Part shown: positions 1 through 64,000 of the stretch, piece by piece
How the letters are laid out: each line of letters begins with the position of its first letter
How positions within the stretch are numbered: position 1 is the stretch's first letter
Assembly (NCBI GenBank): GCA_963593905.1
Contig: CAVBBL010000006.1
Location: forward strand, 6,139-70,138
From: a bacterium
GTDB taxonomy: Bacteria; Bacillota; Clostridia; Lachnospirales; Lachnospiraceae
Length of the DNA stretch: 64,000 nucleotides
Direction of reading: 5' to 3'
The notes under the pieces: generated by a model
Seen by the model: only the letters and a program-made list of their open reading frames with translations
Databases searched by the model: none
What the model was told of the DNA's origin: nothing
Program-made: the position numbers and the translations under genes

Positions 1-1422
1 GATAGTGTGGTGATGTCTGCCGTCATTGACGCTGTCTGCAGAGGAAGCGCTCTCCGTCTTCGCGGTGTCCGCAGAGGCAGATGTTCCAGCATCGGTGTTC
101 TCGGCGGAGCTTGATGCGGATGCGCTGGCATCCGTGGTCTCGCCGGAACTGCTTGCAGACGCATTCGCATTAGTGGTCTCGCCGGAGACTGATGCAGATG
201 CATTGGCATCGGTGGTCTCGCCGGAACCTGATGTGGACGCATTGGCATTCTCATTAGAGTCGGCTGTCGTATTGTTATCTGTTGCTGTAGAGGCTCCCGC
301 ATTGCTGCCGGTTCCTGCATTCTCTGTATTGGTATTGGTGTTGGTACTACTGTTTTCTGTGGCTGCTGCGCTGCTGTTATTCTCAGCCGTTGTAGTGTTA
401 TCCACGGATGTGGTATTTTCTGCAGGAGCAGTGCTTTCTGCAGATGTGTTGTTATCTGCAGGCTGTGTTACCTGTGCCGTCTGCTGGAAAGCAGCCTCTG
501 CCTCTGCCAGCTGCGCGCGCAGTTCCTCCAGTTTCTTAGCTTTTTCGTCCTTAGCCTGCTGAATCTCCTCTTCAGACATCGGAACCATCTGGCCTTCTTC
601 ATAGCCGCAGATCAAAGTCTTCTCCGTAGTAGTCTGCGCTTCGATCGTCTTCTCTGTTTTACAGCTGTCATCATGCGTGTGCTCATCCTGGCCGCAGGTC
701 AGTGTCTTCTCCTCACTGCCCTCTTCCTGGGTATAGCACTCATCACTATGGGTATGCTCAGACTTGCCGCAGGTAATCTCCGTCTCGGTTTTAGCCGGCT
801 CGGTCTCTACCGTCTTCTCCTCATAGCAGGCATCCGTATGATGATGCTCCTTCTGCGTGGGAATCTCCTGATTTTCCAGCTCTGTGATCTGCTTATTCAG
901 CTCCTCGATGCGGGATGCATTGGAGGAATCTGTGCCGGTATTGCCGCTGTTGTCAGAGGAGCCTGTATTGGAATCAGCGGAAGAAGTGTTTCCACCGTTA
1001 TTGGTATTGCTGTCTGACGCAGTGCCGCTGCCGGATGCAGAGCTGTTACTAGATGTGCTGCTGTCAGTTATACCACTCGTACCGGCAGAAGAAGCGCTCT
1101 CTGCAGTCCCGGAAGTATCTTTTCCATTGGCCGCATCATAGGCCGCTGCCGCTGCTGCATCAATAATCTGCCCCTCTGTAAAGCCACAAATCAGGTCCGC
1201 CTCATTTACTTCATAGCAGCCCTCTTTCAGGGAGTGCTCATGTTCCTCCAGGCCGCATACATAGTCAGCATCCCCAGACATAGCCACGCCGGTTCTGTGA
1301 AGCTGCCAGTTCACAATCAGCACGGTGATCAGGGCAAGGACACCCACCACCGACGCATAGCGGCAGAAGTGCTTGTGCTCCTTTTGAAACTTATGAAGAT
1401 ATTCCTGCATAGTATTTTTCAT
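1..1422 (-). CDS. Partial CDS (C-terminus beyond window): N-terminally TM-anchored Ser/Thr/Asn-rich surface protein with repeated Cys/His motif
   Basis: The minus-strand frame is open from the ATG at 1422 to base 1. An in-frame ATG at 1434 overlaps the upstream TAA. It is missing from the ORF track because no stop lies in the window. My translation is MKNTMQEYLHKFQKEHKHFCRYASVVGVLALITVLIVNW (one TM helix). That is followed by VCGLEEHEHSLKEGCY, TCGKSEHTHSDECY and TCGQDEHTHDDSC, then long S/T/N/A low complexity. A GGGGG SD lies 6 nt upstream of 1422. Confidence 0.7.
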   Translation of the reverse strand, partial: MKNTMQEYLHKFQKEHKHFCRYASVVGVLALITVLIVNWQLHRTGVAMSGDADYVCGLEEHEHSLKEGCYEVNEADLICGFTEGQIIDAAAAAAYDAANGKDTSGTAESASSAGTSGITDSSTSSNSSASGSGTASDSNTNNGGNTSSADSNTGSSDNSGNTGTDSSNASRIEELNKQITELENQEIPTQKEHHHTDACYEEKTVETEPAKTETEITCGKSEHTHSDECYTQEEGSEEKTLTCGQDEHTHDDSCKTEKTIEAQTTTEKTLICGYEEGQMVPMSEEEIQQAKDEKAKKLEELRAQLAEAEAAFQQTAQVTQPADNNTSAESTAPAENTTSVDNTTTAENNSSAAATENSSTNTNTNTENAGTGSNAGASTATDNNTTADSNENANASTSGSGETTDANASASVSGETTNANASASSSGETTDASASASSSAENTDAGTSASADTAKTESASSADSVNDGRHHHTI

Positions 1423-1433
1423 AACAGCCCCCA

Positions 1434-1844
1434 TTAATTCTCAGAATCATGGTTAATGTTTGCTTTGGCGATTGCCTCTCTGACGGCCTGCTCTGCTTCC
1501 TTTGTAATCCTGTCTGCTTTCTGCCTGGCCTCTTCTATAATCTGCGCAGCCTCCTGATCTGCTTTCTCCCGAATCTCTCTGGAATAATCCTCCTGATCCG
1601 GTATAGCTGCTCGAATGTCTTCTCTGTATGCCTCTGCTGCAGCCTCCGCATCGTCATAGACTCCGTGAAGCTTCATACATGCTTCCGCAATAGATTCTGC
1701 TTCCTGCATCGTAGCCTGTCGTCTGCTCAGTTCCTGCTGCAGTGCCTGATTATCCTGTCGCTGCTGACGCTGGCTGAGTTTCAATGCGTAAATGATCTCG
1801 ATCAGTTCCGCCCGGCTCAGCTTCTGTAATCCCTTATCAGCCAC
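1434..1844 (-). CDS. Coiled-coil protein, paralogue of 6144..6647
   Basis: ORF track 1434..1850. The GTG at 1844 has GGAGG 9 nt upstream. It gives (M)ADKGLQKLSRAELIEII, which aligns with MAQKDLRKMSKEELIEII of the paralogue. The rest is charged heptad-like sequence (EAAQIIEEARQKADRITKEAEQAVREAI). Confidence 0.7.
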   Translation of the reverse strand: MADKGLQKLSRAELIEIIYALKLSQRQQRQDNQALQQELSRRQATMQEAESIAEACMKLHGVYDDAEAAAEAYREDIRAAIPDQEDYSREIREKADQEAAQIIEEARQKADRITKEAEQAVREAIAKANINHDSEN

Positions 1845-1964
1845 GGGCACTCACCTCCGTCTGAATTGTTTTCTTCTGCCGTATGTGCTTTTATATATGC
1901 TTTGATGATTTGCAGTTTCCATGAAATCCTTGCATCTATGAACTCCATGGGATTGTTTACCTTA

Positions 1965-2609
1965 CTATTTATCCTGACTGCGCCATGCCGATTCCTTTAA
2001 CTTACAGCGCACGGCGCATCTGGTCCTGCCGCCGGCATTACAAGTAAAGAGGGTCATGTCCCAGTCGTCCGACTGTGAATCCGTGGTCATTTCCTCGATC
2101 TGGGTAGGCTGCAGAGTCTCCACACTGGAAACCTCGTAGATCCACACTTCTCCTTCCATATCGGTAAAGTCCACCTCATCCCCTTCGGCAAGCTGCTTGA
2201 TGGGGCTGAAGTGTCTGGCGTAGTTATGGCCTGCAATCACCAAATCCCTGGTAAAAACAGAGCCGCTGTAGCGACCGGGGGCAATCTTTAATCCCTCGTA
2301 GCTCCACTGTGCCATCACCGGCAATTCCAGTTCCAGAGAAGGCACGGACACATAACCGATATAGTCGTAGCCGTCTATGCTGACTACCGTCATCTCCCGA
2401 TTCTGATCCTCCGGTGCCTCCTGGGCCGGGTCCTCCGGTTCCCTGGCCGTCAGCTCTGTCAGTACCTGTGCGGATGCCTCTTCAGCGCGCTTAGCATCCC
2501 ATTGGTTATAGAGGAAAAGTCCCAGGGACGATACCACCAGCAGTGCACCCAGAATCATGCATACCAGACCGATCCGGGATTTCGTCTTATGCTTTCTTCG
2601 TGTACTCAC
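1965..2609 (-). CDS. Sortase family transpeptidase (second sortase of the locus; class not assignable by eye)
   Basis: It has an N-terminal TM anchor (IGLVCMILGALLVVSSLGLFL), a His motif VIAGHN, a catalytic Cys motif TLFTCN and a downstream Arg (RCAVRCK). Confidence 0.8.
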   Translation of the reverse strand: MSTRRKHKTKSRIGLVCMILGALLVVSSLGLFLYNQWDAKRAEEASAQVLTELTAREPEDPAQEAPEDQNREMTVVSIDGYDYIGYVSVPSLELELPVMAQWSYEGLKIAPGRYSGSVFTRDLVIAGHNYARHFSPIKQLAEGDEVDFTDMEGEVWIYEVSSVETLQPTQIEEMTTDSQSDDWDMTLFTCNAGGRTRCAVRCKLKESAWRSQDK

Positions 2610-2720
2610 TATTGTTCTACCTGTTGGTTTATTTTCACATTATTTTGCAACTATATTATACCATACATAGAGGGAAATTGCAGTGTTCACGCTGGTTTCT
2701 TTAGGATATCTGTACTTTTT

Positions 2721-3539
2721 CTATTTCGTCTTCTTCCTGCCGTTTCTTGCTAATAAGCCCAGAAGCAGCAACAGCAAAAGAGGAGCCGCAATGAAGGGCA
2801 CAATAACGATAGGCTCGATCTGGTAAGCCTCCGCCGTTACATAAATATGAGGAGAATCCTCTGTGGCGATGCGGTGTCCCCGCACCAGCAGGCGGTGGGT
2901 GTTGATACCGTAAGGGGTACAGGTCAGTAATGTGCAGTAGTCCTGTCTCTCCTCGATAGCCAGGTCATCTACATTTTCCGGCAGGACAATGGATATCTGA
3001 TCCACCTCATAGGTCAGGACACGATTTAATACCGTGATGGTGAAGGTATCCCCCTCCTGAAGCTGATCCAGATTCGTAAAAAGCTTGGCGCTGGGAAGTC
3101 CCCTGTGAGCGGAAATCACCGTATGGGTACTCTTACCGCCTACAGGAAGGCTGGAGCCCGGCAAATGTCCTGCCGCTATCGCCAGCACCTGGTCGGAAAT
3201 GCCGTGGTAGATAGGAAGCTGCACCCCTATCTTGTCAATGGTGATATAGCCCATGATGCCGGTGCCGGAGATGTCCAGTGTCTCCTCGTATCCTTCCACC
3301 TGATCCGGATCTCCTAAAGGATTGTCTGCCTTGGCCAGTCGCTGATTATAGTCATCTGCTGCGGCAAAGTAGGCGTCATAATCCTCCTGTGTCATACTCT
3401 CTGCTGTCTCCTGATAGCCGGCCACTGCTCTGGACTGGTTTCTCCGGTTTACTAAATCACTGACGGTGGGATATAACAACACAGACAATCCCACGAAAAA
3501 AATCACTATAAGCGCAATGGTACTTCCATGTTTTTTCAT
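2721..3539 (-). CDS. Class C (pilus-polymerising) sortase
   Basis: It carries TLLTCTPYGINTHRLLVRGHRI, SAHRGLP, an N-terminal TM and a C-terminal TM (VIVPFIAAPLLLLLLLGLL). The ORF track starts at 3620. MKKHGSTIALIV at 3539 is the more likely start. Confidence 0.85.
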   Translation of the reverse strand: MKKHGSTIALIVIFFVGLSVLLYPTVSDLVNRRNQSRAVAGYQETAESMTQEDYDAYFAAADDYNQRLAKADNPLGDPDQVEGYEETLDISGTGIMGYITIDKIGVQLPIYHGISDQVLAIAAGHLPGSSLPVGGKSTHTVISAHRGLPSAKLFTNLDQLQEGDTFTITVLNRVLTYEVDQISIVLPENVDDLAIEERQDYCTLLTCTPYGINTHRLLVRGHRIATEDSPHIYVTAEAYQIEPIVIVPFIAAPLLLLLLLGLLARNGRKKTK

Positions 3540-3639
3540 AGGCTTCTCTCTGCTGCCATTTCCTTTCTGTAAATCTTCCTTAAACATAGCTTTGCCGTGA
3601 ACCCTGCCAGGAGGGCTCACGGTCAGCTTTAAATTGCTT

Positions 3640-5241
3640 CTACTTCTCAGAAGCCTTCATTCTCTTTTTGGTGATCAATGCCACTGCTGCGCCTACTACC
3701 AGCACACCGCCGATGATGTAGAAGATGGTGGTACCGATGCCGCCGGTCTCGGGAAGGGTGGCGCCGGATTTATTGATGATATTCGTAGACAAAGAGCCGG
3801 CACTTTTATCAGGAGTAAATGTAAACTCAATTTCTCCGCTTGCCTCTGTTCCTGTCAGATTTGTGAGCACCTGTGTGCGGTTTTCTCCATCCCATACAGT
3901 GGTATGACCAGCCTCCACTTTAAACTCTATAGGATCGACCAGCTTATTGTAATACTGGGGTGCCTTTGTCTCTGTCAGTCTGTACTGGCCATCATCCAAT
4001 CCGGAAAAGCTAAAGCTCGTGCCGTCGTCGCTCTTCACCAATGCAAGCGTTTTCCACGAATTATCTGCATTCTTTTTCTCCAGCGTAAACTCTGCACCGG
4101 CAAGCTTATTGCTGTCCAATACACTGTTCGCGTATTTATTCACAACTACCTTGTAGGTAAATGCAATGACAGCGTCCCACGGTGTCTTTGCTGTTCCATG
4201 CTGGGCATCAGATGGATTATTGGAATATTCCAGCTGTGCTTTATTAACATTACCACAATTTCCAAGAACTGCATCTTTCGTCAAAGTGGAGTAATATTCT
4301 ACGCGAATCTTAGATCCTGCCTTCACGCTGGGAATATTCTTTAAGTTTGAAAATATCACTTCAAAAGAACATCCGTCACTGGTAGCGGTTTGAATCTGAT
4401 ACTTTGAACTGTCAGTCAGTTCCTGATCATCTACGTAAACCTTAACCTTATTTGCCCCTTCAAAAGAAAGTCCCTTTTCCTCTACATCATGGAATGCAAA
4501 GTAATACTGATCATAGGAATCGTAATCACCCGCCACTGTTCCTTCCAGCTTAAACGGAATAGAGTCGCCGATATCATAATCCGCAGAATCCTGCCAGCCT
4601 GTATATGTGGTACTTTCAGAGTCGTTAATATCCTTGATCTTCTTTTCAAAGTCAGGTGTATCACCGGTCTTAGGTGTAATCGTCAGTGTGCCTACCGCCT
4701 GCACGATAAAAGGAGTTGCGTTCTGTCCCTCGCTTAAAGTCCCATCCTTGTCCTTAATCAGATAGTAGCCGGCAGTGCCTGTGTAACTTGTGCCGTCTTT
4801 GATCTCACCTATAGCTGTGCCGTCTAAATTAACATACTGCTGAATCACAGCCAGCTTCTCAGTATCGCTCTTCCCATTGACAGCCTCTAACGCTTTCAGT
4901 ACTGCCTCATTTACTGTACTGCCTGCTGTGCCGCCTTTTCCGTTTTGACCCCACTTGACATCAGACATCTTCTCGGTGCCATCCTCTGTCGTCTCATATC
5001 TGGCCGTGAAGATCTGATAGATCACATAGGTATGCCCATTGTTAGGTGCCGTAATCGTACATGTCTGTGTATTCGCTGATGCAGTCCCTGTACTATCTCC
5101 CGCATCGGAAACATCTGTAGTTACCGTCTCTGTACTCTCTGTCTGTGTATCACCAGTTTCCGCCGCAAATGCTCCCATTCCCATGGTCAATACCATGGCG
5201 GTGCTCAGCAGCAGAGCCAGTATTCTCTTTCTTCTCTTCAT
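3640..5241 (-). CDS. LPXTG-anchored isopeptide-type backbone pilin (SpaA/SpaH-like)
   Basis: Signal peptide MKRRKRILALLLSTAMVLTMGMGAFA follows GGAGAGGGAGA. It has HTYVIYQIF, a possible pilin-motif Lys in TLTITPK, and an E-box-like YRLTETKAPQYY. The C-terminus is LPETGG plus a hydrophobic stretch plus KKRMK. The ORF track start at 5301 is an upstream extension. Confidence 0.85.
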   Translation of the reverse strand: MKRRKRILALLLSTAMVLTMGMGAFAAETGDTQTESTETVTTDVSDAGDSTGTASANTQTCTITAPNNGHTYVIYQIFTARYETTEDGTEKMSDVKWGQNGKGGTAGSTVNEAVLKALEAVNGKSDTEKLAVIQQYVNLDGTAIGEIKDGTSYTGTAGYYLIKDKDGTLSEGQNATPFIVQAVGTLTITPKTGDTPDFEKKIKDINDSESTTYTGWQDSADYDIGDSIPFKLEGTVAGDYDSYDQYYFAFHDVEEKGLSFEGANKVKVYVDDQELTDSSKYQIQTATSDGCSFEVIFSNLKNIPSVKAGSKIRVEYYSTLTKDAVLGNCGNVNKAQLEYSNNPSDAQHGTAKTPWDAVIAFTYKVVVNKYANSVLDSNKLAGAEFTLEKKNADNSWKTLALVKSDDGTSFSFSGLDDGQYRLTETKAPQYYNKLVDPIEFKVEAGHTTVWDGENRTQVLTNLTGTEASGEIEFTFTPDKSAGSLSTNIINKSGATLPETGGIGTTIFYIIGGVLVVGAAVALITKKRMKASEK

Positions 5242-5449
5242 ACCTGTCTCCCTCTCCTGCAACTTAGTCGCAGGTCTGTTGACTTCTTTTGGTTCCTGCA
5301 ATTAACGTCATCTATGTCCCCCCCGATTTTACGCAGGGGTGAGTTCACATTCATTCACCGGGCTCTGCATATTGACCCATACCAAATGCTGTCATTTGGA
5401 TCACCCGGGTGCAGGTACGAGGTCACCCTGCAGTATAATCTAACTGTAC

Positions 5450-6136
5450 TCAGCGAATGAAGGAAATCCTGTTTAATGGCCAGATCCGCAGAAACACCTT
5501 TCCGGTAATCTGACTTTTTTCTATACAGCCGATGGCACTGCTGCGGCTGTCAATGGAGACACTGCGGTGATCTCCCAATACGAAATAGCGATTTTCCGGC
5601 ACCTGATAAGGGAACTTGATATCACACTCCCCCAGTGCCAGACTGTCCACGTAGGGCTCATCCAAAACTGCGCCGTTTACGCTGACTACGCCGTCGCTGT
5701 TAATATCAATAATGTCACCAGGCGTGCCGATGATCCGCTTGATCAGGAGCTTATTCTGCCAATTAAAGCTGACCAGCTCTCCTGTCTCGAATTTATTGGT
5801 CTTCAGCAGCAGAATAATGTCCTTGTCATAGAGGGTGTGCTCCATACTGTCACCGGATACCTGCAGCACCGGCAAAAAAAGCATCGCCAGCAGTACCGCC
5901 ACGGCCGCCACTACTACCAGGGCATAAACGGTACTTCGGAAGGTATGTCTGTACCTTTTCCGATAAGCCAGTCTGTCGCGTTCTGCCTCGATTTCCTCCA
6001 AAGAAGGAAGGAAATCATCCTCCTCTGGGAGGCTCTCCTCTAGAAATGATTCTTCGGAAAAGCGCAGACTGTCTGTCTCACACTGCTGCGCATCACCTGC
6101 TGTCATCTCATCATACTCTGTCATCTCATCATCCAT
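5450..6136 (-). CDS. Signal peptidase I (S26, P-type) with long acidic N-terminal extension
   Basis: It has SGDSMEHTL (Ser box), LIKRIIGTPGD (Lys box) and GDHRSVSIDSR. About 75 aa of D/E-rich sequence precede the single TM. The start lies 7 nt after the upstream stop. Confidence 0.85.
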   Translation of the reverse strand: MDDEMTEYDEMTAGDAQQCETDSLRFSEESFLEESLPEEDDFLPSLEEIEAERDRLAYRKRYRHTFRSTVYALVVVAAVAVLLAMLFLPVLQVSGDSMEHTLYDKDIILLLKTNKFETGELVSFNWQNKLLIKRIIGTPGDIIDINSDGVVSVNGAVLDEPYVDSLALGECDIKFPYQVPENRYFVLGDHRSVSIDSRSSAIGCIEKSQITGKVFLRIWPLNRISFIR

Positions 6137-6143
6137 TCGATTC

Positions 6144-6647
6144 TCACCCTATTGCAGAAGCCCTGCTTCTCTTATAAATCTCCTGAAGCCTCTCATTCTG
6201 CGTCGCTTTCCGTGACTGCATCTGGCGGTGAGTCTCGCCCCCCCGTTGTTCCTTACTTTCCGAATGGTCCTTTAGGAATTTCTCAATAGCACGCTGTGCT
6301 ATGAACTGAATAGCCGCAGCATCCTGCTCTGCCTCCTGGATCATCTTCTCTGCCCGGACTTTGGCCTGCTTCACCACAGCCTCCGCATAAAGAGCACTGT
6401 CTGCATTGGCTTCCCGTTTGATCTGAGCCTCCCGCTCAGCCTGTTCCTGCGCCTGCTGCAGCAAATCAAGAACCTTCTGTCCGCAGTCCACCAGAGAGCC
6501 TGCATTCTGCAGCGGAATCTGTCTCTGCTGCAACTGCGCCTCCAGCTGCTGTCTTTCTGCCTGCAGGGCATTTTCACACGCCTGCAGCTTGCGGATGATT
6601 TCGATGAGCTCTTCCTTACTCATCTTGCGTAAATCTTTTTGTGCCAT
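6144..6647 (-). CDS. Coiled-coil protein, paralogue of 1434..1844
   Basis: ORF track 6144..6671. The ATG at 6647 is preceded by GGAGTGTGGGGA. MAQKDLRKMSKEELIEIIRKLQ is followed by Q/E/A-rich heptads (AEREAQIKREANADS..AEKMIQEAEQDAAAI). Confidence 0.7.
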   Translation of the reverse strand: MAQKDLRKMSKEELIEIIRKLQACENALQAERQQLEAQLQQRQIPLQNAGSLVDCGQKVLDLLQQAQEQAEREAQIKREANADSALYAEAVVKQAKVRAEKMIQEAEQDAAAIQFIAQRAIEKFLKDHSESKEQRGGETHRQMQSRKATQNERLQEIYKRSRASAIG

Positions 6648-6712
6648 TCCCCACACTCCAAACATCTGCACATAACTATCCGATTATCGTTATTGCACTT
6701 ATGTTACTTTAA

Positions 6713-6741
6713 AATCTACCCTATTACGGCGCCTGCGTCAA
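6713..6741 (-). promoter_or_regulatory. Candidate sigma-A promoter of the pilus operon (TTGACG-17-TAGATT)
   Basis: On the minus strand the -35 TTGACG is at 6741..6736 and the -10 TAGATT at 6718..6713. The spacer is 17 nt. It lies about 65 nt upstream of the 6647 start. Confidence 0.4.
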
Positions 6742-6769
6742 TAATACTTATAGGTGGATAGGATTTGGA

Positions 6770-6826
6770 AAATATAATAAAAGCCCTCCTAAGATCAGGC
6801 AGCAAAAGCTGTGATGAAAGGAGGGC
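6770..6826 (-). terminator. Rho-independent terminator after the AEC transporter gene (copy 1 of a repeated hairpin)
   Basis: The minus sense reads GCCCTCC-TTTCATCACAGCTTTTGCTGCCTGATCTTA-GGAGGGC followed by TTTTATTATATTTT. Confidence 0.55.
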
Positions 6827-6855
6827 AGCGCAGATAGGATGGATGGCATTTCCGT

Positions 6856-7824
6856 TCAGATCCAGTGCATGGTTTCCATCAGGAAAAGCCAGAAGGTAAG
6901 GGTCAATGGCATAAAAATGGTAGTAGCCACACAGATGCTGGCGGTGAGAGTTCCTTTATGACCCATTTGCTTTGCCATGACGTAGCTGGCGGGGGTGGTA
7001 ATGGAGCCCAGCATGACCAGGATACCCACCAGCTTCTCCCCTGTAAAGCCGAAATATACCGCCAGGGGCAGGAAGAAAGCGGGTAAAATGACCAGCTTGA
7101 TCAATGTTGCTATGGCAGTCAGTTTGCCTTCGCTGATGGCATCTTTTCCTTTAAAGCCTGCACCGATGGCAATGAGGGCGATGGGGGAGCTGACATTTCC
7201 CAGCATGGACAAAGTATCCTGCGCTGCTTCCGGAATGGGCAGCCGCAGCAGACTCCATAGAAATCCAAGAGCCAGACCGATAATGATGGGATTGGTCACG
7301 ATCTTATACAGTGTCTGACGAAGCAGTGCACCCAGGTTCTGGGAGCTGCCCTTTCCTTCATATCTGGCCGGACACTCCAGTACCAGAATCAATACAGCGA
7401 AGATATTATAAAGAGGAACGCAGCCCAGAATCATCAAGCCCGACATATCCGCTTTATCATAAATCAGCATCACCAGTGCCACCCCCAGGATGGCTGCGGA
7501 GGAACGATAGGAACCCTGGACGAACTCTCCGATGAGTGTCTTATCCTTCATCAGGTGTCTGGCCAGGAACCAGGTGATCAGGATGCTGGCCAGGGTAACC
7601 GCTGCACAGTATCCCACGTACCCCGCATCAAAGGAGGCCCGTATGTCCGTGCCGGAGAGATCTGAGAAAAGGAGCACCGGCAGGGCGACGTGAAAGACCA
7701 ACTTATTGGCACCGCTCACAAACTCCTCAGAGAGAAAGTTACGGCGGCGCAGGAAATATCCCAGCACCATGAGTGCAAACAAAGGCAGCGTGTGATTTAG
7801 GGAAAAAATAAGATTTGAGAGCAT
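6856..7824 (-). CDS. AEC (auxin efflux carrier) family transporter
   Basis: It is a 322-aa polytopic membrane protein. The N-terminus MLSNLIFSLNHTLPLFALMVLGYFLRR and the two-halves layout are typical of AEC/malate permease-like proteins. Confidence 0.75.
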   Translation of the reverse strand: MLSNLIFSLNHTLPLFALMVLGYFLRRRNFLSEEFVSGANKLVFHVALPVLLFSDLSGTDIRASFDAGYVGYCAAVTLASILITWFLARHLMKDKTLIGEFVQGSYRSSAAILGVALVMLIYDKADMSGLMILGCVPLYNIFAVLILVLECPARYEGKGSSQNLGALLRQTLYKIVTNPIIIGLALGFLWSLLRLPIPEAAQDTLSMLGNVSSPIALIAIGAGFKGKDAISEGKLTAIATLIKLVILPAFFLPLAVYFGFTGEKLVGILVMLGSITTPASYVMAKQMGHKGTLTASICVATTIFMPLTLTFWLFLMETMHWI

Positions 7825-7855
7825 GATTTCGCCTTTCTGCTAATCCACGAGTGAT

Positions 7856-7908
7856 GTGAAAAACCCTCCCGAAAATCAAGCAGTAATAGCTGTGATGAAA
7901 GGAGGGTG
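7856..7908 (-). terminator. Terminator-like hairpin (copy 2) only 32 nt upstream of the AEC start codon
   Basis: The minus sense reads ACCCTCC-TTTCATCACAGCTATTACTGCTTGATTTTCG-GGAGGGT then TTTTCAC. The loop is about 80 percent identical to the 6783..6826 copy. Confidence 0.45.
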
Positions 7909-8033
7909 ATGCGGATATGATGAATTCCATTTCATTGGCAGGATTTGTCCTTGCCGTGTTTGTTTTCGGAGTCGAAGTCGGAAGGTTCGCCTGGAAGGTC
8001 GAGAGACTGACTCGCGAAAAAGAAGATAAATAG

Positions 8034-8084
8034 CATGCGGGAACAAATGATACAAGCACCATTTGTTCCCGCATGTTTTGTTGT
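8034..8084. terminator. Hairpin terminator downstream of metQ (T-rich on both sides)
   Basis: A 16-bp perfect stem CATGCGGGAACAAATG / CATTTGTTCCCGCATG spans 8034..8075. TTTTGTTG follows on the plus strand and CTATTTATCTTCTTTTT on the minus strand. Confidence 0.5.
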
Positions 8085-8178
8085 ATTCCGTGCCGTTATG
8101 CAAACAAACACTCTACTCGCTGCCGTCTGCACTGCAGTGTCCTTGCATTGGCGGCAAAATCCATAAGTGAAATGTTAA

Positions 8179-9114
8179 TTATTCACCATCGTAAGGAATA
8201 ACTGCTCCGTCGTAGGTCTCGTTGATGTAGTTCTTGATATCATCAGACTTAAGCACTTCTACCAGAGCCTTGATGCCGTCATTCTCCTCATTGCCTTCCT
8301 CTACAGCGATGACGTTTACATAGGTCTTTGCTGCTTCAGAATCGGACTTCTCATAAGCGATTGCATCCTTGCTTACAGAGAAACCAGCTTCCAGTGCGTA
8401 GTTACCATTCATGACTGCCAGTGCTACTTCGCCGATGACATGAGGAATCTGCGCCGCTTCCAGCTCCTCGAACTTGAGATTTAACGGATTGTCAACGATG
8501 TCATTGACGGTTGCTTCCAGGCCAGCGCCGTCCTTTAAGGTCAGCACACCATTATCCTGCAGCAGCAGAAGGGCTCTTGCCTCATTAGTGGTATCGTTGG
8601 GCACTGCGATGGTATCGCCGTCTGCCAGATCCTCTAAGCTGCTCTTGGTGCCGGGATAGATGCCGAAGGGCTCGTAGTGAATCTTGCCGGCTACTACCAA
8701 ATGGGTGCCCTTTTCTTCATTAAAGCTGTCCAGATAAGGAACATGCTGGAAATAGTTGGCATCGAACTCGCCGCTCTCTACTACCAGGTTAGGCTGTACA
8801 TAGTCATCAAATACAGTTACCTCCAGATCATAACCCTTGTCCTTCAGCAGATCCTTTGCCTTCTCCAGGATCTCTGCGTGAGGAGTTGCGCTGGCTGCTA
8901 CTTTGATCACAGTCAGGTCGCCGTCAGCTGCCTCTGTGTCAGCAGCCTCTGCCTCTTCGGTCTCCTCTGCTGCCTCCGTGGACTCCTCCGCTGCTGTCTC
9001 CTCAGCAGACGCCTCTGCAGATGCGTCTGTGGAAGCGCTGGAGCTGCCGCATGCAGATAATACGCTCACTGCAAGTACAGCGGTCAGCACAGATGCCAAT
9101 ACTTTCTTTTTCAT
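8179..9114 (-). CDS. metQ: MetQ/NlpA-family methionine ABC transporter substrate-binding lipoprotein
   Basis: MKKKVLASVLTAVLAVSVLSACGS provides a lipobox and follows AAAGGAGGAAATT. An acidic linker precedes an NlpA-like domain. It sits next to metI and metN. Confidence 0.85.
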   Translation of the reverse strand: MKKKVLASVLTAVLAVSVLSACGSSSASTDASAEASAEETAAEESTEAAEETEEAEAADTEAADGDLTVIKVAASATPHAEILEKAKDLLKDKGYDLEVTVFDDYVQPNLVVESGEFDANYFQHVPYLDSFNEEKGTHLVVAGKIHYEPFGIYPGTKSSLEDLADGDTIAVPNDTTNEARALLLLQDNGVLTLKDGAGLEATVNDIVDNPLNLKFEELEAAQIPHVIGEVALAVMNGNYALEAGFSVSKDAIAYEKSDSEAAKTYVNVIAVEEGNEENDGIKALVEVLKSDDIKNYINETYDGAVIPYDGE

Positions 9115-9363
9115 AATTTCCTCCTTTTGCCGCAATTGCTGCGGCGATGTTTTGTTTCGTTACTGCTTTTATCTTAAATTTCCAATGCTTTGAGATTCTG
9201 TCGTTCTCTCGATCGCCACAATCAACCTGGCAGGAAATTAAAAGATCCTCTTTGCGTTTCTTTCGATTTTGGATTTTTCGTTCTTTATTTTCTCTTATTC
9301 AGCCTTACTTTCTATCATCTGATTTTTCTTTCTCTTATCCGATTTTCCTGCATTTATCAGGTT

Positions 9364-10023
9364 TTATTTTCTCTTGTCCAGCACTGCTGCCACTTTCGTA
9401 CCGGCGATCTGGAAAATCTGTACCAGTAATACCAGCAGCACTACCGTAACGATCATGATATCACTCTGATAGCGATAATAACCATAGCGGATGGCGATAT
9501 CTCCCAGTCCGCCGCCGCCTACGGTGCCGGCCATAGCAGAATAACCAAGAATGGTACCGAAAGCAATGGTGGCACCTACAATCAGGGATACTCTGGCCTC
9601 TCCCAGCAACACTCTCCAGATAATGGTCCTATTGTTGGCACCCATGGACTGTGCTGCCTCGATGACACCGTGGTCCACTTCCTTTAAAGAAGACTCCACC
9701 ATTCTCGCAATGAAGGGTGCCGCAGAAATCACCAGCGGCACGATGGTGGCGGTGGTTCCATAGCTCTTGCCCACGATGAAGCGGGTCAGCGGAATGATCA
9801 GGATCAACAGAATCAGGAAGGGAATACTGCGCAGGATATTGCAGACCACATCCAGAATCCGGTACAGCACCGCGTTAGGGCGGATACCTTCCTTATCGGA
9901 AATCATCAAAAGGATGCCCAGGGGAAGTCCCAGCACATAGCCGAAGACCGTGGAGACCACTGACATATAGAGGGTCTCACCGATGCCCTGTATGATCATA
10001 CTGATTACTTCACTACTCCACAT
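9364..10023 (-). CDS. metI: Methionine ABC transporter permease
   Basis: It is a 219-aa five-TM permease with an EAA-like loop (VIEAAQSMGANNRTIIWRVLL). It overlaps the metN stop by 11 nt. Confidence 0.85.
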   Translation of the reverse strand: MWSSEVISMIIQGIGETLYMSVVSTVFGYVLGLPLGILLMISDKEGIRPNAVLYRILDVVCNILRSIPFLILLILIIPLTRFIVGKSYGTTATIVPLVISAAPFIARMVESSLKEVDHGVIEAAQSMGANNRTIIWRVLLGEARVSLIVGATIAFGTILGYSAMAGTVGGGGLGDIAIRYGYYRYQSDIMIVTVVLLVLLVQIFQIAGTKVAAVLDKRK

Positions 10024-11050
10024 CGCCTTGCACCTCCTCTACTGCCAGACCCCGCTGTTCCAGATAGCTGACCATCTCACTCTGCAGCTTTTCATCTGCA
10101 GGCAGTCCCAGGATCATCTGTCCTCTGGCCATGCCTCCCACATCGCAGGTATCCGCTTTCAGGATATTCACCGGCGTACCGAACTGCAAGATCATATTGG
10201 CAATCACAGGTTCAAAGGAAGAATTGCTGGTAAAGACGATGCGAATACGCTTACCCTCATGGAGCAGAGGCTTTTGTCTGGAGATGCCCTCCCACTCGTC
10301 AGGATCCTTTCCTTCTATTATAAGTTGTTTAGCTGCCCGAGACTGAGGTCTGGTAAAGACCTGCTCTACGGAGCCATTTTCCACCAGAGCACCATGCTCT
10401 ACGATAGCCACATGGTGACAGATTTCCTGCACCACGGACATCTGATGCGTAATGATAATGATGGTGATGCCCATCTCTTTATTGATTTTCCGAAGCAGTT
10501 CCAGGATGGAAGCTGTGGTCTGGGGATCCAATGCACTGGTAGCTTCATCGCACAAAAGTATCTTGGGATCGCAGGCCAATGCTCTCGCGATGGCCACTCG
10601 CTGCTTCTGACCGCCGGAAAGCTGTGCCGGATAAGCCTTTTCCTTGTCAGAAAGTCCTACGGTTTTTAACAGCTCTCTGGCCTTCTCTCTGGCGTCCTTT
10701 TTCGTTACACCCTGAATCTGCAGAGGAAAGCAGATATTGTCGATGACATTTTTCTGCATCAGCAGGTTAAAGCTCTGGAAAATCATGCCGATACTGCTGC
10801 GGAGCTTTCTCAGCTCCCGATCGGATAATGCCCCCAATTCCTGTCCCTCTACCAGCACCTTGCCGGCGGTGGGCTTCTCTAAATAGTTCAGACATCTGAC
10901 CAGTGTGCTCTTGCCCGCACCGGACATACCGATGATGCCATAGATATCTCCTGCCTCAATCTGCAGGCTGATGTCCTTTAATGCTTCTACTGTCGCATCC
11001 TTTGTCTCAAAGGTCTTCGACAGGTTCTGCACTTCGATCATATAAGACAT
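10013..11050 (-). CDS. metN: Methionine ABC transporter ATP-binding protein (with C-terminal NIL domain)
   Basis: It has Walker A GMSGAGKST, signature LSGGQKQR and Walker B LLCDEATSALD. The start MSYMIEVQNL at 11050 follows GGAAGGAACAGGG. The ORF track start at 11092 is an extension. Confidence 0.9.
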   Translation of the reverse strand: MSYMIEVQNLSKTFETKDATVEALKDISLQIEAGDIYGIIGMSGAGKSTLVRCLNYLEKPTAGKVLVEGQELGALSDRELRKLRSSIGMIFQSFNLLMQKNVIDNICFPLQIQGVTKKDAREKARELLKTVGLSDKEKAYPAQLSGGQKQRVAIARALACDPKILLCDEATSALDPQTTASILELLRKINKEMGITIIIITHQMSVVQEICHHVAIVEHGALVENGSVEQVFTRPQSRAAKQLIIEGKDPDEWEGISRQKPLLHEGKRIRIVFTSNSSFEPVIANMILQFGTPVNILKADTCDVGGMARGQMILGLPADEKLQSEMVSYLEQRGLAVEEVQGDVE

Positions 11051-11373
11051 AGTCCCTGTTCCTTCCTTTTCATATACTCCCACGGCAATCACAAATGTAA
11101 TGTGCTGAACATATTACCTTATTTTAATCAACTTGTCCAATTTGAACAGTCAGCAAAATTGAATGACGGGGTATAGCTTTGGTGCATGGCGGAGAGTTTT
11201 TGGCATTTATAACGAATTATCTGCATCAATGCATCAAACTTGTGTTTGCAATACATCTTTTTCCTGTATTTCCTACTTGTTTCGTAGGATACTATTTGTC
11301 TTTTATTTTGTCAATGACTTTTTCATCTATTTCAGTTTTCCGGATATAAAGCAGTTGCCCGCATTTGTCAGGG

Positions 11374-11408
11374 CATCACGCATCACACATCACACATCAC
11401 ACATCAGG
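11374..11408. repeat. Heptanucleotide tandem repeat (CATCACR)x5
   Basis: The sequence reads catcacg catcaca catcaca catcaca catcagg. It lies in the intergenic region upstream of metN. Confidence 0.85.
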
Positions 11409-11451
11409 CCCACAAATAAATATTCTGGTTCTAAACCTGCAAGATGCTGAA

Positions 11452-11508
11452 ACAAAAAAGAACCTCCAAAGACCGTTTTTTATCCGGCCTCCGGAGGTTG
11501 CTCTGAGA
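11452..11508 (-). terminator. Rho-independent terminator after the BMP lipoprotein gene
   Basis: The minus sense reads AACCTCC...GGAGGTT with an inner CCGGAGGCCGG, followed by CTTTTTTG. Confidence 0.6.
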
Positions 11509-11583
11509 ATCTGAAAAAGTATCTCTGCACAACACGCTGTTCTTATATTTTCGCCACAACAAGGCACAGTCAGTCAGAATCCA

Positions 11584-12915
11584 TCAGAATTCATAATCCA
11601 GTGTCACATGATCCTGAATGGGAATGCTGTCTGCGTCGGATTTATTGCTGATGGAGATCTTGCCTGCCACCAGATTTGCATAGAGCTGATCATACTGCCC
11701 TACTGTAAAATTCTCCAGCCGGCTATTGGTCATGGACAGGCAGATGCTGTTTTGTGCAGTGCCCAGCTGGGTCTCTTTGCCGGCGTAGGTGTCGCTGAAA
11801 TGCCAGTCATTCTCATAGAGATCCCGCAAGCATAGATCGATGGTCTGCTGGATATTCTTCATCGCAGAGACAATAACAGTATCGTACATACCGGATTGAT
11901 CCACATCCACACCGATCATCACAGCATTGTTGGCTTTCGCCGCCTCATTGCAGCTCTCTCCTATGCCGCCGCCGCAGGCAAAGACCACCTCCGTGCCGTC
12001 TGCGTACCAGGTATTCATCTTATCCCGGATGGCATCTGAAGGCGAAAAGGTATAGGAATACCAATATTTCACATCTACCTTATCTACGCCAAGCGCCTCC
12101 GCTGCCGCATTCGCTCCCTGCAGGAAGCCATAACCGTAGCGGATCACCCCGGCCACCGGCACGCCGCCCAAAAAGCCCAGCTTTCTGTAGCCCTCTGCCA
12201 CCGCCGCATAGCCTGCCAGGTAACCTGCCTCTTCTTCCTTAAAGGTGATCAGTGCCGTATTCTCCCCCACTGTCACATGGGCTGCATTCATGGCTTTCTG
12301 GGAAACATCCATAGAAAGGAAGGCAACATCCGGATACTTGCTCTGGGCCTTTCCTATGGTATTGACGAAAAATGAACCTGGCATCACCACTGCCTTAGCA
12401 CCATCCGCAACTGCCTGATCGATCTGTTCCATGCAAGTCCCGTCGGTATGCTCCTGCGGATGATAATACCGACACTGCAGGGAATACTCCCGGCAAAAGC
12501 TCTGAATGCTCTCCCAGCTGATCTGATTATAGGAGCCATCCTCCAGCTCACCTGCATCTGTCACCAGAGCAATGTCTATCTTGGTTTGACTTGCAGAGTC
12601 ATTTGCCAGATCTGCTGCATTGCTATCCAATGACAGTTCATCGCCATCTTCTTCGAGAGCTGCAGAATCAGACTTCTCACCGTCTCCCCCGGCAGCATCC
12701 TCCTTCTTTTCTGTCTGTGTCATACGGCTCTGTGCAGCTGCCGCCTCATCGGATTTTGTCTCCGTCGCATCTGCTGCATCCGATGCATCCGCTGTATTCA
12801 TTAGCTGACTCTTTGTATCACCTGCCGTTCCGGTATGATCAGATGATGTATTGCCGCAGCCCGTCACGGAAAAAAGCAGACAGCCAGTCAATAACAGTGC
12901 TACTAATTTTTTCAT
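11584..12915 (-). CDS. BMP-family (PnrA/Med-like) ABC substrate-binding lipoprotein, no cognate permease/ATPase adjacent
   Basis: MKKLVALLLTGCLLFSVTGCGN provides a lipobox. About 110 aa of D/A/S/E-rich linker precede a BMP-like domain (IALVTDAGELEDGSYNQ, GYLAGYAA, VIGVDVDQS). The ORF track start at 12969 is an extension. Confidence 0.75.
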   Translation of the reverse strand: MKKLVALLLTGCLLFSVTGCGNTSSDHTGTAGDTKSQLMNTADASDAADATETKSDEAAAAQSRMTQTEKKEDAAGGDGEKSDSAALEEDGDELSLDSNAADLANDSASQTKIDIALVTDAGELEDGSYNQISWESIQSFCREYSLQCRYYHPQEHTDGTCMEQIDQAVADGAKAVVMPGSFFVNTIGKAQSKYPDVAFLSMDVSQKAMNAAHVTVGENTALITFKEEEAGYLAGYAAVAEGYRKLGFLGGVPVAGVIRYGYGFLQGANAAAEALGVDKVDVKYWYSYTFSPSDAIRDKMNTWYADGTEVVFACGGGIGESCNEAAKANNAVMIGVDVDQSGMYDTVIVSAMKNIQQTIDLCLRDLYENDWHFSDTYAGKETQLGTAQNSICLSMTNSRLENFTVGQYDQLYANLVAGKISISNKSDADSIPIQDHVTLDYEF

Positions 12916-13227
12916 AAAGTCTCCATCCCACAGGTAATCTGTGCAGGAAATGCTGCAAAAATACGGCAACCCTTTCCAGATTCAATACCCTTTGTTTTCG
13001 CTTCTTTTATTGTAGCGTATTCCCGGAAATCAGCAAGTAATTTCCTCTTCACTTTCCTAACGCATTCGACCAATTCTTGGATATTACCCTGTTAATTTTG
13101 CAAAGTGGACTGGTTAAAATGTTTTAAAATGGACATTTTGGCATAGCCACTTCATTGTATAATGGACAACAACAAAGCACAAAAAGAAGCGGCAGTGCAG
13201 ATTTTGCCGCTTCAAAAGGAGGAAATT

Positions 13228-13854
13228 ATGAGTACATCTAACACATCTGAAAACAAGAAATCCAAAGCCGCTTTAATGCGTGTGGTCTATGTGGGATTAT
13301 TCGCCGCACTTTCTTATGTGGTCTTTACCTATTTCCAGATCAAAGTGCCGCTTCCGGGCGGAGATGCCACTTCCTTCCATCTGGGCAACGCAGTCGTCGT
13401 TATCGGTGCCCTGCTCCTGGGTGGTGTCTGGGGCGGTCTTGGCGGCGCCATCGGCATGACCATCGGCGATCTGCTGGATCCCATCTACATCGTCTATGCT
13501 CCTAAGACATTTTTGCTGAAATTCCTCATCGGTCTGATTGCAGGCACCGTAGCACACAAGGTATTTCATATAGAAGAAGAGCATGACACCGCCAAAGTTT
13601 TCCGCGCTGTTCTAATCTCCGCTATCTGCGGCCTGGCCTTTAATGCAGTCTTTGATCCGCTCATCGGCTATTTCTACAAGCTGCTCATCTTAGGCAAGCC
13701 GGCTGCAGACATCACACTGAGCTGGAATATCGGCGTCACAGCTTTTAATGCCGTTATGTCAGTCATCGCCTCCACAGCCATCTACATGGCACTGCGTGTG
13801 CCGCTGCACAAAGCAGGTTTCCTGCAGGATGTGACACCTGCTTCCAATAAATAA
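13228..13854 (+). CDS. ECF transporter S component (substrate unknown)
   Basis: The ATG at 13228 follows AAAGGAGGAAATT. The protein has six hydrophobic helices and a Gly-rich helix (GALLLGGVWGGLGGAIGMTIGDLL) typical of ECF S components. The ORF track start at 13162 is an extension. Confidence 0.65.
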   Translation: MSTSNTSENKKSKAALMRVVYVGLFAALSYVVFTYFQIKVPLPGGDATSFHLGNAVVVIGALLLGGVWGGLGGAIGMTIGDLLDPIYIVYAPKTFLLKFLIGLIAGTVAHKVFHIEEEHDTAKVFRAVLISAICGLAFNAVFDPLIGYFYKLLILGKPAADITLSWNIGVTAFNAVMSVIASTAIYMALRVPLHKAGFLQDVTPASNK

Positions 13855-13955
13855 ACAGCGCAATCGTTAAATCAATATTTATCTTATAGTCAAATGTTAA
13901 TTTGTTGATTTAACGATGTACCAGATGCACCATAGAAAAATAGTTACTTACAGTA

Positions 13956-14003
13956 GAAGCCTTTGACTGTGAACCGCAAGTTCCACAGCCGAAGGCTTTT
14001 CTG
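13956..14003 (+). terminator. Terminator after the ECF S-component gene
   Basis: AAGCCTTTGACTGTG...CACAGCCGAAGGCTT is followed by TTTCTGATT. Confidence 0.5.
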
Positions 14004-14142
14004 ATTCCATTATCTATATCTTATTCACTCCCCTGCTGTCTATATACCCTCCGGCCATATGCCATCACTCCGCTTTAGGCTTTTCTATCCTGCTGCCACT
14101 TTGCTTTAGGCTTTTCTATCCTGCTATCGGGCATATTTTGCA

Positions 14143-15453
14143 CTATCTCTCCATCTTCCAGAAATAAGCGCTGTAGGGAGGCAGTTCACTGCCGCCGCCA
14201 AAATCATGAGATTCACCGGTGATCAGATCAACTGCCGTACCACATCCTGCATCAAAATGAGCCATAAAGGCCTGTCCATCTGCATTCACTGCCACCAGCA
14301 CGCGTTCATGTTCACTGGCTCTCTCGAAAATACATTGCCTGTTCGTCAGCAGGACGCTTCGAAATCCGCCGTAATTTAACGCCTCAGACCCCCGCTTTGC
14401 CTTTGCCAGCCGACTGATCCAATCTGTTAGTTCGTTCCATTCCGGCCTCTCCGGGCAGGGACGAAGGGCACCGTCGCCATCCTTCTTATCTCCCTTGATT
14501 CCCCATTCGCTTCCGTAATAGACAGAAGGCATCCCCGGCATACCGAAAGCCAGGGCATAAAGCAGAGGCAGCTGCGCAGGATTCTGCAAAATAGTAGCTG
14601 CTCTGGTCACATCATGGTTATCCACAAAGCTCAGCAATTGCATGCCCCGATATAAACACCAGGGATCTGATCCGAACTGGCGCAGCAGCGAATGATTGAT
14701 CTCAAAAAGGTTCATGCTGTTCAGGCTGGAGTGCAGGCCCTTGTAACACTCATAATTGGTTGCAGACTGGAGCATCTCCGGATTAGCCACCTGCTTGTAA
14801 TCACCGCCCAGTATTTCTCCAATCATGTAGAAGTCTTTCTTTTTGGCATCTGTACACCGGCGAAGTCGACGAAGGAAATCCCTGTCCACACAATACGCCA
14901 CATCGATTCGCAGACCATCTATATCAAAGGCATCGATCCAGTAAGATACACTGTCCAGTAAATACTGCACCACCTCTTCATTGCGAAGGTTTAGCTTCAC
15001 CAGATCGAAATTGCCTTCCCATCCCTCGTACCACAGGCCGTCGTTATAGCAGGAGTTTCCCTCGAAGCTGATATAGAACCAATCCTTATACCGGGAATTC
15101 TCCCGATTTTGCAGCACATCCTGGAAGGGTCCAAAGCCTCTGCCCGCGTGATTAAAGACGCCGTCCAGAAACACCTTGATTCCTCTGGCATGCAGCGCAT
15201 CACATACCTCCTTCATATCCTCATTAGTGCCCAGCCGCACATCTAATTTCCGGTAATCTCTCGTATTGTAACCATGGGTGTCCGACTCAAATAAAGGATT
15301 AAAAATAACTGCATTAGCCCCCAACTTTTCCATATGCTCGATCCAGTCTTTTACCTTCAGAATCCGGTGCGTCAGCACACCGTCATTTTCAAAAGGTGCA
15401 CCGCAAAATCCCAGTGGATAAATCTGATAGTATACACTTTCTTCTGCCCACAT
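14143..15453 (-). CDS. GH13 alpha-amylase-family glycosidase (cytoplasmic, no signal peptide)
   Basis: GH13 conserved regions are present: DGVFNHAG, GLRIDVAY, GEILGG and FVDNHD. Confidence 0.85.
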   Translation of the reverse strand: MWAEESVYYQIYPLGFCGAPFENDGVLTHRILKVKDWIEHMEKLGANAVIFNPLFESDTHGYNTRDYRKLDVRLGTNEDMKEVCDALHARGIKVFLDGVFNHAGRGFGPFQDVLQNRENSRYKDWFYISFEGNSCYNDGLWYEGWEGNFDLVKLNLRNEEVVQYLLDSVSYWIDAFDIDGLRIDVAYCVDRDFLRRLRRCTDAKKKDFYMIGEILGGDYKQVANPEMLQSATNYECYKGLHSSLNSMNLFEINHSLLRQFGSDPWCLYRGMQLLSFVDNHDVTRAATILQNPAQLPLLYALAFGMPGMPSVYYGSEWGIKGDKKDGDGALRPCPERPEWNELTDWISRLAKAKRGSEALNYGGFRSVLLTNRQCIFERASEHERVLVAVNADGQAFMAHFDAGCGTAVDLITGESHDFGGGSELPPYSAYFWKMER

Positions 15454-15583
15454 AGTTATCTTACCCCTTTCCTTTCCTTCGCTTTACTTTACATAATTAT
15501 TTTGACCTGTTTAGTCTATTTTTCTGTTTTTCCCACAAAATCGATACCCTGTTCAAAGGTTCGATTTTCCTTTTATTTTCGCG

Positions 15584-15670
15584 CTCTCCACATATCACCA
15601 ATCCGAGAAATCCACGGTTTCCACAGAGTTATCCACATTGTTTTCCAGTCTTATCCACCCTGTTTCCACA
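15584..15670 (+). promoter_or_regulatory. Cluster of same-strand DnaA-box-like 9-mers
   Basis: Compared with TTATCCACA, the 9-mers are:
- CTCTCCACA at 15584 (2 mismatches)
- AAATCCACG at 15608 (3 mismatches)
- GTTTCCACA at 15617 (2 mismatches)
- TTATCCACA at 15629 (perfect)
- TTATCCACC at 15651 (1 mismatch)
- GTTTCCACA at 15662 (2 mismatches)
- TTTCCCACA at 15529 (2 mismatches), just outside this span. Confidence 0.5.
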
Positions 15671-15743
15671 GGATTTTGGGGCTAAATTGTTTTTAGTTTT
15701 CAGACAACTTCTTATATTTTTGCTTTACATAATTATCGCATTT

Positions 15744-18332
15744 CTACAACCACTCATCCCAGAAACGATCTACCCGATGGCTGACCTGTTCTAAACAGAT
15801 TTCCTCATAATTCGCCCATTCTCTGGGGAACAGCATGCGATAGCCACTTTGCAGAAAACGTTCATCCAACAGAGCCACCACACCTGTATCCTCGCTGGTG
15901 CGTATGACTCTTCCGGCCGCCTGGAGTACTTTATTCATGCCAGGATAGCGATAGGCATAGTCATACCCATTCACGCCGTTCCTGGCAAAATAGTCCTTCA
16001 ATAGTTCCCTCTCCTGGCTGATCTGGGGCAAGCCTGTTCCTACGATCACAGCCCCGATCAGCGCATCTTTTTTTAGGTCCACTCCCTCGCTGAAGATTCC
16101 GCCCAGGACGCAGAATCCGTAAAAGCTCCCCTCCTCACTGCTGCGTGTAAAACGACTCAGAAATTCCTCTCGGTCAGCTTCGCTCATCCTCTCCTTTTGG
16201 ATCCAGATTTCCGTTTCTGTCTCTCCGTATATTTCCTGATAAGCCTGATAGACCGCCCGCATAAAGGCGTAGGATGGAAAAAAGACCATATAATTGCCAT
16301 ATCTGGCCATACCGATCCGGTGAATATAATCGGCAATTCTCGCATATTCCTCCGGTCCCCGTCTGCTGTAGCGACTGGTCACATCGTTGGCAACCAGCAA
16401 AGCCCTCTTCTCCGGATCAAATACGGATCTGGCATAAACCTCGTAGTCTTCCTGTGTCCCCCCCAACAGACTCTTATAATACTGAATAGGCAGCAGCGTC
16501 GCGGAGAACAGGACAGACGCACGCCCTCTGTCCATGCATTCCTTCAAATTCGTACTGGGATCCACATTAAAGAGCCGGATCATAAACGTCTCGTCCTTAA
16601 TGGCATAAATCACATATTTCTCATCCAGTTTTTCGTAGATCATCAGGAAGTGATTGAGTTCAAAATATAAATCCAGCAGCAAAGCATGACCATCTTCCTG
16701 ATTTGAATCAGAATCCACTGCCTCAACCTCCGTTTCGCAGATACCTTCACCGACCGGTTTCACTGCAAGCGAGTGCTCTTTCCCAGCGTCTTCTCTGCGT
16801 CTTTTCCGATTATAATCCTCCAGATATTCGCTGATGGCCGCCTGCAGACGATACAAACAGGCGGAGAGTCTCTCGATATCCTCCGTCTCCAGGCACACAG
16901 CCTCTCCTTCCTTGGAGACCAGGCGACGCAATTCCAGCATAGCTGTATTGCAGGCGCCAAGGCATCTCTCAATCCTGGCCATCCTGCCCTTAACTGCCCT
17001 TCGCACCTCCAGGAATTTTTCCTTTGTCAGCTGTGCACTGTACATCTCCCTTCCGCGGTCTACCAGATTATGTGCCTCGTCGATAAGGAACAGATACTCC
17101 CTGCGTATCTCTCCCTCCCCGAAAAAGCGGCGCAGATAGGCGTGGGGATCAAATACATAATTGTAATCTCCGATAATGACATCGGCAAAAAGACTCATGT
17201 CCAGCCCCATCTCAAAGGGACAGACCTGATATTTTTCCGCATATTCTTCAATAGCCGCTCTGCTAAAATCGTCTCGATTGGTCAACAGCGCATAGATAGC
17301 CTCATTAACACGGTCAAAATGCCCTTTAGCCCTGGGACAGGCTTTCGGATTGCAGTCCGGCTTCTCCAATGTACAGATCTTTTCCCTGGCCGTAAGGGTT
17401 ACCGATTTACATTGCAGATATCGATCCCGCATCAGGTTCACTGTATCCTCTGCCACAGTCCTCGCAATCGTCTTGGCTGTGAGATAAAAGATTTTCTCTG
17501 CTTTGCCCTCTCCCACGGCCTTGACCGCCGGAAACAGAGTCGTGATGGTCTTCCCTGATCCGGTGGGGGCTTCCAGAAAAAGCTTTCTGCCGTGCACGAT
17601 GGTCCGATAGCAGTCCGCTGCCAGCTCCTTTTGTCCCTCTCTGTACGGAAAAGGAAAACTCATGGATCTTATAGAAGCGGTTCGTCTCTCTCTCCACTGC
17701 AACGTATAAGCTGCCCATTTTCGGTACTCCGCCATGAGTCCGTCAAACCAGCTGCAGATCTCCCTTCTGGTCATGTGCTCATAGAAATACCGCACCTGTT
17801 CCGTATCCATGTTGCAATAGGTCATCCGCATCTGCACTGCAGTCAGATCATGTGCCATCACATACATATAGCCATAGCATCTGGCCTGCGCCACGTGCAC
17901 AGGCTCCGGGCGACGCATGCGGGACAAATTGCGATATGTGCCCTTTATCTCATCAATCGTGACACAGGGCAGCCCGGCATCTGTCCTAGCATCCCCTGAT
18001 GACAGGCTTCCTATAAGATTGCCTTCCATATCCAAAGCATCCTGTGGAATCAGACCGGAATAAATACCGTCTGCACGTCCCTCCACGATGACTGCTGCGT
18101 TTGCAAGGATGTCCTCTCTATCACTCTGTGCCTCTTCCCTGTCAAAGATGTATCGACACGCCATAGGGACCTCTGCCCGGTAGTCTCCCCCGGCTTGTTT
18201 CTGCAGACGGCGATGAATCTTTGAGCCGGCCAGCATCGCCTGTGCAGATCCCTTTATGCGATTGTCCAGGTCTCCGGAACGCAGGAGGAATTCCACCAGG
18301 TTTCGGACAGAAATGTGTATTTCCAGGCTCAT
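15744..18332 (-). CDS. DinG/XPD (Rad3)-family Fe-S DNA helicase fused to an N-terminal PD-(D/E)xK (Cas4/RecB-like) nuclease domain
   Basis: The N-terminus has GRADGIY ... IDEIKGTY ... QARCYGYMY (D, ExK and QxxxY). The helicase part has Walker A APTGSGKT and a DEAH box LIDEAHNL. The Cys cluster is CTLEKPDCNPKACPRAKGH...VCPFE. The C-terminus has the helicase C2-like QAAGRVIR. Confidence 0.85.
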   Translation of the reverse strand: MSLEIHISVRNLVEFLLRSGDLDNRIKGSAQAMLAGSKIHRRLQKQAGGDYRAEVPMACRYIFDREEAQSDREDILANAAVIVEGRADGIYSGLIPQDALDMEGNLIGSLSSGDARTDAGLPCVTIDEIKGTYRNLSRMRRPEPVHVAQARCYGYMYVMAHDLTAVQMRMTYCNMDTEQVRYFYEHMTRREICSWFDGLMAEYRKWAAYTLQWRERRTASIRSMSFPFPYREGQKELAADCYRTIVHGRKLFLEAPTGSGKTITTLFPAVKAVGEGKAEKIFYLTAKTIARTVAEDTVNLMRDRYLQCKSVTLTAREKICTLEKPDCNPKACPRAKGHFDRVNEAIYALLTNRDDFSRAAIEEYAEKYQVCPFEMGLDMSLFADVIIGDYNYVFDPHAYLRRFFGEGEIRREYLFLIDEAHNLVDRGREMYSAQLTKEKFLEVRRAVKGRMARIERCLGACNTAMLELRRLVSKEGEAVCLETEDIERLSACLYRLQAAISEYLEDYNRKRRREDAGKEHSLAVKPVGEGICETEVEAVDSDSNQEDGHALLLDLYFELNHFLMIYEKLDEKYVIYAIKDETFMIRLFNVDPSTNLKECMDRGRASVLFSATLLPIQYYKSLLGGTQEDYEVYARSVFDPEKRALLVANDVTSRYSRRGPEEYARIADYIHRIGMARYGNYMVFFPSYAFMRAVYQAYQEIYGETETEIWIQKERMSEADREEFLSRFTRSSEEGSFYGFCVLGGIFSEGVDLKKDALIGAVIVGTGLPQISQERELLKDYFARNGVNGYDYAYRYPGMNKVLQAAGRVIRTSEDTGVVALLDERFLQSGYRMLFPREWANYEEICLEQVSHRVDRFWDEWL

Positions 18333-18417
18333 AGCTGCTCCCCTTTGGATAATACATTTAGTATAACATCAAAAGCTCTCTCTTGTCATCTTTTTTCGAA
18401 ACTTTGTTCGTTCATAT

Positions 18418-18537
18418 CTCTGCTTTTCTTTCTCTGCTTTTCTTTCTCTGCTTTTCTTTCTCTGCTTTTCTTTCTCCGCTTTTCTTTCCCCGCTTTTCTT
18501 TCCCCCGCTTTTCTATCTCCATTTTTCTATCTCCACT
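18418..18537. repeat. 14-bp tandem array (CTCTGCTTTTCTTT)x4 perfect then about 4 decaying units
   Basis: I read the array directly. It is purine-rich (AGAAAGAAAAGCAG) in the sense of the helicase gene and lies 85-205 nt upstream of its start. Confidence 0.85.
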
Positions 18538-18941
18538 TTATTAGAAACATTGTCTAGCCATACACCTGACTGCACGATCAGCCACGAATATTCCATAAAC
18601 ATGTGCTGAGGAAATACCGATTAAATCAGCATCTCCTTAACACTTCTAATGAATTGCACGGATTTACAAGAGGAAATCCGGCGAGGAAAGTACTTTAATC
18701 CGTGTTTTCCTAAATAAAAAACAGCTGCATACGCGTTACTGCCATCAGCTTTAACCCTGATCACAGAAGTTTACGTACACAACTGTCTTCTTTTCATTCT
18801 ATGCGCATGCCCTGCGCACTTACATTTCTTCCTGCTATTACTTTACTATTACTCTGCTATTGCTATGCATCCGTCAGCATCTCATGCACAAAATCATGCA
18901 ATATTCAATGAAATCATGCAACGACACCGTTTCGCTGACCA

Positions 18942-19181
18942 CTAGCAAGCGATTGCCATAGCCTCTAAGAATCTCTCAAACACCTCATTATATCCGTCAT
19001 AGGTTACTACAAGCTTATTGGAGAGATCCAGTCCGAGGACACCTACGATGGACTTTGCATCCACAATGTATCTCTTGGTCGTGCTGTTAGCGATATCCAC
19101 TTCAAAGTCGCAATGAGAAGCTGCCTCAACAAAGGCACTTACATCATCTACACCTAACTTGATTACGCGTGTTGTCTTCAT
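18942..19181 (-). CDS. HPr-fold protein lacking the phospho-His15 motif
   Basis: MKTTRVIKLGVDDVSAFVEAAS stands in place of the GxHARPA motif. The Ser46-region motif VDAKSIVGVLGL is retained. The protein is 79 aa and the start at 19181 follows GGAAAGGGG. Confidence 0.6.
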   Translation of the reverse strand: MKTTRVIKLGVDDVSAFVEAASHCDFEVDIANSTTKRYIVDAKSIVGVLGLDLSNKLVVTYDGYNEVFERFLEAMAIAC

Positions 19182-19223
19182 TTTTGTTTGCCCCTTTCCG
19201 CCAAACCGGCATGTCCATGACAT

Positions 19224-19390
19224 CTGCGCCGGTTCTTTCTGCGTTTCCTTGTTTCTTTTCTGTTTCCTGTTGTTTTTCTATTTCCTGTTTCTTTCTGCTT
19301 GTTTCTTTTTCTTATCTGTCCTGTCTTTTTCTTTTATTCCGGTTTTATTCTTTTCCACTCAGCAGCTTCCAGTCTCTTTTTTAAATCAAT
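19224..19390. repeat. Polypyrimidine (plus strand) / polypurine (minus sense) low-complexity tract upstream of the HPr-like gene
   Basis: About 165 nt are almost exclusively C/T on the plus strand (gtttccttgtttcttttctgtttcctgttgtttttc...). Confidence 0.7.
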
Positions 19391-19849
19391 CGCAAGCCTT
19401 ATCAGGCAGCCGACAGAATGCTGCTACGGCTGATAACAATTAGCCAGAGCCACGAAGCCGAATCAACCGAACAGAACATTTTGCTGATTTTTTACCTCAG
19501 GTTCTCTTTTTTGCCTATTATAGGACTTTTTTTGCGGATGTAAAGAGAATTTTACGTATTTTTAGACGTGCAAAATCTTACGAAAAGCCCTTAAAACGGG
19601 GCTTTTCGTATGTTTTGTAACGCAAGAAACCGTTTTCACAAACCGAACTAAGCAAAATCTCCAATAGCAGCCAGAAAATGATTTATTTTTTTGTTCTTTT
19701 TTTCATTTCCGTGTGAAAAGCTCCAAAAATAATCTACATCAGAGAATAAAGAAATCACCGCAAAAGAGCGCTTCTAAGCAAGGAAACCACACGGATAACG
19801 TACAAAAATGCCCACACAACGTGCTCAATAGCAATCCCCTATCATAGAA

Positions 19850-19892
19850 TGCAAAAACAGCCCTCCCGCATTTTCACAGGAAAGGCTGTTTT
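19850..19892 (-). terminator. Terminator after gdhA
   Basis: The minus sense reads AACAGCC-tttcctgtgaaaatgcgggag-GGCTGTT then TTTTGC. Confidence 0.55.
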
Positions 19893-19962
19893 CACAATAT
19901 TTTCTTCTATATATATGAAGTGATTCTTAATATCTTAATATCTTAATATATGAAGTTAACTT

Positions 19963-21366
<1,404 letters not shown>

Positions 21367-21393
21367 CTAAAGACTCTATTTCCACTTTTAAGT

Positions 21394-21420
21394 CAAAAAA
21401 AGAGCAGACAACGTCTGCTC
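21394..21420 (-). terminator. Short terminator about 100 nt upstream of the gdhA start (end of a short leader transcript or attenuator)
   Basis: The minus sense reads GAGCAGAC-gtt-GTCTGCTC then TTTTTTTGAC. A TATAAT (minus, 21462..21457) lies about 40 nt upstream of the hairpin. Confidence 0.45.
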
Positions 21421-21658
21421 CTTTCGACGCCTTTGTCTCCGTTATTATAATCCCTGATTATAGGATACACAAGGCATTTCACGCATTTTTAACACGGATA
21501 TTTGTAGGAAATTGTGCATATTTTTTGTATAATTTGTACAAAGATACCTGTATACAAGAATACATGCAAGACATAAAATCAAAGCAAATACCACTTCCAG
21601 TGCATAAGGGTTACCACCCGTTTTTTTCGACATACGCATTTCTTTATAATCTTCACGT

Positions 21659-21788
21659 TTTTATGAAATGTTTTATGAAATGTTTTATGAAATATTTTGT
21701 GAAATGTTTTATGAAATGTTTTATGAAATGTTTTGTGTAATGTTTTATGTAATGTTTTATGTAATGTTTTATGTAATGTTTTATGTAG
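21659..21788. repeat. 12-bp tandem array, 11 units in two subfamilies (TTTTATGAAATG x6 then TTTTATGTAATG x5)
   Basis: I read the array directly. It lies 360-490 nt upstream of gdhA. Confidence 0.9.
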
Positions 21789-21878
21789 TACGCTACCAAT
21801 ATCAAAAGAGTTTTTGAAACTAACACTGACTGATACTTCCATGTAAGCTACCATGCAGCAAATCAATTAGCGGCCTTC

Positions 21879-22147
21879 AAAGCGTAATGCACCGGGGTGC
21901 GGCAGAATGACTCGCATCCTTTGCACTGCGCGCCAGTTTTGCATGGTTTGCATCGCAGCCGGAGGATGGTATCGGGCACGCTTTCAGAGCGTGCTCGATA
22001 GGCCCGCCTGTCTGAGCATCCCCGCATCAGGCGGGGATGCGAGTTAAGGGCCGGCCATCCGCAGGCAAGAGGCAAACCATAGCAAAACGGTGCAAAGTGC
22101 ATGGTGCGAGACATCTGCCGCACCCCGGTGCATGAACGGGCGACACC
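21879..22147 (+). repeat. GC-rich 269-nt multi-stem element, copy A (candidate structured ncRNA/cis-leader or MITE)
   Basis: It is about 90 percent identical to the reverse complement of 36372..36640. The ends form an 18-bp perfect closing stem GCACCGGGGTGCGGCAGA / TCTGCCGCACCCCGGTGC. Internal hairpins include TATCGGGCACGC/GCGTGCTCGATA and GCATCCCCGC/GCGGGGATGC. Confidence 0.8.
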
Positions 22148-22217
22148 AATCATGCAGCACTAATCATGCAGCACTAACCATGCAGCACTAACCAAGCAGC
22201 ACTAACCAAGCGGCACT
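22148..22217. repeat. 14-bp tandem array (AAYCAWGCRGCACT)x5 abutting element copy A
   Basis: The units read aatcatgcagcact, aatcatgcagcact, aaccatgcagcact, aaccaagcagcact and aaccaagcggcact. Confidence 0.85.
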
Positions 22218-22309
22218 TTCACAGTATTTTCGCAATTTCTTATTTTCAAAGAAGGTAACATGGCATAAAATAGGATTATACATGTCTATTCGCACAGATC
22301 GGAGTCCCC

Positions 22310-23545
22310 ATGCGTCAATATGAATTAATTGCCCCCTGCCATTTCGGCATGGAAAGTGTTGTCAAAAATGAAATCTATGAACTCGGTTATGATATTTCCG
22401 AGGTGACGGACGGCCGTGTTACCTTTATCGGCGATGCAGATGCCATAGCCAGGGCCAATATCTGCCTGCGCAGCGCAGAACGCATACTCTTAAAGGTAGG
22501 AAGTTTTCACGCAGAGACTTATGAAGAGCTTTTTCAGGGCACCAAAGCCCTTGACTGGGATGCGTTTCTTCCCAGAGAAGCCCGCTTCTGGGTGACCAAG
22601 GCGGCCAGCGTGCGAAGTAAGCTTTTTTCCCCATCAGACATTCAGTCCGTCATGAAACGAGCTATGGTGGAGAAGATGAAGCTGCGCTACCGTATTGACC
22701 ATTTTCCGGAGACCGGTGCTTCCTATCCGGTTCGTGTCTTCCTATTAAAAGATGAAGTGACAGCGGCAATCGACACCACCGGCGAATCCCTGCATAAACG
22801 CGGCTACCGCAAGTATGCTGTCAAGGCACCTATCGCTGAGAATCTGGCTGCCGGTCTTCTCATGCTCACTCCCTGGAAACCGGACCGCATTCTGGTAGAT
22901 CCCTTCTGCGGCAGCGGCACATTTCCCATAGAGGCTGCCCTGCTGGCCGCTAATATCCCCCCGGGACTATATCGCCATTTTACCGCAGAGGAGTGGACGA
23001 ATCTTATCCCCTCTTCTGTTTGGAAGGATGTGCGGGAAGAAATGGCAGAGTACATTGATCTTTCCGTGGAGACAGATATTCAGGGCTACGATATTGATCC
23101 GGAGGCCATCGCCGCTGCCAGGGAAAATGCCAAGCTAGCCGGCGTACAAAAGCTCATCCACTTCCAGGTTCGCCCTGTGGAGGCGCTCTCTCACCCCAAG
23201 AAATACGGATTCCTGATCACCAATCCCCCTTATGGTGAGAGGCTTCACGGTTTTACCCCCGGCAGCAATGCTCCCCGCAGCATCGCCGCCTCCAAGCTTG
23301 AGGTAACTGCCGCCCCCACTCCCGCTGATGAAGCGGCCATGGCAGAGATTGCCGCACTGTACCGCACCCTAGGCGATCGTTATCGTGCCCTTGGCACCTG
23401 GTCCATGTACATGATCACCTCTTATGATGACTGTGAACGGGAACTTGCTCTTAAATCTGCCAAGAAGCGTAAGATTTACAACGGCATGCTCAAGACTTGG
23501 TTTTATCAGTTCCCCGGTCCAAAGCCGGTGAGGCGAAACCAATAG
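22310..23545 (+). CDS. THUMP-domain class I SAM-dependent RNA (rRNA/tRNA) methyltransferase (RlmL/YpsC-like)
   Basis: It has N-terminal THUMP-like sequence, the SAM motif VDPFCGSGTFPIEAA and the catalytic NPPYGER. Confidence 0.8.
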   Translation: MRQYELIAPCHFGMESVVKNEIYELGYDISEVTDGRVTFIGDADAIARANICLRSAERILLKVGSFHAETYEELFQGTKALDWDAFLPREARFWVTKAASVRSKLFSPSDIQSVMKRAMVEKMKLRYRIDHFPETGASYPVRVFLLKDEVTAAIDTTGESLHKRGYRKYAVKAPIAENLAAGLLMLTPWKPDRILVDPFCGSGTFPIEAALLAANIPPGLYRHFTAEEWTNLIPSSVWKDVREEMAEYIDLSVETDIQGYDIDPEAIAAARENAKLAGVQKLIHFQVRPVEALSHPKKYGFLITNPPYGERLHGFTPGSNAPRSIAASKLEVTAAPTPADEAAMAEIAALYRTLGDRYRALGTWSMYMITSYDDCERELALKSAKKRKIYNGMLKTWFYQFPGPKPVRRNQ

Positions 23546-23573
23546 AAAAATAAATTTTTACGGAGGATGGATT

Positions 23574-24326
23574 TTGCGTTTACAGATTATTTTTGCAACG
23601 GGCAATCAGGATAAAGTCAGAGAGATTCGGGAGATCATGAATGATCCCCAGCTGCGTATTGCCTCCTTAAAGGATGCCGGTCTGGTCAGTGATCCCGTGG
23701 AAGACGGCTGGACCTTTGAGGCCAATGCCATCATCAAAGCCAAGGCTGTGGCGAACCTGCTGCGGATGCACGGCTCTGCTTCCTGGGCAAGAGAGCGTCA
23801 GGAAATCATGGAACAAAAAGAGCTCCTCACCCCGGCACAGCTGCAAGAGAAGCTGGATGCTACAGAGATTCCTCTTCTTCCCCTTCCGGATGGGGATCCC
23901 CAAATTCCTCTCGTCGTCATGGCAGAGGATTCCGGTCTGGTCATTGATGCCTTAAACGGCGAACCGGGAATTCAGACAGCTCGGTATCTGGGACATGACA
24001 CCTCTCATGAAGAGAAAATGAAACACATTCTGATGCGCATGGAGGGAGTGCCGGAGGAAAAACGCACTGCCAGATTCGTGGCAGCTATGGCAGCCTGTCT
24101 GCCAAACGGTGCCTCCTTTACCGTCCGCGGGGAGGTGGAGGGACACATTGCTCATGAGATCTGCGGTCAGGGCGGTTTTGGTTATGATCCCATCTTCTAC
24201 CTTCCGGAACTCGGCAAGACCACTGCCGAACTGACAGAGGATGAGAAAAACCAAATCAGTCACCGGGGACGTGCCTGCCGATTGATGCTGCAGAAGTTAG
24301 AAGAGATCTATGGCCAAAATGCCTGA
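23574..24326 (+). CDS. rdgB: RdgB/HAM1 non-canonical purine NTP pyrophosphatase with an internal insertion
   Basis: The TTG start follows GGAGGATGG. It has IIFATGNQDKVREI, EDSGLVIDALNGEPGIQTARY, FGYDPIF and SHRGRA. An insert of about 50 aa (RMHGSASWARERQEIM...) is not expected in the family. Confidence 0.8.
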   Translation: MRLQIIFATGNQDKVREIREIMNDPQLRIASLKDAGLVSDPVEDGWTFEANAIIKAKAVANLLRMHGSASWARERQEIMEQKELLTPAQLQEKLDATEIPLLPLPDGDPQIPLVVMAEDSGLVIDALNGEPGIQTARYLGHDTSHEEKMKHILMRMEGVPEEKRTARFVAAMAACLPNGASFTVRGEVEGHIAHEICGQGGFGYDPIFYLPELGKTTAELTEDEKNQISHRGRACRLMLQKLEEIYGQNA

Positions 24327-24385
24327 TGGCATTTTCAGTCATTCCAAGGATACCTTCGGTATTCTTTATCATCGCAGAGGTAAGT

Positions 24386-24880
24386 ATGAAGAAAATACTG
24401 ATTATCAGTGATACGCACAGACGGGATGATGTCATTCCCACCGTCATGCGGCAGGTCGGCCACGTGGACATGATGATCCACGCCGGGGATGCTGAGGGAA
24501 GTGAGGAAGTCTATCACCGCATTATGTGCGCAGAAAACGGAGATTTTCATTATGTGGCGGGCAATAACGACTTCTTTACCAGAGCCCCGCAGGAGGATCT
24601 GTTTTATATCGGTCCCTACCGCACTTATCTCACCCACGGTCATCAGTTCCGCGTGTCCATGGGGGATAAATATCTCCGGGATGAAGCATGGCAGAATAAT
24701 GTCAATATCCTGATTTACGGACATACTCACCGGCCTGTCGCGGAATACGAAGGTCCGATGCTGGTGCTCAACCCCGGCAGCCTGACCTATCCCCGCCAGG
24801 CCAATCAGCTTCCTTCCTATATACTGCTGACACTGGATGAGAATGACCGCCTGCAATATGAGATTCATTATCTGGACTGA
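24386..24880 (+). CDS. YfcE/MJ0936-family metallophosphoesterase
   Basis: It has MKKILIISDTHRRDD, IHAGD, GNND, THGH and YGHTH. The start at 24386 follows AGAGGTAAGT. Confidence 0.8.
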   Translation: MKKILIISDTHRRDDVIPTVMRQVGHVDMMIHAGDAEGSEEVYHRIMCAENGDFHYVAGNNDFFTRAPQEDLFYIGPYRTYLTHGHQFRVSMGDKYLRDEAWQNNVNILIYGHTHRPVAEYEGPMLVLNPGSLTYPRQANQLPSYILLTLDENDRLQYEIHYLD

Positions 24881-24898
24881 AACAACCTACATAATGAC

Positions 24899-24930
24899 AA
24901 AAAGCTCCTGTGCAATCACAGGAGCTTTTT
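24899..24930. terminator. Bidirectional terminator between the phosphoesterase gene and tRNA-Leu
   Basis: AAAAAGCTCCTGTG-caat-CACAGGAGCTTTTT has an A-run and a T-run flanking a 10-bp stem. Confidence 0.7.
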
Positions 24931-24932
24931 AA

Positions 24933-25012
24933 TGCGGATAACAGGACTTGAACCTGCACCCTGTCGGACCAGAACCTAAATCTGGCGCGTCTGCCAATTC
25001 CGCCATATCCGC
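24933..25012 (-). tRNA. tRNA-Leu (anticodon UAG), long variable arm
   Basis: The acceptor is GCGGATA/TATCCGC. The anticodon arm is CCAGA-TTTAGGT-TCTGG. The T arm is GGTTCAAGTCC. No CCA is encoded. Confidence 0.85.
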
Positions 25013-25062
25013 ATAAATGAGATAAATATCATGATACAATTTTATATAAATTTATATAAAGA

Positions 25063-25088
25063 TAAAAAATACCACCCATAAGGGTGGT
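25063..25088 (-). terminator. Terminator after the six-tRNA block
   Basis: The minus sense reads ACCACCC-ttat-GGGTGGT then ATTTTTTATC. Confidence 0.6.
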
Positions 25089-25097
25089 TGACTTCAG

Positions 25098-33175: not shown

Positions 33176-34885
33176 TAGCCGCAGTGTGATATAACTGGTG
33201 TCTTCTTCTCTCGTCCTCCAAAGTTCGCCGCCAAAGGCCTTGATTCTCTCATTCCATTCCGAAGACAGATAAATCTCGTCCGTTGTATCCAGGGTCAGCT
33301 GCACCTGCAGCAGGGGGACGTCTGACTCTGGTTCTTTTTTTACCTCCAGTAAGGACATCCACACCCGCAGATACGGCAGGGAGTTCTCTATGACCGTCTC
33401 CATAAATTCCCCTGCACAAAGAATCAACTCGCCGTCAAAGACATCGCTCCCTATGCACTCCACATAGGTTTTGATACCGCACATGCGCAAGTACTCTAAG
33501 ACCTCCGACGTAGCAAGATAGAGTTCCTCCACTTGCACTTTTCCCTGTTGGGCGAGTAAAAGCAGATTAGAATGACGCTTGATATATGCCGCCAGAAGAC
33601 TGGCCCGCTGCATATTTCTGTCTACTTCCTGTTCTGCCTCTGCATCCTTCCCCTCTTTTTCGTCTGTCTTATTTATAATCTTTTCCGTCTGGTTCAGCAG
33701 TTCCTGCATCATCTCCAGCTGCTTGCCCACCGTACTGGCCATTTTGTCATAGAGCCTTGTCTTTTCCTCAATTCGGGCTTTTCGCTGTGCCAGTTTATTT
33801 TCCCCTTCCAGCATAGCATTTTCTTCTGTCAGAATGTCTCTATATTCTTCCAGCTCTCTGTTCAGACTGTTACGCTTGCTCACGTCCTCTGTCCAATAAC
33901 CGATGCCGCCCTGCAGCGTCTGACTATAGAGAAGCAGATCGCCGTTATGCAAGGAAATCGGCTCCCTTAACGCTGCTTCTGCCTGTTTTATATTGATGGC
34001 CACTGTATTTCCTGAGTGATAGCGTATCCTGCCCTTTCGATCTAGAATACCGCCCGAAGCAGCCGATAGGTTCCAGAGATTTTCATAATCATCATTAGAA
34101 TGGATCAGTCCGGCCTGAATCAATCCTTCTGTGAAGGCGATACAAAGTATGGAAAAAAACTCTGCCATATTGAATGTAAAATAATACCGAATCACCGGTA
34201 TACTGTAGACGCTTACCATGTAAATCAGACCGATAGCCAGGGGCAGCAGCGGCATCCAGATATGTTTTCTGCTGGAGGTAACCCTGCAGCGTTTCATGGC
34301 GATTACTAAGGAACTGCAGACCAGTACAATCACCCACAGCATGGTCAAATAATAAAAAATGCAATGCGTATAATTATCGCCGACATGCCACTGGCTTGCT
34401 CCTTTGGGAAAACCAAAGGCCTGTTGATGCAGATCATTGGTCATCATTCCGATGGAAAGCACGAAAGCCGGTATGTAAAGCCTTTTCCATTTCTTTTCGA
34501 TCCTATAATCCCAGGGTTTTCCTATGCACAATACAGCAAAAAAGACACATAGTACAGAATAAATGATGGGCGTGTAGTAAAAATACCACACATAGCGGAC
34601 GGCTGTTTCATTGTCCGAAAAAAAAGAGTGATTGACCAGCTTAACTAACAGCATCACACTCATAAACATGACCATCCAGGTAAAGTAACGCCTTTTTTCC
34701 TCCTGAAGCAGTCGACGTCGCATCTGTACACACCAGATATACAATGCCGCCAGCATCATCATCCCCTGGATATTATTGGCAGGAAATCCCTTCCAGCTGA
34801 TGCTTAAATGGGAAAATACGGCGGATAGGATCACCAGAAGAAGGCATATTATATTGACTCTCGTGGTCTCTTTACTGCTGTGCAT
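33149..34885 (-). CDS. 7TM histidine-kinase-like membrane protein, apparently degenerate (Tyr at the H-box position, no clear G1/G2)
   Basis: It has about 7 N-terminal TM helices. A coiled linker follows, then RIEEKTRLYDKMASTVGKQL, which aligns by eye with RxxIAxxLHDxxGQxL of HisKA_3. The C-terminal domain lacks DxG and GxG boxes. The last 7 codons (QPQQAAA) are encoded by hp1 of the repeat. Confidence 0.7.
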   Translation of the reverse strand: MHSSKETTRVNIICLLLVILSAVFSHLSISWKGFPANNIQGMMMLAALYIWCVQMRRRLLQEEKRRYFTWMVMFMSVMLLVKLVNHSFFSDNETAVRYVWYFYYTPIIYSVLCVFFAVLCIGKPWDYRIEKKWKRLYIPAFVLSIGMMTNDLHQQAFGFPKGASQWHVGDNYTHCIFYYLTMLWVIVLVCSSLVIAMKRCRVTSSRKHIWMPLLPLAIGLIYMVSVYSIPVIRYYFTFNMAEFFSILCIAFTEGLIQAGLIHSNDDYENLWNLSAASGGILDRKGRIRYHSGNTVAINIKQAEAALREPISLHNGDLLLYSQTLQGGIGYWTEDVSKRNSLNRELEEYRDILTEENAMLEGENKLAQRKARIEEKTRLYDKMASTVGKQLEMMQELLNQTEKIINKTDEKEGKDAEAEQEVDRNMQRASLLAAYIKRHSNLLLLAQQGKVQVEELYLATSEVLEYLRMCGIKTYVECIGSDVFDGELILCAGEFMETVIENSLPYLRVWMSLLEVKKEPESDVPLLQVQLTLDTTDEIYLSSEWNERIKAFGGELWRTREEDTSYITLRLKQPQQAAA

Positions 34886-34911
34886 ATCTACCTCTTTTAC
34901 GGATTCTTATT

Positions 34912-36123
34912 TTACAGCAATACATACTTCTGCAGTCTGTGAAAAGCTTCTTCCACCCGAGATTTGGGCAATGCCAGATTCATACGGATGGCATTATCGC
35001 CGTGGAAGGGTCTGCCGTCCTGCCAGGCCACACCTACTTCCCAACCGCCCTGCAATACCTCTTCAAAGGTTTTCCCATGTTTTTCACACCACTTCGTGAA
35101 ATTCAGAAAAAGCATATAAGTGCCCTGCGGTCTGGAAAATTCCACCTCCGGATAATGCTCCTTCAGATACCCGCAGGCATAGTCCATATTTTCCGAAAGC
35201 ACCTTGCACAGAGCATCGGTCCATTCTCTGCCCACCTGACTGTAAGCACCGATCAAGGCATGCATAGACAGTACATTCATGCTGTTGTAATGGCTCTTTC
35301 CACTCTTAGAGCGCACTCTGTCCCGAAGGTATTCATTGTAAATGATGTGATAGCTGCCCACCAATCCTGCCAGATTAAAGGTCTTACTGGGGGCATACAG
35401 AGCCACCGTGCGCTCTCTGGCATCCTCGCTGACAGATTGGGTGGGGATATGCTGATGGCCGTCCAGAAGGAGATCGGACCAGATCTCATCGGAAATTACC
35501 ATACAGTCATATTTTTGGTAAAGTGCCATGGCCTTTTCTATTTCCCAGCGCTCCCACACGCGTCCGGTGGGATTGTGCGGGCTGCAGAAGACTGCCGCAT
35601 GTATTCTGTTTCTGCGCAGTTTCTCTTCCATATCCTGATAATCCATGCGCCAGATACCTTGCTCATCCCGCACCAGGGGGCTTAGAACGATATGATAGCC
35701 ATTGTCCTCGATGCAGCCGGTAAAGCCGATATAGGTGGGGCTGTGGAGCAGCACGGCATCTCCCGGCGCTGCAAAAGCTGTCAGGGCAGAGATCACGCCT
35801 CCCAGAACACCATTTTCATAGTCGATGCAATCCGGTGTCAGTCCTGTCACACCGTTTCGATCTCTCTGCCAGCCGATGATGGCATCATAATAGGCTGGCG
35901 TAGGGGAAAAATAGCCAAAGGCAGGGTGGCTCACCCGTTGGATGATTGCCTCCTGTATAGAAGGCGCTGTGGGGAAGTTCATATCCGCCACCCACATGGG
36001 TATCAGATCAAAGCCTTCTTTGGGCGCCCGGGGCGCAAAGCTGCCGTCTCCCTCTCCCGGCATATCTACTGCGATGGCATCCTTGCCGTGTCTGTCTATG
36101 ATACTGGTAAAATCGAAGTCCAT
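34912..36123 (-). CDS. PatB/MalY-family PLP-dependent C-S lyase (cystathionine beta-lyase-like aminotransferase fold)
   Basis: It has MDFDFTSIIDRHGKDAIAVD, class I/II aminotransferase fold motifs (SPHNPTGRVW, YAPSKTFNLAG) and the PLP Lys in SKTFN. The start at 36123 follows GGAGACTAGC. Confidence 0.8.
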   Translation of the reverse strand: MDFDFTSIIDRHGKDAIAVDMPGEGDGSFAPRAPKEGFDLIPMWVADMNFPTAPSIQEAIIQRVSHPAFGYFSPTPAYYDAIIGWQRDRNGVTGLTPDCIDYENGVLGGVISALTAFAAPGDAVLLHSPTYIGFTGCIEDNGYHIVLSPLVRDEQGIWRMDYQDMEEKLRRNRIHAAVFCSPHNPTGRVWERWEIEKAMALYQKYDCMVISDEIWSDLLLDGHQHIPTQSVSEDARERTVALYAPSKTFNLAGLVGSYHIIYNEYLRDRVRSKSGKSHYNSMNVLSMHALIGAYSQVGREWTDALCKVLSENMDYACGYLKEHYPEVEFSRPQGTYMLFLNFTKWCEKHGKTFEEVLQGGWEVGVAWQDGRPFHGDNAIRMNLALPKSRVEEAFHRLQKYVLL

Positions 36124-36279
36124 GCTAGTCTCCATTTCTGAGCAGGTTCGCTGCGAAGAGGTGATGAGAATTCTGTATGCAGGAATTCTCTGATTTTCTT
36201 ATCATTTTACTATATTAGCTGCATTCCGAAAAGATGAGGGGATCATAATAAGATGAGTTATCGCAATAGAAATTACAGA

Positions 36280-36312
36280 TCAAGGTGTCAAGGTGCCGCC
36301 CGGCCATGCACC
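36280..36312. repeat. Solo 33-nt duplicate of the end of element copy B
   Basis: tcaaggtgtcaaggtgccgcccggccatgcacc compares with tcaaggtgtccgggtgccgcccggccatgcacc at 36360..36392. The offset is 80 bp. Confidence 0.8.
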
Positions 36313-36371
36313 TGCTCATTTAATCATTTTGATGTAATGCCTTTTGTAGACTTTACCATTCAAGGTGTCCG

Positions 36372-36640
36372 GGTGCCGCCCGGCCATGCACCGGGGCGCG
36401 GCAGATGTCTCGCACCATGCACTTTGCACCGTTTTGCTAAGGTTCGCCTCTCGCCTTCGGATGGCCGGCCCTTAACTCGCATCCCCGCTTGATGCGGGTC
36501 TGCTCAGACAGGCGGGCCTATCGAGCGCGCTCTGAAAGCGCGCCCGATACCATCCTCCGGCTTCGATGCCAACCTAAGCAAAACTGGCGCGCAGTGCAAA
36601 GGATGCGAGCCATTCTGCCACGCCCCGGTGCATTACGTTT
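36372..36640 (-). repeat. GC-rich 269-nt multi-stem element, copy B (inverted relative to copy A)
   Basis: Its reverse complement aligns end to end with 21879..22147, with about 25 differences. Three of these are compensatory pairs within predicted stems. Confidence 0.8.
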
Positions 36641-36726
36641 TGCCAATTCATAATAAACAACCCAGAAATAAGATTCTTTGTATAACAATTCCGGAATATG
36701 TATAAATTGATAATTCCGCACCGTGC

Positions 36727-36777
36727 AATAAAAAAGGCAGACAAAGACACAAGTTATATAACTGTGTCTTTGTCTGC
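36727..36777 (-). terminator. Terminator after the YeiH-family gene
   Basis: A 14-bp stem GCAGACAAAGACAC/GTGTCTTTGTCTGC is followed in minus sense by CTTTTTTATTG. Confidence 0.75.
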
Positions 36778-36818
36778 AACGTTTTTCATACAGAACAGCT
36801 TTTTAGCCATAACTGTTA

Positions 36819-37856
36819 TTACCAAATTCGCATGACGTGCTGCATCAGGAGGCTGACGACGGTAATGCCGCACCAGCAGCAGGCACCCACCAGGATGGGC
36901 TTTCCTCCGGTCTTCACTAATTTGATCACGTTACTGTTCAGGCCAATCGCTGCCATGGCCATGATGATCAGGAACTTGGACAGCTCCTTTAAGGGATTAA
37001 AAGTACTTGCCTCTATACCCATATTAACGCAAATGGTGGTGATAACGGCTGCAATTATAAAGTAAAGAATAAACATGGGAAAAGCTCTTTTTAAGCTGAA
37101 CTTTGTCGCCTGTTTTCCCTCTTTTTGGCTCTTGCCGGCGCGAATCAGTGAAAGTATCAGTGTTATAGGAATAATGGCCAGTGTTCTGGTAAGCTTGACG
37201 GTCACAGCTTTATTCAGGGTCTCACTGCCAAGGTTCCACATGCTGTCCCAGGTGGACGCCGCTGCCGTCACTGAAGAGGTGTCGTTGATGGCGGTACCTG
37301 CAAAGATGCCGAAGGCATCCCCGTGCAGCGTATCAAAGCCGATAGCTTTTCCCAGAATCGGGAAAAAGATGGCTGCGAGCACATTGAAGAAAAAGATCAC
37401 GGCGATAGACTGGGCCACTTCATTATCATCTGCGTCGATGACAGGTGCTGTAGCCGCAATGGCAGATCCGCCGCAGATAGAGGAGCCGACGCCTACCAGA
37501 ATGGCTGTATTGGAGGGCACCTTCCATAGCTTTTGCAGTGCCCAGGCGATGACCAGAGATGTGGTGATGGTGCAGACGATGATGGGAAGGGACTGTCTGC
37601 CTGTCTCAAAAATCACGCCCAGATTCATGCCAAAGCCAAGGAGTACCACTGCGGTCTGCAAAATGATCTTTGAAGTCCATTTGATGCCTGCCTCTGCCTT
37701 TCCCTTATCCTGCCAGAACATAGCGATGACCATCCCTGCCAGGATCGCTGTCACAGCGCCGCCGATCACGGGAAAGAGCTTTCCGATGCCCCACGCCGGT
37801 ATGGCGATCAGCAGGCATACCAGAATACCTGTAGCGTTTTTCTTTAAAAAATACAT
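36819..37856 (-). CDS. YeiH/UPF0324-family putative sulfate/anion exporter membrane protein
   Basis: MYFLKKNATGILVCLLIAIPAWGIGKLFPVIGGAV is present, with about 10 TM helices. A divergent LysR gene sits nearby, as in the yeiE-yeiH arrangement. The start at 37856 follows AAAGGAAGT. Confidence 0.7.
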   Translation of the reverse strand: MYFLKKNATGILVCLLIAIPAWGIGKLFPVIGGAVTAILAGMVIAMFWQDKGKAEAGIKWTSKIILQTAVVLLGFGMNLGVIFETGRQSLPIIVCTITTSLVIAWALQKLWKVPSNTAILVGVGSSICGGSAIAATAPVIDADDNEVAQSIAVIFFFNVLAAIFFPILGKAIGFDTLHGDAFGIFAGTAINDTSSVTAAASTWDSMWNLGSETLNKAVTVKLTRTLAIIPITLILSLIRAGKSQKEGKQATKFSLKRAFPMFILYFIIAAVITTICVNMGIEASTFNPLKELSKFLIIMAMAAIGLNSNVIKLVKTGGKPILVGACCWCGITVVSLLMQHVMRIW

Positions 37857-38164
37857 TTGTACTTCCTTTCTGCGCCGGCGCCCATGTTCCTGTCCTTGAC
37901 CGGCCTGTCGATCGGATAACGGATGATTTCTGACAAAACGGAGTTCTCCGCAAGGATGACCGGTGTGCCATATCACATGGGCAGCGGCAATACTTTCTTC
38001 TTTTCAACCGGCATTGTATCACTGTACAATAATAAGGTAAAATTATATATTTCTATAGAATGATAAATTTATTTTATTATACTTTAACTGCTGTCTTTCA
38101 CCTGTTTTTGATCTGATTTGTCAATGACTCTTCACAGCTATATTGCTCAGAAAGGATGATTCCT

Positions 38165-39052
38165 ATGCTAGATTTCAGAACAGAGACCTTTCTCACTGTA
38201 TGTCAGACTCTGAATTACACGGCAGCAGCCAGGCAGCTGCACATTACGCAGCCTGCCGTCTCCCAGCATATTCACTTTCTGGAAAAAGAATACGGTGTCC
38301 CTCTTTTTCTGTATAAAAACAAACAGCTTTTCCTTACTGACGCCGGAGAAATACTCCGCAAGCATCTGCTGACCATCCAGAATGATGAGAAAGCAGTAAA
38401 GGAAGAACTGCGCTCTGTTCGTGCCGGCATAGAGACGCTTTCCATAGGGGTCACCATGACCATCGGTGAGTATGCCATTGTCGATCGGCTCTCCGATTAT
38501 CTGCACCTCCATCCGGAAATCAATCTGCATCTTCACTACGGCAATACCTCTCAGCTGCTGCAGCTGTTGGATCAGGGACAGATCCGCATGGCTATCGTAG
38601 AGGGAAACTATCCAAAAGGAAACTATGCCCACCAAAAATACAGCACAGAGGACTATATCGCCGTCTGTGCTGTATCACATCATTTTATAAAATCTGATCC
38701 GCTGCATATCACTGATCTTACAGAAGAGCGCCTGCTGGTGCGGGAACATGGATCCGGCACCAGAGACATTCTGGAGCAAAGCCTGACAACCAGAGGAATT
38801 CATATCTCTGATTTCCGGCATTACATTGAGGTAGAAAACATGCATACCATCATCGGTCTCCTGAAAAGGGACTGCGGCATTTCTTTTCTGTACAGGATCG
38901 CGGTGGAGGAAGAGCTGCAAAAAGGAACTATACGGGAAATTTCTCTGGAGGATTTCCGGATGCAGCATGACTTTGACATGATCTGGGAAAAAGGCAGCAT
39001 CTATACCGATAAATTTCTTTCCATCTCAGAAGCCATTACAAAGAACAAATAA
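38165..39052 (+). CDS. LysR-family transcriptional regulator
   Basis: The HTH is FLTVCQTLNYTAAARQLHITQPAVSQHIHFLE, followed by a LysR substrate-binding domain. The ATG at 38165 has AAAGGA 8 nt upstream. The ORF track start is 38156. Confidence 0.85.
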   Translation: MLDFRTETFLTVCQTLNYTAAARQLHITQPAVSQHIHFLEKEYGVPLFLYKNKQLFLTDAGEILRKHLLTIQNDEKAVKEELRSVRAGIETLSIGVTMTIGEYAIVDRLSDYLHLHPEINLHLHYGNTSQLLQLLDQGQIRMAIVEGNYPKGNYAHQKYSTEDYIAVCAVSHHFIKSDPLHITDLTEERLLVREHGSGTRDILEQSLTTRGIHISDFRHYIEVENMHTIIGLLKRDCGISFLYRIAVEEELQKGTIREISLEDFRMQHDFDMIWEKGSIYTDKFLSISEAITKNK

Positions 39053-39104
39053 AACACAGGATGGATATGCATGCCGGCTGTTGCTTTTATTGCTTTTATT
39101 GTTT

Positions 39105-41105
39105 TTACTGTTCTTCCAGATAACTCTCAGTGGGCATCTGGGGTGCATCTTCCAGATTTGTCACATCCAGATATCCCTTGATGGGGAAATTATCAAAGGC
39201 CAGACCGCCCAAATACTCATAGCTGTCCAATCCGTCTATGCTGCACATGGTGTCCAGAAATTCTGACCAGTCTACCCATTTGTCCACTTTACCTACGTAG
39301 AGATAGCTCTCCCCGGGATTGACCACGGACACTGCATATTCGTTGCGGAAATAGTCCCCTTCTATCAGTTCCTCTTCTGTCAGATCCGGATTTTCCTCTC
39401 TGACCTTGTCATTATAATCCTCTGTCCGATCTTTGTCGAAGCCGTAATTGATGAACATTCTGTAATATTCCTGATTCTCATAGGTCTGCTTCTGCGTCAC
39501 CACCACGGCGTATTTCTGTCCTTTTTTCAGTTCCAGTCCGCCGTCATCGATCTCGAGGCGGTGATAACCGGCATGTTCAAAGGTAAGTTCACCGCTGGCT
39601 GCACTCTCTCCGTCGCAGGGAGTCTTAAAATCATCCTCCAGCAGGTAGCATTCCAGTTCCACCTCGATATTCTCTGCGTCTGTCTTGCACATAACGGAGC
39701 GGAGCACGCCGTCTGCCTCAGCGGTAAAGACGTTGGCCGTGGAAATCTTATTTTTTCCGGTCCAGCTCATCTCCTGACCGCTGGCCAGGAAATCGTATTG
39801 GTCAATAATGGTATCCACTGTATCTGCCATATCTGTGTCAAAGAGATATGCCTGCATATCGCTGAGGCTTCGGTCATAGTAAGAGATATAGAAATAACCT
39901 GTACTGTATCCCCCTTCGTCCACAATGCCCCAGGGACTGGCATTCGGGAAGGAGGAATAATCTGATCCCCAGCTGTTCTTGACGATCCAGGCGCCGTCTC
40001 CTTCGGGCAGATGAGCCTCGCCATCTCCGTCAGGATCATCAGTATGATCCAGAAAATCCTCTCTGGAAATGGTATCGTCCCATCCCACGATAGTCACCTC
40101 ATGATTGGAAGGACTTCCATCATAGGTAAAGTGGGTCCAATGGTTATCCGCTGTGTTGATATAGGAAGGTATTTCCTCCTCTGCATTTTCCGCATAAGGG
40201 GAATAACTATCCGCACAGATCGCCACAGTGATGGCACGACCGCTGAGAAGCACATCCTTCATCGTATCTGTGGCTCCCTGGTCGTATCCCTTGTAATTGG
40301 CCTCCCGCTCTTCCTTGTCTGCGCTGGTCTCGCCGATATTCCCTGTATAGACTGCCGGAGAGAGCAGTACGTCCGCACTCATCAGCTCATAGTTGTGAAC
40401 GAAACGGTACTCCTCAGGAACAGACCAATCATCCTCTGTGCTGTAATTTAAGGGATCACCGTCCTCGTCATCGACAGTATTGCCTTCCTTACCTCTGTAG
40501 GGAATCATGGACTCCGGCGCAATGCCTACACCGGAGGCTAACAGTGTGGTCGCCTCTGCCGTGGTGCCCCCGGCGTCCATGGGAGAGACATCGAAAAGAG
40601 TATGCATACCCTCTCCGTCCTGGCTGGAGCCGTCACTGAGACCGGTACCGGAGAAATAACCGATCTGGTGCTCGGAGAGATCCAGCCCGGTCTCCTCATA
40701 GGTCTGATCCAGACTGGAAAGGATGCTGGTCTCCGCAGCTGCTACGGTACCGAATACCCAGCAGCTGCCCCAGGGAGTTTGGTCCTTGACCGGTGTCACA
40801 TAGCCATAGTCCCGCAGATCAAACTGCTCAGGAAAATCGCCTGTGGATTCATCAGAGGGCTCCCGTTCCACTACCACATTCTCATCTTCATCATAGAGAG
40901 CAAGGACAATATCCTGCATGCTGGGCTCGCTCTCGGGCATGAGCATAAGAGCGGTAAAGGAAACCACTACTACGCCAACGACAATGAGCAGACCATTGCG
41001 GAGCTTGTGGGACTTCTTTTTCTTCATCGTGTTGCCGGAGAGCTGTGCCTCTGTATAAAGCACTTCTCCGGTATTCTGGCTGTTATTCTTTTTCTTTCTT
41101 CTCAT
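39105..41105 (-). CDS. Membrane-anchored papain-like (C1 family) cysteine peptidase with large C-terminal extension
   Basis: The start is MRRKKKNNSQ at 41105. It has the TM LLIVVGVVVVSFTALMLM. The catalytic Cys is in KDQTPWGSCWVFG, the His in NHEVTIVGWDD and the Asn-Trp in WIVKNSWG. The ORF track start at 41225 is an extension through the repeat. Confidence 0.85.
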   Translation of the reverse strand: MRRKKKNNSQNTGEVLYTEAQLSGNTMKKKKSHKLRNGLLIVVGVVVVSFTALMLMPESEPSMQDIVLALYDEDENVVVEREPSDESTGDFPEQFDLRDYGYVTPVKDQTPWGSCWVFGTVAAAETSILSSLDQTYEETGLDLSEHQIGYFSGTGLSDGSSQDGEGMHTLFDVSPMDAGGTTAEATTLLASGVGIAPESMIPYRGKEGNTVDDEDGDPLNYSTEDDWSVPEEYRFVHNYELMSADVLLSPAVYTGNIGETSADKEEREANYKGYDQGATDTMKDVLLSGRAITVAICADSYSPYAENAEEEIPSYINTADNHWTHFTYDGSPSNHEVTIVGWDDTISREDFLDHTDDPDGDGEAHLPEGDGAWIVKNSWGSDYSSFPNASPWGIVDEGGYSTGYFYISYYDRSLSDMQAYLFDTDMADTVDTIIDQYDFLASGQEMSWTGKNKISTANVFTAEADGVLRSVMCKTDAENIEVELECYLLEDDFKTPCDGESAASGELTFEHAGYHRLEIDDGGLELKKGQKYAVVVTQKQTYENQEYYRMFINYGFDKDRTEDYNDKVREENPDLTEEELIEGDYFRNEYAVSVVNPGESYLYVGKVDKWVDWSEFLDTMCSIDGLDSYEYLGGLAFDNFPIKGYLDVTNLEDAPQMPTESYLEEQ

Positions 41106-41413
41106 TTTTACCTCTTTGAGCCGCAGCTCGTCTGCGGCTATGTGAGGAGAATTTCGCGAAGGCGAATTCTCCGATACAATTAGCAAGGATGCCGAAGGTA
41201 TCCTTGCAATGACGAAAAATGGCATCAGACATTTTTCGTCATTTTCCCTCTTTAAGCCGCAGCTCGTCTGCGGCTATGTGAGGAGAATTTCGCGAAGGCG
41301 AATTCTCCGATACAATTAGCAAGGATGCCGAAGGTATCCTTGCAATGACAGAAAATGACATCAGTCATTTTCTGTCATTTTCCCTCTTTCAGCAGCAGCT
41401 TGTCTGCGGCTGC
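41106..41413. repeat. 136-nt four-hairpin modular repeat, 2.2 tandem units directly upstream of the peptidase start
   Basis: CCTCTTT recurs at 41111, 41247 and 41383, giving a period of 136. The hp1-hp4 order is the same as at 33004..33175. The last unit ends CTCAAAGAGGTAAAAATG (SD and start). Confidence 0.9.
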
Positions 41414-41502
41414 ATAATACGATCTGACGTTTTCAGCATCATGTTTCGCAGTTTACCTGATGCCTTATACTCAAAGCGTAACAACCGCTTTCCCCTTGCT
41501 AT

Positions 41503-41560
41503 GAAAAAAGCCGAGCGAAAGAGGACTGACAAAAATGCCCGCCTCCCTCTTCCTCGGCTT
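41503..41560 (-). terminator. Terminator after the alanine:cation symporter gene
   Basis: The minus sense reads AAGCCGAGGAAGAGG...CCTCTTTCGCTCGGCTT then TTTTCATAG. Confidence 0.6.
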
Positions 41561-41582
41561 ACTGCTGCATGATAAAACTTTC

Positions 41583-42986
41583 TTATTTAGATTTGCTGCC
41601 CTCTCCGGCAAAATACTCCTTCGCCAGCTTGCATACCACACCGCTTAAGAGGAACACACCGATCAGGTTCGGAATGGCCATCAATCCATTAAAGGTATCG
41701 GCAATATCCCAGAGCAGTCCCAGGTCAATAGTAGCCCCCAGGATAGACACAAGGGAATAAACCACCAGGAAGGGGCGCACCACCTTATCCGTAGAGAAAA
41801 GGAAGCTGATGCATCGGGAGCCGTAGAGGCCCCAGCTGATAATGGTGGAAAAAGCAAAGCAGCAAAGAGCCAGCGCTGTAAAGATGGTGATCCAGTTGCC
41901 ATAGACAAGGGTAAAACCGGAAATCGTCAGTTCCGCCCCGGCTGCCTGTCCGTATCCCACGGTCGTGCCGCTGCACAGGATAACCAATGCAGTCAATGTA
42001 CAAATGACAATGGTATCTGCAAAAACTTCGAAGATACCGAACATGCCCTGCTTCACCGGCTTGCTGGTATCCGCACAGGCATGAGCGATGGAACCGGTGC
42101 CCAGTCCGGCCTCATTGGAGAAGATTCCTCTGGAAACACCCTTTTTCATACTCAGAAAAATACTGCCTACCATACCGCCGGTAAATCCTCTGGGATTAAA
42201 GGCGCCGCCGATGATGGAAGCGAAAACCTCCGGAATCCGTCCGGCATTCAGAATCACAACTCCCAGTGCCATAACTACATAGAGAAGCGCCATGAAAGGC
42301 ACCAGACGCTCCGCCACGCTTCCGATCCGCTTGATTCCCCCCAGGAGCACCATGGCCACCAGGATGGCGATGATCACACCAAGAATCAGATTCAAGTTGG
42401 AAAGCGCCTTTCCGGAAATCGGATGAAAACTGTTTACCGCAGAGATAATGGCGGTAGTAATGGTATTGACCTGGGTGGCATTGCCGGTTCCAAAGACCGT
42501 CAGCACTCCAAAGAGAGAATAGGCGAAAGCCAGCCACGCCCATTTTTTGCCAAGGCCATTACGGATATAGTACATGGGTCCGCCTACTAATTCACCGTTT
42601 TGGTTGCGTTCATGGAAATGCACGGCCAGGGTCACTTCCGCAAACTTCGTGCACATGCCGAGGATAGCGGAGCACCACATCCAGAAGACCGCACCGGGGC
42701 CTCCCAGCGCGATAGCTCCTGCCACGCCGGCAATATTGCCGGTACCCACGGTGCCTGCCAGTGCAGTACAGACCGCCTGAAAAGGCGTTATGGCGCCGTC
42801 TGAGGCATCCTTTTTCTTAAACATGCGCCCCAATGTCGTGCGGATCGCATAGGGAAACTTTCTGATCTGCAAAAAGCCGGTACGGATACTTAGGTACAGT
42901 CCCACGCCCAATATGCAGATCATAGCCGGCACGCCCCAGATAAACTGGTTCACTGCCTGATTGACAGCCGTAATCGTCTCTAACAT
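41583..42986 (-). CDS. Alanine/glycine:cation symporter (AGCS) family transporter
   Basis: It has MLETITAVNQAVNQFIWGVPAMICILGVGLYLSIRTGFLQIRKF and FQAVCTALAGTVGTGNIAGVAGAI. The start at 42986 follows GGGGAGGAGT. Confidence 0.85.
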   Translation of the reverse strand: MLETITAVNQAVNQFIWGVPAMICILGVGLYLSIRTGFLQIRKFPYAIRTTLGRMFKKKDASDGAITPFQAVCTALAGTVGTGNIAGVAGAIALGGPGAVFWMWCSAILGMCTKFAEVTLAVHFHERNQNGELVGGPMYYIRNGLGKKWAWLAFAYSLFGVLTVFGTGNATQVNTITTAIISAVNSFHPISGKALSNLNLILGVIIAILVAMVLLGGIKRIGSVAERLVPFMALLYVVMALGVVILNAGRIPEVFASIIGGAFNPRGFTGGMVGSIFLSMKKGVSRGIFSNEAGLGTGSIAHACADTSKPVKQGMFGIFEVFADTIVICTLTALVILCSGTTVGYGQAAGAELTISGFTLVYGNWITIFTALALCCFAFSTIISWGLYGSRCISFLFSTDKVVRPFLVVYSLVSILGATIDLGLLWDIADTFNGLMAIPNLIGVFLLSGVVCKLAKEYFAGEGSKSK

Positions 42987-43044
42987 ACTCCTCCCCATTT
43001 CCAAGAAGCATTTCAGGAGAAAACAGCGAACAGCCTTCCTTCTT

Positions 43045-43088
43045 CCACCTGTTTCTGCAGCTGTTTCGGCAGCTGTAGAAACAGGTGG
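43045..43088. other. 19-bp near-perfect inverted repeat in the AGCS leader
   Basis: CCACCTGTTTCTGCAGCTG-tttcgg-CAGCTGTAGAAACAGGTGG lies 60-100 nt upstream of the start. No T-run follows on either strand. Confidence 0.7.
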
Positions 43089-43281
43089 ATTTGCAGCTGT
43101 ATTGCGGTTTTCTCTTTGCTCTTTTTTATTCTTAGTATTTTTTTGCGTACAATCGGTTTATTTTAGCATAGGAGTATGATTCTGCGCAAATCTGTAAACT
43201 CGTAAAGTCGCAAATGTGCAAAGTCCCATAAGTCACCGCCTCACTAAGACTGACATCCGTATCGATTGTCCGTACAGATAC

Positions 43282-43320
43282 GAAAAAAAAGATCGGCTGC
43301 TGTTTATTAAGCAACCGACC
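43282..43320 (-). terminator. Terminator after the MATE gene
   Basis: The minus sense reads GGTCGGTTGC-ttaataaaca-GCAGCCGATC then TTTTTTTT. Two G-U pairs form only in this sense. Confidence 0.7.
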
Positions 43321-43336
43321 TTTCGCCGTTTTATTA

Positions 43337-44692
43337 TCAGATGGCTTTTTTACCGACCATCATTTTCTTATTGTAATAAAGGAAAAATCCCACATTCAGC
43401 ACAATGCCCACACAGGTGGAGATAGGTGCTGCCAGACCAATCTTGGTAAGGCTGGCATTGGCCTCACTGCTGAAGAGATAGGCCAGAGGGAGGCGCACCA
43501 ATAAGGTCTGCACCAGTCCCTGAATCATCACCCACACTGTCTGATCGCTGCCGTTAAAGAAGCCCACCATACTGAAAAGAACGGCTGTGACGATAGCCTC
43601 CGGAGCAAATCCCTTCAGATAGGCAAAGGCATTCTGTATAACCCCGGCGTCGGTGGAAAAGATGCCTGAGAGCACATCTCCCTTGAGCATCACCAGACCA
43701 AAGACCATACAGCCGATGACCAATCCCACACCGATACCGGTGAACATGGACTTTTTGGCACGCCTGTAATCCCCTGCGCCCACATTCTGAGAGACAAAGG
43801 AGGCCATAGACTGCATCAGGGAGCTGGGAATCAGCATGGCGAAATTGACGATCTTGCAGGCCACGCCGTAGCCCGAGGAGGCCTCCAGACCCAGACGGTT
43901 TACGAAAGCACAGAGCGCCAGGAAGGAAACCTGGGTCAGAAATTCCTGTAATGCCAAAGGAAGGCCAATGGCCAGAAATCGCCTGCACTGGTCATTTAAG
44001 CGGATGTCTGATTTATGAATCTTAAAGGACAGATTTTTCTTAAGCAGCATCCACACCGCGCAGACCACGCTGACTGCCTGGGCAAATACCGTGGCAAAGG
44101 CGGCGCCGGCGGCATCCATATGGAAAACAGCTACCAGCAGCAGATCTCCGAAAATATTACAAATACAGGCGATCAGCACGAAGATCAGCGGGGACTTGCT
44201 GTCTCCAAGACCACGGAAGATCGCAGAAAGTAAATTATAAGCTACGATGAAGAAAATGCCGCTGCCGCAGATACGAACATAGCTGGTGGTCAGCGTCACT
44301 GCCTCATCCGGTGCCTGCATAAGAATGGAAATCTGTCTCGCAAAGCAGACCATCCCCAAGAACAGGATAACCGACAAGATCAAAAACACCACCACGGAAC
44401 CGCCGATGACAGCACCGATGCGCTCCGGCTTTTTCTCACCCAGATACCGGGCAATCAGAACAGTGACGCCCATAGCCAACTGCGTCACCACAAAGGTGAC
44501 CAGGTTCAGCACCTGGCTGCCCGTAGATACAGCGGACAGGCCGGAGGTAGAGCCAAATCGCCCCACTACCAACAGATCCACGGCGCCGTAAGCGGCCTGC
44601 AAAGCCAAAGCCCCCAGAATCGGAAACATGAACAGAATCAATTTCTGCAGAATACTGCCTTTTGTAAAATCTCCTTTTTCAGTTGCTGTCAT
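43337..44692 (-). CDS. MATE-family efflux transporter
   Basis: It has MTATEKGDFTKGSILQKLILFMFPILGALALQAAYGAVDLLVVGRFG and 12 TM helices. The ATG overlaps the MarR TAA (TAATG at 44692). Confidence 0.85.
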   Translation of the reverse strand: MTATEKGDFTKGSILQKLILFMFPILGALALQAAYGAVDLLVVGRFGSTSGLSAVSTGSQVLNLVTFVVTQLAMGVTVLIARYLGEKKPERIGAVIGGSVVVFLILSVILFLGMVCFARQISILMQAPDEAVTLTTSYVRICGSGIFFIVAYNLLSAIFRGLGDSKSPLIFVLIACICNIFGDLLLVAVFHMDAAGAAFATVFAQAVSVVCAVWMLLKKNLSFKIHKSDIRLNDQCRRFLAIGLPLALQEFLTQVSFLALCAFVNRLGLEASSGYGVACKIVNFAMLIPSSLMQSMASFVSQNVGAGDYRRAKKSMFTGIGVGLVIGCMVFGLVMLKGDVLSGIFSTDAGVIQNAFAYLKGFAPEAIVTAVLFSMVGFFNGSDQTVWVMIQGLVQTLLVRLPLAYLFSSEANASLTKIGLAAPISTCVGIVLNVGFFLYYNKKMMVGKKAI

Positions 44693-45132
44693 TATGCCCT
44701 CCATTCCGACATGATCTGATACATCCTGGTGATGGTGCGGATCATGCACTGTGCATCCTCTTGTGTTATATCTTCCATGCGCCTGCATAGATTTTCAAAA
44801 ACCTCTGTATTATAAATCTGCGACAGTTCCCTGCCCTCCTTCGTCATATGCAGATAGGTGATACGGCCATCCTCCGCAGAGACCGTCTTGGTCAGATACC
44901 CTTTTGTCTCCATCTCCTTGATGGTCCTGGTGACGCCGGGCCTTGGCAGTCCTAAAGCATCACTGATATCCGATACCTTTACCTGCATCCCTCGCTGCTC
45001 CATCTGCTCCATGACATCCAGATACTGGACATAGGAGGAGGCCACCCCTTTTGGCAAAGGCGGCAGCAGATCTCTGGTACGCTTGGCCAGATAACAGGCG
45101 TCCATCATTTGTTTTAAAAGCTCTATAGTCAT
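44692..45132 (-). CDS. MarR-family transcriptional regulator
   Basis: The winged HTH is VSDISDALGLPRPGVTRTIKEMETKGYLTKTVSAEDGRITYLHMTKEG. The start at 45132 follows AAAGGAAGAAAACC. Confidence 0.8.
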   Translation of the reverse strand: MTIELLKQMMDACYLAKRTRDLLPPLPKGVASSYVQYLDVMEQMEQRGMQVKVSDISDALGLPRPGVTRTIKEMETKGYLTKTVSAEDGRITYLHMTKEGRELSQIYNTEVFENLCRRMEDITQEDAQCMIRTITRMYQIMSEWRA

Positions 45133-45403
45133 GGTTTTCTTCCTTTTTCTCCGATGGCCGTAACTGTAAAGTAAGAATTTCAGATTCTCGTCTGCCATCA
45201 TGGCTATTTGTTTCTTTCTGAAGCAAATAACTGTGCAAAAACAATGAGAATCGAAGATTTTCATTTGCCATCGGGCATATTTTTCACACTAATGACACTA
45301 GTTTATATTATGCAGTGTTTAATAATTATCTCATGTAATTACCATTGATAATTATATGAAATTGCTTGATTTTGTCAACATAAAAATATCGTAGGATAAA
45401 TAA

Positions 45404-45437
45404 TGCCTGAATATCTGCACAGCTTGATATTCAGGCA
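45404..45437. terminator. Intergenic hairpin (12-bp stem) between the AKR and MarR genes
   Basis: The hairpin reads TGCCTGAATATC-tgcacagctt-GATATTCAGGCA. Confidence 0.35.
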
Positions 45438-45491
45438 CTTTATTACATTATTCTGTTGTATTTTGTCATTTTTCCGCTCGTTTTTATAAAT

Positions 45492-45532
45492 ACACCCCTA
45501 TACTCTTTCGAGCATAGGGGTGTACGTTTTTT
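45492..45532. terminator. Hairpin whose canonical T-run is on the plus strand, where no gene is annotated
   Basis: ACACCCCTAT-actctttcgagc-ATAGGGGTGT is followed by ACGTTTTTTC on the plus strand. The minus sense has only ATTTATAAAAAC. Confidence 0.45.
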
Positions 45533-45643
45533 CATGATATCTTCCGCGGAATTTTTATATAGTAGATACCCGCTTTTCAAAGTAATGCTCTGCCTGTCTG
45601 TACTGCCTGGTTTTTACAGGAAAGTTCTGCAGAACGGATAGCC

Positions 45644-46660
45644 TTACAAAAATGTCTGATAATCCGCGTAATTCTTCTCCAATAAGGAAGGCGTGTCCAA
45701 CTCATAGGGACATTTTCTGGTACACTGCCCGCAATGGAGACATTGCTTTGTCTTTTCCATCTCTGCCTGCCAATAGTCGGAGAGCCATGCCAAAGAAGGT
45801 GCTCGGCGCAGCATCAGACTCATGCGGGCACATTGGTTGATCTGGATGCCGGCAGGACAGGGCATACAATAGCCGCAGCCCCGGCAGAATTCCCCGGAGA
45901 GCTGATTCTTCTCCTCTCGGATAAACGCTTCCAGCTCCGATGTCATAACGGGCGTATTGTCCATATAGGAGAGCCACTCTTCCAGTTCTTCCTCTTTCTG
46001 AATGCCCCAGATCGGCAATACATCATCGAACTGGGTCATAAAAGCCATAGCTGCCTCAGATCGGTTGATTAATCCGCCGGCTAAGCCCTTCATGGCAATA
46101 AAGCCCACCTGATGTTCCTTACAGACCTTTTTCAGGTTCATCTCCAGATCACCTGCCAAATAGGAAAATGGAAACTGCGTGGTCTCATAGAGATCAGAAG
46201 CTGCCACCTCGCAGGCCACGCCGATCTTGTGCGCAGTGGCACCTATATGACGAATCTTACCCTGTGCCTTGGCCTCCAGCATGCATTCATACATGCCGGT
46301 GCCGTCCCCCGGCTTCCAGCATTGCCCCATCTGATGAAACTGATACAGATCGATGTACTCTGTCCGCAGATTGGTAAGGGATATCTCCAGATCCTTCCAA
46401 AAAGCTTCCGGTGTCTTCGCTGTCGTCTTTGTGGCAATATAAATCTGCTCTCTCGGTATATACCCGTCGCCAAAGGCCAGACCTAACTTTTCCTCGCTGT
46501 CAGAATAGGCTCTGGCGGTGTCAAAGAATCGCATACCTCCCTCATAGGCCCGACGCAGTATTCTTACAGCTGCCTCTTTATCCCGGCGCTGCACAGGCAG
46601 CGCCCCGAAGCCATTTTGCGGCACAGTGATACCAGTCTTGCCAAGCGTAATATTCTTCAT
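45644..46660 (-). CDS. Aldo/keto reductase with C-terminal 2x[4Fe-4S]-type Cys motifs
   Basis: The AKR N-terminus is MKNITLGKTGITVPQNGFGALPV...FFDTARAYSDSE. The C-terminus has CRGCGYCMPCP and CLHCGQCTRKCP. Confidence 0.8.
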   Translation of the reverse strand: MKNITLGKTGITVPQNGFGALPVQRRDKEAAVRILRRAYEGGMRFFDTARAYSDSEEKLGLAFGDGYIPREQIYIATKTTAKTPEAFWKDLEISLTNLRTEYIDLYQFHQMGQCWKPGDGTGMYECMLEAKAQGKIRHIGATAHKIGVACEVAASDLYETTQFPFSYLAGDLEMNLKKVCKEHQVGFIAMKGLAGGLINRSEAAMAFMTQFDDVLPIWGIQKEEELEEWLSYMDNTPVMTSELEAFIREEKNQLSGEFCRGCGYCMPCPAGIQINQCARMSLMLRRAPSLAWLSDYWQAEMEKTKQCLHCGQCTRKCPYELDTPSLLEKNYADYQTFL

Positions 46661-46698
46661 ACCTACCTCCCTATGCCGCCTTCCGGCATGGAAGCAGC

Positions 46699-49044
46699 CT
46701 AGATCTCCACTTCCGTCTTCTCTGTCAGCACAGCGCTTACCTTGCGGCCATCCTCCAGGATGATCTCGGCTGTGGCATCCTGCAGCTTGCCTTCTACCTC
46801 AAAGGTAATCTTGCTGCCGTTTCTGGTAGCCTTGACTACAGCTGCGGTCTCGGCGTGCAGATCCGGGATCTCGCAGACAGCGGTCTCACCGTCTACCGGC
46901 AGATACAGACGCAGCACAGGATGTTCTGTGTAATCGTAATCCGGCACGTCCTTATGGCTGCCGAAGGCCAGAAGGGATCCCTCCCGGACAAAGACAGGCA
47001 GGTTCATGTAAGTATAGGTCTTCTCATACCACTTACCGCCATCTAAGATCTCACCGTCGATCAGACCGATCCACTTACCGGTTCTGGCTGCGCTCTCCTC
47101 CTTCTGCACACCGGGCAGATAGAAGCGGCCCAGACTCTCGTCATTAAAGATCGGTGCCACCAGCACGGCATCACCCAGCATATATTCCAGATCCAGGTTC
47201 CGGCATGCCAGATCCTTCGGGAACTGGAAGGGCATGGGACGCATGACCGGCACACCGGTGCGGTGGGCATCTCCTGCCAGCTTGTAATAGTAAGGCATCA
47301 TGGAGCACTTTAATTCGCTGAAGAAGCGCACCACATCATTTGACTCCTCGTCAAAGATCCACGGCACACGGTAGGAATCGGATCCATGGAGACGGGAATG
47401 GGTGGAGAATAAGCCAAACTGTGCCCATCTCTTGTAAAGATCCGGGGTTGCTGTCTTTTCAAAGCCGGAAATATCGTGGCTCCAGAAAGCAAAACCACTC
47501 ATCATAAAGGAAAGACCTGCATGTATCGTCTCTGCCATGGAACTGTAGCTGGCCTCGCAGTCGCCGCCCCAGTGAATGGGGAACTTCTGACTGCCCACGG
47601 TAGCACTTCTGGCAAACAGAACGGCCTCACCCTTTCCTCTTACCTCCTCAATGGCGGTAAAGACTACCTTGTTGTACAGGTAGGTATAATAATTGTGCAT
47701 GGAAATCGGATCGCTGCCGTCATAGTAGGTGACATCGATGGGCACTCTCTCGCCGAAGTCTGTCTTAATCGCGTCAATGCCTGCGTGCAGCAGTCCCTTG
47801 ACCTTGCCTGCATACCATGCGCAGGCTTCCGGATTGGTGAAGTCCACCAGTGCCATGCCCGGCTGCCAGGTATCTACCTGCTTAACGCCTCTGCCGTCTT
47901 TTCTCTTAAGGAAGTAGCCCTTTTGTGCCCCCTCCCGGAACATCTCCGTATCCTGGGCCACGTAAGGATTGATCCAGCAGCAAAGCTTAAGACCCTTGTC
48001 ATGGTAGCGCTTTAACATTCCCTCCACATCAGAGAAGACCACCGGATCCCAGGTGAAGTCGCACCAATGCAAAGCACGGAGCCAATAGCAGTCGAAGTGG
48101 AATACACGCAGCGGGATATTTCTCTCTTCCATACCGCCGATCAGCTTGTTAGTAGTATCCTCATCATAGCTGGGCTTAAAGCTGGTGGTCAGCCACAGGC
48201 CAAAGCTCCATGCCGGAGGCAGTGCCGGACGGCCGGTGAGTGCGGTGTATACCTTGATGATCTCTGCCGGATTCTCACCGTACATTACATGCATCCGCAG
48301 CTGCTCGCCAGGAACAGATACACCTACATAGCCCACTTTTTCGGAACAAACTTCATAGGAAACAGCGCCGGTGTGGTCGGTGAATACACCGTATCCCTCG
48401 CTGCTCATGTAGAAGGGAATATTCTTGTAGCCGATATCGCTGGCTGTACCACCGTCCTCGTTCCAGATATTGATGGTCTGGCCGTTCTTGACAAAGGGTG
48501 TGAAACGCTCACCGAAGCCGTAGATAGTCTCTCCGGGCTTTACAGAAAGCTCTCCCAGCATATAGGGCTCATAGTCCTGCTCAAAGTAGTGGGGATCCAT
48601 CCGCAGCTTGGAGGGAGAACCATTGACGCGCATATAGCCGATATTTCTGAAATTGGTTCCGGTCAGTCTCCTGCCCTCTGCCTCAAAAGCGATGGCACAG
48701 GTTTCTCTGTTGACTCTGACAGTCATATCTCCTGCGGTCATCACGGCTTCATGCTCATCCACAGTTACCTTGACCTCATCCGGATTTTCCGTCAATTCAA
48801 ATCTGGCTTCCTTAGCATCATAGCCGGCATAGTGTGTGACGGTCATGGCGATGTCATTGTGGCCGGCGGATACGATGTCGATATAAAGGACCGTTAAGTC
48901 CAGAGCATCAGCCCTGCTCTTAATGGGACGCTCCGGGGCTGCGATGCGCATGCCGTGCGGGATTTCTTCCACGGTGAAGGCCTGGGTCGCAAAGGATGCT
49001 TTTACATTCTCGCTCCGAAGCCAGTATCCATCTGTAAATTTCAT
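46699..49044 (-). CDS. GH31 alpha-xylosidase/alpha-glucosidase (YicI-like)
   Basis: It has MKFTDGYWLRSENV, the nucleophile region IDAIKTDFGERVP and WGGDCEAS. The start at 49044 follows GGAGCAGACT. Confidence 0.8.
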   Translation of the reverse strand: MKFTDGYWLRSENVKASFATQAFTVEEIPHGMRIAAPERPIKSRADALDLTVLYIDIVSAGHNDIAMTVTHYAGYDAKEARFELTENPDEVKVTVDEHEAVMTAGDMTVRVNRETCAIAFEAEGRRLTGTNFRNIGYMRVNGSPSKLRMDPHYFEQDYEPYMLGELSVKPGETIYGFGERFTPFVKNGQTINIWNEDGGTASDIGYKNIPFYMSSEGYGVFTDHTGAVSYEVCSEKVGYVGVSVPGEQLRMHVMYGENPAEIIKVYTALTGRPALPPAWSFGLWLTTSFKPSYDEDTTNKLIGGMEERNIPLRVFHFDCYWLRALHWCDFTWDPVVFSDVEGMLKRYHDKGLKLCCWINPYVAQDTEMFREGAQKGYFLKRKDGRGVKQVDTWQPGMALVDFTNPEACAWYAGKVKGLLHAGIDAIKTDFGERVPIDVTYYDGSDPISMHNYYTYLYNKVVFTAIEEVRGKGEAVLFARSATVGSQKFPIHWGGDCEASYSSMAETIHAGLSFMMSGFAFWSHDISGFEKTATPDLYKRWAQFGLFSTHSRLHGSDSYRVPWIFDEESNDVVRFFSELKCSMMPYYYKLAGDAHRTGVPVMRPMPFQFPKDLACRNLDLEYMLGDAVLVAPIFNDESLGRFYLPGVQKEESAARTGKWIGLIDGEILDGGKWYEKTYTYMNLPVFVREGSLLAFGSHKDVPDYDYTEHPVLRLYLPVDGETAVCEIPDLHAETAAVVKATRNGSKITFEVEGKLQDATAEIILEDGRKVSAVLTEKTEVEI

Positions 49045-49204
49045 AGTCTGCTCCATTCTGCAGGCCTCATATACCTGCTGTTTCGTTCGCTGCACGAGAT
49101 GGCATAAAAGTGGCGGAGCAAAGGAGCCATGCTCCCTTGCTCCGCCTTCCATGCTGTCATGTGCTACTGTCAGTTATAACCCAGTCTGCTTTACAAGTAA
49201 AGAC

Positions 49205-50608
49205 TTAGTTTGCTGCACCGTCAATTTCGTGCCAATCCTTTTCAATCTGTGCACAGGTTGCATCCTTGTCGGTGGTACCTGCTACATAGGCCTGCATTGC
49301 CTCGCCAAATGCCTGGTTGAAGCTGTCGGTGGAGTAGCAGATGGAAAGATCGCCGGATCCCTTCTCATCTACAGAAGCCTTGCCCTGCTCGATGATGGTG
49401 AAGGTAGAAGTCTCATCGGTCTTGATGGGCGGAACTACGCCTGCCACATCGGTGAACCAGCTCTGGCCATAGTCAGAGGTATACCACCAGTTGACGAAGT
49501 GAAGAACAGCGTCCAGATTCTCGGAATCCTTGTATACGTGCAGGGACTGATCGGAACCGGATACTACCTGGCAGTCTGCTGCATCGTCGCTTACCGGATA
49601 GCCGCCGAAGCCAATGTTCAGGTCGGGATTGATGGCAAGTAAGTCAGCCTCTACCCAAGCGCCCTGGCCAAGCATGAAAGCGGTGTTGCCTGCTGCGAAA
49701 GCCTGCTCCTGACCGGAAAGGTCGGTCTCAAGGGGCTTGTCATCGCCGTACTTCACTGCGGTGTCGATGAAGTCGAAGAAGTTGTCATACAGTACGGAGT
49801 AATCGGAGATCTTTGCCTCGCCGGCCTGGAACTTTGCTACCATGTCGGAAGTCTTCTCGCCGTTAGCCTTTGCTGCCGCATTCAGGAAATCCATGACATC
49901 ATGCTTGTAAACCCACCACTCCATGAAGCCGGTGGTGCATGCCTGATAACCCTTGGACTCGATGATCTCGCAGTCCTTCTTAAACTCATCCAGTGTCTGC
50001 GGAGCGCTTGCGATGCCGCAGTCATCCAGGATATCCTGGTTCCAGATCAGACCGAAGTAGTTGCCCTTGATTGCCAGACCGTAAACGCCTGTGCCGCCTT
50101 CCTCTGCGGAAGCCATAGCAGCCTTTACGCCGTCGTCCATTGCATCTACGATGGGCTGTCCTGTCAGATCGTAGGAATACTCACGATAGGTGTCGATCTC
50201 CATACCGGAGGTGGAGGAGAAGATATCCGGTACATCGCCGGAATTGATCTTAGCCTTTAATAAGGTAGGATAGTCATTTTGGGTGGTCTCGTAGTTGATG
50301 GTCACATTGGGTGCCACATTCTTGTACTCGTCGATCAGCGTATTCATGGCATCTGCATACTCCGGAGAGGAGATGAAGATGTAGACCTCACCGCTGTCTG
50401 CAGAATAGTCCACGTCACCGGAAGCTGCTGCCTCTTCTGTGGATTCCTCTGCGGAAGCATCCGCTGTATCGGAAGCTGCCGTCTCATCCTGGGTCTCTGC
50501 TGCAGATGTATCTGCTGCCGTATCCCCGGAGGAAGAAGAGCCGCATCCTGCCAGCAGTCCTGCCGCCATAACACCCGCCAATAGTGTCGCTAATACCTTC
50601 TTTTTCAT
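49205..50608 (-). CDS. Carbohydrate ABC transporter substrate-binding lipoprotein
   Basis: MKKKVLATLLAGVMAAGLLAGCGSS provides a lipobox. An acidic linker and a family-1 solute-binding fold follow. Confidence 0.8.
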   Translation of the reverse strand: MKKKVLATLLAGVMAAGLLAGCGSSSSGDTAADTSAAETQDETAASDTADASAEESTEEAAASGDVDYSADSGEVYIFISSPEYADAMNTLIDEYKNVAPNVTINYETTQNDYPTLLKAKINSGDVPDIFSSTSGMEIDTYREYSYDLTGQPIVDAMDDGVKAAMASAEEGGTGVYGLAIKGNYFGLIWNQDILDDCGIASAPQTLDEFKKDCEIIESKGYQACTTGFMEWWVYKHDVMDFLNAAAKANGEKTSDMVAKFQAGEAKISDYSVLYDNFFDFIDTAVKYGDDKPLETDLSGQEQAFAAGNTAFMLGQGAWVEADLLAINPDLNIGFGGYPVSDDAADCQVVSGSDQSLHVYKDSENLDAVLHFVNWWYTSDYGQSWFTDVAGVVPPIKTDETSTFTIIEQGKASVDEKGSGDLSICYSTDSFNQAFGEAMQAYVAGTTDKDATCAQIEKDWHEIDGAAN

Positions 50609-50687
50609 ATGTTCTCCTTTCTATAGACATATTCTATAGATGCTTCTGTATGAGCTAACATCCGTTACAGGATGAAAGTTCCTTCTT

Positions 50688-51527
50688 TTAACCCTTTACA
50701 GCACCTGCCACTACACCTTCCACAATGTACTTCTGCAGGAAGATAAATACCAGGATAGAGGGGAATACTGCCAGCACCATGCCGGTCATGGCATTCTGCC
50801 ACTGGGTATTCATCTGGCCTACGAAGGTGTAGGCTGCCAGCACCAGGGTCTTGGTCTTGTTGCTGGAGTTAACCATCAGCAGCGGGAGCAGGAAGTCATT
50901 CCAGATCCACATGACATCCAGTACCATTACGGTGACGGTGACGGACTTCAGCAGCGGGAAGATCACGGAAATAAAGGTGCGAATCGTGGTCGCGCCGTCG
51001 ATATGGGCGCTCTCATCCAGTTCCTTCGGAATCGTCTTCATGAAATTATAGAAGATGAAGGTAGCCATGGGAATACCAAAGCCCCAGTACTGGATACCCA
51101 GACCTACCCGAGAGCCGGATAAGTGAATCACGCTCATAGCCTTGAGCAGCGTAATCATGATGGTCTGGAAGGGAATCAGCATCGGTGTGATCAGCAAGGT
51201 GTAGACAATGCCGGTATACTTAGTCTTGCGCCGGTCGCAGATATAAGCGGCCAGTGCAGAGAAAAACAGGATACCCACGATACCGATGACGGTGATGATC
51301 ACGTTATTTCCAAGGAGCTGGAAATAATGCATCTTGTTGATAACGTACTTGTAGTTGTCCAGAGTCGCTGCCTTCGGCATAGCGATGGGGTCTGCAATGA
51401 CCTCTCCGAAGGGCTTAAAGGAATTTACAAACATCAGGAAAACCGGATAGATGTAAACCAATGCCACTACTGTCAGTATAACGATCAGAAGGGTTTTGTT
51501 GAAAATGCGTTTGTTTTTCCTGCTCAT
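50688..51527 (-). CDS. Carbohydrate ABC transporter permease (MalG-like)
   Basis: It has six TM helices and the EAA loop ELDESAHIDGATTIRTFISVIFPLL. Confidence 0.85.
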   Translation of the reverse strand: MSRKNKRIFNKTLLIVILTVVALVYIYPVFLMFVNSFKPFGEVIADPIAMPKAATLDNYKYVINKMHYFQLLGNNVIITVIGIVGILFFSALAAYICDRRKTKYTGIVYTLLITPMLIPFQTIMITLLKAMSVIHLSGSRVGLGIQYWGFGIPMATFIFYNFMKTIPKELDESAHIDGATTIRTFISVIFPLLKSVTVTVMVLDVMWIWNDFLLPLLMVNSSNKTKTLVLAAYTFVGQMNTQWQNAMTGMVLAVFPSILVFIFLQKYIVEGVVAGAVKG

Positions 51528-52414
51528 TACAGATCAACCTCCTTCCGGCTCATTCCTTTCAGTACGATCTGGGTGATCACCAATACGAACAGGAAGTACA
51601 GGATTGCCTCTGCAGAGCCCATGCCGTAGTTATTATTGGTAAAGGCTTCATTGTAGATCTGCAGTGTCGCGCTGTAGCTCGCCTTGCCGGGACCGCCCTT
51701 GGTCAGTGCCAGGATGATATCGAATACCTTGAGGCCGTTGGTCAGGGACATGAATATGCAGGTCGTCATGGAAGGTCCGAGCAGAGGAAGTGTCACCTTA
51801 AAGAAAGTCTGTCTCTTATTGGCACCGTCTACATAAGCGGCTTCCAGTACATCCGTGGGTACAGCCTGCAGACCTGCGATATACAAAACGATGTAGAAGC
51901 CAAGGGACTGCCATACGCCTACAATCACGATGGAGAAAAATACCAAGCTCGTATCTCCCAGCCAGGACAGATTCCAGAGTCCCCAGCCGGTGGATTCATA
52001 CAGAGATTTAAATCCGGAGGTAAAGATGAATTTCCAGATAAAGCCAACCACAGTCATGCTCATGATATAGGGGATAAAGAACATGCCTCTGTAGAGATTG
52101 GCCAGCTTAAATTTCTTCGTCAGTGCCACGGCCAATGCCAGAGCCAGCACATTGGAAAGAATTACAAACAGGATGGTGTAGCGGATTGTAAACCATAAAG
52201 CCGGCAGGAAATCGGAGCTGCCGGAAAAGATCTCTGCAAAGTTCTTAAAACCGATGAATACAGGATCCTTGGAAATACCATTCCACTGTGTCAGGGAATA
52301 GTAGCCGCTCATAAAGAACGGGATGTACATCACCATAACCACTAAAATCACAGCGGGGATGGTGAACAGGAAGTTTTCTCTTCCTTCTTTTTGCTGCCTC
52401 TTTGAAATGTGCAT
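51527..52414 (-). CDS. Carbohydrate ABC transporter permease (MalF-like)
   Basis: The start MHISKRQQKEGRENFLF at 52414 follows GAGGAGGAGGGA. The EAA loop is VLEAAYVDGANKRQTFFKVTLPLL. Confidence 0.85.
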   Translation of the reverse strand: MHISKRQQKEGRENFLFTIPAVILVVMVMYIPFFMSGYYSLTQWNGISKDPVFIGFKNFAEIFSGSSDFLPALWFTIRYTILFVILSNVLALALAVALTKKFKLANLYRGMFFIPYIMSMTVVGFIWKFIFTSGFKSLYESTGWGLWNLSWLGDTSLVFFSIVIVGVWQSLGFYIVLYIAGLQAVPTDVLEAAYVDGANKRQTFFKVTLPLLGPSMTTCIFMSLTNGLKVFDIILALTKGGPGKASYSATLQIYNEAFTNNNYGMGSAEAILYFLFVLVITQIVLKGMSRKEVDL

Positions 52415-52682
52415 TCCCTCCTCCTCTCTTCCTGCCTTCTGTTTTTGCAACTTCAGCAGGTGTATCTTTATATTACATCCGTCATCCTGACGAATAAATG
52501 GAGATTTAAGACCTGCTATCTGTAAAAAAATGACATTCCATGTCGCAAACGTCACTTTTTTATGTTCAATTTGCCCATTCCGTATCCAAGCAGCCATTTG
52601 CCCTTGTCTATGATTTGATGTAAGATGAACAATATAGTTTTGACGTGAACATGAAAAAGCGTAATGATTGTACAGAACTTTA

Positions 52683-52834
52683 TTAATGAACCTTACTGAT
52701 AAACTTTATTGATGAAGCTTACTGATGAACTTAACCGATGAACCTAACTGATGAACTTGACTGATGAACCTAACTGATGAACTTGACTGATGAACCTAAC
52801 TGATGAACTGCATTGATGAACCCTACTGCTATGA
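52683..52834. repeat. 13-bp tandem array, 11-12 units (core TGATGAAC; alternating ACTGATGAACCTA / ACTGATGAACTTG) running into the kinase start codon
   Basis: GATGAAC or a near variant occurs at 52685, 52698, 52711, 52724, 52737, 52750, 52763, 52776, 52789, 52802 and 52815. The period is exactly 13. Confidence 0.9.
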
Positions 52835-54615
52835 AGAATAAATTTTCCATTCCTCTTCTATCACAGGCACAAAGACTCCTTCGGCGCTCTCCTCTGTGGC
52901 TGAGTTTTACAGCCCTCATGGCATTGTGTCTTCTGGTGATGAGCATCACACTGGCCTATTCCAACTACAGAAGAGGTGTCAACAATTCCATCCGCAGGCA
53001 GAATGAGTCTATGGCCCAGATGGTAGATCTGAAATTCCAGAATCTGGATCAATATCTCTCAGAACTGGCGGATTTTTGCGTACTGCCGGTAAATGATTCG
53101 GACTTTTACAATACGCTCCTTTCCTATAATTATATAAACGACGCCAAGACCAATGCCCTCCGGCAGACCGCCAATCTGTATTATTATTCCCGAACAGACT
53201 TACTCTCCTACCGGCTCTCCAGTCTGCGGCACGGCATCTGTTTCTCCAGGTCAGGCTCTGACCAGCGTATGCGGGTGATTCAGGAATATTTTAATTACAA
53301 GGATCCGATTTACTTACAGTGTCTGGAGAATCCCTCCCACTATGCGATCACACCTTCCGAAAATGAAGATGCTCTTTTCACCTATTCTCATACGATTTTT
53401 CGGATCAGCGATGGAGCTCCCATCGCCTTAGTGTCCATCGATGTAAATAAAACCGCCATGACCACAGGATTTAAAGACCAGATCACCGTACTTTACAACA
53501 GAGACGGGGAAATGCTCTACACCAACAAACCGTCCCTGCAAAGCTATCTGGAGAATATCCTTGGAGATACTGTTTCGGTCAATACTGCTTCCGACAGCAC
53601 CCTCCTCCTGAAGGGAGAAGAATATCTGCAGTATGCCGGGAGCGATGACAGCTCCGGCCTGACGCTGCTGGTGCTGACGCCTCTTTCCAGTATTAAAGGC
53701 GAACTCCGAAATATCCAGATTTCCTCTCTGCTTCAGGGACTGATTTTTCTGCTTTTCTCGGTGGCTGTTTCCTTTTTGATCATCCGGTATCTGACCCAGC
53801 CATTGACGGCTCTGACCAAATTTCAGCTCCGGGTAGGTTCCGGTGAATATCCCCGGATCAGATTGGGAAGAAGCAAGGAGGCTGCCCAGTTGGGAGAATC
53901 CTTTAACGAGATGTCAGAGCGCATCGATCGACTGGTCAACGATAACCTGATGTCCTCTCTGAATGAGAAAAATGCCCGAATCGAAGCCCTGGAGGCCCAG
54001 GTAAATCCCCATTTTCTCTATAATACGCTGCAGGCCATCGGCTCAGAAGCTCTCCTAAATGACGAGCCCCAGATCTATGAAATGATCACCAGACTTGCCT
54101 CCAACATGCGCTATGCCATCAACGGTTCCCGGGAGGTAACGCTCCAGCAGGAGCTGGAATTCGTGGACAATTATATAGAGCTGCAAAAGCTGCGGATGGA
54201 GGATCGTCTCCAGGTCACCCGGCGTATCGACCAGACTCTGCTAAAGCAAAGAGTACCCAAGTGCGCCCTGCAGCTGATCGCAGAAAACTCCATCAAATAC
54301 GGCCTGCAGGGAGATATCAGCTGCCTGCATCTGGAGATCGACATCTTCCGCCAGGGCGGTCAGCTGGTGATCCGTGTCCTTGACAACGGCGCCGGCATGA
54401 CACCGGAGAGGCTTAAGCAGGTGCAGGAAAATCTGCACAGTTTCCAGGATGCCGTGGCAGACAATGCACCTGTTTCCTCCTCTTCCGGCATCGGTCTGGC
54501 CAATCTCTGCAGCCGGTTAAAGATCATGTACGACGACCAGGCACGAATCGAGATCCAGAGCAGCTGCAGCAAAGAGGACCATCATACCTGTGTCACGTTA
54601 GTACTGGATTTGTAG
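52831..54615 (+). CDS. YesM-type sensor histidine kinase (HAMP + His_kinase + HATPase)
   Basis: It has two TM helices flanking a sensor domain of about 260 aa. The motifs are EAQVNPHFLYNTLQAI, IAENSIKYG, DNGAGM and GIGLANL. The start is uncertain because no SD precedes 52831, 52816 or 52813. Confidence 0.85.
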   Translation: MKNKFSIPLLSQAQRLLRRSPLWLSFTALMALCLLVMSITLAYSNYRRGVNNSIRRQNESMAQMVDLKFQNLDQYLSELADFCVLPVNDSDFYNTLLSYNYINDAKTNALRQTANLYYYSRTDLLSYRLSSLRHGICFSRSGSDQRMRVIQEYFNYKDPIYLQCLENPSHYAITPSENEDALFTYSHTIFRISDGAPIALVSIDVNKTAMTTGFKDQITVLYNRDGEMLYTNKPSLQSYLENILGDTVSVNTASDSTLLLKGEEYLQYAGSDDSSGLTLLVLTPLSSIKGELRNIQISSLLQGLIFLLFSVAVSFLIIRYLTQPLTALTKFQLRVGSGEYPRIRLGRSKEAAQLGESFNEMSERIDRLVNDNLMSSLNEKNARIEALEAQVNPHFLYNTLQAIGSEALLNDEPQIYEMITRLASNMRYAINGSREVTLQQELEFVDNYIELQKLRMEDRLQVTRRIDQTLLKQRVPKCALQLIAENSIKYGLQGDISCLHLEIDIFRQGGQLVIRVLDNGAGMTPERLKQVQENLHSFQDAVADNAPVSSSSGIGLANLCSRLKIMYDDQARIEIQSSCSKEDHHTCVTLVLDL

Positions 54616-54671
54616 CACTTAAAAAAACACCCCAGCGATCACCGCTGAGAAAGGCAGATAAGGTTTCTGAT

Positions 54672-55436
54672 ATGCATAAAGTATTGATCATTGATGACGA
54701 AAAGCCCGTGCGCATCGCTATCAGCAAATTAGGCCAATGGGACAAGTGGCATTTGGATCCGCCCTACTATGCCTCCGACGGAAAGGAGGCACTGGCGATG
54801 CTCTCTGAGCTCTCTCCCGCCATTGTCTTTGTAGATATGCAGATGCCGGTGATGAACGGCGTGGAATTCCTGCGGCAGGCCAGTGCCAGAGAAAATAAAC
54901 CCGCCTTTGTCGTCATCAGCGGTTACGATGACTTCACCTACGCCCAAAGCGCCATTCACTACGGCGTCAGCGAGTATCTTCTAAAGCCGGTGGTGGCAGC
55001 AGAGCTCAATGAAGCCATCGGCCGGGTCATGACCGCCCGCTATCCCCAGGAAGACTTCTCCGTAGAGTCCAGAACCTCCACCCTGAACGCCAATGAGGTG
55101 GTGGATCTCATCCACCAGACCATTGAGACCAACTATGCGGAGAATATGCAGATTCAGGATTTCGCCGACAAATATTTCTTTTCCAGAGAGTATCTCTCCC
55201 GTCTCTTTAAGGCCAAATACCATGTCGGCATCTACGAATATCTCACGGAAGTGCGCATGAAAAGGGCCGCACAGCTGCTGTGCGACCCTTCGATCCCCGT
55301 ATCCGATATTTCCGTCCGGGTAGGTTATGCGGATAATAATTACTTCTCCAAGGCCTTTAAGAATGCCTGGGGGATGTCACCCAGTGAGTATCGGAAAACT
55401 GCTGTCCCACACGACACCCCAATTCATAAAGACTGA
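54672..55436 (+). CDS. YesN-type response regulator (REC + AraC-type HTH)
   Basis: It has MHKVLIIDDEKPVR, VFVDMQMPVMNG, and a C-terminal AraC HTH ending GYADNNYFSKAFKNAWGMSPSEYRK. Confidence 0.9.
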   Translation: MHKVLIIDDEKPVRIAISKLGQWDKWHLDPPYYASDGKEALAMLSELSPAIVFVDMQMPVMNGVEFLRQASARENKPAFVVISGYDDFTYAQSAIHYGVSEYLLKPVVAAELNEAIGRVMTARYPQEDFSVESRTSTLNANEVVDLIHQTIETNYAENMQIQDFADKYFFSREYLSRLFKAKYHVGIYEYLTEVRMKRAAQLLCDPSIPVSDISVRVGYADNNYFSKAFKNAWGMSPSEYRKTAVPHDTPIHKD

Positions 55437-56391
55437 AGTCCTTTGTAAATCTGTCTCTGGCATTACGGCATATCTGTGCATACAGCTTTTCATCTTCCAG
55501 CCGATGCAGTGCCTTCCAAAGTGCTTCCTTCTTTTTAGGGATAATAAAGCCTGTTTTTCCATCCTCTATATAGTCCCTGATGGCATCATTTTCCGTAACA
55601 ATGACCGGCTTTCCCAGCATCGCTGTCTGCAGCACTACCAGCTGACCAGAAGAAAACTCCTTTTCACGAAGCGGGATAATTACCGCCCTGGCATCTGCAA
55701 GCAGCCGCAGATAGTCATCTCCATGACAGTTTTTCTCATAGTGTATTCTCTCTGTGTCCTGCGCACTTTCTCTGTCACTGACGATACAAAGGTCGTCACA
55801 TCGTCCGTTCCATGCCTCCCGCAGAAAATCATAATCCCTGTTGCTGCGCCCTGCAGCCAGATAAAAGGAGCCTGTTCTCTTTGGTTTCCTACCTTTTATT
55901 TTCTCTGAAATATCTGCGATTCCCAGAATCTCTGCCTTAAATTTATCCTCCGGTACACCAAAAAGCTTCCTGTAACTTTCGATCTCACTCCTGCCGAACA
56001 CGTAGATTCTCCGAATGTAAGGAGAAGTCACTGCACTGCGGACAAACTGAAAATAAATCCTTCCGATTATTCCTTTTTTGGGACGGTAAATGAATGTCAT
56101 AATGTCCACAGGCGGACACTTTCTGCAATGGAAAACACGAAGATAAAAGGCCAATACCAGACCGAAAAACTGTTCCCAGGAGAGAATCACTTCATAACGA
56201 TTGCGCACTGCCATCAGATAGATTGGATAGAAGACATACTTTAAATATCTGGTATATTTTTTGATTCCCGTGTATTCATTAATATACCAGCGCCGCACCT
56301 CCCATTGCTGTCCCGTTGTCTTTTCTATTCCCTTTTGAAATTCCCAATCCATCGGCACCGGATTCCCGGCCAGGATCAATCTCTTCTTCAT
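55357..56391 (-). CDS. GT4-like (GT-B fold) glycosyltransferase
   Basis: The C-terminal half has an E-x7-E-like region (EFSSGQLVVLQTAMLGKPVIVTENDAIRDYIEDGKTGFII). It lies in the polysaccharide cluster. Confidence 0.7.
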   Translation of the reverse strand: MKKRLILAGNPVPMDWEFQKGIEKTTGQQWEVRRWYINEYTGIKKYTRYLKYVFYPIYLMAVRNRYEVILSWEQFFGLVLAFYLRVFHCRKCPPVDIMTFIYRPKKGIIGRIYFQFVRSAVTSPYIRRIYVFGRSEIESYRKLFGVPEDKFKAEILGIADISEKIKGRKPKRTGSFYLAAGRSNRDYDFLREAWNGRCDDLCIVSDRESAQDTERIHYEKNCHGDDYLRLLADARAVIIPLREKEFSSGQLVVLQTAMLGKPVIVTENDAIRDYIEDGKTGFIIPKKKEALWKALHRLEDEKLYAQICRNARDRFTKDFSLYELGCRVGQQFSDTHWVTSPRHS

Positions 56392-56523
56392 GCTGTCCGC
56401 TCTCTTTTCTTCTTTTTTCTTTTTTCTTTCTTCTTTCTGCTTTCTGCTTTCCTCCCATGTACTTCCGGGGATGTTTCTTTGTATTCCTTTCTGTTACTCA
56501 TATTTCTTTCTGTAACTGCTGTT

Positions 56524-57738
56524 CTATAATCGTTCAGGGCTTTTACTCCACAGTGCATTGTAGGCATCCACAATCTGTTTCCAGGCATAGTGCTCTCTGA
56601 TTCTCTTCTTTGCCTTTTCCCCCATTGCAACCTTCTCCGGCTCTGTCAGAGCGTCTGCCCTGTCTATCAGGGCTGCAAGATTTCCCTCCTCTTTTGTCCA
56701 GTACAGCGCTGCGTCCTGTGCCACCTCCTCGTTAAAGGATACCTGCAGCAGCAGATTTACCCTGGTCGCCCCCAGGCTCTCCAAAAGACTGGGATTCGTA
56801 CCTCCCACCTCGTGCCCGTGCAAATAGCCGCTGGCATTCTCTCTTAATGCTGTCAGCAATGTCTGATCATAGACTGCCCCCGGAAAACAGATCCGCGAAT
56901 CCCCTGAAAAATGCAATCTTTCATCCAGACTATGGCGATATCTTTCGTTTTCGGTCATGACCAGCAGCAGCTTTCGTTTTGTTTTGCTTTTCATGAATTC
57001 CCGCAGCATGATTTCGATATTATTCTCTGCAACAAAACGGCATACTACCAGATAATAACCATCCCGTTCCAGTCCATGCTTTCTGTAAAAGCAATCTAAT
57101 GCTTTGCTTTGTTCTGCCGTGCCGTTGCCTGATATCTTTGCTCCATAAGGAATAAAGGTGGTGCGAGGCTGATAAGAAGCATAGGTCTGTCGGATATACG
57201 TTTCTATTTGTCTGCTGTCACAGATGACCAGATCTGACTCCCGGATCATCTGACGCTCCGACATTTTCCAGTATTTTTGCACCGGACGAGGCCATTTTCT
57301 CCTCTTCCATTCGTGACCGTCCGGATTAATATGCAGTTCCCCTCCCAGTTCTCTGATCCGATGGGAGAGCAACCGAATCATCGGTCCGATGCGGCAGGTG
57401 AGAATATAGATAACCGGTTCTTTGATCTCCTTCTCACGGCAATATTGCAGGCAATAATGCACGGCGGCTGTATCGTACCATATAGCCGTTGCCGATCCCA
57501 GCTTCGGCACCGGAAGCTTGACGCAGTGTACGCCGTGATACATAAATTCCATGGAACTGACAGGCTGTACATTTTCCAGCGTGCTCTCGTCCATACAGCC
57601 GCTCCCATTGGCCTTGCACATAATATGAAGCTGTATATCTGTAAGATAATTGCTGTGGCGGGCCAGTTCCTGCACAAAGGTTTCATATCCGCCGTAGTGT
57701 CCGATGGATTTGGCACCGCATATAAATACATGTCTCAT
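56524..57738 (-). CDS. DUF1972-type GT4 glycosyltransferase (WchF/RgpA-like rhamnosyltransferase family)
   Basis: The N-terminus MRHVFICGAKSIGHYGGYETFVQEL is characteristic of DUF1972. The C-terminus has GHEVGGTNPSLLESLG. Confidence 0.7.
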   Translation of the reverse strand: MRHVFICGAKSIGHYGGYETFVQELARHSNYLTDIQLHIMCKANGSGCMDESTLENVQPVSSMEFMYHGVHCVKLPVPKLGSATAIWYDTAAVHYCLQYCREKEIKEPVIYILTCRIGPMIRLLSHRIRELGGELHINPDGHEWKRRKWPRPVQKYWKMSERQMIRESDLVICDSRQIETYIRQTYASYQPRTTFIPYGAKISGNGTAEQSKALDCFYRKHGLERDGYYLVVCRFVAENNIEIMLREFMKSKTKRKLLLVMTENERYRHSLDERLHFSGDSRICFPGAVYDQTLLTALRENASGYLHGHEVGGTNPSLLESLGATRVNLLLQVSFNEEVAQDAALYWTKEEGNLAALIDRADALTEPEKVAMGEKAKKRIREHYAWKQIVDAYNALWSKSPERL

Positions 57739-58635
57739 CTATACCCCTTTACACCGCAGCTTTGCTGCAGAAATCTTAAAAATCCCTGGAAAATACCACC
57801 TCGCCAGAAGAAGATATTTCCTGCTCTGCCCAGGATCTGTTTTTCTTATTTGCCGATAACCGCTTAGCAGATCCTTTACGATATGAAGCGAGAGTGCAGG
57901 ACTTTGGACAGGTAGTGCAGGATAATACTCTTTTAGCAGAGTAAAGGCGGCATAGATCCGCTCCGTTCCCCGGCTAATGGAGTCTGCGCCGATATAGTAA
58001 TCCACCAGCGCCTCCTTCATGCAATAAATCCTGTATTTTTGCACTGCATGAATAAACCACTCCAGATCCTGATAGCGCGGCATCTCAGGACGAAAGGATA
58101 TATGATCCAAGACAGAACGTCTTGTTAAAATAGTCTGGGTTCCTATCCCGAAAAGATCGTCTTTCGCAGTAAGGAATCCCCCTCCTGCCCGTTTGGGGCA
58201 TTGAATCACGCCTCCCTCCATACCGAAACGATTCATTTTGCAAACCACTATATCGGCATGTGTTTCTTTCATTACCTGCATCTGTCTGATCAGTTTATCC
58301 GGATGCCAGCAATCATCACTGTCATGGAAGGCGATGTATTCTCCCTTTGCCAGAGCTGCACCGTGATTTCTCGCAGCACAGGCCCCTGCATTTGTCTGAT
58401 AGACATAATGAAGCCGAGGATCATCGATACTCTCTATCACTGCTCTGGTCTCATCTGTCGAGCCGTCATCTATAAGGAGCAGTTCCAACCTGTCGTAGCT
58501 TTGAGAAAGCACGCTCTCCACTGCCTTTTTCACCACTGCTGCCCGATTGTACGACGGTATGATTACCGACACCAGGGGCTGTTGTACATTTGGGGTCATT
58601 TTACATTTACAGTCATTTTCCCTCATTTTTTCCAC
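57739..58635 (-). CDS. GT2-family glycosyltransferase
   Basis: It has VSVIIPSYNRAAVVKKAVESVLSQSY, LLLIDDGSTDET and the DxD motif FHDSDD. Confidence 0.85.
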   Translation of the reverse strand: MEKMRENDCKCKMTPNVQQPLVSVIIPSYNRAAVVKKAVESVLSQSYDRLELLLIDDGSTDETRAVIESIDDPRLHYVYQTNAGACAARNHGAALAKGEYIAFHDSDDCWHPDKLIRQMQVMKETHADIVVCKMNRFGMEGGVIQCPKRAGGGFLTAKDDLFGIGTQTILTRRSVLDHISFRPEMPRYQDLEWFIHAVQKYRIYCMKEALVDYYIGADSISRGTERIYAAFTLLKEYYPALPVQSPALSLHIVKDLLSGYRQIRKTDPGQSRKYLLLARWYFPGIFKISAAKLRCKGV

Positions 58636-58643
58636 AACCTGTC

Positions 58644-60173
58644 TTATGCATTTCTGCCCCTTTTTTTGAGCATACGTGCTTCCTCTCTTCTTGTATGTAT
58701 CATGGAACGATAAGTCTTTATTGTCTTGCGAAGGCCTAATTTGCGAAGCCGTCCCATCCCTCTGTGTATTTTCTCCAGAAAGTCCTGTCCAGCCTTTTCC
58801 CCCTGTCTTTTGTGACCGCCATAGGGAATGGCTGCCATCTCCGGGCAGGCCTTTTCCACAATCTTATATTGATGATGATTAATGATCCGCTCTTCCTTGG
58901 GAAATTCCATCAGCATTGTCATCAGATAACGACAATTGGCCGGCTGCAGGGACCTCACGTGATCAAAAAGGGTAAAGCCTGTCTCAATGGCAGAAAGCCA
59001 GCAGCCGTTTCTCTGATCCCAGTAAAAAACATTGCAGGGCGAGAGTCCTTTCTGCGGATGCTCCCTGTGCCAGGCAAAATATTCCTGCATGGATTTTTCT
59101 TCCAAGGATCCTTTTTGTACGCCGAACCAGTCATAAAAATCAAATCCCGGGCCATCAGCTGTGAAACTTCGTCTGTACCATTCCATGACATTCGGCCATA
59201 CACCGCTTCGCAGCAGTGCCGCATCTCCAAACTGATCTGTCAGGGAATCAAATTGACGGTGTGCATAATACAGACGATCCTCGTCCCAGATCTGTCCGGA
59301 AATATGATCCTGATATACTGCTGACCGCAAAGCAGCATCTTCTCGTTTCTGTCGCGGAATTTCATAATGTGTTATCCCTGCAGCGCTGCAGAGCTTTTTG
59401 GGCACAGCCAGATCATCAACATAAATCTCGTCATGCCACAGCGTAAAGGCCTCAAACTCGATCCCGGCATGTTTTGCTAACGCCAAAAGCGTTCGGCTGT
59501 CATGACCGCCGGTGATGGCCACCAGCAATTTGGTGTCCGGCAGTGCTTCCTGCATCTGACAAAGAGAAAAATCAAAGCAATCAATGATCCGTTCAAGCCG
59601 CTCCTCTTCGTTTGCAATTCCCGGATAATGGGCAGCTAGAAGCTGACGGGGGATCACTCTTCCTTCTTCATAGTCATAAAGCTGACTGGGAAGGAGATGG
59701 CGCACACCCGCATATTGAGTAAGAGGCCCCGGCATCCAATTCATAATCCTATGTTCCGGCATCTCATAATTTTTTCTTTGTCCCCCTGCCAGTTCTTCCA
59801 AAAACGTGCAGTCACCGGCAACGCCTTCCGCTGAATAGAAAACCGGCAGCAAACTGCAGGCATCTGTATAGATCACGCCTTGACACAAAAGAAGGTAGCG
59901 GCCGCACCAGCTCTCTTCCATCTCCAGGATATCCTCCTGTCTGATTTCTCCCGGGCATCGCTCACAGAGTTTTTCTATTTCTTCGGCAGGTTTACCTTTT
60001 TCCGGCAGGAACTGCCATGCAATCCCCAACAGCAGTATCCTGCCATCCTTACTGCTCTGCAGCGGAAGATCCTGATGGTAATGCAAAATCCATCCCCCCG
60101 CAAGTTCCCTGTAACAGAATTCAGGCAAAGATATTCTTTTTTTCAGAATTGCATATTGACCTTTTTCACTCAT
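58644..60173 (-). CDS. Asparagine-synthetase-B-like ATP-dependent amide ligase (PP-loop), lacking the N-terminal Cys nucleophile
   Basis: The PP-loop is LVAITGGHDSRTLLAL. The N-domain resembles AsnB (WCGRYLLLCQGVIYTDACSLLPVFY versus GxFAFxLxD...RDxxGxKPLYY). The protein starts MSEKGQ, not MCG. The start at 60173 follows GGGGATAAAA. Confidence 0.6.
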   Translation of the reverse strand: MSEKGQYAILKKRISLPEFCYRELAGGWILHYHQDLPLQSSKDGRILLLGIAWQFLPEKGKPAEEIEKLCERCPGEIRQEDILEMEESWCGRYLLLCQGVIYTDACSLLPVFYSAEGVAGDCTFLEELAGGQRKNYEMPEHRIMNWMPGPLTQYAGVRHLLPSQLYDYEEGRVIPRQLLAAHYPGIANEEERLERIIDCFDFSLCQMQEALPDTKLLVAITGGHDSRTLLALAKHAGIEFEAFTLWHDEIYVDDLAVPKKLCSAAGITHYEIPRQKREDAALRSAVYQDHISGQIWDEDRLYYAHRQFDSLTDQFGDAALLRSGVWPNVMEWYRRSFTADGPGFDFYDWFGVQKGSLEEKSMQEYFAWHREHPQKGLSPCNVFYWDQRNGCWLSAIETGFTLFDHVRSLQPANCRYLMTMLMEFPKEERIINHHQYKIVEKACPEMAAIPYGGHKRQGEKAGQDFLEKIHRGMGRLRKLGLRKTIKTYRSMIHTRREEARMLKKRGRNA

Positions 60174-60275
60174 TTTTATCCCCATTCCTAAGCAGCAATA
60201 CTCCGAAGATGCGGCGAGAATTTCAGATTCTCGTCACCATCAGGCTCCATTCTGTAATGACCCGCAACGGTCAAA

Positions 60276-61820
60276 TCACAAACGCGATTTGACTATACGA
60301 ATCAATTTTTTCCAATCCGACGGACTGCATACTACTAACAAATGCAGCATCGTACCCACACCGGCCAAAACCAAGGCAGAGAGAATCAATGTCACCCAGC
60401 TATCCGGCACATACCAAAGACTGCACCGCTTAAAAACCAAGGTCATGATTACGCAGGACATCACATTTCTGAAGATAGACGGATAAAAGGTCCACCACGG
60501 CACCTCCAGTACATGCGCCATATACAGCGGATTGGTGATAAAGTTGATTACCATCATCACGACAACAGTGGTCCACACCACCGCATAGATGCCCATCTGT
60601 GTATATCGGATCAGCACATACATCCCGATAACATTGCAAAAGCCACCGATGATCGTCACGATGGTAGGAAATTTCTTTTTCAAGGTCAGCGTATAGATGT
60701 AATACAGCGGCTGCATGGGACCGCTTGGAATAGTGATCATATTATTGATCACTGTCAGTGTATAGAGCAGTGTCAGATCCTCTCCCGGAATCCAAAGTCT
60801 GTAAAAAGCCATCCCCAATGCCACAAAGCCAGCAAAAACAATATTGGAAAAACATCCGGAAAGTTTCATTGCCAATTTGAACTCACCCAGCAATTCTTTC
60901 TTATCACCCTTGGCATAGCTCTTTAGATACATAGGCTCGAATGCCTGCCCCACCAGGAGAAACATATTGCTGAACATGGAATAAAATGTCTTGGAAATCG
61001 CCAGCTGTCCCATGGCTGCAGGCGTGAGCATCAGATTACATACCAGCAAATCAAGACCACTGTTAAGAGCATCTCCCAAGGAATTCAGAGATGTCCATAT
61101 TCCATCGATCACCAGCTTGCTTATAGCAGACAGGGAAAAATATTTTTTTCTGACTTGCAGCTCCGGTGTATACTTTCTGCTGATCCATACATATGCAGCG
61201 GCCAGCAGCAGGGAGGCTGTGGCCAGTCCAAATCCCACATAATAAATATGCGGCCGGAAGAAATAAAAGCTGGCAGCCAGGATTACCGCTTCACACAGAT
61301 AAGCACCACACTTGCACCATCCCACGATGTGCAGACAGTTTCTGATATGTGCTGATGCAGCAAATCCCGTAGAGACTGTCACCAGCCAGAAATTAATAAA
61401 TACAAAAAGAAACAGAATCCTGACATCCGATAGCAGATTCTCCGGAATCACCAGCAATCTGTCCAGAAACCCTATCCCCAGCAGCGCAACGGCAAACAGC
61501 CCCGTTCCCAGCAGGAGATCTCCGTAAACCGTGGAAGAAAAGAAAGTATTTGCTTCCTTATAATCCCCCCTGTGGTAAGCCACCACAATATGTCTGGCCG
61601 CAAAGGAATTTAATACAGCCGTGATCATCATGGCATATTGGGCCACGTTCTTGCCAAGTGTAACAAAACCATATGCCTCACTTCCCAGGGCATTCGTGAC
61701 CACAGGCACCAGCAGCAGTGTGATCAGGGTATTGATCACTAAGGCACCGCCGGAGGCGATCACCGTCTGCAGCAGCCGAAAGTACTTATTTACTTTTTTG
61801 ATCGGCGCTTTTTCCACCAT
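60276..61820 (-). CDS. Wzx-like oligosaccharide flippase (MOP superfamily)
   Basis: It is 514 aa with about 14 TM helices and lies in a glycosyltransferase cluster. Confidence 0.7.
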   Translation of the reverse strand: MVEKAPIKKVNKYFRLLQTVIASGGALVINTLITLLLVPVVTNALGSEAYGFVTLGKNVAQYAMMITAVLNSFAARHIVVAYHRGDYKEANTFFSSTVYGDLLLGTGLFAVALLGIGFLDRLLVIPENLLSDVRILFLFVFINFWLVTVSTGFAASAHIRNCLHIVGWCKCGAYLCEAVILAASFYFFRPHIYYVGFGLATASLLLAAAYVWISRKYTPELQVRKKYFSLSAISKLVIDGIWTSLNSLGDALNSGLDLLVCNLMLTPAAMGQLAISKTFYSMFSNMFLLVGQAFEPMYLKSYAKGDKKELLGEFKLAMKLSGCFSNIVFAGFVALGMAFYRLWIPGEDLTLLYTLTVINNMITIPSGPMQPLYYIYTLTLKKKFPTIVTIIGGFCNVIGMYVLIRYTQMGIYAVVWTTVVVMMVINFITNPLYMAHVLEVPWWTFYPSIFRNVMSCVIMTLVFKRCSLWYVPDSWVTLILSALVLAGVGTMLHLLVVCSPSDWKKLIRIVKSRL

Positions 61821-61824
61821 CTGC

Positions 61825-62706
61825 TCAGATCCTTTCTGCCTGTAAATAACGGCTTCTCAGCCATGCAATGACATAGGGAAGCACGGTCGGGTCCAGTCCC
61901 CGTACCCCCGTGCGGCAGATATTCCACAGCATGGCTGTTCTGGCCTTTGGATTCTTCTGATAATCTCCGTAATGCAGCTCATAGATTCTGCGAAAGCCAT
62001 AGCCTACCCTTCGAAGACTGCCGGTTACATGTTCCCCCGGTTCATCATACTTATGAAAAACCACATCCTTGATGCCCCGCAGCCTGTATTTCTGCGCTAT
62101 ACGAATCCACAGCTCATAATCCTCGGCAGCCGGCTGTGTTCTGAAACCTCCCAGTTCCTTCAATACTTCCCGCCGCAGCAGCGGTGCAGATGCCGATCCT
62201 ACATAATCGGTATAGAGCATGTCCGCATACTCCGGTGCAGGATGAAACACTTCCCACTGCCAGTTATATTTCCCATCTTCTTCTCTATCCGAATCTTTAC
62301 AAATCCAGCCCGTGCCGAAGGCCAATGCCGTCTTCGGATCCTGCGCAAACAGCGGCACTAATTTCTCCACTTTATCCGCACACCATACATCATCATCATC
62401 CAGATATCCCAGAATATCTCCCTTTGCCTCCCGGGCACCGCGATTTCTCGCCTCAGAGACACCGCTGTTTTTTTCCATGGGCAGATAGTGAATCCGAGAA
62501 TCTTTTTCTGCCTCTTTCTGGATTTTCCTTTGCCACTCACTGCCCAGTCCGTTATCATCGACCAGAATCAGTTCTGTCACCGGCACTGTCTGCTGAAAGA
62601 TACTTTCCACCGCACGCTGCACGCAGTTCCAATCTCTGTGATAGGTCGTTATGACAGCGCTGACGCGCTGCATTCCTTTTTCTGTTTCTTTCAAATATGT
62701 CCTCAC
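61825..62706 (-). CDS. GT2-family glycosyltransferase
   Basis: It has VSAVITTYHRDWNCVQRAVESIFQQT, LILVDDNG and YLDDDD. The start is uncertain, either the GTG at 62706 or the ATG at 62673. Confidence 0.85.
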   Translation of the reverse strand: MRTYLKETEKGMQRVSAVITTYHRDWNCVQRAVESIFQQTVPVTELILVDDNGLGSEWQRKIQKEAEKDSRIHYLPMEKNSGVSEARNRGAREAKGDILGYLDDDDVWCADKVEKLVPLFAQDPKTALAFGTGWICKDSDREEDGKYNWQWEVFHPAPEYADMLYTDYVGSASAPLLRREVLKELGGFRTQPAAEDYELWIRIAQKYRLRGIKDVVFHKYDEPGEHVTGSLRRVGYGFRRIYELHYGDYQKNPKARTAMLWNICRTGVRGLDPTVLPYVIAWLRSRYLQAERI

Positions 62707-62828
62707 TTCTCCCCGTCTGATGCGTTACCGTCTGCCTCAGACTGGATAATCTGGCTCTCGCCCCACGACACCCTGATTACTCCGTACTTTTTGCTCTCCT
62801 CGGAGTTTTATACCTTTTGGCCCTGCTA

Positions 62829-63845
62829 TCATCCATATTGCAAAATCCTTCGTATTAGCGGAATACGGCCAAGTCCCCAGGATAAAATCCAGCAGACTGT
62901 CACCAAAAAGACCCATATCAGAAAAGCGCCAATCGGTCCCTGAGCTATGCTGCGCAGGGAAAAAGCATCCACAAGAAAGCCATGGATCAAAAAAGCGCCG
63001 AAGCCGCACCCGGCCAATCCGGTCACCTTCTCTGAAAGATGCCTTGCCGTGCGAAAGCAGAGAAAAACTGCTGCGCTGTACAAAATGACCGTAATATCAT
63101 CATACATGCAATTAGACTCCACCTGCCCGGTTCTGTAATAGCACAGATAGTATTGCCAGCTGATGCTTACAACTGCCAATACCGACGCCGCTGCCCGGAA
63201 CATCCAAGGTGCATATCGCGTAATCTCTATCCGGCTCAGCTTATAACCCAGGCAGAAATAAAAAAGCCAGGTCCACAGCCGCAGTCGCTGCGTCACATAG
63301 GACTGTACAAAGAAATTACCACCCATAACGAAAAGAACTGAGCAAAATGCCATGCCAAGACATACCGCCCCGGTCGCTATCAATACTCTGTTTAGATTTT
63401 TTTTGATCCACGCAAATCCAAAGAGCAAAATCGTATAGAGGATGGCAAAGGAATAAAGGAACCAAAGAAATGCATAATTCGTATAAGACAGAAATCCTTT
63501 TGCCATCTCTTTTAAAGCCATAAAGGGAGTAAAATCACGAAAGATCCATACATAAAGCCCGATGCAGATTCCACTCCCCAATAGCACCCGACCTATGCCA
63601 AGCATCTTTTTCCGATAATAAGCAGCATCAAAAGTCTCCCTTGCAAGAATCAAACTTCCGTTTACCATAAAAAATAAAGGCATACAGCATCTGGCCGCAT
63701 AAAAAAACACTGCATTATAGCACGGATCCGTCACCTGTTCCCTCCGCTGCGTATGCAGCGCAAAGACCATGAGCAGCGCAAATACTTTGACAGCATCCAG
63801 ATAGAGCAGCCTTTCTTTTCCGGATGATTTCTTCCTTATGTCCAT
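62829..63845 (-). CDS. Acyltransferase-3 family membrane O-acyltransferase
   Basis: The N-terminus is RLLYLDAVKVFALLMVFALH, and the protein has about 10 TM helices. Confidence 0.8.
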   Translation of the reverse strand: MDIRKKSSGKERLLYLDAVKVFALLMVFALHTQRREQVTDPCYNAVFFYAARCCMPLFFMVNGSLILARETFDAAYYRKKMLGIGRVLLGSGICIGLYVWIFRDFTPFMALKEMAKGFLSYTNYAFLWFLYSFAILYTILLFGFAWIKKNLNRVLIATGAVCLGMAFCSVLFVMGGNFFVQSYVTQRLRLWTWLFYFCLGYKLSRIEITRYAPWMFRAAASVLAVVSISWQYYLCYYRTGQVESNCMYDDITVILYSAAVFLCFRTARHLSEKVTGLAGCGFGAFLIHGFLVDAFSLRSIAQGPIGAFLIWVFLVTVCWILSWGLGRIPLIRRILQYG

Positions 63846-63846
63846 T

Positions 63847-64000
63847 CAGTGCTCATCCTCCTCTGACTCCTCAGGCAAAAAAGGTCTGCGGGGATAGCCT
63901 GAAAACTTTAACTCTGAACCGGTGCACGCCATTCCCAACATGATAAATAAAAACAATGTCAAATAACTGGAACTGGTATAGGATCTCTCCGTCAGTCCAC
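63847..64000 (-). CDS. Partial CDS (N-terminus beyond window), C-terminal TM helix plus acidic tail; function unknown
   Basis: The minus frame is open from the window edge to the TGA at 63847..63849. It reads ...YLTLFLFIMLGMACTGSELKFSGYPRRPFLPEESEEDEH. The stop lies 1 nt before the next start. Confidence 0.45.

Follow-up and report, generated by a model that had tools for sequence, protein, structure and literature searches.

The question raised by this locus is what the GC-rich, multi-stem sequence is that occurs twice, in opposite orientations, in a 64,000-nt stretch of a Lachnospiraceae contig (CAVBBL010000006.1; hereafter, the window). A first-pass annotation of the letters had taken it for a functional RNA lying in the 5' region of the next gene, and had named a MITE as the alternative.

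Copy A (21879-22147, plus strand) and the reverse complement of 36372-36640 (copy B, minus strand) aligned end to end, as had been claimed, but with 19 mismatches and 2 gap columns (approximately 92% identity) rather than the 25 or so differences reported at first. The GC content of the two copies was 61-63%, compared with 49% for the window. Conserved sequence continued for about 15-25 nt past these limits on each side, to approximately 21864-22152 (copy A) and 36369-36646 (copy B), and the nhmmer matches covered 21863-22164 (E = 1e-101) and 36356-36659 (E = 5e-99), respectively. The features referred to below are as follows.

21864..22152, plus strand: copy A, whole element, delimited by alignment to copy B and to the copies of other genomes; 5' tail AATCAATTAGCGGCCTTCAAAGCGTA, long hairpin, 3' tail TGAACGGGCGACACCAATCAT
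21889..22131, plus strand: core hairpin of copy A (about 95 bp, three-way tip)
21889-21906 paired with 22114-22131, plus strand: closing stem of copy A, 18 bp
21970..22000, plus strand: apical hairpin 1 of copy A, TATCGGGCACGC-TTTCAGA-GCGTGCTCGATA
22016..22040, plus strand: apical hairpin 2 of copy A, GCATCCCCGC-ATCAG-GCGGGGATGC
36369..36646, minus strand: copy B, whole element, with closing stem 36614-36631 paired with 36388-36405
36280..36312, minus strand: what remains of another copy, in tandem with copy B and immediately downstream of it; the hairpin is gone and the 3' tail GGTGCATGGCCGGGCGGCACCTTGACACCTTGA is left
21659..21785, no strand assigned: 12-nt tandem array of 10.6 copies (TTTTATGAAATG / TTTTATGTAATG), upstream of copy A
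22151..22217, no strand assigned: 14-nt tandem array of 4.8 copies (CATGCAGCACTAAC), adjoining copy A at its 3' tail

The 18-nt closing-stem sequence was found exactly four times in the window, at both ends of each copy, where 0.07 occurrences were expected by chance. The minimum free energy fold of copy A was a single imperfect hairpin, long and branched at its tip, of -177.8 kcal/mol (z = -15.3 relative to dinucleotide shuffles), and none of 200 shuffled sequences was as stable. The opposite strand of this copy gave a less stable fold (-165.3 kcal/mol, z = -11.9). Each of the window copies formed a hairpin of approximately 95 bp with a three-way tip, and the two inner hairpins that had been drawn by eye were both recovered in the fold of copy A, at 21970-22000 and 22016-22040. 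The unit is therefore a GC-rich sequence of approximately 270-310 nt, comprising a short 5' tail, an imperfect palindrome of about 250 nt whose tip branches three ways, and a 3' tail unlike that at the 5' end.

The three pairing-preserving double changes noticed between the window copies were also found in the alignment. The T:A to C:G change in the closing stem lay at columns 24-252 and the A:T to G:C change in the TATCGGGC[A/G]CGC hairpin at columns 105/119, while the T:A to A:T change was visible on direct reading (ATGG/CCAT versus TAGG/CCTT) but was masked by the gap placement of MAFFT. Apical hairpin 1 carried one compensatory change between copy A and copy B, from A:T to G:C. Apical hairpin 2 was invariant in the pairs counted, i.e. 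the inner five and three outer pairs; its 5' arm had GA instead of TC in copy B and in the copies from two further assemblies (L035/L036), and both of these positions are unpaired in the consensus.

Covariation was counted in eight full copies, seven of them distinct, for which RNAalifold gave a consensus of 95 pairs. Standard pairs occupied 98.4% of the stem cells, and double changes were seen in six pairs, among copies that are kin by descent, so that these events are not independent. In 500 column shuffles the observed covariation score was never reached, and pairing fell to 32-43% when the partner column was shifted by 1-3 positions. Paired columns were less often variable than unpaired ones (19.5% versus 38.8%; Fisher p = 0.003), and the terminal loops TTTCAGA and ATCAG were nearly invariant.

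The constraint was also specific to one strand. Appositions of G and T that pair in the plus sense only had been pointed out at two places, and more than two were found, including columns 43-233, 58-220, 97-182 and 103-121. Single-sided transitions in the stems, read in the plus sense, led to G:U in about 14 cases and to A:C in four (for at least 14 of 18, one-sided binomial approximately 0.015, in copies that share ancestry and whose events are not independent). Three of the four A:C changes were in the copy with the weakest structure (L023). The plus-sense fold was more stable than the minus-sense fold in all seven copies, by 2 to 27 kcal/mol, so that wobble pairs and fold stability agree on the sense first proposed (plus for copy A, minus for copy B). 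The hairpin is constrained on one defined strand, and the direction of the signal is consistent despite the shared ancestry of the copies. Pairing data do not distinguish RNA from single-stranded DNA here, because G:T is the least harmful mismatch in a DNA hairpin as well.

A search for further copies had been suggested, and more were found. When a genome collection was scanned for the terminal-repeat pattern, 32 loci matched; about half were single chance matches in unrelated phyla, 17 were in a metagenome-assembled genome, CAVBJS01, and one was in CAVBPR01. According to BLAST and nhmmer, the loci of these two genomes are copies of the element, complete or partial, that share 85-92% identity with those of the window and have flanks unrelated to window sequence. 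A spurious 96-aa ORF on copy A, used as a protein query, hit a single cluster, a mis-called 'protein' that led to copies in two ENA assemblies (L035/L036). In all the DNA retrieved, the copies, complete or partial, numbered at least 25. Identity was 90-96% within CAVBJS01, approximately 93% within the group formed by the window and L035 copies, and 84-89% between the two groups, and each genome has its own subfamily of the element.

Many of the CAVBJS01 and CAVBPR01 copies lie at contig ends, and contigs from four other assemblies of the window's own strain stop within the element (L034, L064-L066). Exact-protein searches with the genes next to copy B likewise led to no contigs but those interrupted within the element, and thus to no empty site there. 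As the element is a repeated palindrome, contigs of short-read assemblies break inside it. The window itself is 99.985% identical to a contig of GCA_963611125.1, and its host is Lachnospiraceae-like, to judge from the source names of THUMP methyltransferase homologues. No match to the element was obtained by blastn against phage and plasmid collections, a scan of viral contigs with the conserved core pattern gave nothing, and two scans of JGI metagenomes with conserved core patterns gave nothing or chance matches only. The family is otherwise rare, and was found in a few related gut Clostridia.

The first-pass annotation had matched the element to none of several known RNA consensus sequences, and an Rfam search of the whole window at gathering thresholds likewise detected tRNAs only. 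At E values up to 10, the region 21700-22320 gave one chance lncRNA match, which ended at the first bases of the element. Coding potential was rejected, reading frames not being conserved between copies. Consensus scans, which are a weak test, detected no promoter-like sigma-70 site before the element and no intrinsic terminator after it in the plus sense; two weak terminator-like matches lay inside the element on the opposite strand. A retron, a group II intron, 6S RNA, an omega-RNA or bridge-RNA and a plasmid single-strand origin were also considered and were rejected, since none had an Rfam match, the copies per genome are too many, and no reverse transcriptase, TnpB, IscB or recombinase gene is adjacent.

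The genes next to the copies are functionally unrelated. They include gdh, a THUMP methyltransferase, an aminotransferase, a PAS protein, recA, tilS, NlpC/P60, lrgB, thiW, GH127, hsdM, NUDIX, GNAT, a ybaK-like editing domain and HhH-GPD, and twenty flanking genes in the other genomes were ordinary and mutually unrelated. In a Pfam scan, the window ORFs of at least 150 aa proved to be ordinary genes of a chromosome; transposases, integrases and reverse transcriptases were absent. No transposase was seen in the 64-kb window or beside 20 other copies, no RAYT (Y1 transposase) gene lies within the window, and no Y1/RAYT or DDE partner was seen in the 64 kb of host genome together with 8-kb pieces of relatives.

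The distances to the next start codon, first given as 163 nt for copy A and about 250 nt for copy B, were measured as 163 and 249 nt; over the family they were approximately 70 nt (L035), 163, 249, 392 and more than 500 nt. Downstream of copy A, of copy B and of the L035 copy there is in each case a gene that runs in the same direction as the element, as would be expected of a leader, and the full copies located between genes of the same direction are all co-oriented with these genes (copy B, L015, L023 and L032). Two partial copies that have been rearranged point towards the end of a gene. Copies in divergent spacers (A, L035 and L031) are uninformative in this respect, because either orientation is co-oriented with one neighbour, and they make up three of the seven co-oriented cases. 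The placement of the element as a leader of the next gene was therefore not upheld: its neighbours have no function in common, its distance to the start codon is anything from about 70 to more than 500 nt, and copy A lies upstream of promoter-like hexamers, as described below.

A comparison of presence and absence between strains had been suggested, and it was informative at two loci. In a relative whose genes are 85-90% identical to those of the window (GCA_963594285.1, L037), the spacer between gdh and the THUMP gene aligns with the window as far as 21578, and alignment resumes at 22210. Between these points the window has 632 nt, comprising the 12-mer array, copy A and the 14-mer array, whereas the relative has 128 unrelated nt, and at the site of the 14-nt array it carries a single GCAGCACT. 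No remnant of the element was found in this spacer; a search prompted by the CGGCGGCACTTGA motif gave chance 8-mers only. The promoter-like hexamers of the THUMP gene (22218-22271) are in the segment that is kept in this relative; copy A therefore lies upstream of them and outside the leader.

The second locus, AKR-PAS, has a full copy in L035/L036. In L067, whose PAS protein is 83% identical, the 3' arm alone is present, 15 nt before the ribosome-binding site, and in L068/L069 (75% identity) the element is absent. The surviving arm in L067 is 89% identical to L035, compared with 81-84% for the flanking genes. An extended -10 box, TGTGTATAAT, is conserved upstream of the element in all three of these relatives, and the L035 element is therefore inside the 5' UTR, in the sense orientation. 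The position of the element relative to promoters differs between loci, and relatives do without it. Its absence or halving in relatives is a further point against the supposed role as leader of the next gene, as are the loss of the hairpin from three copies and the occurrence of copies in tandem.

The three copies that have lost the hairpin and kept their tails are found at 6034-6218 and 7061-7232 of L032 and at 36280-36312 of the window, the window remnant matching the architecture of the other two. The junctions differ among the three copies, so the deletions are independent events. Two tandem copies are present in L012 and an extra 3' end in L023, and the 5' junction AAAACGTAATG is duplicated in several copies, as if by stuttering. 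CAVBJS01 has in addition an upstream L module, which consists of a 45-nt hairpin, GTTACAGTTCAGAC...GTCTGAACTATAAC, followed by a T-run, and is present in one to three tandem copies. The order in this genome is a mosaic of L module, linker GGATCGATAGCAGAACGCAAAACGTAATG, core and tail (AAATTATCATAGTAACCTG...), sometimes followed by another L module, and core-less copies and tandem cores also occur. When the L module was sought in the window, matches were at chance level, and the window copies are without it. The loss of hairpins, the loss of arms and tandem duplication are the behaviour of repetitive palindromic DNA, and are unexpected for a conserved RNA gene.

Taken as a whole, many copies of the element are present per genome, in intergenic positions beside unrelated genes, and they have been gained or lost at orthologous sites. 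The family probably represents lineage-specific, non-coding dispersed hairpin repeats of a small uncultured Lachnospiraceae-like gut clade, and we prefer multiplication in trans by a machinery that recognises the hairpin. 'MITE-like' or 'REPIN-like hairpin repeat' would be the better name; the family is new, but its kind is known from MITE, REPIN, BOX and bcr1 elements. We infer movement from presence or absence and from copy number, with no target-site duplication or clean empty site having been found.

Since the element encodes nothing, it would have to be multiplied in trans by an unlinked enzyme. This enzyme would most likely recognise a folded single strand, in the style of REPINs or of IS200-IS605, and a classical cut-and-paste transposase acting on terminal repeats would be less likely. 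The single-strand mode is preferred because the inverted repeat lies inward of the ends, between asymmetric tails, because target-site duplications were not seen, because deep pairing is conserved with wobble tolerated on one strand only, and because several copies have lost exactly the hairpin. One observation does not fit: the window copies are in opposite orientations while the surrounding GC skew is uniformly negative, at odds with the replication-strand bias of IS608-type elements. The constraint on the stem and the co-orientation of full copies between tandem genes would be explained equally well by a function at the RNA level.

Transcripts of Correia elements are cut by RNase III. In copies located in a transcript in the sense orientation (the L035 copy in its 5' UTR, and perhaps copy B), the helix of about 95 bp would form in the mRNA, where it would probably act as a passive double-stranded processing or stability element and not as a dedicated regulator. 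A role of co-transcribed copies in mRNA processing or stability is thus probable by analogy with REP, ERIC and Correia elements.

Among known systems, REPINs are doublets of REP sequences that are mobilised by RAYT tyrosine transposases in Pseudomonas and Enterobacteria (Bertels and Rainey 2011, PMC3116915), and their hairpins are kept through compensatory changes (PMC3116915). Like REPINs, the present elements are non-coding, intergenic hairpin repeats with many copies per genome and with compensatory changes, have a fold predicted for single-stranded DNA or for mRNA, occur in tandem clusters and as defunct remnants, and have in some cases lost the hairpin while leaving a tail behind. They differ in having a hairpin of about 250 nt, as against approximately 70-110 (about three times longer), with a branched tip, and in their Firmicute host. 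Compared by eye with the description in PMC3733652, they also have no recognisable REP unit of 20-40 nt or GTAG/CGTC head, their 5' junction being AAAACGTAATGCACC.

The bcr1 element of the Bacillus cereus group is approximately 155 bp long, has flanking 5-bp direct repeats and is transcribed (Okstad, Klevan, Kristoffersen; PMC3184786), and compensatory changes keep its structure at the RNA level, although some copies have lost stability (PMC3184786). Both families are dispersed, non-coding, strain-variable Firmicute repeats of stable structure with compensatory changes and some destabilised copies; unlike bcr1, for which the comparison is by description only, no direct repeats were found here. 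BOX elements of Streptococcus pneumoniae (Martin 1992; Croucher 2011; reviewed in PMC3184786) are similar in being modular, MITE-like intergenic repeats of a Firmicute, with stable stem-loops, variable combinations of modules and unrelated neighbours. A modularity of this type was found in CAVBJS01, in which L module, core and tail vary in number and order. The modules of BOX are short and do not form a single helix of 95 bp, boxA, boxB and boxC being compared by description only. Correia/NEMIS, ERIC and Nezha elements are in the same size range and are imperfect intergenic palindromes with effects expected at the mRNA level (PMC3184786), and ERIC and Correia elements are known to be co-transcribed (PMC3184786). 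Unlike the present elements, they have inverted repeats at their very ends and target-site duplications (TA in the case of Correia), neither of which was found here.

The best of the alternatives, which we nevertheless consider unlikely, is a classical cut-and-paste MITE, i.e. an internally deleted IS whose terminal repeats, ATGCACCGGGGCGCGGCAGA, are bound by a distant DDE transposase, the rest of the palindrome being accidental. The element is short (under about 600 bp), non-coding and multi-copy, it is polymorphic for presence or absence, and close to each end it carries one arm of an inverted repeat of about 20 nt. In this sense the MITE alternative of the first-pass annotation was roughly right in proposing a mobile repeat; the hallmarks, terminal inverted repeats and target-site duplications, were not found. 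The inverted repeat begins at ATGCACC, non-palindromic sequence is conserved for a further 15-30 nt to its left and right, and neither tail is an inverted copy of the other. Copy A has the 9-nt sequence CATGCAGCA on either side, but as a target-site duplication this was set aside, since it belongs to the local 14-nt tandem array, and flanking direct repeats were seen neither at copy B nor at L035 nor at the CAVBJS01 copies. Compensatory pairing reaches 60-100 nt into the element, far past a transposase-binding site, and a wobble bias on one strand would be unexpected for a duplex recognised as double-stranded DNA. A classical MITE would be possible if an IS with matching ends exists elsewhere in the genome.

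It is quite unlikely that the copies are genes, perhaps mobile ones, each encoding its own structured non-coding RNA (about 250 nt) in the plus sense, in which the long helix and three-way junction are functional, for example as a protein-binding or guide-like RNA. Such genes would account for pairing kept by double changes, for stems less variable than loops, for the nearly invariant TTTCAGA and ATCAG loops, and for the excess of G:U over A:C and the more stable plus-sense fold, which single out one strand; the higher identity of the L067 arm relative to its flanking genes points the same way. Mobile hairpin repeats give the same covariation signature, however, and the plus sense has neither a promoter-like site before the element nor a terminator after it, nor any Rfam match. 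Copies have been lost, halved or stripped of their hairpin with no compensation visible, and the L035 copy lies within a 5' UTR, copy A upstream of a promoter. A nearly perfect helix of this length (about 95 bp) would, moreover, be a substrate for RNase III and is atypical of a functional fold. The proposal of a functional RNA in the 5' region of the next gene was supported as regards structure, pairing-preserving changes, preference for one strand and lack of an Rfam match, but not as regards placement in a leader.

A cis-regulatory leader (riboswitch or attenuator) of the downstream co-oriented gene is largely refuted and most improbable, since, apart from the L035 copy in its 5' UTR downstream of TGTGTATAAT, it would have to regulate genes without a common function at variable distances, from upstream of a promoter in copy A, with no terminator, anti-terminator or RBS-sequestering arrangement found, with orthologous genes that lack the element (L037, L068) or have half of it (L067), and with three of seven co-oriented cases uninformative.

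Returning to the dispersed hairpin repeat, there is a slim chance that its core is not just selfish DNA in decay and that its fold is itself under selection, the element acting as a strand-specific nucleic acid of about 250 nt with some 95 bp and a conserved three-way junction. It would then be either a new Firmicute hairpin mobilised as single-stranded DNA by a non-RAYT enzyme, or a mobile RNA adopted by its host, e.g. as a processing or stability module of 5' UTRs.

In practical terms, the element breaks short-read assemblies and has been mis-called as hypothetical proteins, P0001 and the 96-aa ORF of copy A being examples. Because it shows covariation, it can also be mistaken for a new structured RNA; a functional RNA gene cannot be told from a mobile hairpin repeat by compensatory changes and a G:U strand bias. 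Hairpin repeats of the REPIN type have received much attention in Proteobacteria and very little in gut Clostridia. The family would gain in importance if its hairpins turned out to be mobilised in Firmicutes as single-stranded DNA, or if it were a structured RNA that has been co-opted. A family constrained on one strand could lead to the enzyme that multiplies it, or could reveal effects on the expression of neighbouring genes.

Short tandem arrays lie on either side of copy A of the main element, the dispersed GC-rich hairpin repeat, in the window:
21659-21785, 12-nt unit, 10.6 copies, one side of copy A
22151-22217, 14-nt unit, 4.8 copies, other side of copy A

Both arrays fall within a 632-nt block that is not present in the close relative (L037); at the position of the 14-mer array, L037 carries one GCAGCACT only. 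The 5' junction motif of the main element, AAAACGTAATG, is itself tandemly duplicated in several of the copies in the MAG CAVBJS01. ORFs of 96 and 168 aa cross the element (window 21863-22153, minus strand; P0001, a mis-called protein, in the ENA assemblies L035 and L036), and one of them stands in public collections as a predicted protein. Both were rejected as genes, being artefacts of the GC-rich sequence of the element.

A second intergenic repeat family, unrelated to the main element, is present in the window and is common to it and the same related genomes as the main element. The unit is about 135-170 nt long and contains several short hairpins (GCCGCAGCTTGTCTGCGGC; GGAGAATT..AATTCTCC; GGATGCC..GGCATCC). 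Copies were located in the window, in L035 and in loci of other genomes:
window 33000-33172, copy
window 41102-41275 and 41242-41412, tandem pair
window 24316-24366, partial copy
L035 5586-5745
L023 7378-7575 and 3605-3728
L001 3841-4057
L021 7460-7616
L032 6358-6451

The hairpin GAGAATTC-N-GAATTCTC (window 36166-36190), situated between copy B of the main element and the aminotransferase gene, is similar to the central hairpin of this family, and was scored as terminator-like on the plus strand in a consensus scan.

A further, distinct hairpin module, about 45 nt long (GTTACAGTTCAGACGCCGG..CGGCAGAGGTCTGAACTATAAC, then a T-run), was found alongside the main element in CAVBJS01, with tandem occurrences, and also in a relative without that element (L068); it is absent from the window. 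The module has the appearance of a repeat of the REP-like or terminator-like kind:
L015 6890-7203
L001 5200-5260
L032 6030-6100 and 6215-6260
L068 2470-2500 and 2800-2860

CAVBJS01, the MAG with the most main-element copies, is labelled 'Bacteroidaceae bacterium'. It has two lineage-specific repeat families in common with the window, and homologues of the window's THUMP protein carry the names Lachnospiraceae or Lachnoclostridium; CAVBJS01 may be taxonomically mislabelled. Directly downstream of the THUMP, Ham1 and phosphoesterase genes lies a seven-gene tRNA cluster (window 24933-25683, minus strand).

An extended -10 promoter-like box, TGTGTATAATATATCA, is kept with its surroundings in the AKR-PAS spacer of three species, which there carry a full copy of the main element (L035), its 3' arm only (L067) and none (L068):
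L035 ~5290-5330, reverse strand
L067 ~2860-2900
L068 ~2710-2750

Conservation of this box implies that the 5' UTR of the PAS-domain gene is long, and it is into this UTR that the main element was inserted in one lineage, where it persists.

Follow-up and report, generated by a model that had tools for sequence, protein, structure and literature searches.

A modular repeat family ahead of start codons in Lachnospiraceae-type Clostridia that carries a candidate ribosome-binding site

Within a 64,000-nucleotide stretch of a Lachnospiraceae genome (referred to throughout as ‘the window’), a 136-nt unit made up of four hairpins and a Shine-Dalgarno (SD) sequence stands directly ahead of start codons, and homologous copies occur in other genomes. 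The explanation that we favour, with a little more confidence than doubt, is that these units represent a new family of repeats in Lachnospiraceae-type Clostridia, modular in build and transcribed as part of intergenic spacers, which persists by carrying its own ribosome-binding site. Judged by sequence, the 3′ module (hairpin hp1 plus SD) occupies the place of a ribosome-binding site for the gene that follows: an SD, an ATG and an ORF of at least 30 codons were found at 95 of 108 testable array ends (~88%), which extends to the family as a whole the proposal, made in an initial annotation of the window, that the repeat donates the SD of its downstream gene.

The peptidase array and further copies in the window

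The array at 41106-41413 (minus strand) lies upstream of a C1 peptidase/lectin gene and consists of a partial unit (hp1 plus an SD-like sequence) followed by two full 136-nt units. Tandem Repeats Finder reports a period of 136 over 41106-41411, with 2.2 copies, 93% matches and no indels, and repeat finding within the window places 33003-33138, 41106-41241 and 41242-41377 in a single family; both results bear out the 2.2 units initially described here, and the accompanying 1.3-unit copy at 33 kb also stands, with limits of 33003-33175. Matches to a covariance model cover 41100-41259 (149 bits) and 41260-41395 (100 bits).

Read in the minus sense, the array begins at 41382-41410 with an imperfect hp1, GCCGCAG-ACAA-GCTGCTGC (41392-41410), and the SD-like GAAAGAGGG (41382-41390), a region also matched by nhmmer (41378-41417). 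The distal unit (41242-41377) then runs through hp2 (41344-41379, a 16-bp stem with a TGAT loop), hp3 (41319-41343), hp4 with its 3-bp clamp (41277-41314) and hp1 (41256-41274), and has an internal SD-like AAAGAGGG; the proximal unit (41106-41241) comprises hp2 (41208-41243, an ACGA..TCGT variant with one mismatch), hp3 (41183-41207), hp4 with clamp (41141-41178), hp1 (41120-41138) and the SD AAGAGG (41111-41116), with the peptidase ATG at 41103-41105 just 3′ of it. As called by gene callers, the peptidase ORF is 40 codons too long and runs into the repeat. Folding of the minus-sense RNA recovers all four hairpins, with a predicted energy of -140.5 kcal/mol (z = -10.9 against shuffles), and this fold, together with direct reading, confirms the module order first put forward (hp1, AAAGAGGG, hp2, hp3, hp4, hp1, SD, ATG); the paired change in hp2 from ACAG..CTGT to ACGA..TCGT likewise reads as claimed.

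Upstream of the array, the sequence downstream of a Na/Ala symporter gene reads as a long, imperfectly paired hairpin, AAGCCGAG...CTCGGCTT, with a T-run behind it (41504-41560, minus strand); this hairpin is conserved in loci L089 and L090, and was missed by a simple terminator scan with a loop limit of 8. This terminator-like element would set the array apart from the symporter gene and, because it precedes the array, the latter is, in the window genome, more probably a 5′ leader than a spacer within an operon. The initial placement of the repeat ‘inside operons’ therefore holds for most family members, but probably not for this copy.

The 33-kb copy (33003-33175, minus strand) starts with an hp1 (33153-33170) that forms the last codons of ORF 33149-34885 (TAA stop at 33149-33151); as annotated, the stretch 33149-33172 encodes QPQQAAA plus the stop codon. 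It continues through hp2 (33105-33140), hp3 (33083-33101), hp4 with clamp (33038-33075), hp1 (33018-33035) and the SD (33009-33015), to end at the ATG (33001-33003) of a gene for a 466-aa protein, whose designation as a ‘kinase’ is plausible only, since its HATPase_c match is sub-threshold (E = 0.025). Ahead of each of the two start codons (41105 and 33003), AAAGAGGTAAnnATG comes after the final hp1, in keeping with the first description.

Three lesser features complete the set. The degenerate fragment reported at ~31.5 kb corresponds to a decayed copy (31544-31605, minus strand; recovered by nhmmer at 31547-31605) with hp3 at 31581-31600, an hp4 (31547-31570) truncated after GCGAAA, and the SD AAGGGA; the ATG (31535-31537) of a gene for a LuxR-type response regulator follows, and in comparison with the intact orthologous copy in locus L085 a deletion has removed ~34 nt, from the hp4 3′ arm to hp1. 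Absent from the initial annotation was a partial copy in gene sense (24312-24385, plus strand), sitting between a Ham1-family gene, whose stop codon falls inside the TGAT loop of an hp2 remnant (24316-24335), and a metallophosphoesterase gene (ATG at 24386); it retains hp3 (24346-24366) and the SD AGAGG (24376-24380), with hp4 and hp1 both absent. Lastly, a possible solo hp1-like hairpin (57742-57775, minus strand; CTGCAGC-AAA-GCTGCGG plus AAAGGGG, ATG at 57738) is of low confidence (covariance model E ~0.009). A search for solo hp1+SD sites gave a handful only, so that hp1 is essentially part of the element.

Family size, position and orientation

At least 88 stretches of public genomes, mostly of Lachnospiraceae type, fit a pattern for hp4, the most conserved of the hairpins, and with these as the sample we count 185 profile matches in the 88 loci plus 6 in the window (191 in all), forming 148 arrays of 1-5 units; many of the matches are 5′-truncated. 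The unit would best be written as hp2 - hp3 - hp4 - hp1 - purine-rich SD, often with an extra hp1+SD ahead of it. Its hosts are gut and rumen bacteria of several Lachnospiraceae-type genera; one metagenome-assembled genome (MAG) has 86 matches in 34 8-kb blocks, another has 56 in 25 blocks, and repeats are found at many contig ends, where metagenome assemblies break. Whilst the small copy number within the window itself might suggest a fortuitous resemblance, or a local artefact of assembly or duplication, a profile search of other genomes, as the initial annotation had advised, returned ~190 homologous copies in independent assemblies, one of them from a cultured isolate, and the fold z-scores are -11 and -15. 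Lachnoclostridium sp. Marseille-P6806 is an example of an isolate with the family. Because the architecture recurs ~190 times in other genomes, chance is excluded.

The family is apparently undescribed, as first surmised. An Rfam search of the window at gathering score, also advised at the outset, gives only 7 tRNAs, and one at E-values up to 10 over 40900-41700 gives only spurious miRNA-type hairpin matches far below threshold; the literature yielded no description by topic and none by exact hp4 sequence. The phage and plasmid collections IMG/VR, INPHARED and PLSDB contain no match to the repeat, and we reject a phage or plasmid origin.

The position of the units is highly regular. They end 4-12 nt ahead of a start codon, in transcribed spacers and in gene orientation, and 88 of the 108 testable array 3′ ends adjoin the beginning of an ORF that is 80 codons or longer, compared with 15% in a random and 19% in an antisense control; these starts are ATG in 85 of 88 cases, with the 40 nt upstream stereotyped. 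In each of the 148 arrays the units follow one another head to tail on a single strand, and 115 of 136 arrays are preceded by a co-directional ORF, from whose end the element is separated by a median of 10 nt. The window has a negative GC skew along its entire length, yet its 24.3-kb (plus) and 31-41-kb (minus) copies each match their own genes, and of the 79 gene-abutting copies examined the 9 on the C-rich strand are still in gene sense; it is because skew and copy orientation disagree that a replication-strand account fails. Orientation tracks transcription rather than replication.

Several conventional roles were considered and set aside. The 85 downstream proteins fall into 133 different Pfam families with no common function, and the genes include housekeeping ones (acetate kinase, phosphoglycerate mutase, ABC transporters), which led us to discard a riboswitch, a gene-specific leader or a regulon; an integron attC or cassette array does not fit copies that are scattered across many contigs and precede housekeeping genes. 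Scanning of the two window arrays found no sigma-70-like promoter on the gene strand and no terminator-like site on either strand; hp1 is followed by A/G-rich sequence, and a terminator role was dropped for want of a GC-rich hairpin plus U-tract within the arrays.

Carriage of the SD suggests how such a repeat might be tolerated. Insertion or duplication right before a start codon would leave the gene expressible, since the element carries an SD, and this may be why copies persist before start codons and nowhere else. The hairpin stack would keep the upstream spacer self-folded, probably insulating the SD/AUG from upstream mRNA, and may also buffer mRNA decay or processing between cistrons. 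The roles put forward in the initial annotation (mRNA processing, stability control, translational gating of the downstream gene) would thus far be candidates. A peptidase ortholog without the element (locus L092) has a different native SD region. Predicted accessibility offers weak support for the SD role: opening the region -12..+5 is predicted to cost 3.1 kcal/mol, compared with 5.4 for control genes of the same loci (p = 6e-7), but over -16..+3, which overlaps hp1, the difference has the opposite sign, such that the result depends on the window of positions chosen.

Turnover, covariation and competing explanations

What stands ahead of the window peptidase gene and its orthologs, the latter reached via a protein homology search, ranges from 2.2 or 1.2 units, through two units of another subtype or a decayed remnant, to no element at all. 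The 2.2 units of the window compare with 1.2 in a strain that shares 98% identity in the peptidase; between these two strains, as judged visually on the alignment, the element region has ~9-10% differences, against ~2.4% in the adjacent spacer, and variant patches of the array match the 33-kb copy, a pattern that gene conversion, swapping modules between copies, might produce. ERZ15609966 NODE_2459 is an example of a strain close to the window genome. At L091, in one relative, the element joins the symporter and peptidase genes directly, where the window genome has the terminator-like hairpin and a spacer. The left and right hp1+SD sequences of one locus closely match each other (near-identity) in 12 of 44 arrays, compared with 1.8% of between-locus comparisons, and the resulting direct repeats around a unit are ~15-33 nt, variable in length and locus-specific; we speculate that arrays grow and shrink through recombination between them. 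No clean target-site duplication was identified at the flanking repeats examined, and one candidate pair of filled and empty sites (L049/L046) was discarded as a rearranged and unclean comparison. Since copies are present, decayed or absent at orthologous sites, single copies must be dispensable, and this turnover argues against an indispensable regulatory role.

The family is not young. Non-adjacent copies are ~71% identical within a genome and ~68% between genomes, as opposed to 94% for tandem neighbours, and the richest genome has no dispersed pair above 95%. Elements at orthologous sites in a genome ~78% identical keep hp4, and hp4 is retained across genomes with flanking genes only ~78-84% identical whilst neighbouring stems vary freely; this invariance is partly ascertainment through the hp4 search pattern, but is also seen in loci reached via protein homology.

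Paired changes in the stems, pointed out initially for the window copies, are real and numerous across the family: 31 of 42 pairs show compensatory change, affecting all four hairpins, with 95.5% of cells paired (80.2% in shuffles, 35-49% in slid controls) and 291 double-change cells against 80. The changes are almost wholly from one Watson-Crick pair to another. The excess of G·U pairs expected of selection on the sense-strand RNA is absent and the trend reversed (30 sense against 54 antisense in the unique hp1-hp3 modules), and a sense-strand signature was abandoned; because the covariation is almost purely Watson-Crick, without sense G·U enrichment, it cannot show the hairpins to be selected as RNA. 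They may instead be upheld at the DNA level, or through templated repair within palindromes.

These observations bear on a purely DNA-level explanation, a selfish non-autonomous element (REP/RAYT-, IS200/IS605-PATE- or MITE-like) whose hairpins act as ssDNA or cruciforms for an enzyme supplied in trans and have no role in mRNA, the SD and gene-sense position being those of survivors of selection. It would account for near-perfect palindromes with Watson-Crick-only covariation and no sense G·U preference, for filled and empty orthologous sites, for ~15-33 nt hp1+SD direct repeats that resemble target duplications, for hp1, itself an inverted repeat, at both ends, and for a multi-copy habit that breaks assemblies. 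Set against this are a lack of terminal inverted repeats beyond hp1 and of a short, fixed-length target duplication, the age of the dispersed copies, which speaks against a recent burst, and absence from the phage and plasmid collections. IS200/IS605-type elements show a strand bias tied to replication, unlike the orientation seen here, and a fixed SD-ATG distance at ~88% of ends would be hard to reach by filtering random insertions. We regard this explanation as improbable, although we give it more weight than any other alternative. We would also rate as doubtful a stronger form of our own proposal, in which a ‘portable ribosome-binding-site cassette’ is served by dedicated machinery, either as a start-site-targeting mobile element that duplicates ~15-33 nt of hp1/SD, which would be a mobilisation mode not described for bacterial repeats, or through an hp4-binding layer, in which one factor may act before a hundred or more unrelated genes.

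Less probable again, in our estimation, is genome-wide post-transcriptional control, with hp4 and the hp2 apex binding a dedicated RNA-binding protein or RNase that co-regulates downstream translation or decay. The near-invariant hp4, with its bulged A, AUC/UC internal loop and covarying 3-bp clamp, does have the look of a recognition site, of which an invariant helix plus covarying clamp is typical; the conserved hp2 apex (AAAUGCC-UGAU-GGCAUUU), the conservation of hp4 among genomes while adjoining stems vary, a position fixed relative to the SD and, as read from the sequence, the pairing of an SD-like GGAG with a CUCC anti-SD-like arm within hp4 all point the same way. However, the downstream genes lack a common function, copies are gained, lost or decaying at orthologous genes, many are 5′-truncated (with hp4 absent at 24.3 kb and truncated at 31.5 kb), and the sense strand is without the G·U mark of RNA-level selection. 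That the functional strand is instead antisense to the genes, stopping or structuring antisense transcripts, strikes us as very unlikely. The antisense strand does fold better, by 3.9 kcal/mol in 62 of 72 copies (at the 41-kb array, -158.5 against -140.5 kcal/mol), G·U pairs are commoner on it, and hp2 is followed there by UUUUCCCUCUUU; but a single conserved position in the hp4 internal loop accounts for most of the G·U excess, the energy gap may partly reflect antisense loop energies such as that of a CGAAGG tetraloop, the terminator scan of the arrays was empty on both strands, and the fixed SD-ATG junction would be left unexplained.

Should a repeat family with its own ribosome-binding site, the explanation we prefer, prove functional, then, for a substantial share of the genes of Clostridia that abound in gut and rumen, translation would begin at a standardised region supplied by the repeat. 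Such a region would be the counterpart in nature of the insulated RBS parts of synthetic biology and, as the joined genes of L091 suggest, a lever on operon architecture. On a practical level, the repeats mislead gene callers, as at the peptidase ORF, and break metagenome contigs, and variable unit number could serve as a strain-typing marker, as with MIRU. The family also offers a clean system in which to ask whether palindrome-preserving evolution proceeds through RNA selection, DNA selection or templated mutation.

Relation to known repeats

The initial likening of the element to dispersed, modular (mosaic) repeats of the general REP/BIME/BOX kind is supported, and the closest known concepts are Neisseria REP2, MIRU and BOX, the first two of which that annotation did not name. 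REP/BIME elements of Enterobacteria and Pseudomonas are high-copy extragenic palindromes with compensatory stem changes, which form mosaic clusters and protect mRNA 3′ ends. REPs are single hairpins of ~35 nt that often form inverted pairs, and they are common at 3′ ends or where genes converge, whereas the 136-nt family has four distinct hairpins, is head-to-tail only, and lies on the 5′ side of genes in one orientation. MITEs (Correia, RUP, ERIC) differ in both of their defining features: the left (SD-like/hp2) and right (hp1/SD) ends of the 136-nt unit do not form inverted repeats with one another, and the flanking direct repeats are ~15-33 nt and variable rather than a short fixed-length duplication such as TA. 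STAB-SD and other 5′ stem-loop stabilisers of Firmicutes involve SD-like sequences unused for initiation and 5′ hairpins that stabilise the downstream mRNA; each 136-nt unit similarly has the internal SD-like sequence and stable hairpins, but the stabilisers are single-gene features and not a repeat family.

BOX of Streptococcus pneumoniae is modular (boxA-boxB(n)-boxC), and shares with the present family variable module number, strong predicted RNA structure, a transcribed, intergenic location and a MITE-like character. It belongs to another host, has no known sequence relation to the 136-nt unit and probably owes its mobility to an IS (ISStso1); it is not known as start-codon-locked or as a supplier of SDs.

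MIRU insert at start codons while keeping the downstream gene expressed (PMC12548453; PMC3184786), and their intercistronic, gene-oriented placement, variable tandem copy number and filled/empty sites are all found in the 136-nt family. In MIRU, expression is kept via a small ORF coupled to the flanking genes, a device we could reject here, as stops interrupt every reading frame of each unit and its length of 136 nt is not divisible by 3; in the 136-nt family it would be the carried SD that keeps expression, and long perfect hairpins dominate the unit. Neisseria REP2 elements, and likewise Borrelia IR-A/IR-B, are ~120-150 bp and intergenic, with internal stem-loops and no terminal inverted repeats, lie directly upstream of genes and carry a ribosome-binding site (PMC3184786). 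REP2 also has a promoter and ATG, two stem-loops, ~23-26 copies and a contact-regulated gene set; going by this description, rather than by sequence comparison, the 136-nt family is distinct, with four hairpins, tandem arrays, unrelated genes, far more copies in several genera, no promoter in the two window arrays and a mostly intercistronic location (115 of 136). What the two have in common is a place directly upstream of genes and a ribosome-binding site that the repeat itself appears to carry, here at 95 of 108 ends.

The repeat unit and the family it belongs to

Read on the minus strand (40900-41600 and 32900-33300), the repeat opens with hairpin hp1, GCCGCAG-n4/5-CTGCGGC, and purine-rich AAAGAGGG, and continues through hp2 (16-bp stem, loop TGAT), hp3, hp4 (GGAGAATTCGC-CTTC-GCGAAATTCTCC, with a bulged A) and a second hp1; the final hp1 leads into (T/C)T(A/C)AAAGAGGTAAnnATG and a start codon. 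This is the module order, ending in a Shine-Dalgarno sequence (SD), that the initial annotation had given, and its other readings of the sequence also held: the 136-nt tandem register (41106-41411, period 136, 2.2 copies, 93% matches and zero indels in Tandem Repeats Finder), the same unit at 33 kb (33003-33138, grouped with both 41-kb units by a repeat-family search), the paired hp2 change from ACAG..CTGT to ACGA..TCGT, the QPQQAAA-stop tail that hp1 encodes for the ORF at 33149-34885, and the degenerate copy at ~31.55-31.60 kb, recovered by a profile of the three window units. The same profile found a copy that had been overlooked, at 24312-24385 (+), which is flanked by a Ham1-family gene and a metallophosphoesterase gene, the TGA of its hp2 loop serving as the Ham1 stop codon. 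An unfiltered covariance-model run confirmed the 31.5-kb and 24.3-kb copies, its sole addition in the window being a doubtful solo hp1-like site at 57742-57775. Sense RNA of a 331-nt stretch has a predicted fold of -140.5 kcal/mol (z = -10.9), and the complementary strand one of -158.5 kcal/mol (z = -14.6).

The finding is real, and far larger than could be seen from the window. A scan for hp4 with the loop left free, taking one genome per species, returned at least 88 stretches; a profile built from 48 aligned full units, searched against these 88 loci and the window, bore out dispersal beyond the window with at least 191 non-overlapping matches, in at least 148 arrays (115 single, 26 double, 5 triple, 1 four-unit and 1 five-unit). 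One MAG holds at least 86 matches in 34 8-kb blocks, and another at least 56 in 25 blocks. Among the matches listed, the main sources are the MAGs CAVKQI and CAVBJS, with several rumen/deer-abomasum MAGs labelled Lachnospiraceae and a cultured carrier of that family, Lachnoclostridium sp. Marseille-P6806; a few carriers are labelled Clostridium CAG:508, Bacteroidaceae, Succinivibrio or Anaerovibrio. These labels, on ‘cleanbin’ MAGs, are probably unreliable, since in the pairs of loci compared (L002/L065, L079/L058) gene flanks from ‘Clostridium sp. CAG:508’ and ‘Anaerovibrio sp.’ MAGs share 87-88% nucleotide identity and a ‘bacterium’ MAG is 96% identical to a Lachnospiraceae MAG. No match to the element was found in IMG/VR viral contigs, phage genomes or plasmids. 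Rfam gave no match and a full-text literature search with hp4 only unrelated primers; as had been supposed, the family is apparently undescribed. Contigs often terminate within the element (e.g. L007, L022, L074, L077, L085:7751-7818 and L092:6082-6221), indicating that the repeat breaks short-read metagenome assemblies.

Across the family, hp2 keeps its apex (AAATGCC-TGAT-GGCATTT or AAATGAC-TGAT-GTCATTT) above a freely varying lower stem, whilst hp3 takes nearly any sequence yet is always a near-perfect hairpin. Nearly invariant, with its bulged A and an ATC/TC internal loop, hp4 has an outer 3-bp clamp that covaries (CGT/ACG, CAC/GTG, CGC/GCG, CCT/AGG). Most hp1 copies are TGCCGC..GCGGCA, with (N)AGAAAGG, GGAGG or AGAGG on the 3' side, then 4-12 nt and ATG. 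Distant members retain hp4 and the architecture, with different hp2, hp3 and hp1 sequences, and many copies are truncated at the 5' end with the 3' end retained.

The window also holds other repeats. A second, unrelated repeat of ~270 nt lies at 21868-22146 (+) and 36379-36646 (-), and in other loci at L017:5160-5440, L048:3764-4031, L037:1-200, L020:5323-5488 and L080:2-171; it is 85-90% conserved between genomes, above coding genes, and looks like a structured non-coding RNA because its ends pair (AATGCACCGGGGCGCGGCAGA ... TCTGCCGCGCCCCGGTGCAT). Rfam gave no match to it, nor Pfam to an overlapping 96-aa ORF. Tandem Repeats Finder reports 12 nt x10.6 (TTTTATGAAATG) at 21659-21785; further tandem repeats lie at 22151-22217 (14 nt x4.8), 18417-18539 (14 nt x8.9), 52675-52828 (13/26 nt x11.8) and 95-249 (39 nt x4). 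A two-copy 74-nt direct repeat (6779-6852 and 7860-7933; 77% identity, AAAAGCCCTCCTAAGATCAGGCAGCAAAAGCTGTGATGAAAGGAGGGC..., an internal inverted repeat in each) may represent a further family of small intergenic repeats or of terminators.

Placement at gene starts

Matches that include the 3' end number 146, of which 35 run into another unit and 3 off the locus, leaving 108 testable. An ORF of 80 codons or more starts at the 3' end in 88 of these, against 15% for random positions and 19% for ORFs leaving the 5' end antisense. The proposal that the repeat donates the ribosome-binding site (RBS) of the downstream gene is upheld by an SD-spacer-ATG that opens an ORF of 30 codons or more at 95 of the 108 array ends, with a few more using GTG or TTG. 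A co-directional ORF ends nearby in 115/136 arrays, at a median of 10 nt 5' of the element, the upstream stop often falling within the left hp1/SD-like part; a minority of arrays follow promoters, in 5' leaders (e.g. locus L008). The 85 downstream proteins match 133 different Pfam families, from transporters, glycolytic and nucleotide enzymes to rRNA-modifying enzymes and regulators. Orientation tracks transcription, not replication: GC skew is negative throughout the window, where copies lie on both strands, each gene-sense, and in a wider set the C-rich strand carries 9/79 gene-abutting copies, a count confounded by coding-strand composition. A seven-tRNA cluster at 24933-25683 (-) adjoins the strand switch dividing the plus-strand copy from the minus-strand copies.

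The minus strand runs from a MatE transporter and Na/Ala symporter through a terminator-like hairpin with T-run (41504-41560) and ~90 nt of spacer to the 41-kb array and a C1 peptidase with a lectin-like domain; further along come an aminotransferase, a 578-aa membrane protein (weak 7TM-HisK match), the 33-kb copy, a 466-aa protein (a HATPase_c match below threshold and nothing else), the decayed 31.5-kb copy and a LuxR-type response regulator that begins at ATG 31537. Within the window arrays, scans of both strands called no intrinsic terminator, and the gene strand yielded no sigma-70-like promoter. In public gene calls the peptidase ORF (39105-41225 (-), P0001) reaches 40 codons upstream into the repeat, giving 706 rather than 666 aa; its true start is likely ATG 41105, behind the element SD. 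For the regulator ORF (30905-31621 (-)), the mechanical start is a TTG lying in the upstream gene and repeat remnant; starting at ATG 31537 yields 210 aa with a receiver domain from residue 6, in agreement with the orthologue in L085.

Palindrome upkeep and turnover

RNAalifold finds compensatory changes in 31 of 42 predicted pairs. In the named structure, 95.5% of cells hold a standard pair (80.2% shuffled, 35-49% in slid controls) and 291 show double-sided change (80 shuffled, 22-51 slid), values reached by none of 500 shuffles. The hairpins are kept as near-perfect palindromes, an upkeep that fits three explanations equally well: folding at the DNA level, templated correction of one arm by the other, or strong selection for stable stems in the RNA. 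A test for RNA-level selection failed, G·U-type one-sided changes being very rare relative to double changes. Folds of the whole element show 72 G·U pairs in sense versus 149 in antisense; among unique sequences the figures are 30 versus 54 in hp1-hp3 and 9 versus 43 in hp4, the latter difference reflecting a single conserved A·C / G·U position of the internal loop. The antisense strand is predicted to be more stable in 62/72 copies, by 3.9 kcal/mol on average, an edge that would partly reflect loop energies. As covariation fits all three explanations equally, we infer a ‘structured mRNA element’ from position, not from covariation.

Dispersed copies are old, with identity averaging 71% within a genome and 68% from one genome to another; none of the pairs in the richest genome exceeds 95%, and tandem neighbours are 94% identical. 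In L085, an orthologous region ~78% identical to the window, the 33-kb junction is empty, divergence beginning right after shared coding CTGCGGCT, which is identical to the 3' arm of hp1; the junction ahead of the response regulator holds an intact hp3-hp4-hp1-SD, the window copy being the same element minus ~34 nt, and the peptidase orthologue has an element immediately upstream, within which the contig ends. Against the 2.2 units of the window peptidase, orthologues found by protein homology have 1.2 units (L089, 98% identity to the window peptidase), an unrecognisable remnant (L090, 90%), two units of a different subtype set directly against the symporter stop without terminator or spacer (L091, 84%), or no element and a different native SD (L092, 84%). 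The junction between the aminotransferase and the next gene is empty in the window and L091 and filled in L092, by a unit flanked by duplicated GCAGCAAAGCTGCTCAGAAATGAGG. In 12/44 arrays the left hp1+SD of a locus is near-identical to the right one, and in ~9 more partly so (by inspection), versus 1.8% of between-locus comparisons reaching near-identity. Compared with L089, the window differs by ~9-10% over the element region (judged by eye in the alignment) versus ~2.4% for the adjacent spacer, and the patches of difference look like the 33-kb copy. The two 41-kb units are alike almost everywhere but in hp2, which in the distal unit (41242-41377) matches the 33-kb hp2, and orthologous copies can have entirely different hp3 stems. 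These junction, flank and patch comparisons point to arrays growing and shrinking between hp1+SD direct repeats, to patchy gene conversion among copies, and to recurrent gain and loss at gene starts.

Gene content near the peptidase varies among close relatives. A neighbouring LysR-family gene (38156-39052 (+)) is present in the window and L090 and uncalled at the matching place in L089 (despite 98% peptidase identity), L091 and L092; a PF03601 gene (36819-37976) is called in the window and L089 and uncalled in L091 and L092.

A proposed mechanism and comparison with known repeats

The 3' module of the element occupies the RBS position and, where the element is missing, a different SD is present; the RBS-donor role is, on the basis of position, well supported. 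We suggest that carrying its own SD would make insertion or duplication beside a start codon nearly neutral, which would account for the exclusive position and orientation at gene starts. The explanation we favour, with moderate confidence, is that these are modular hairpin repeats that persist at gene starts by bringing their own RBS. The element might perhaps also insulate the initiation region: predicted opening energy over -12..+5 is 3.1 versus 5.4 kcal/mol at same-locus control genes (p = 6e-7), with the difference changing sign over -16..+3, which overlaps hp1.

The family belongs among structured interspersed intergenic repeats. REP/BIME, MITE, riboswitch, attC and terminator identities were rejected, as the element lacks their defining features, and MIRU identity because there is no coupling ORF. 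The REP/BIME or BOX resemblance first proposed holds for the general kind of repeat, and with BOX the family shares its modular, tandemly variable build. MIRU keeps downstream expression through a coupled mini-ORF (PMC12548453), and Neisseria REP2 and Borrelia IR repeats likewise carry an RBS (PMC3184786); the likeness to REP2 and MIRU is that of a gene-start repeat that preserves translation. What distinguishes the present family is the four-hairpin unit, the cross-genus hp4 core, SD donation by ~90% of arrays, and the long, locus-specific hp1+SD repeats that flank them.
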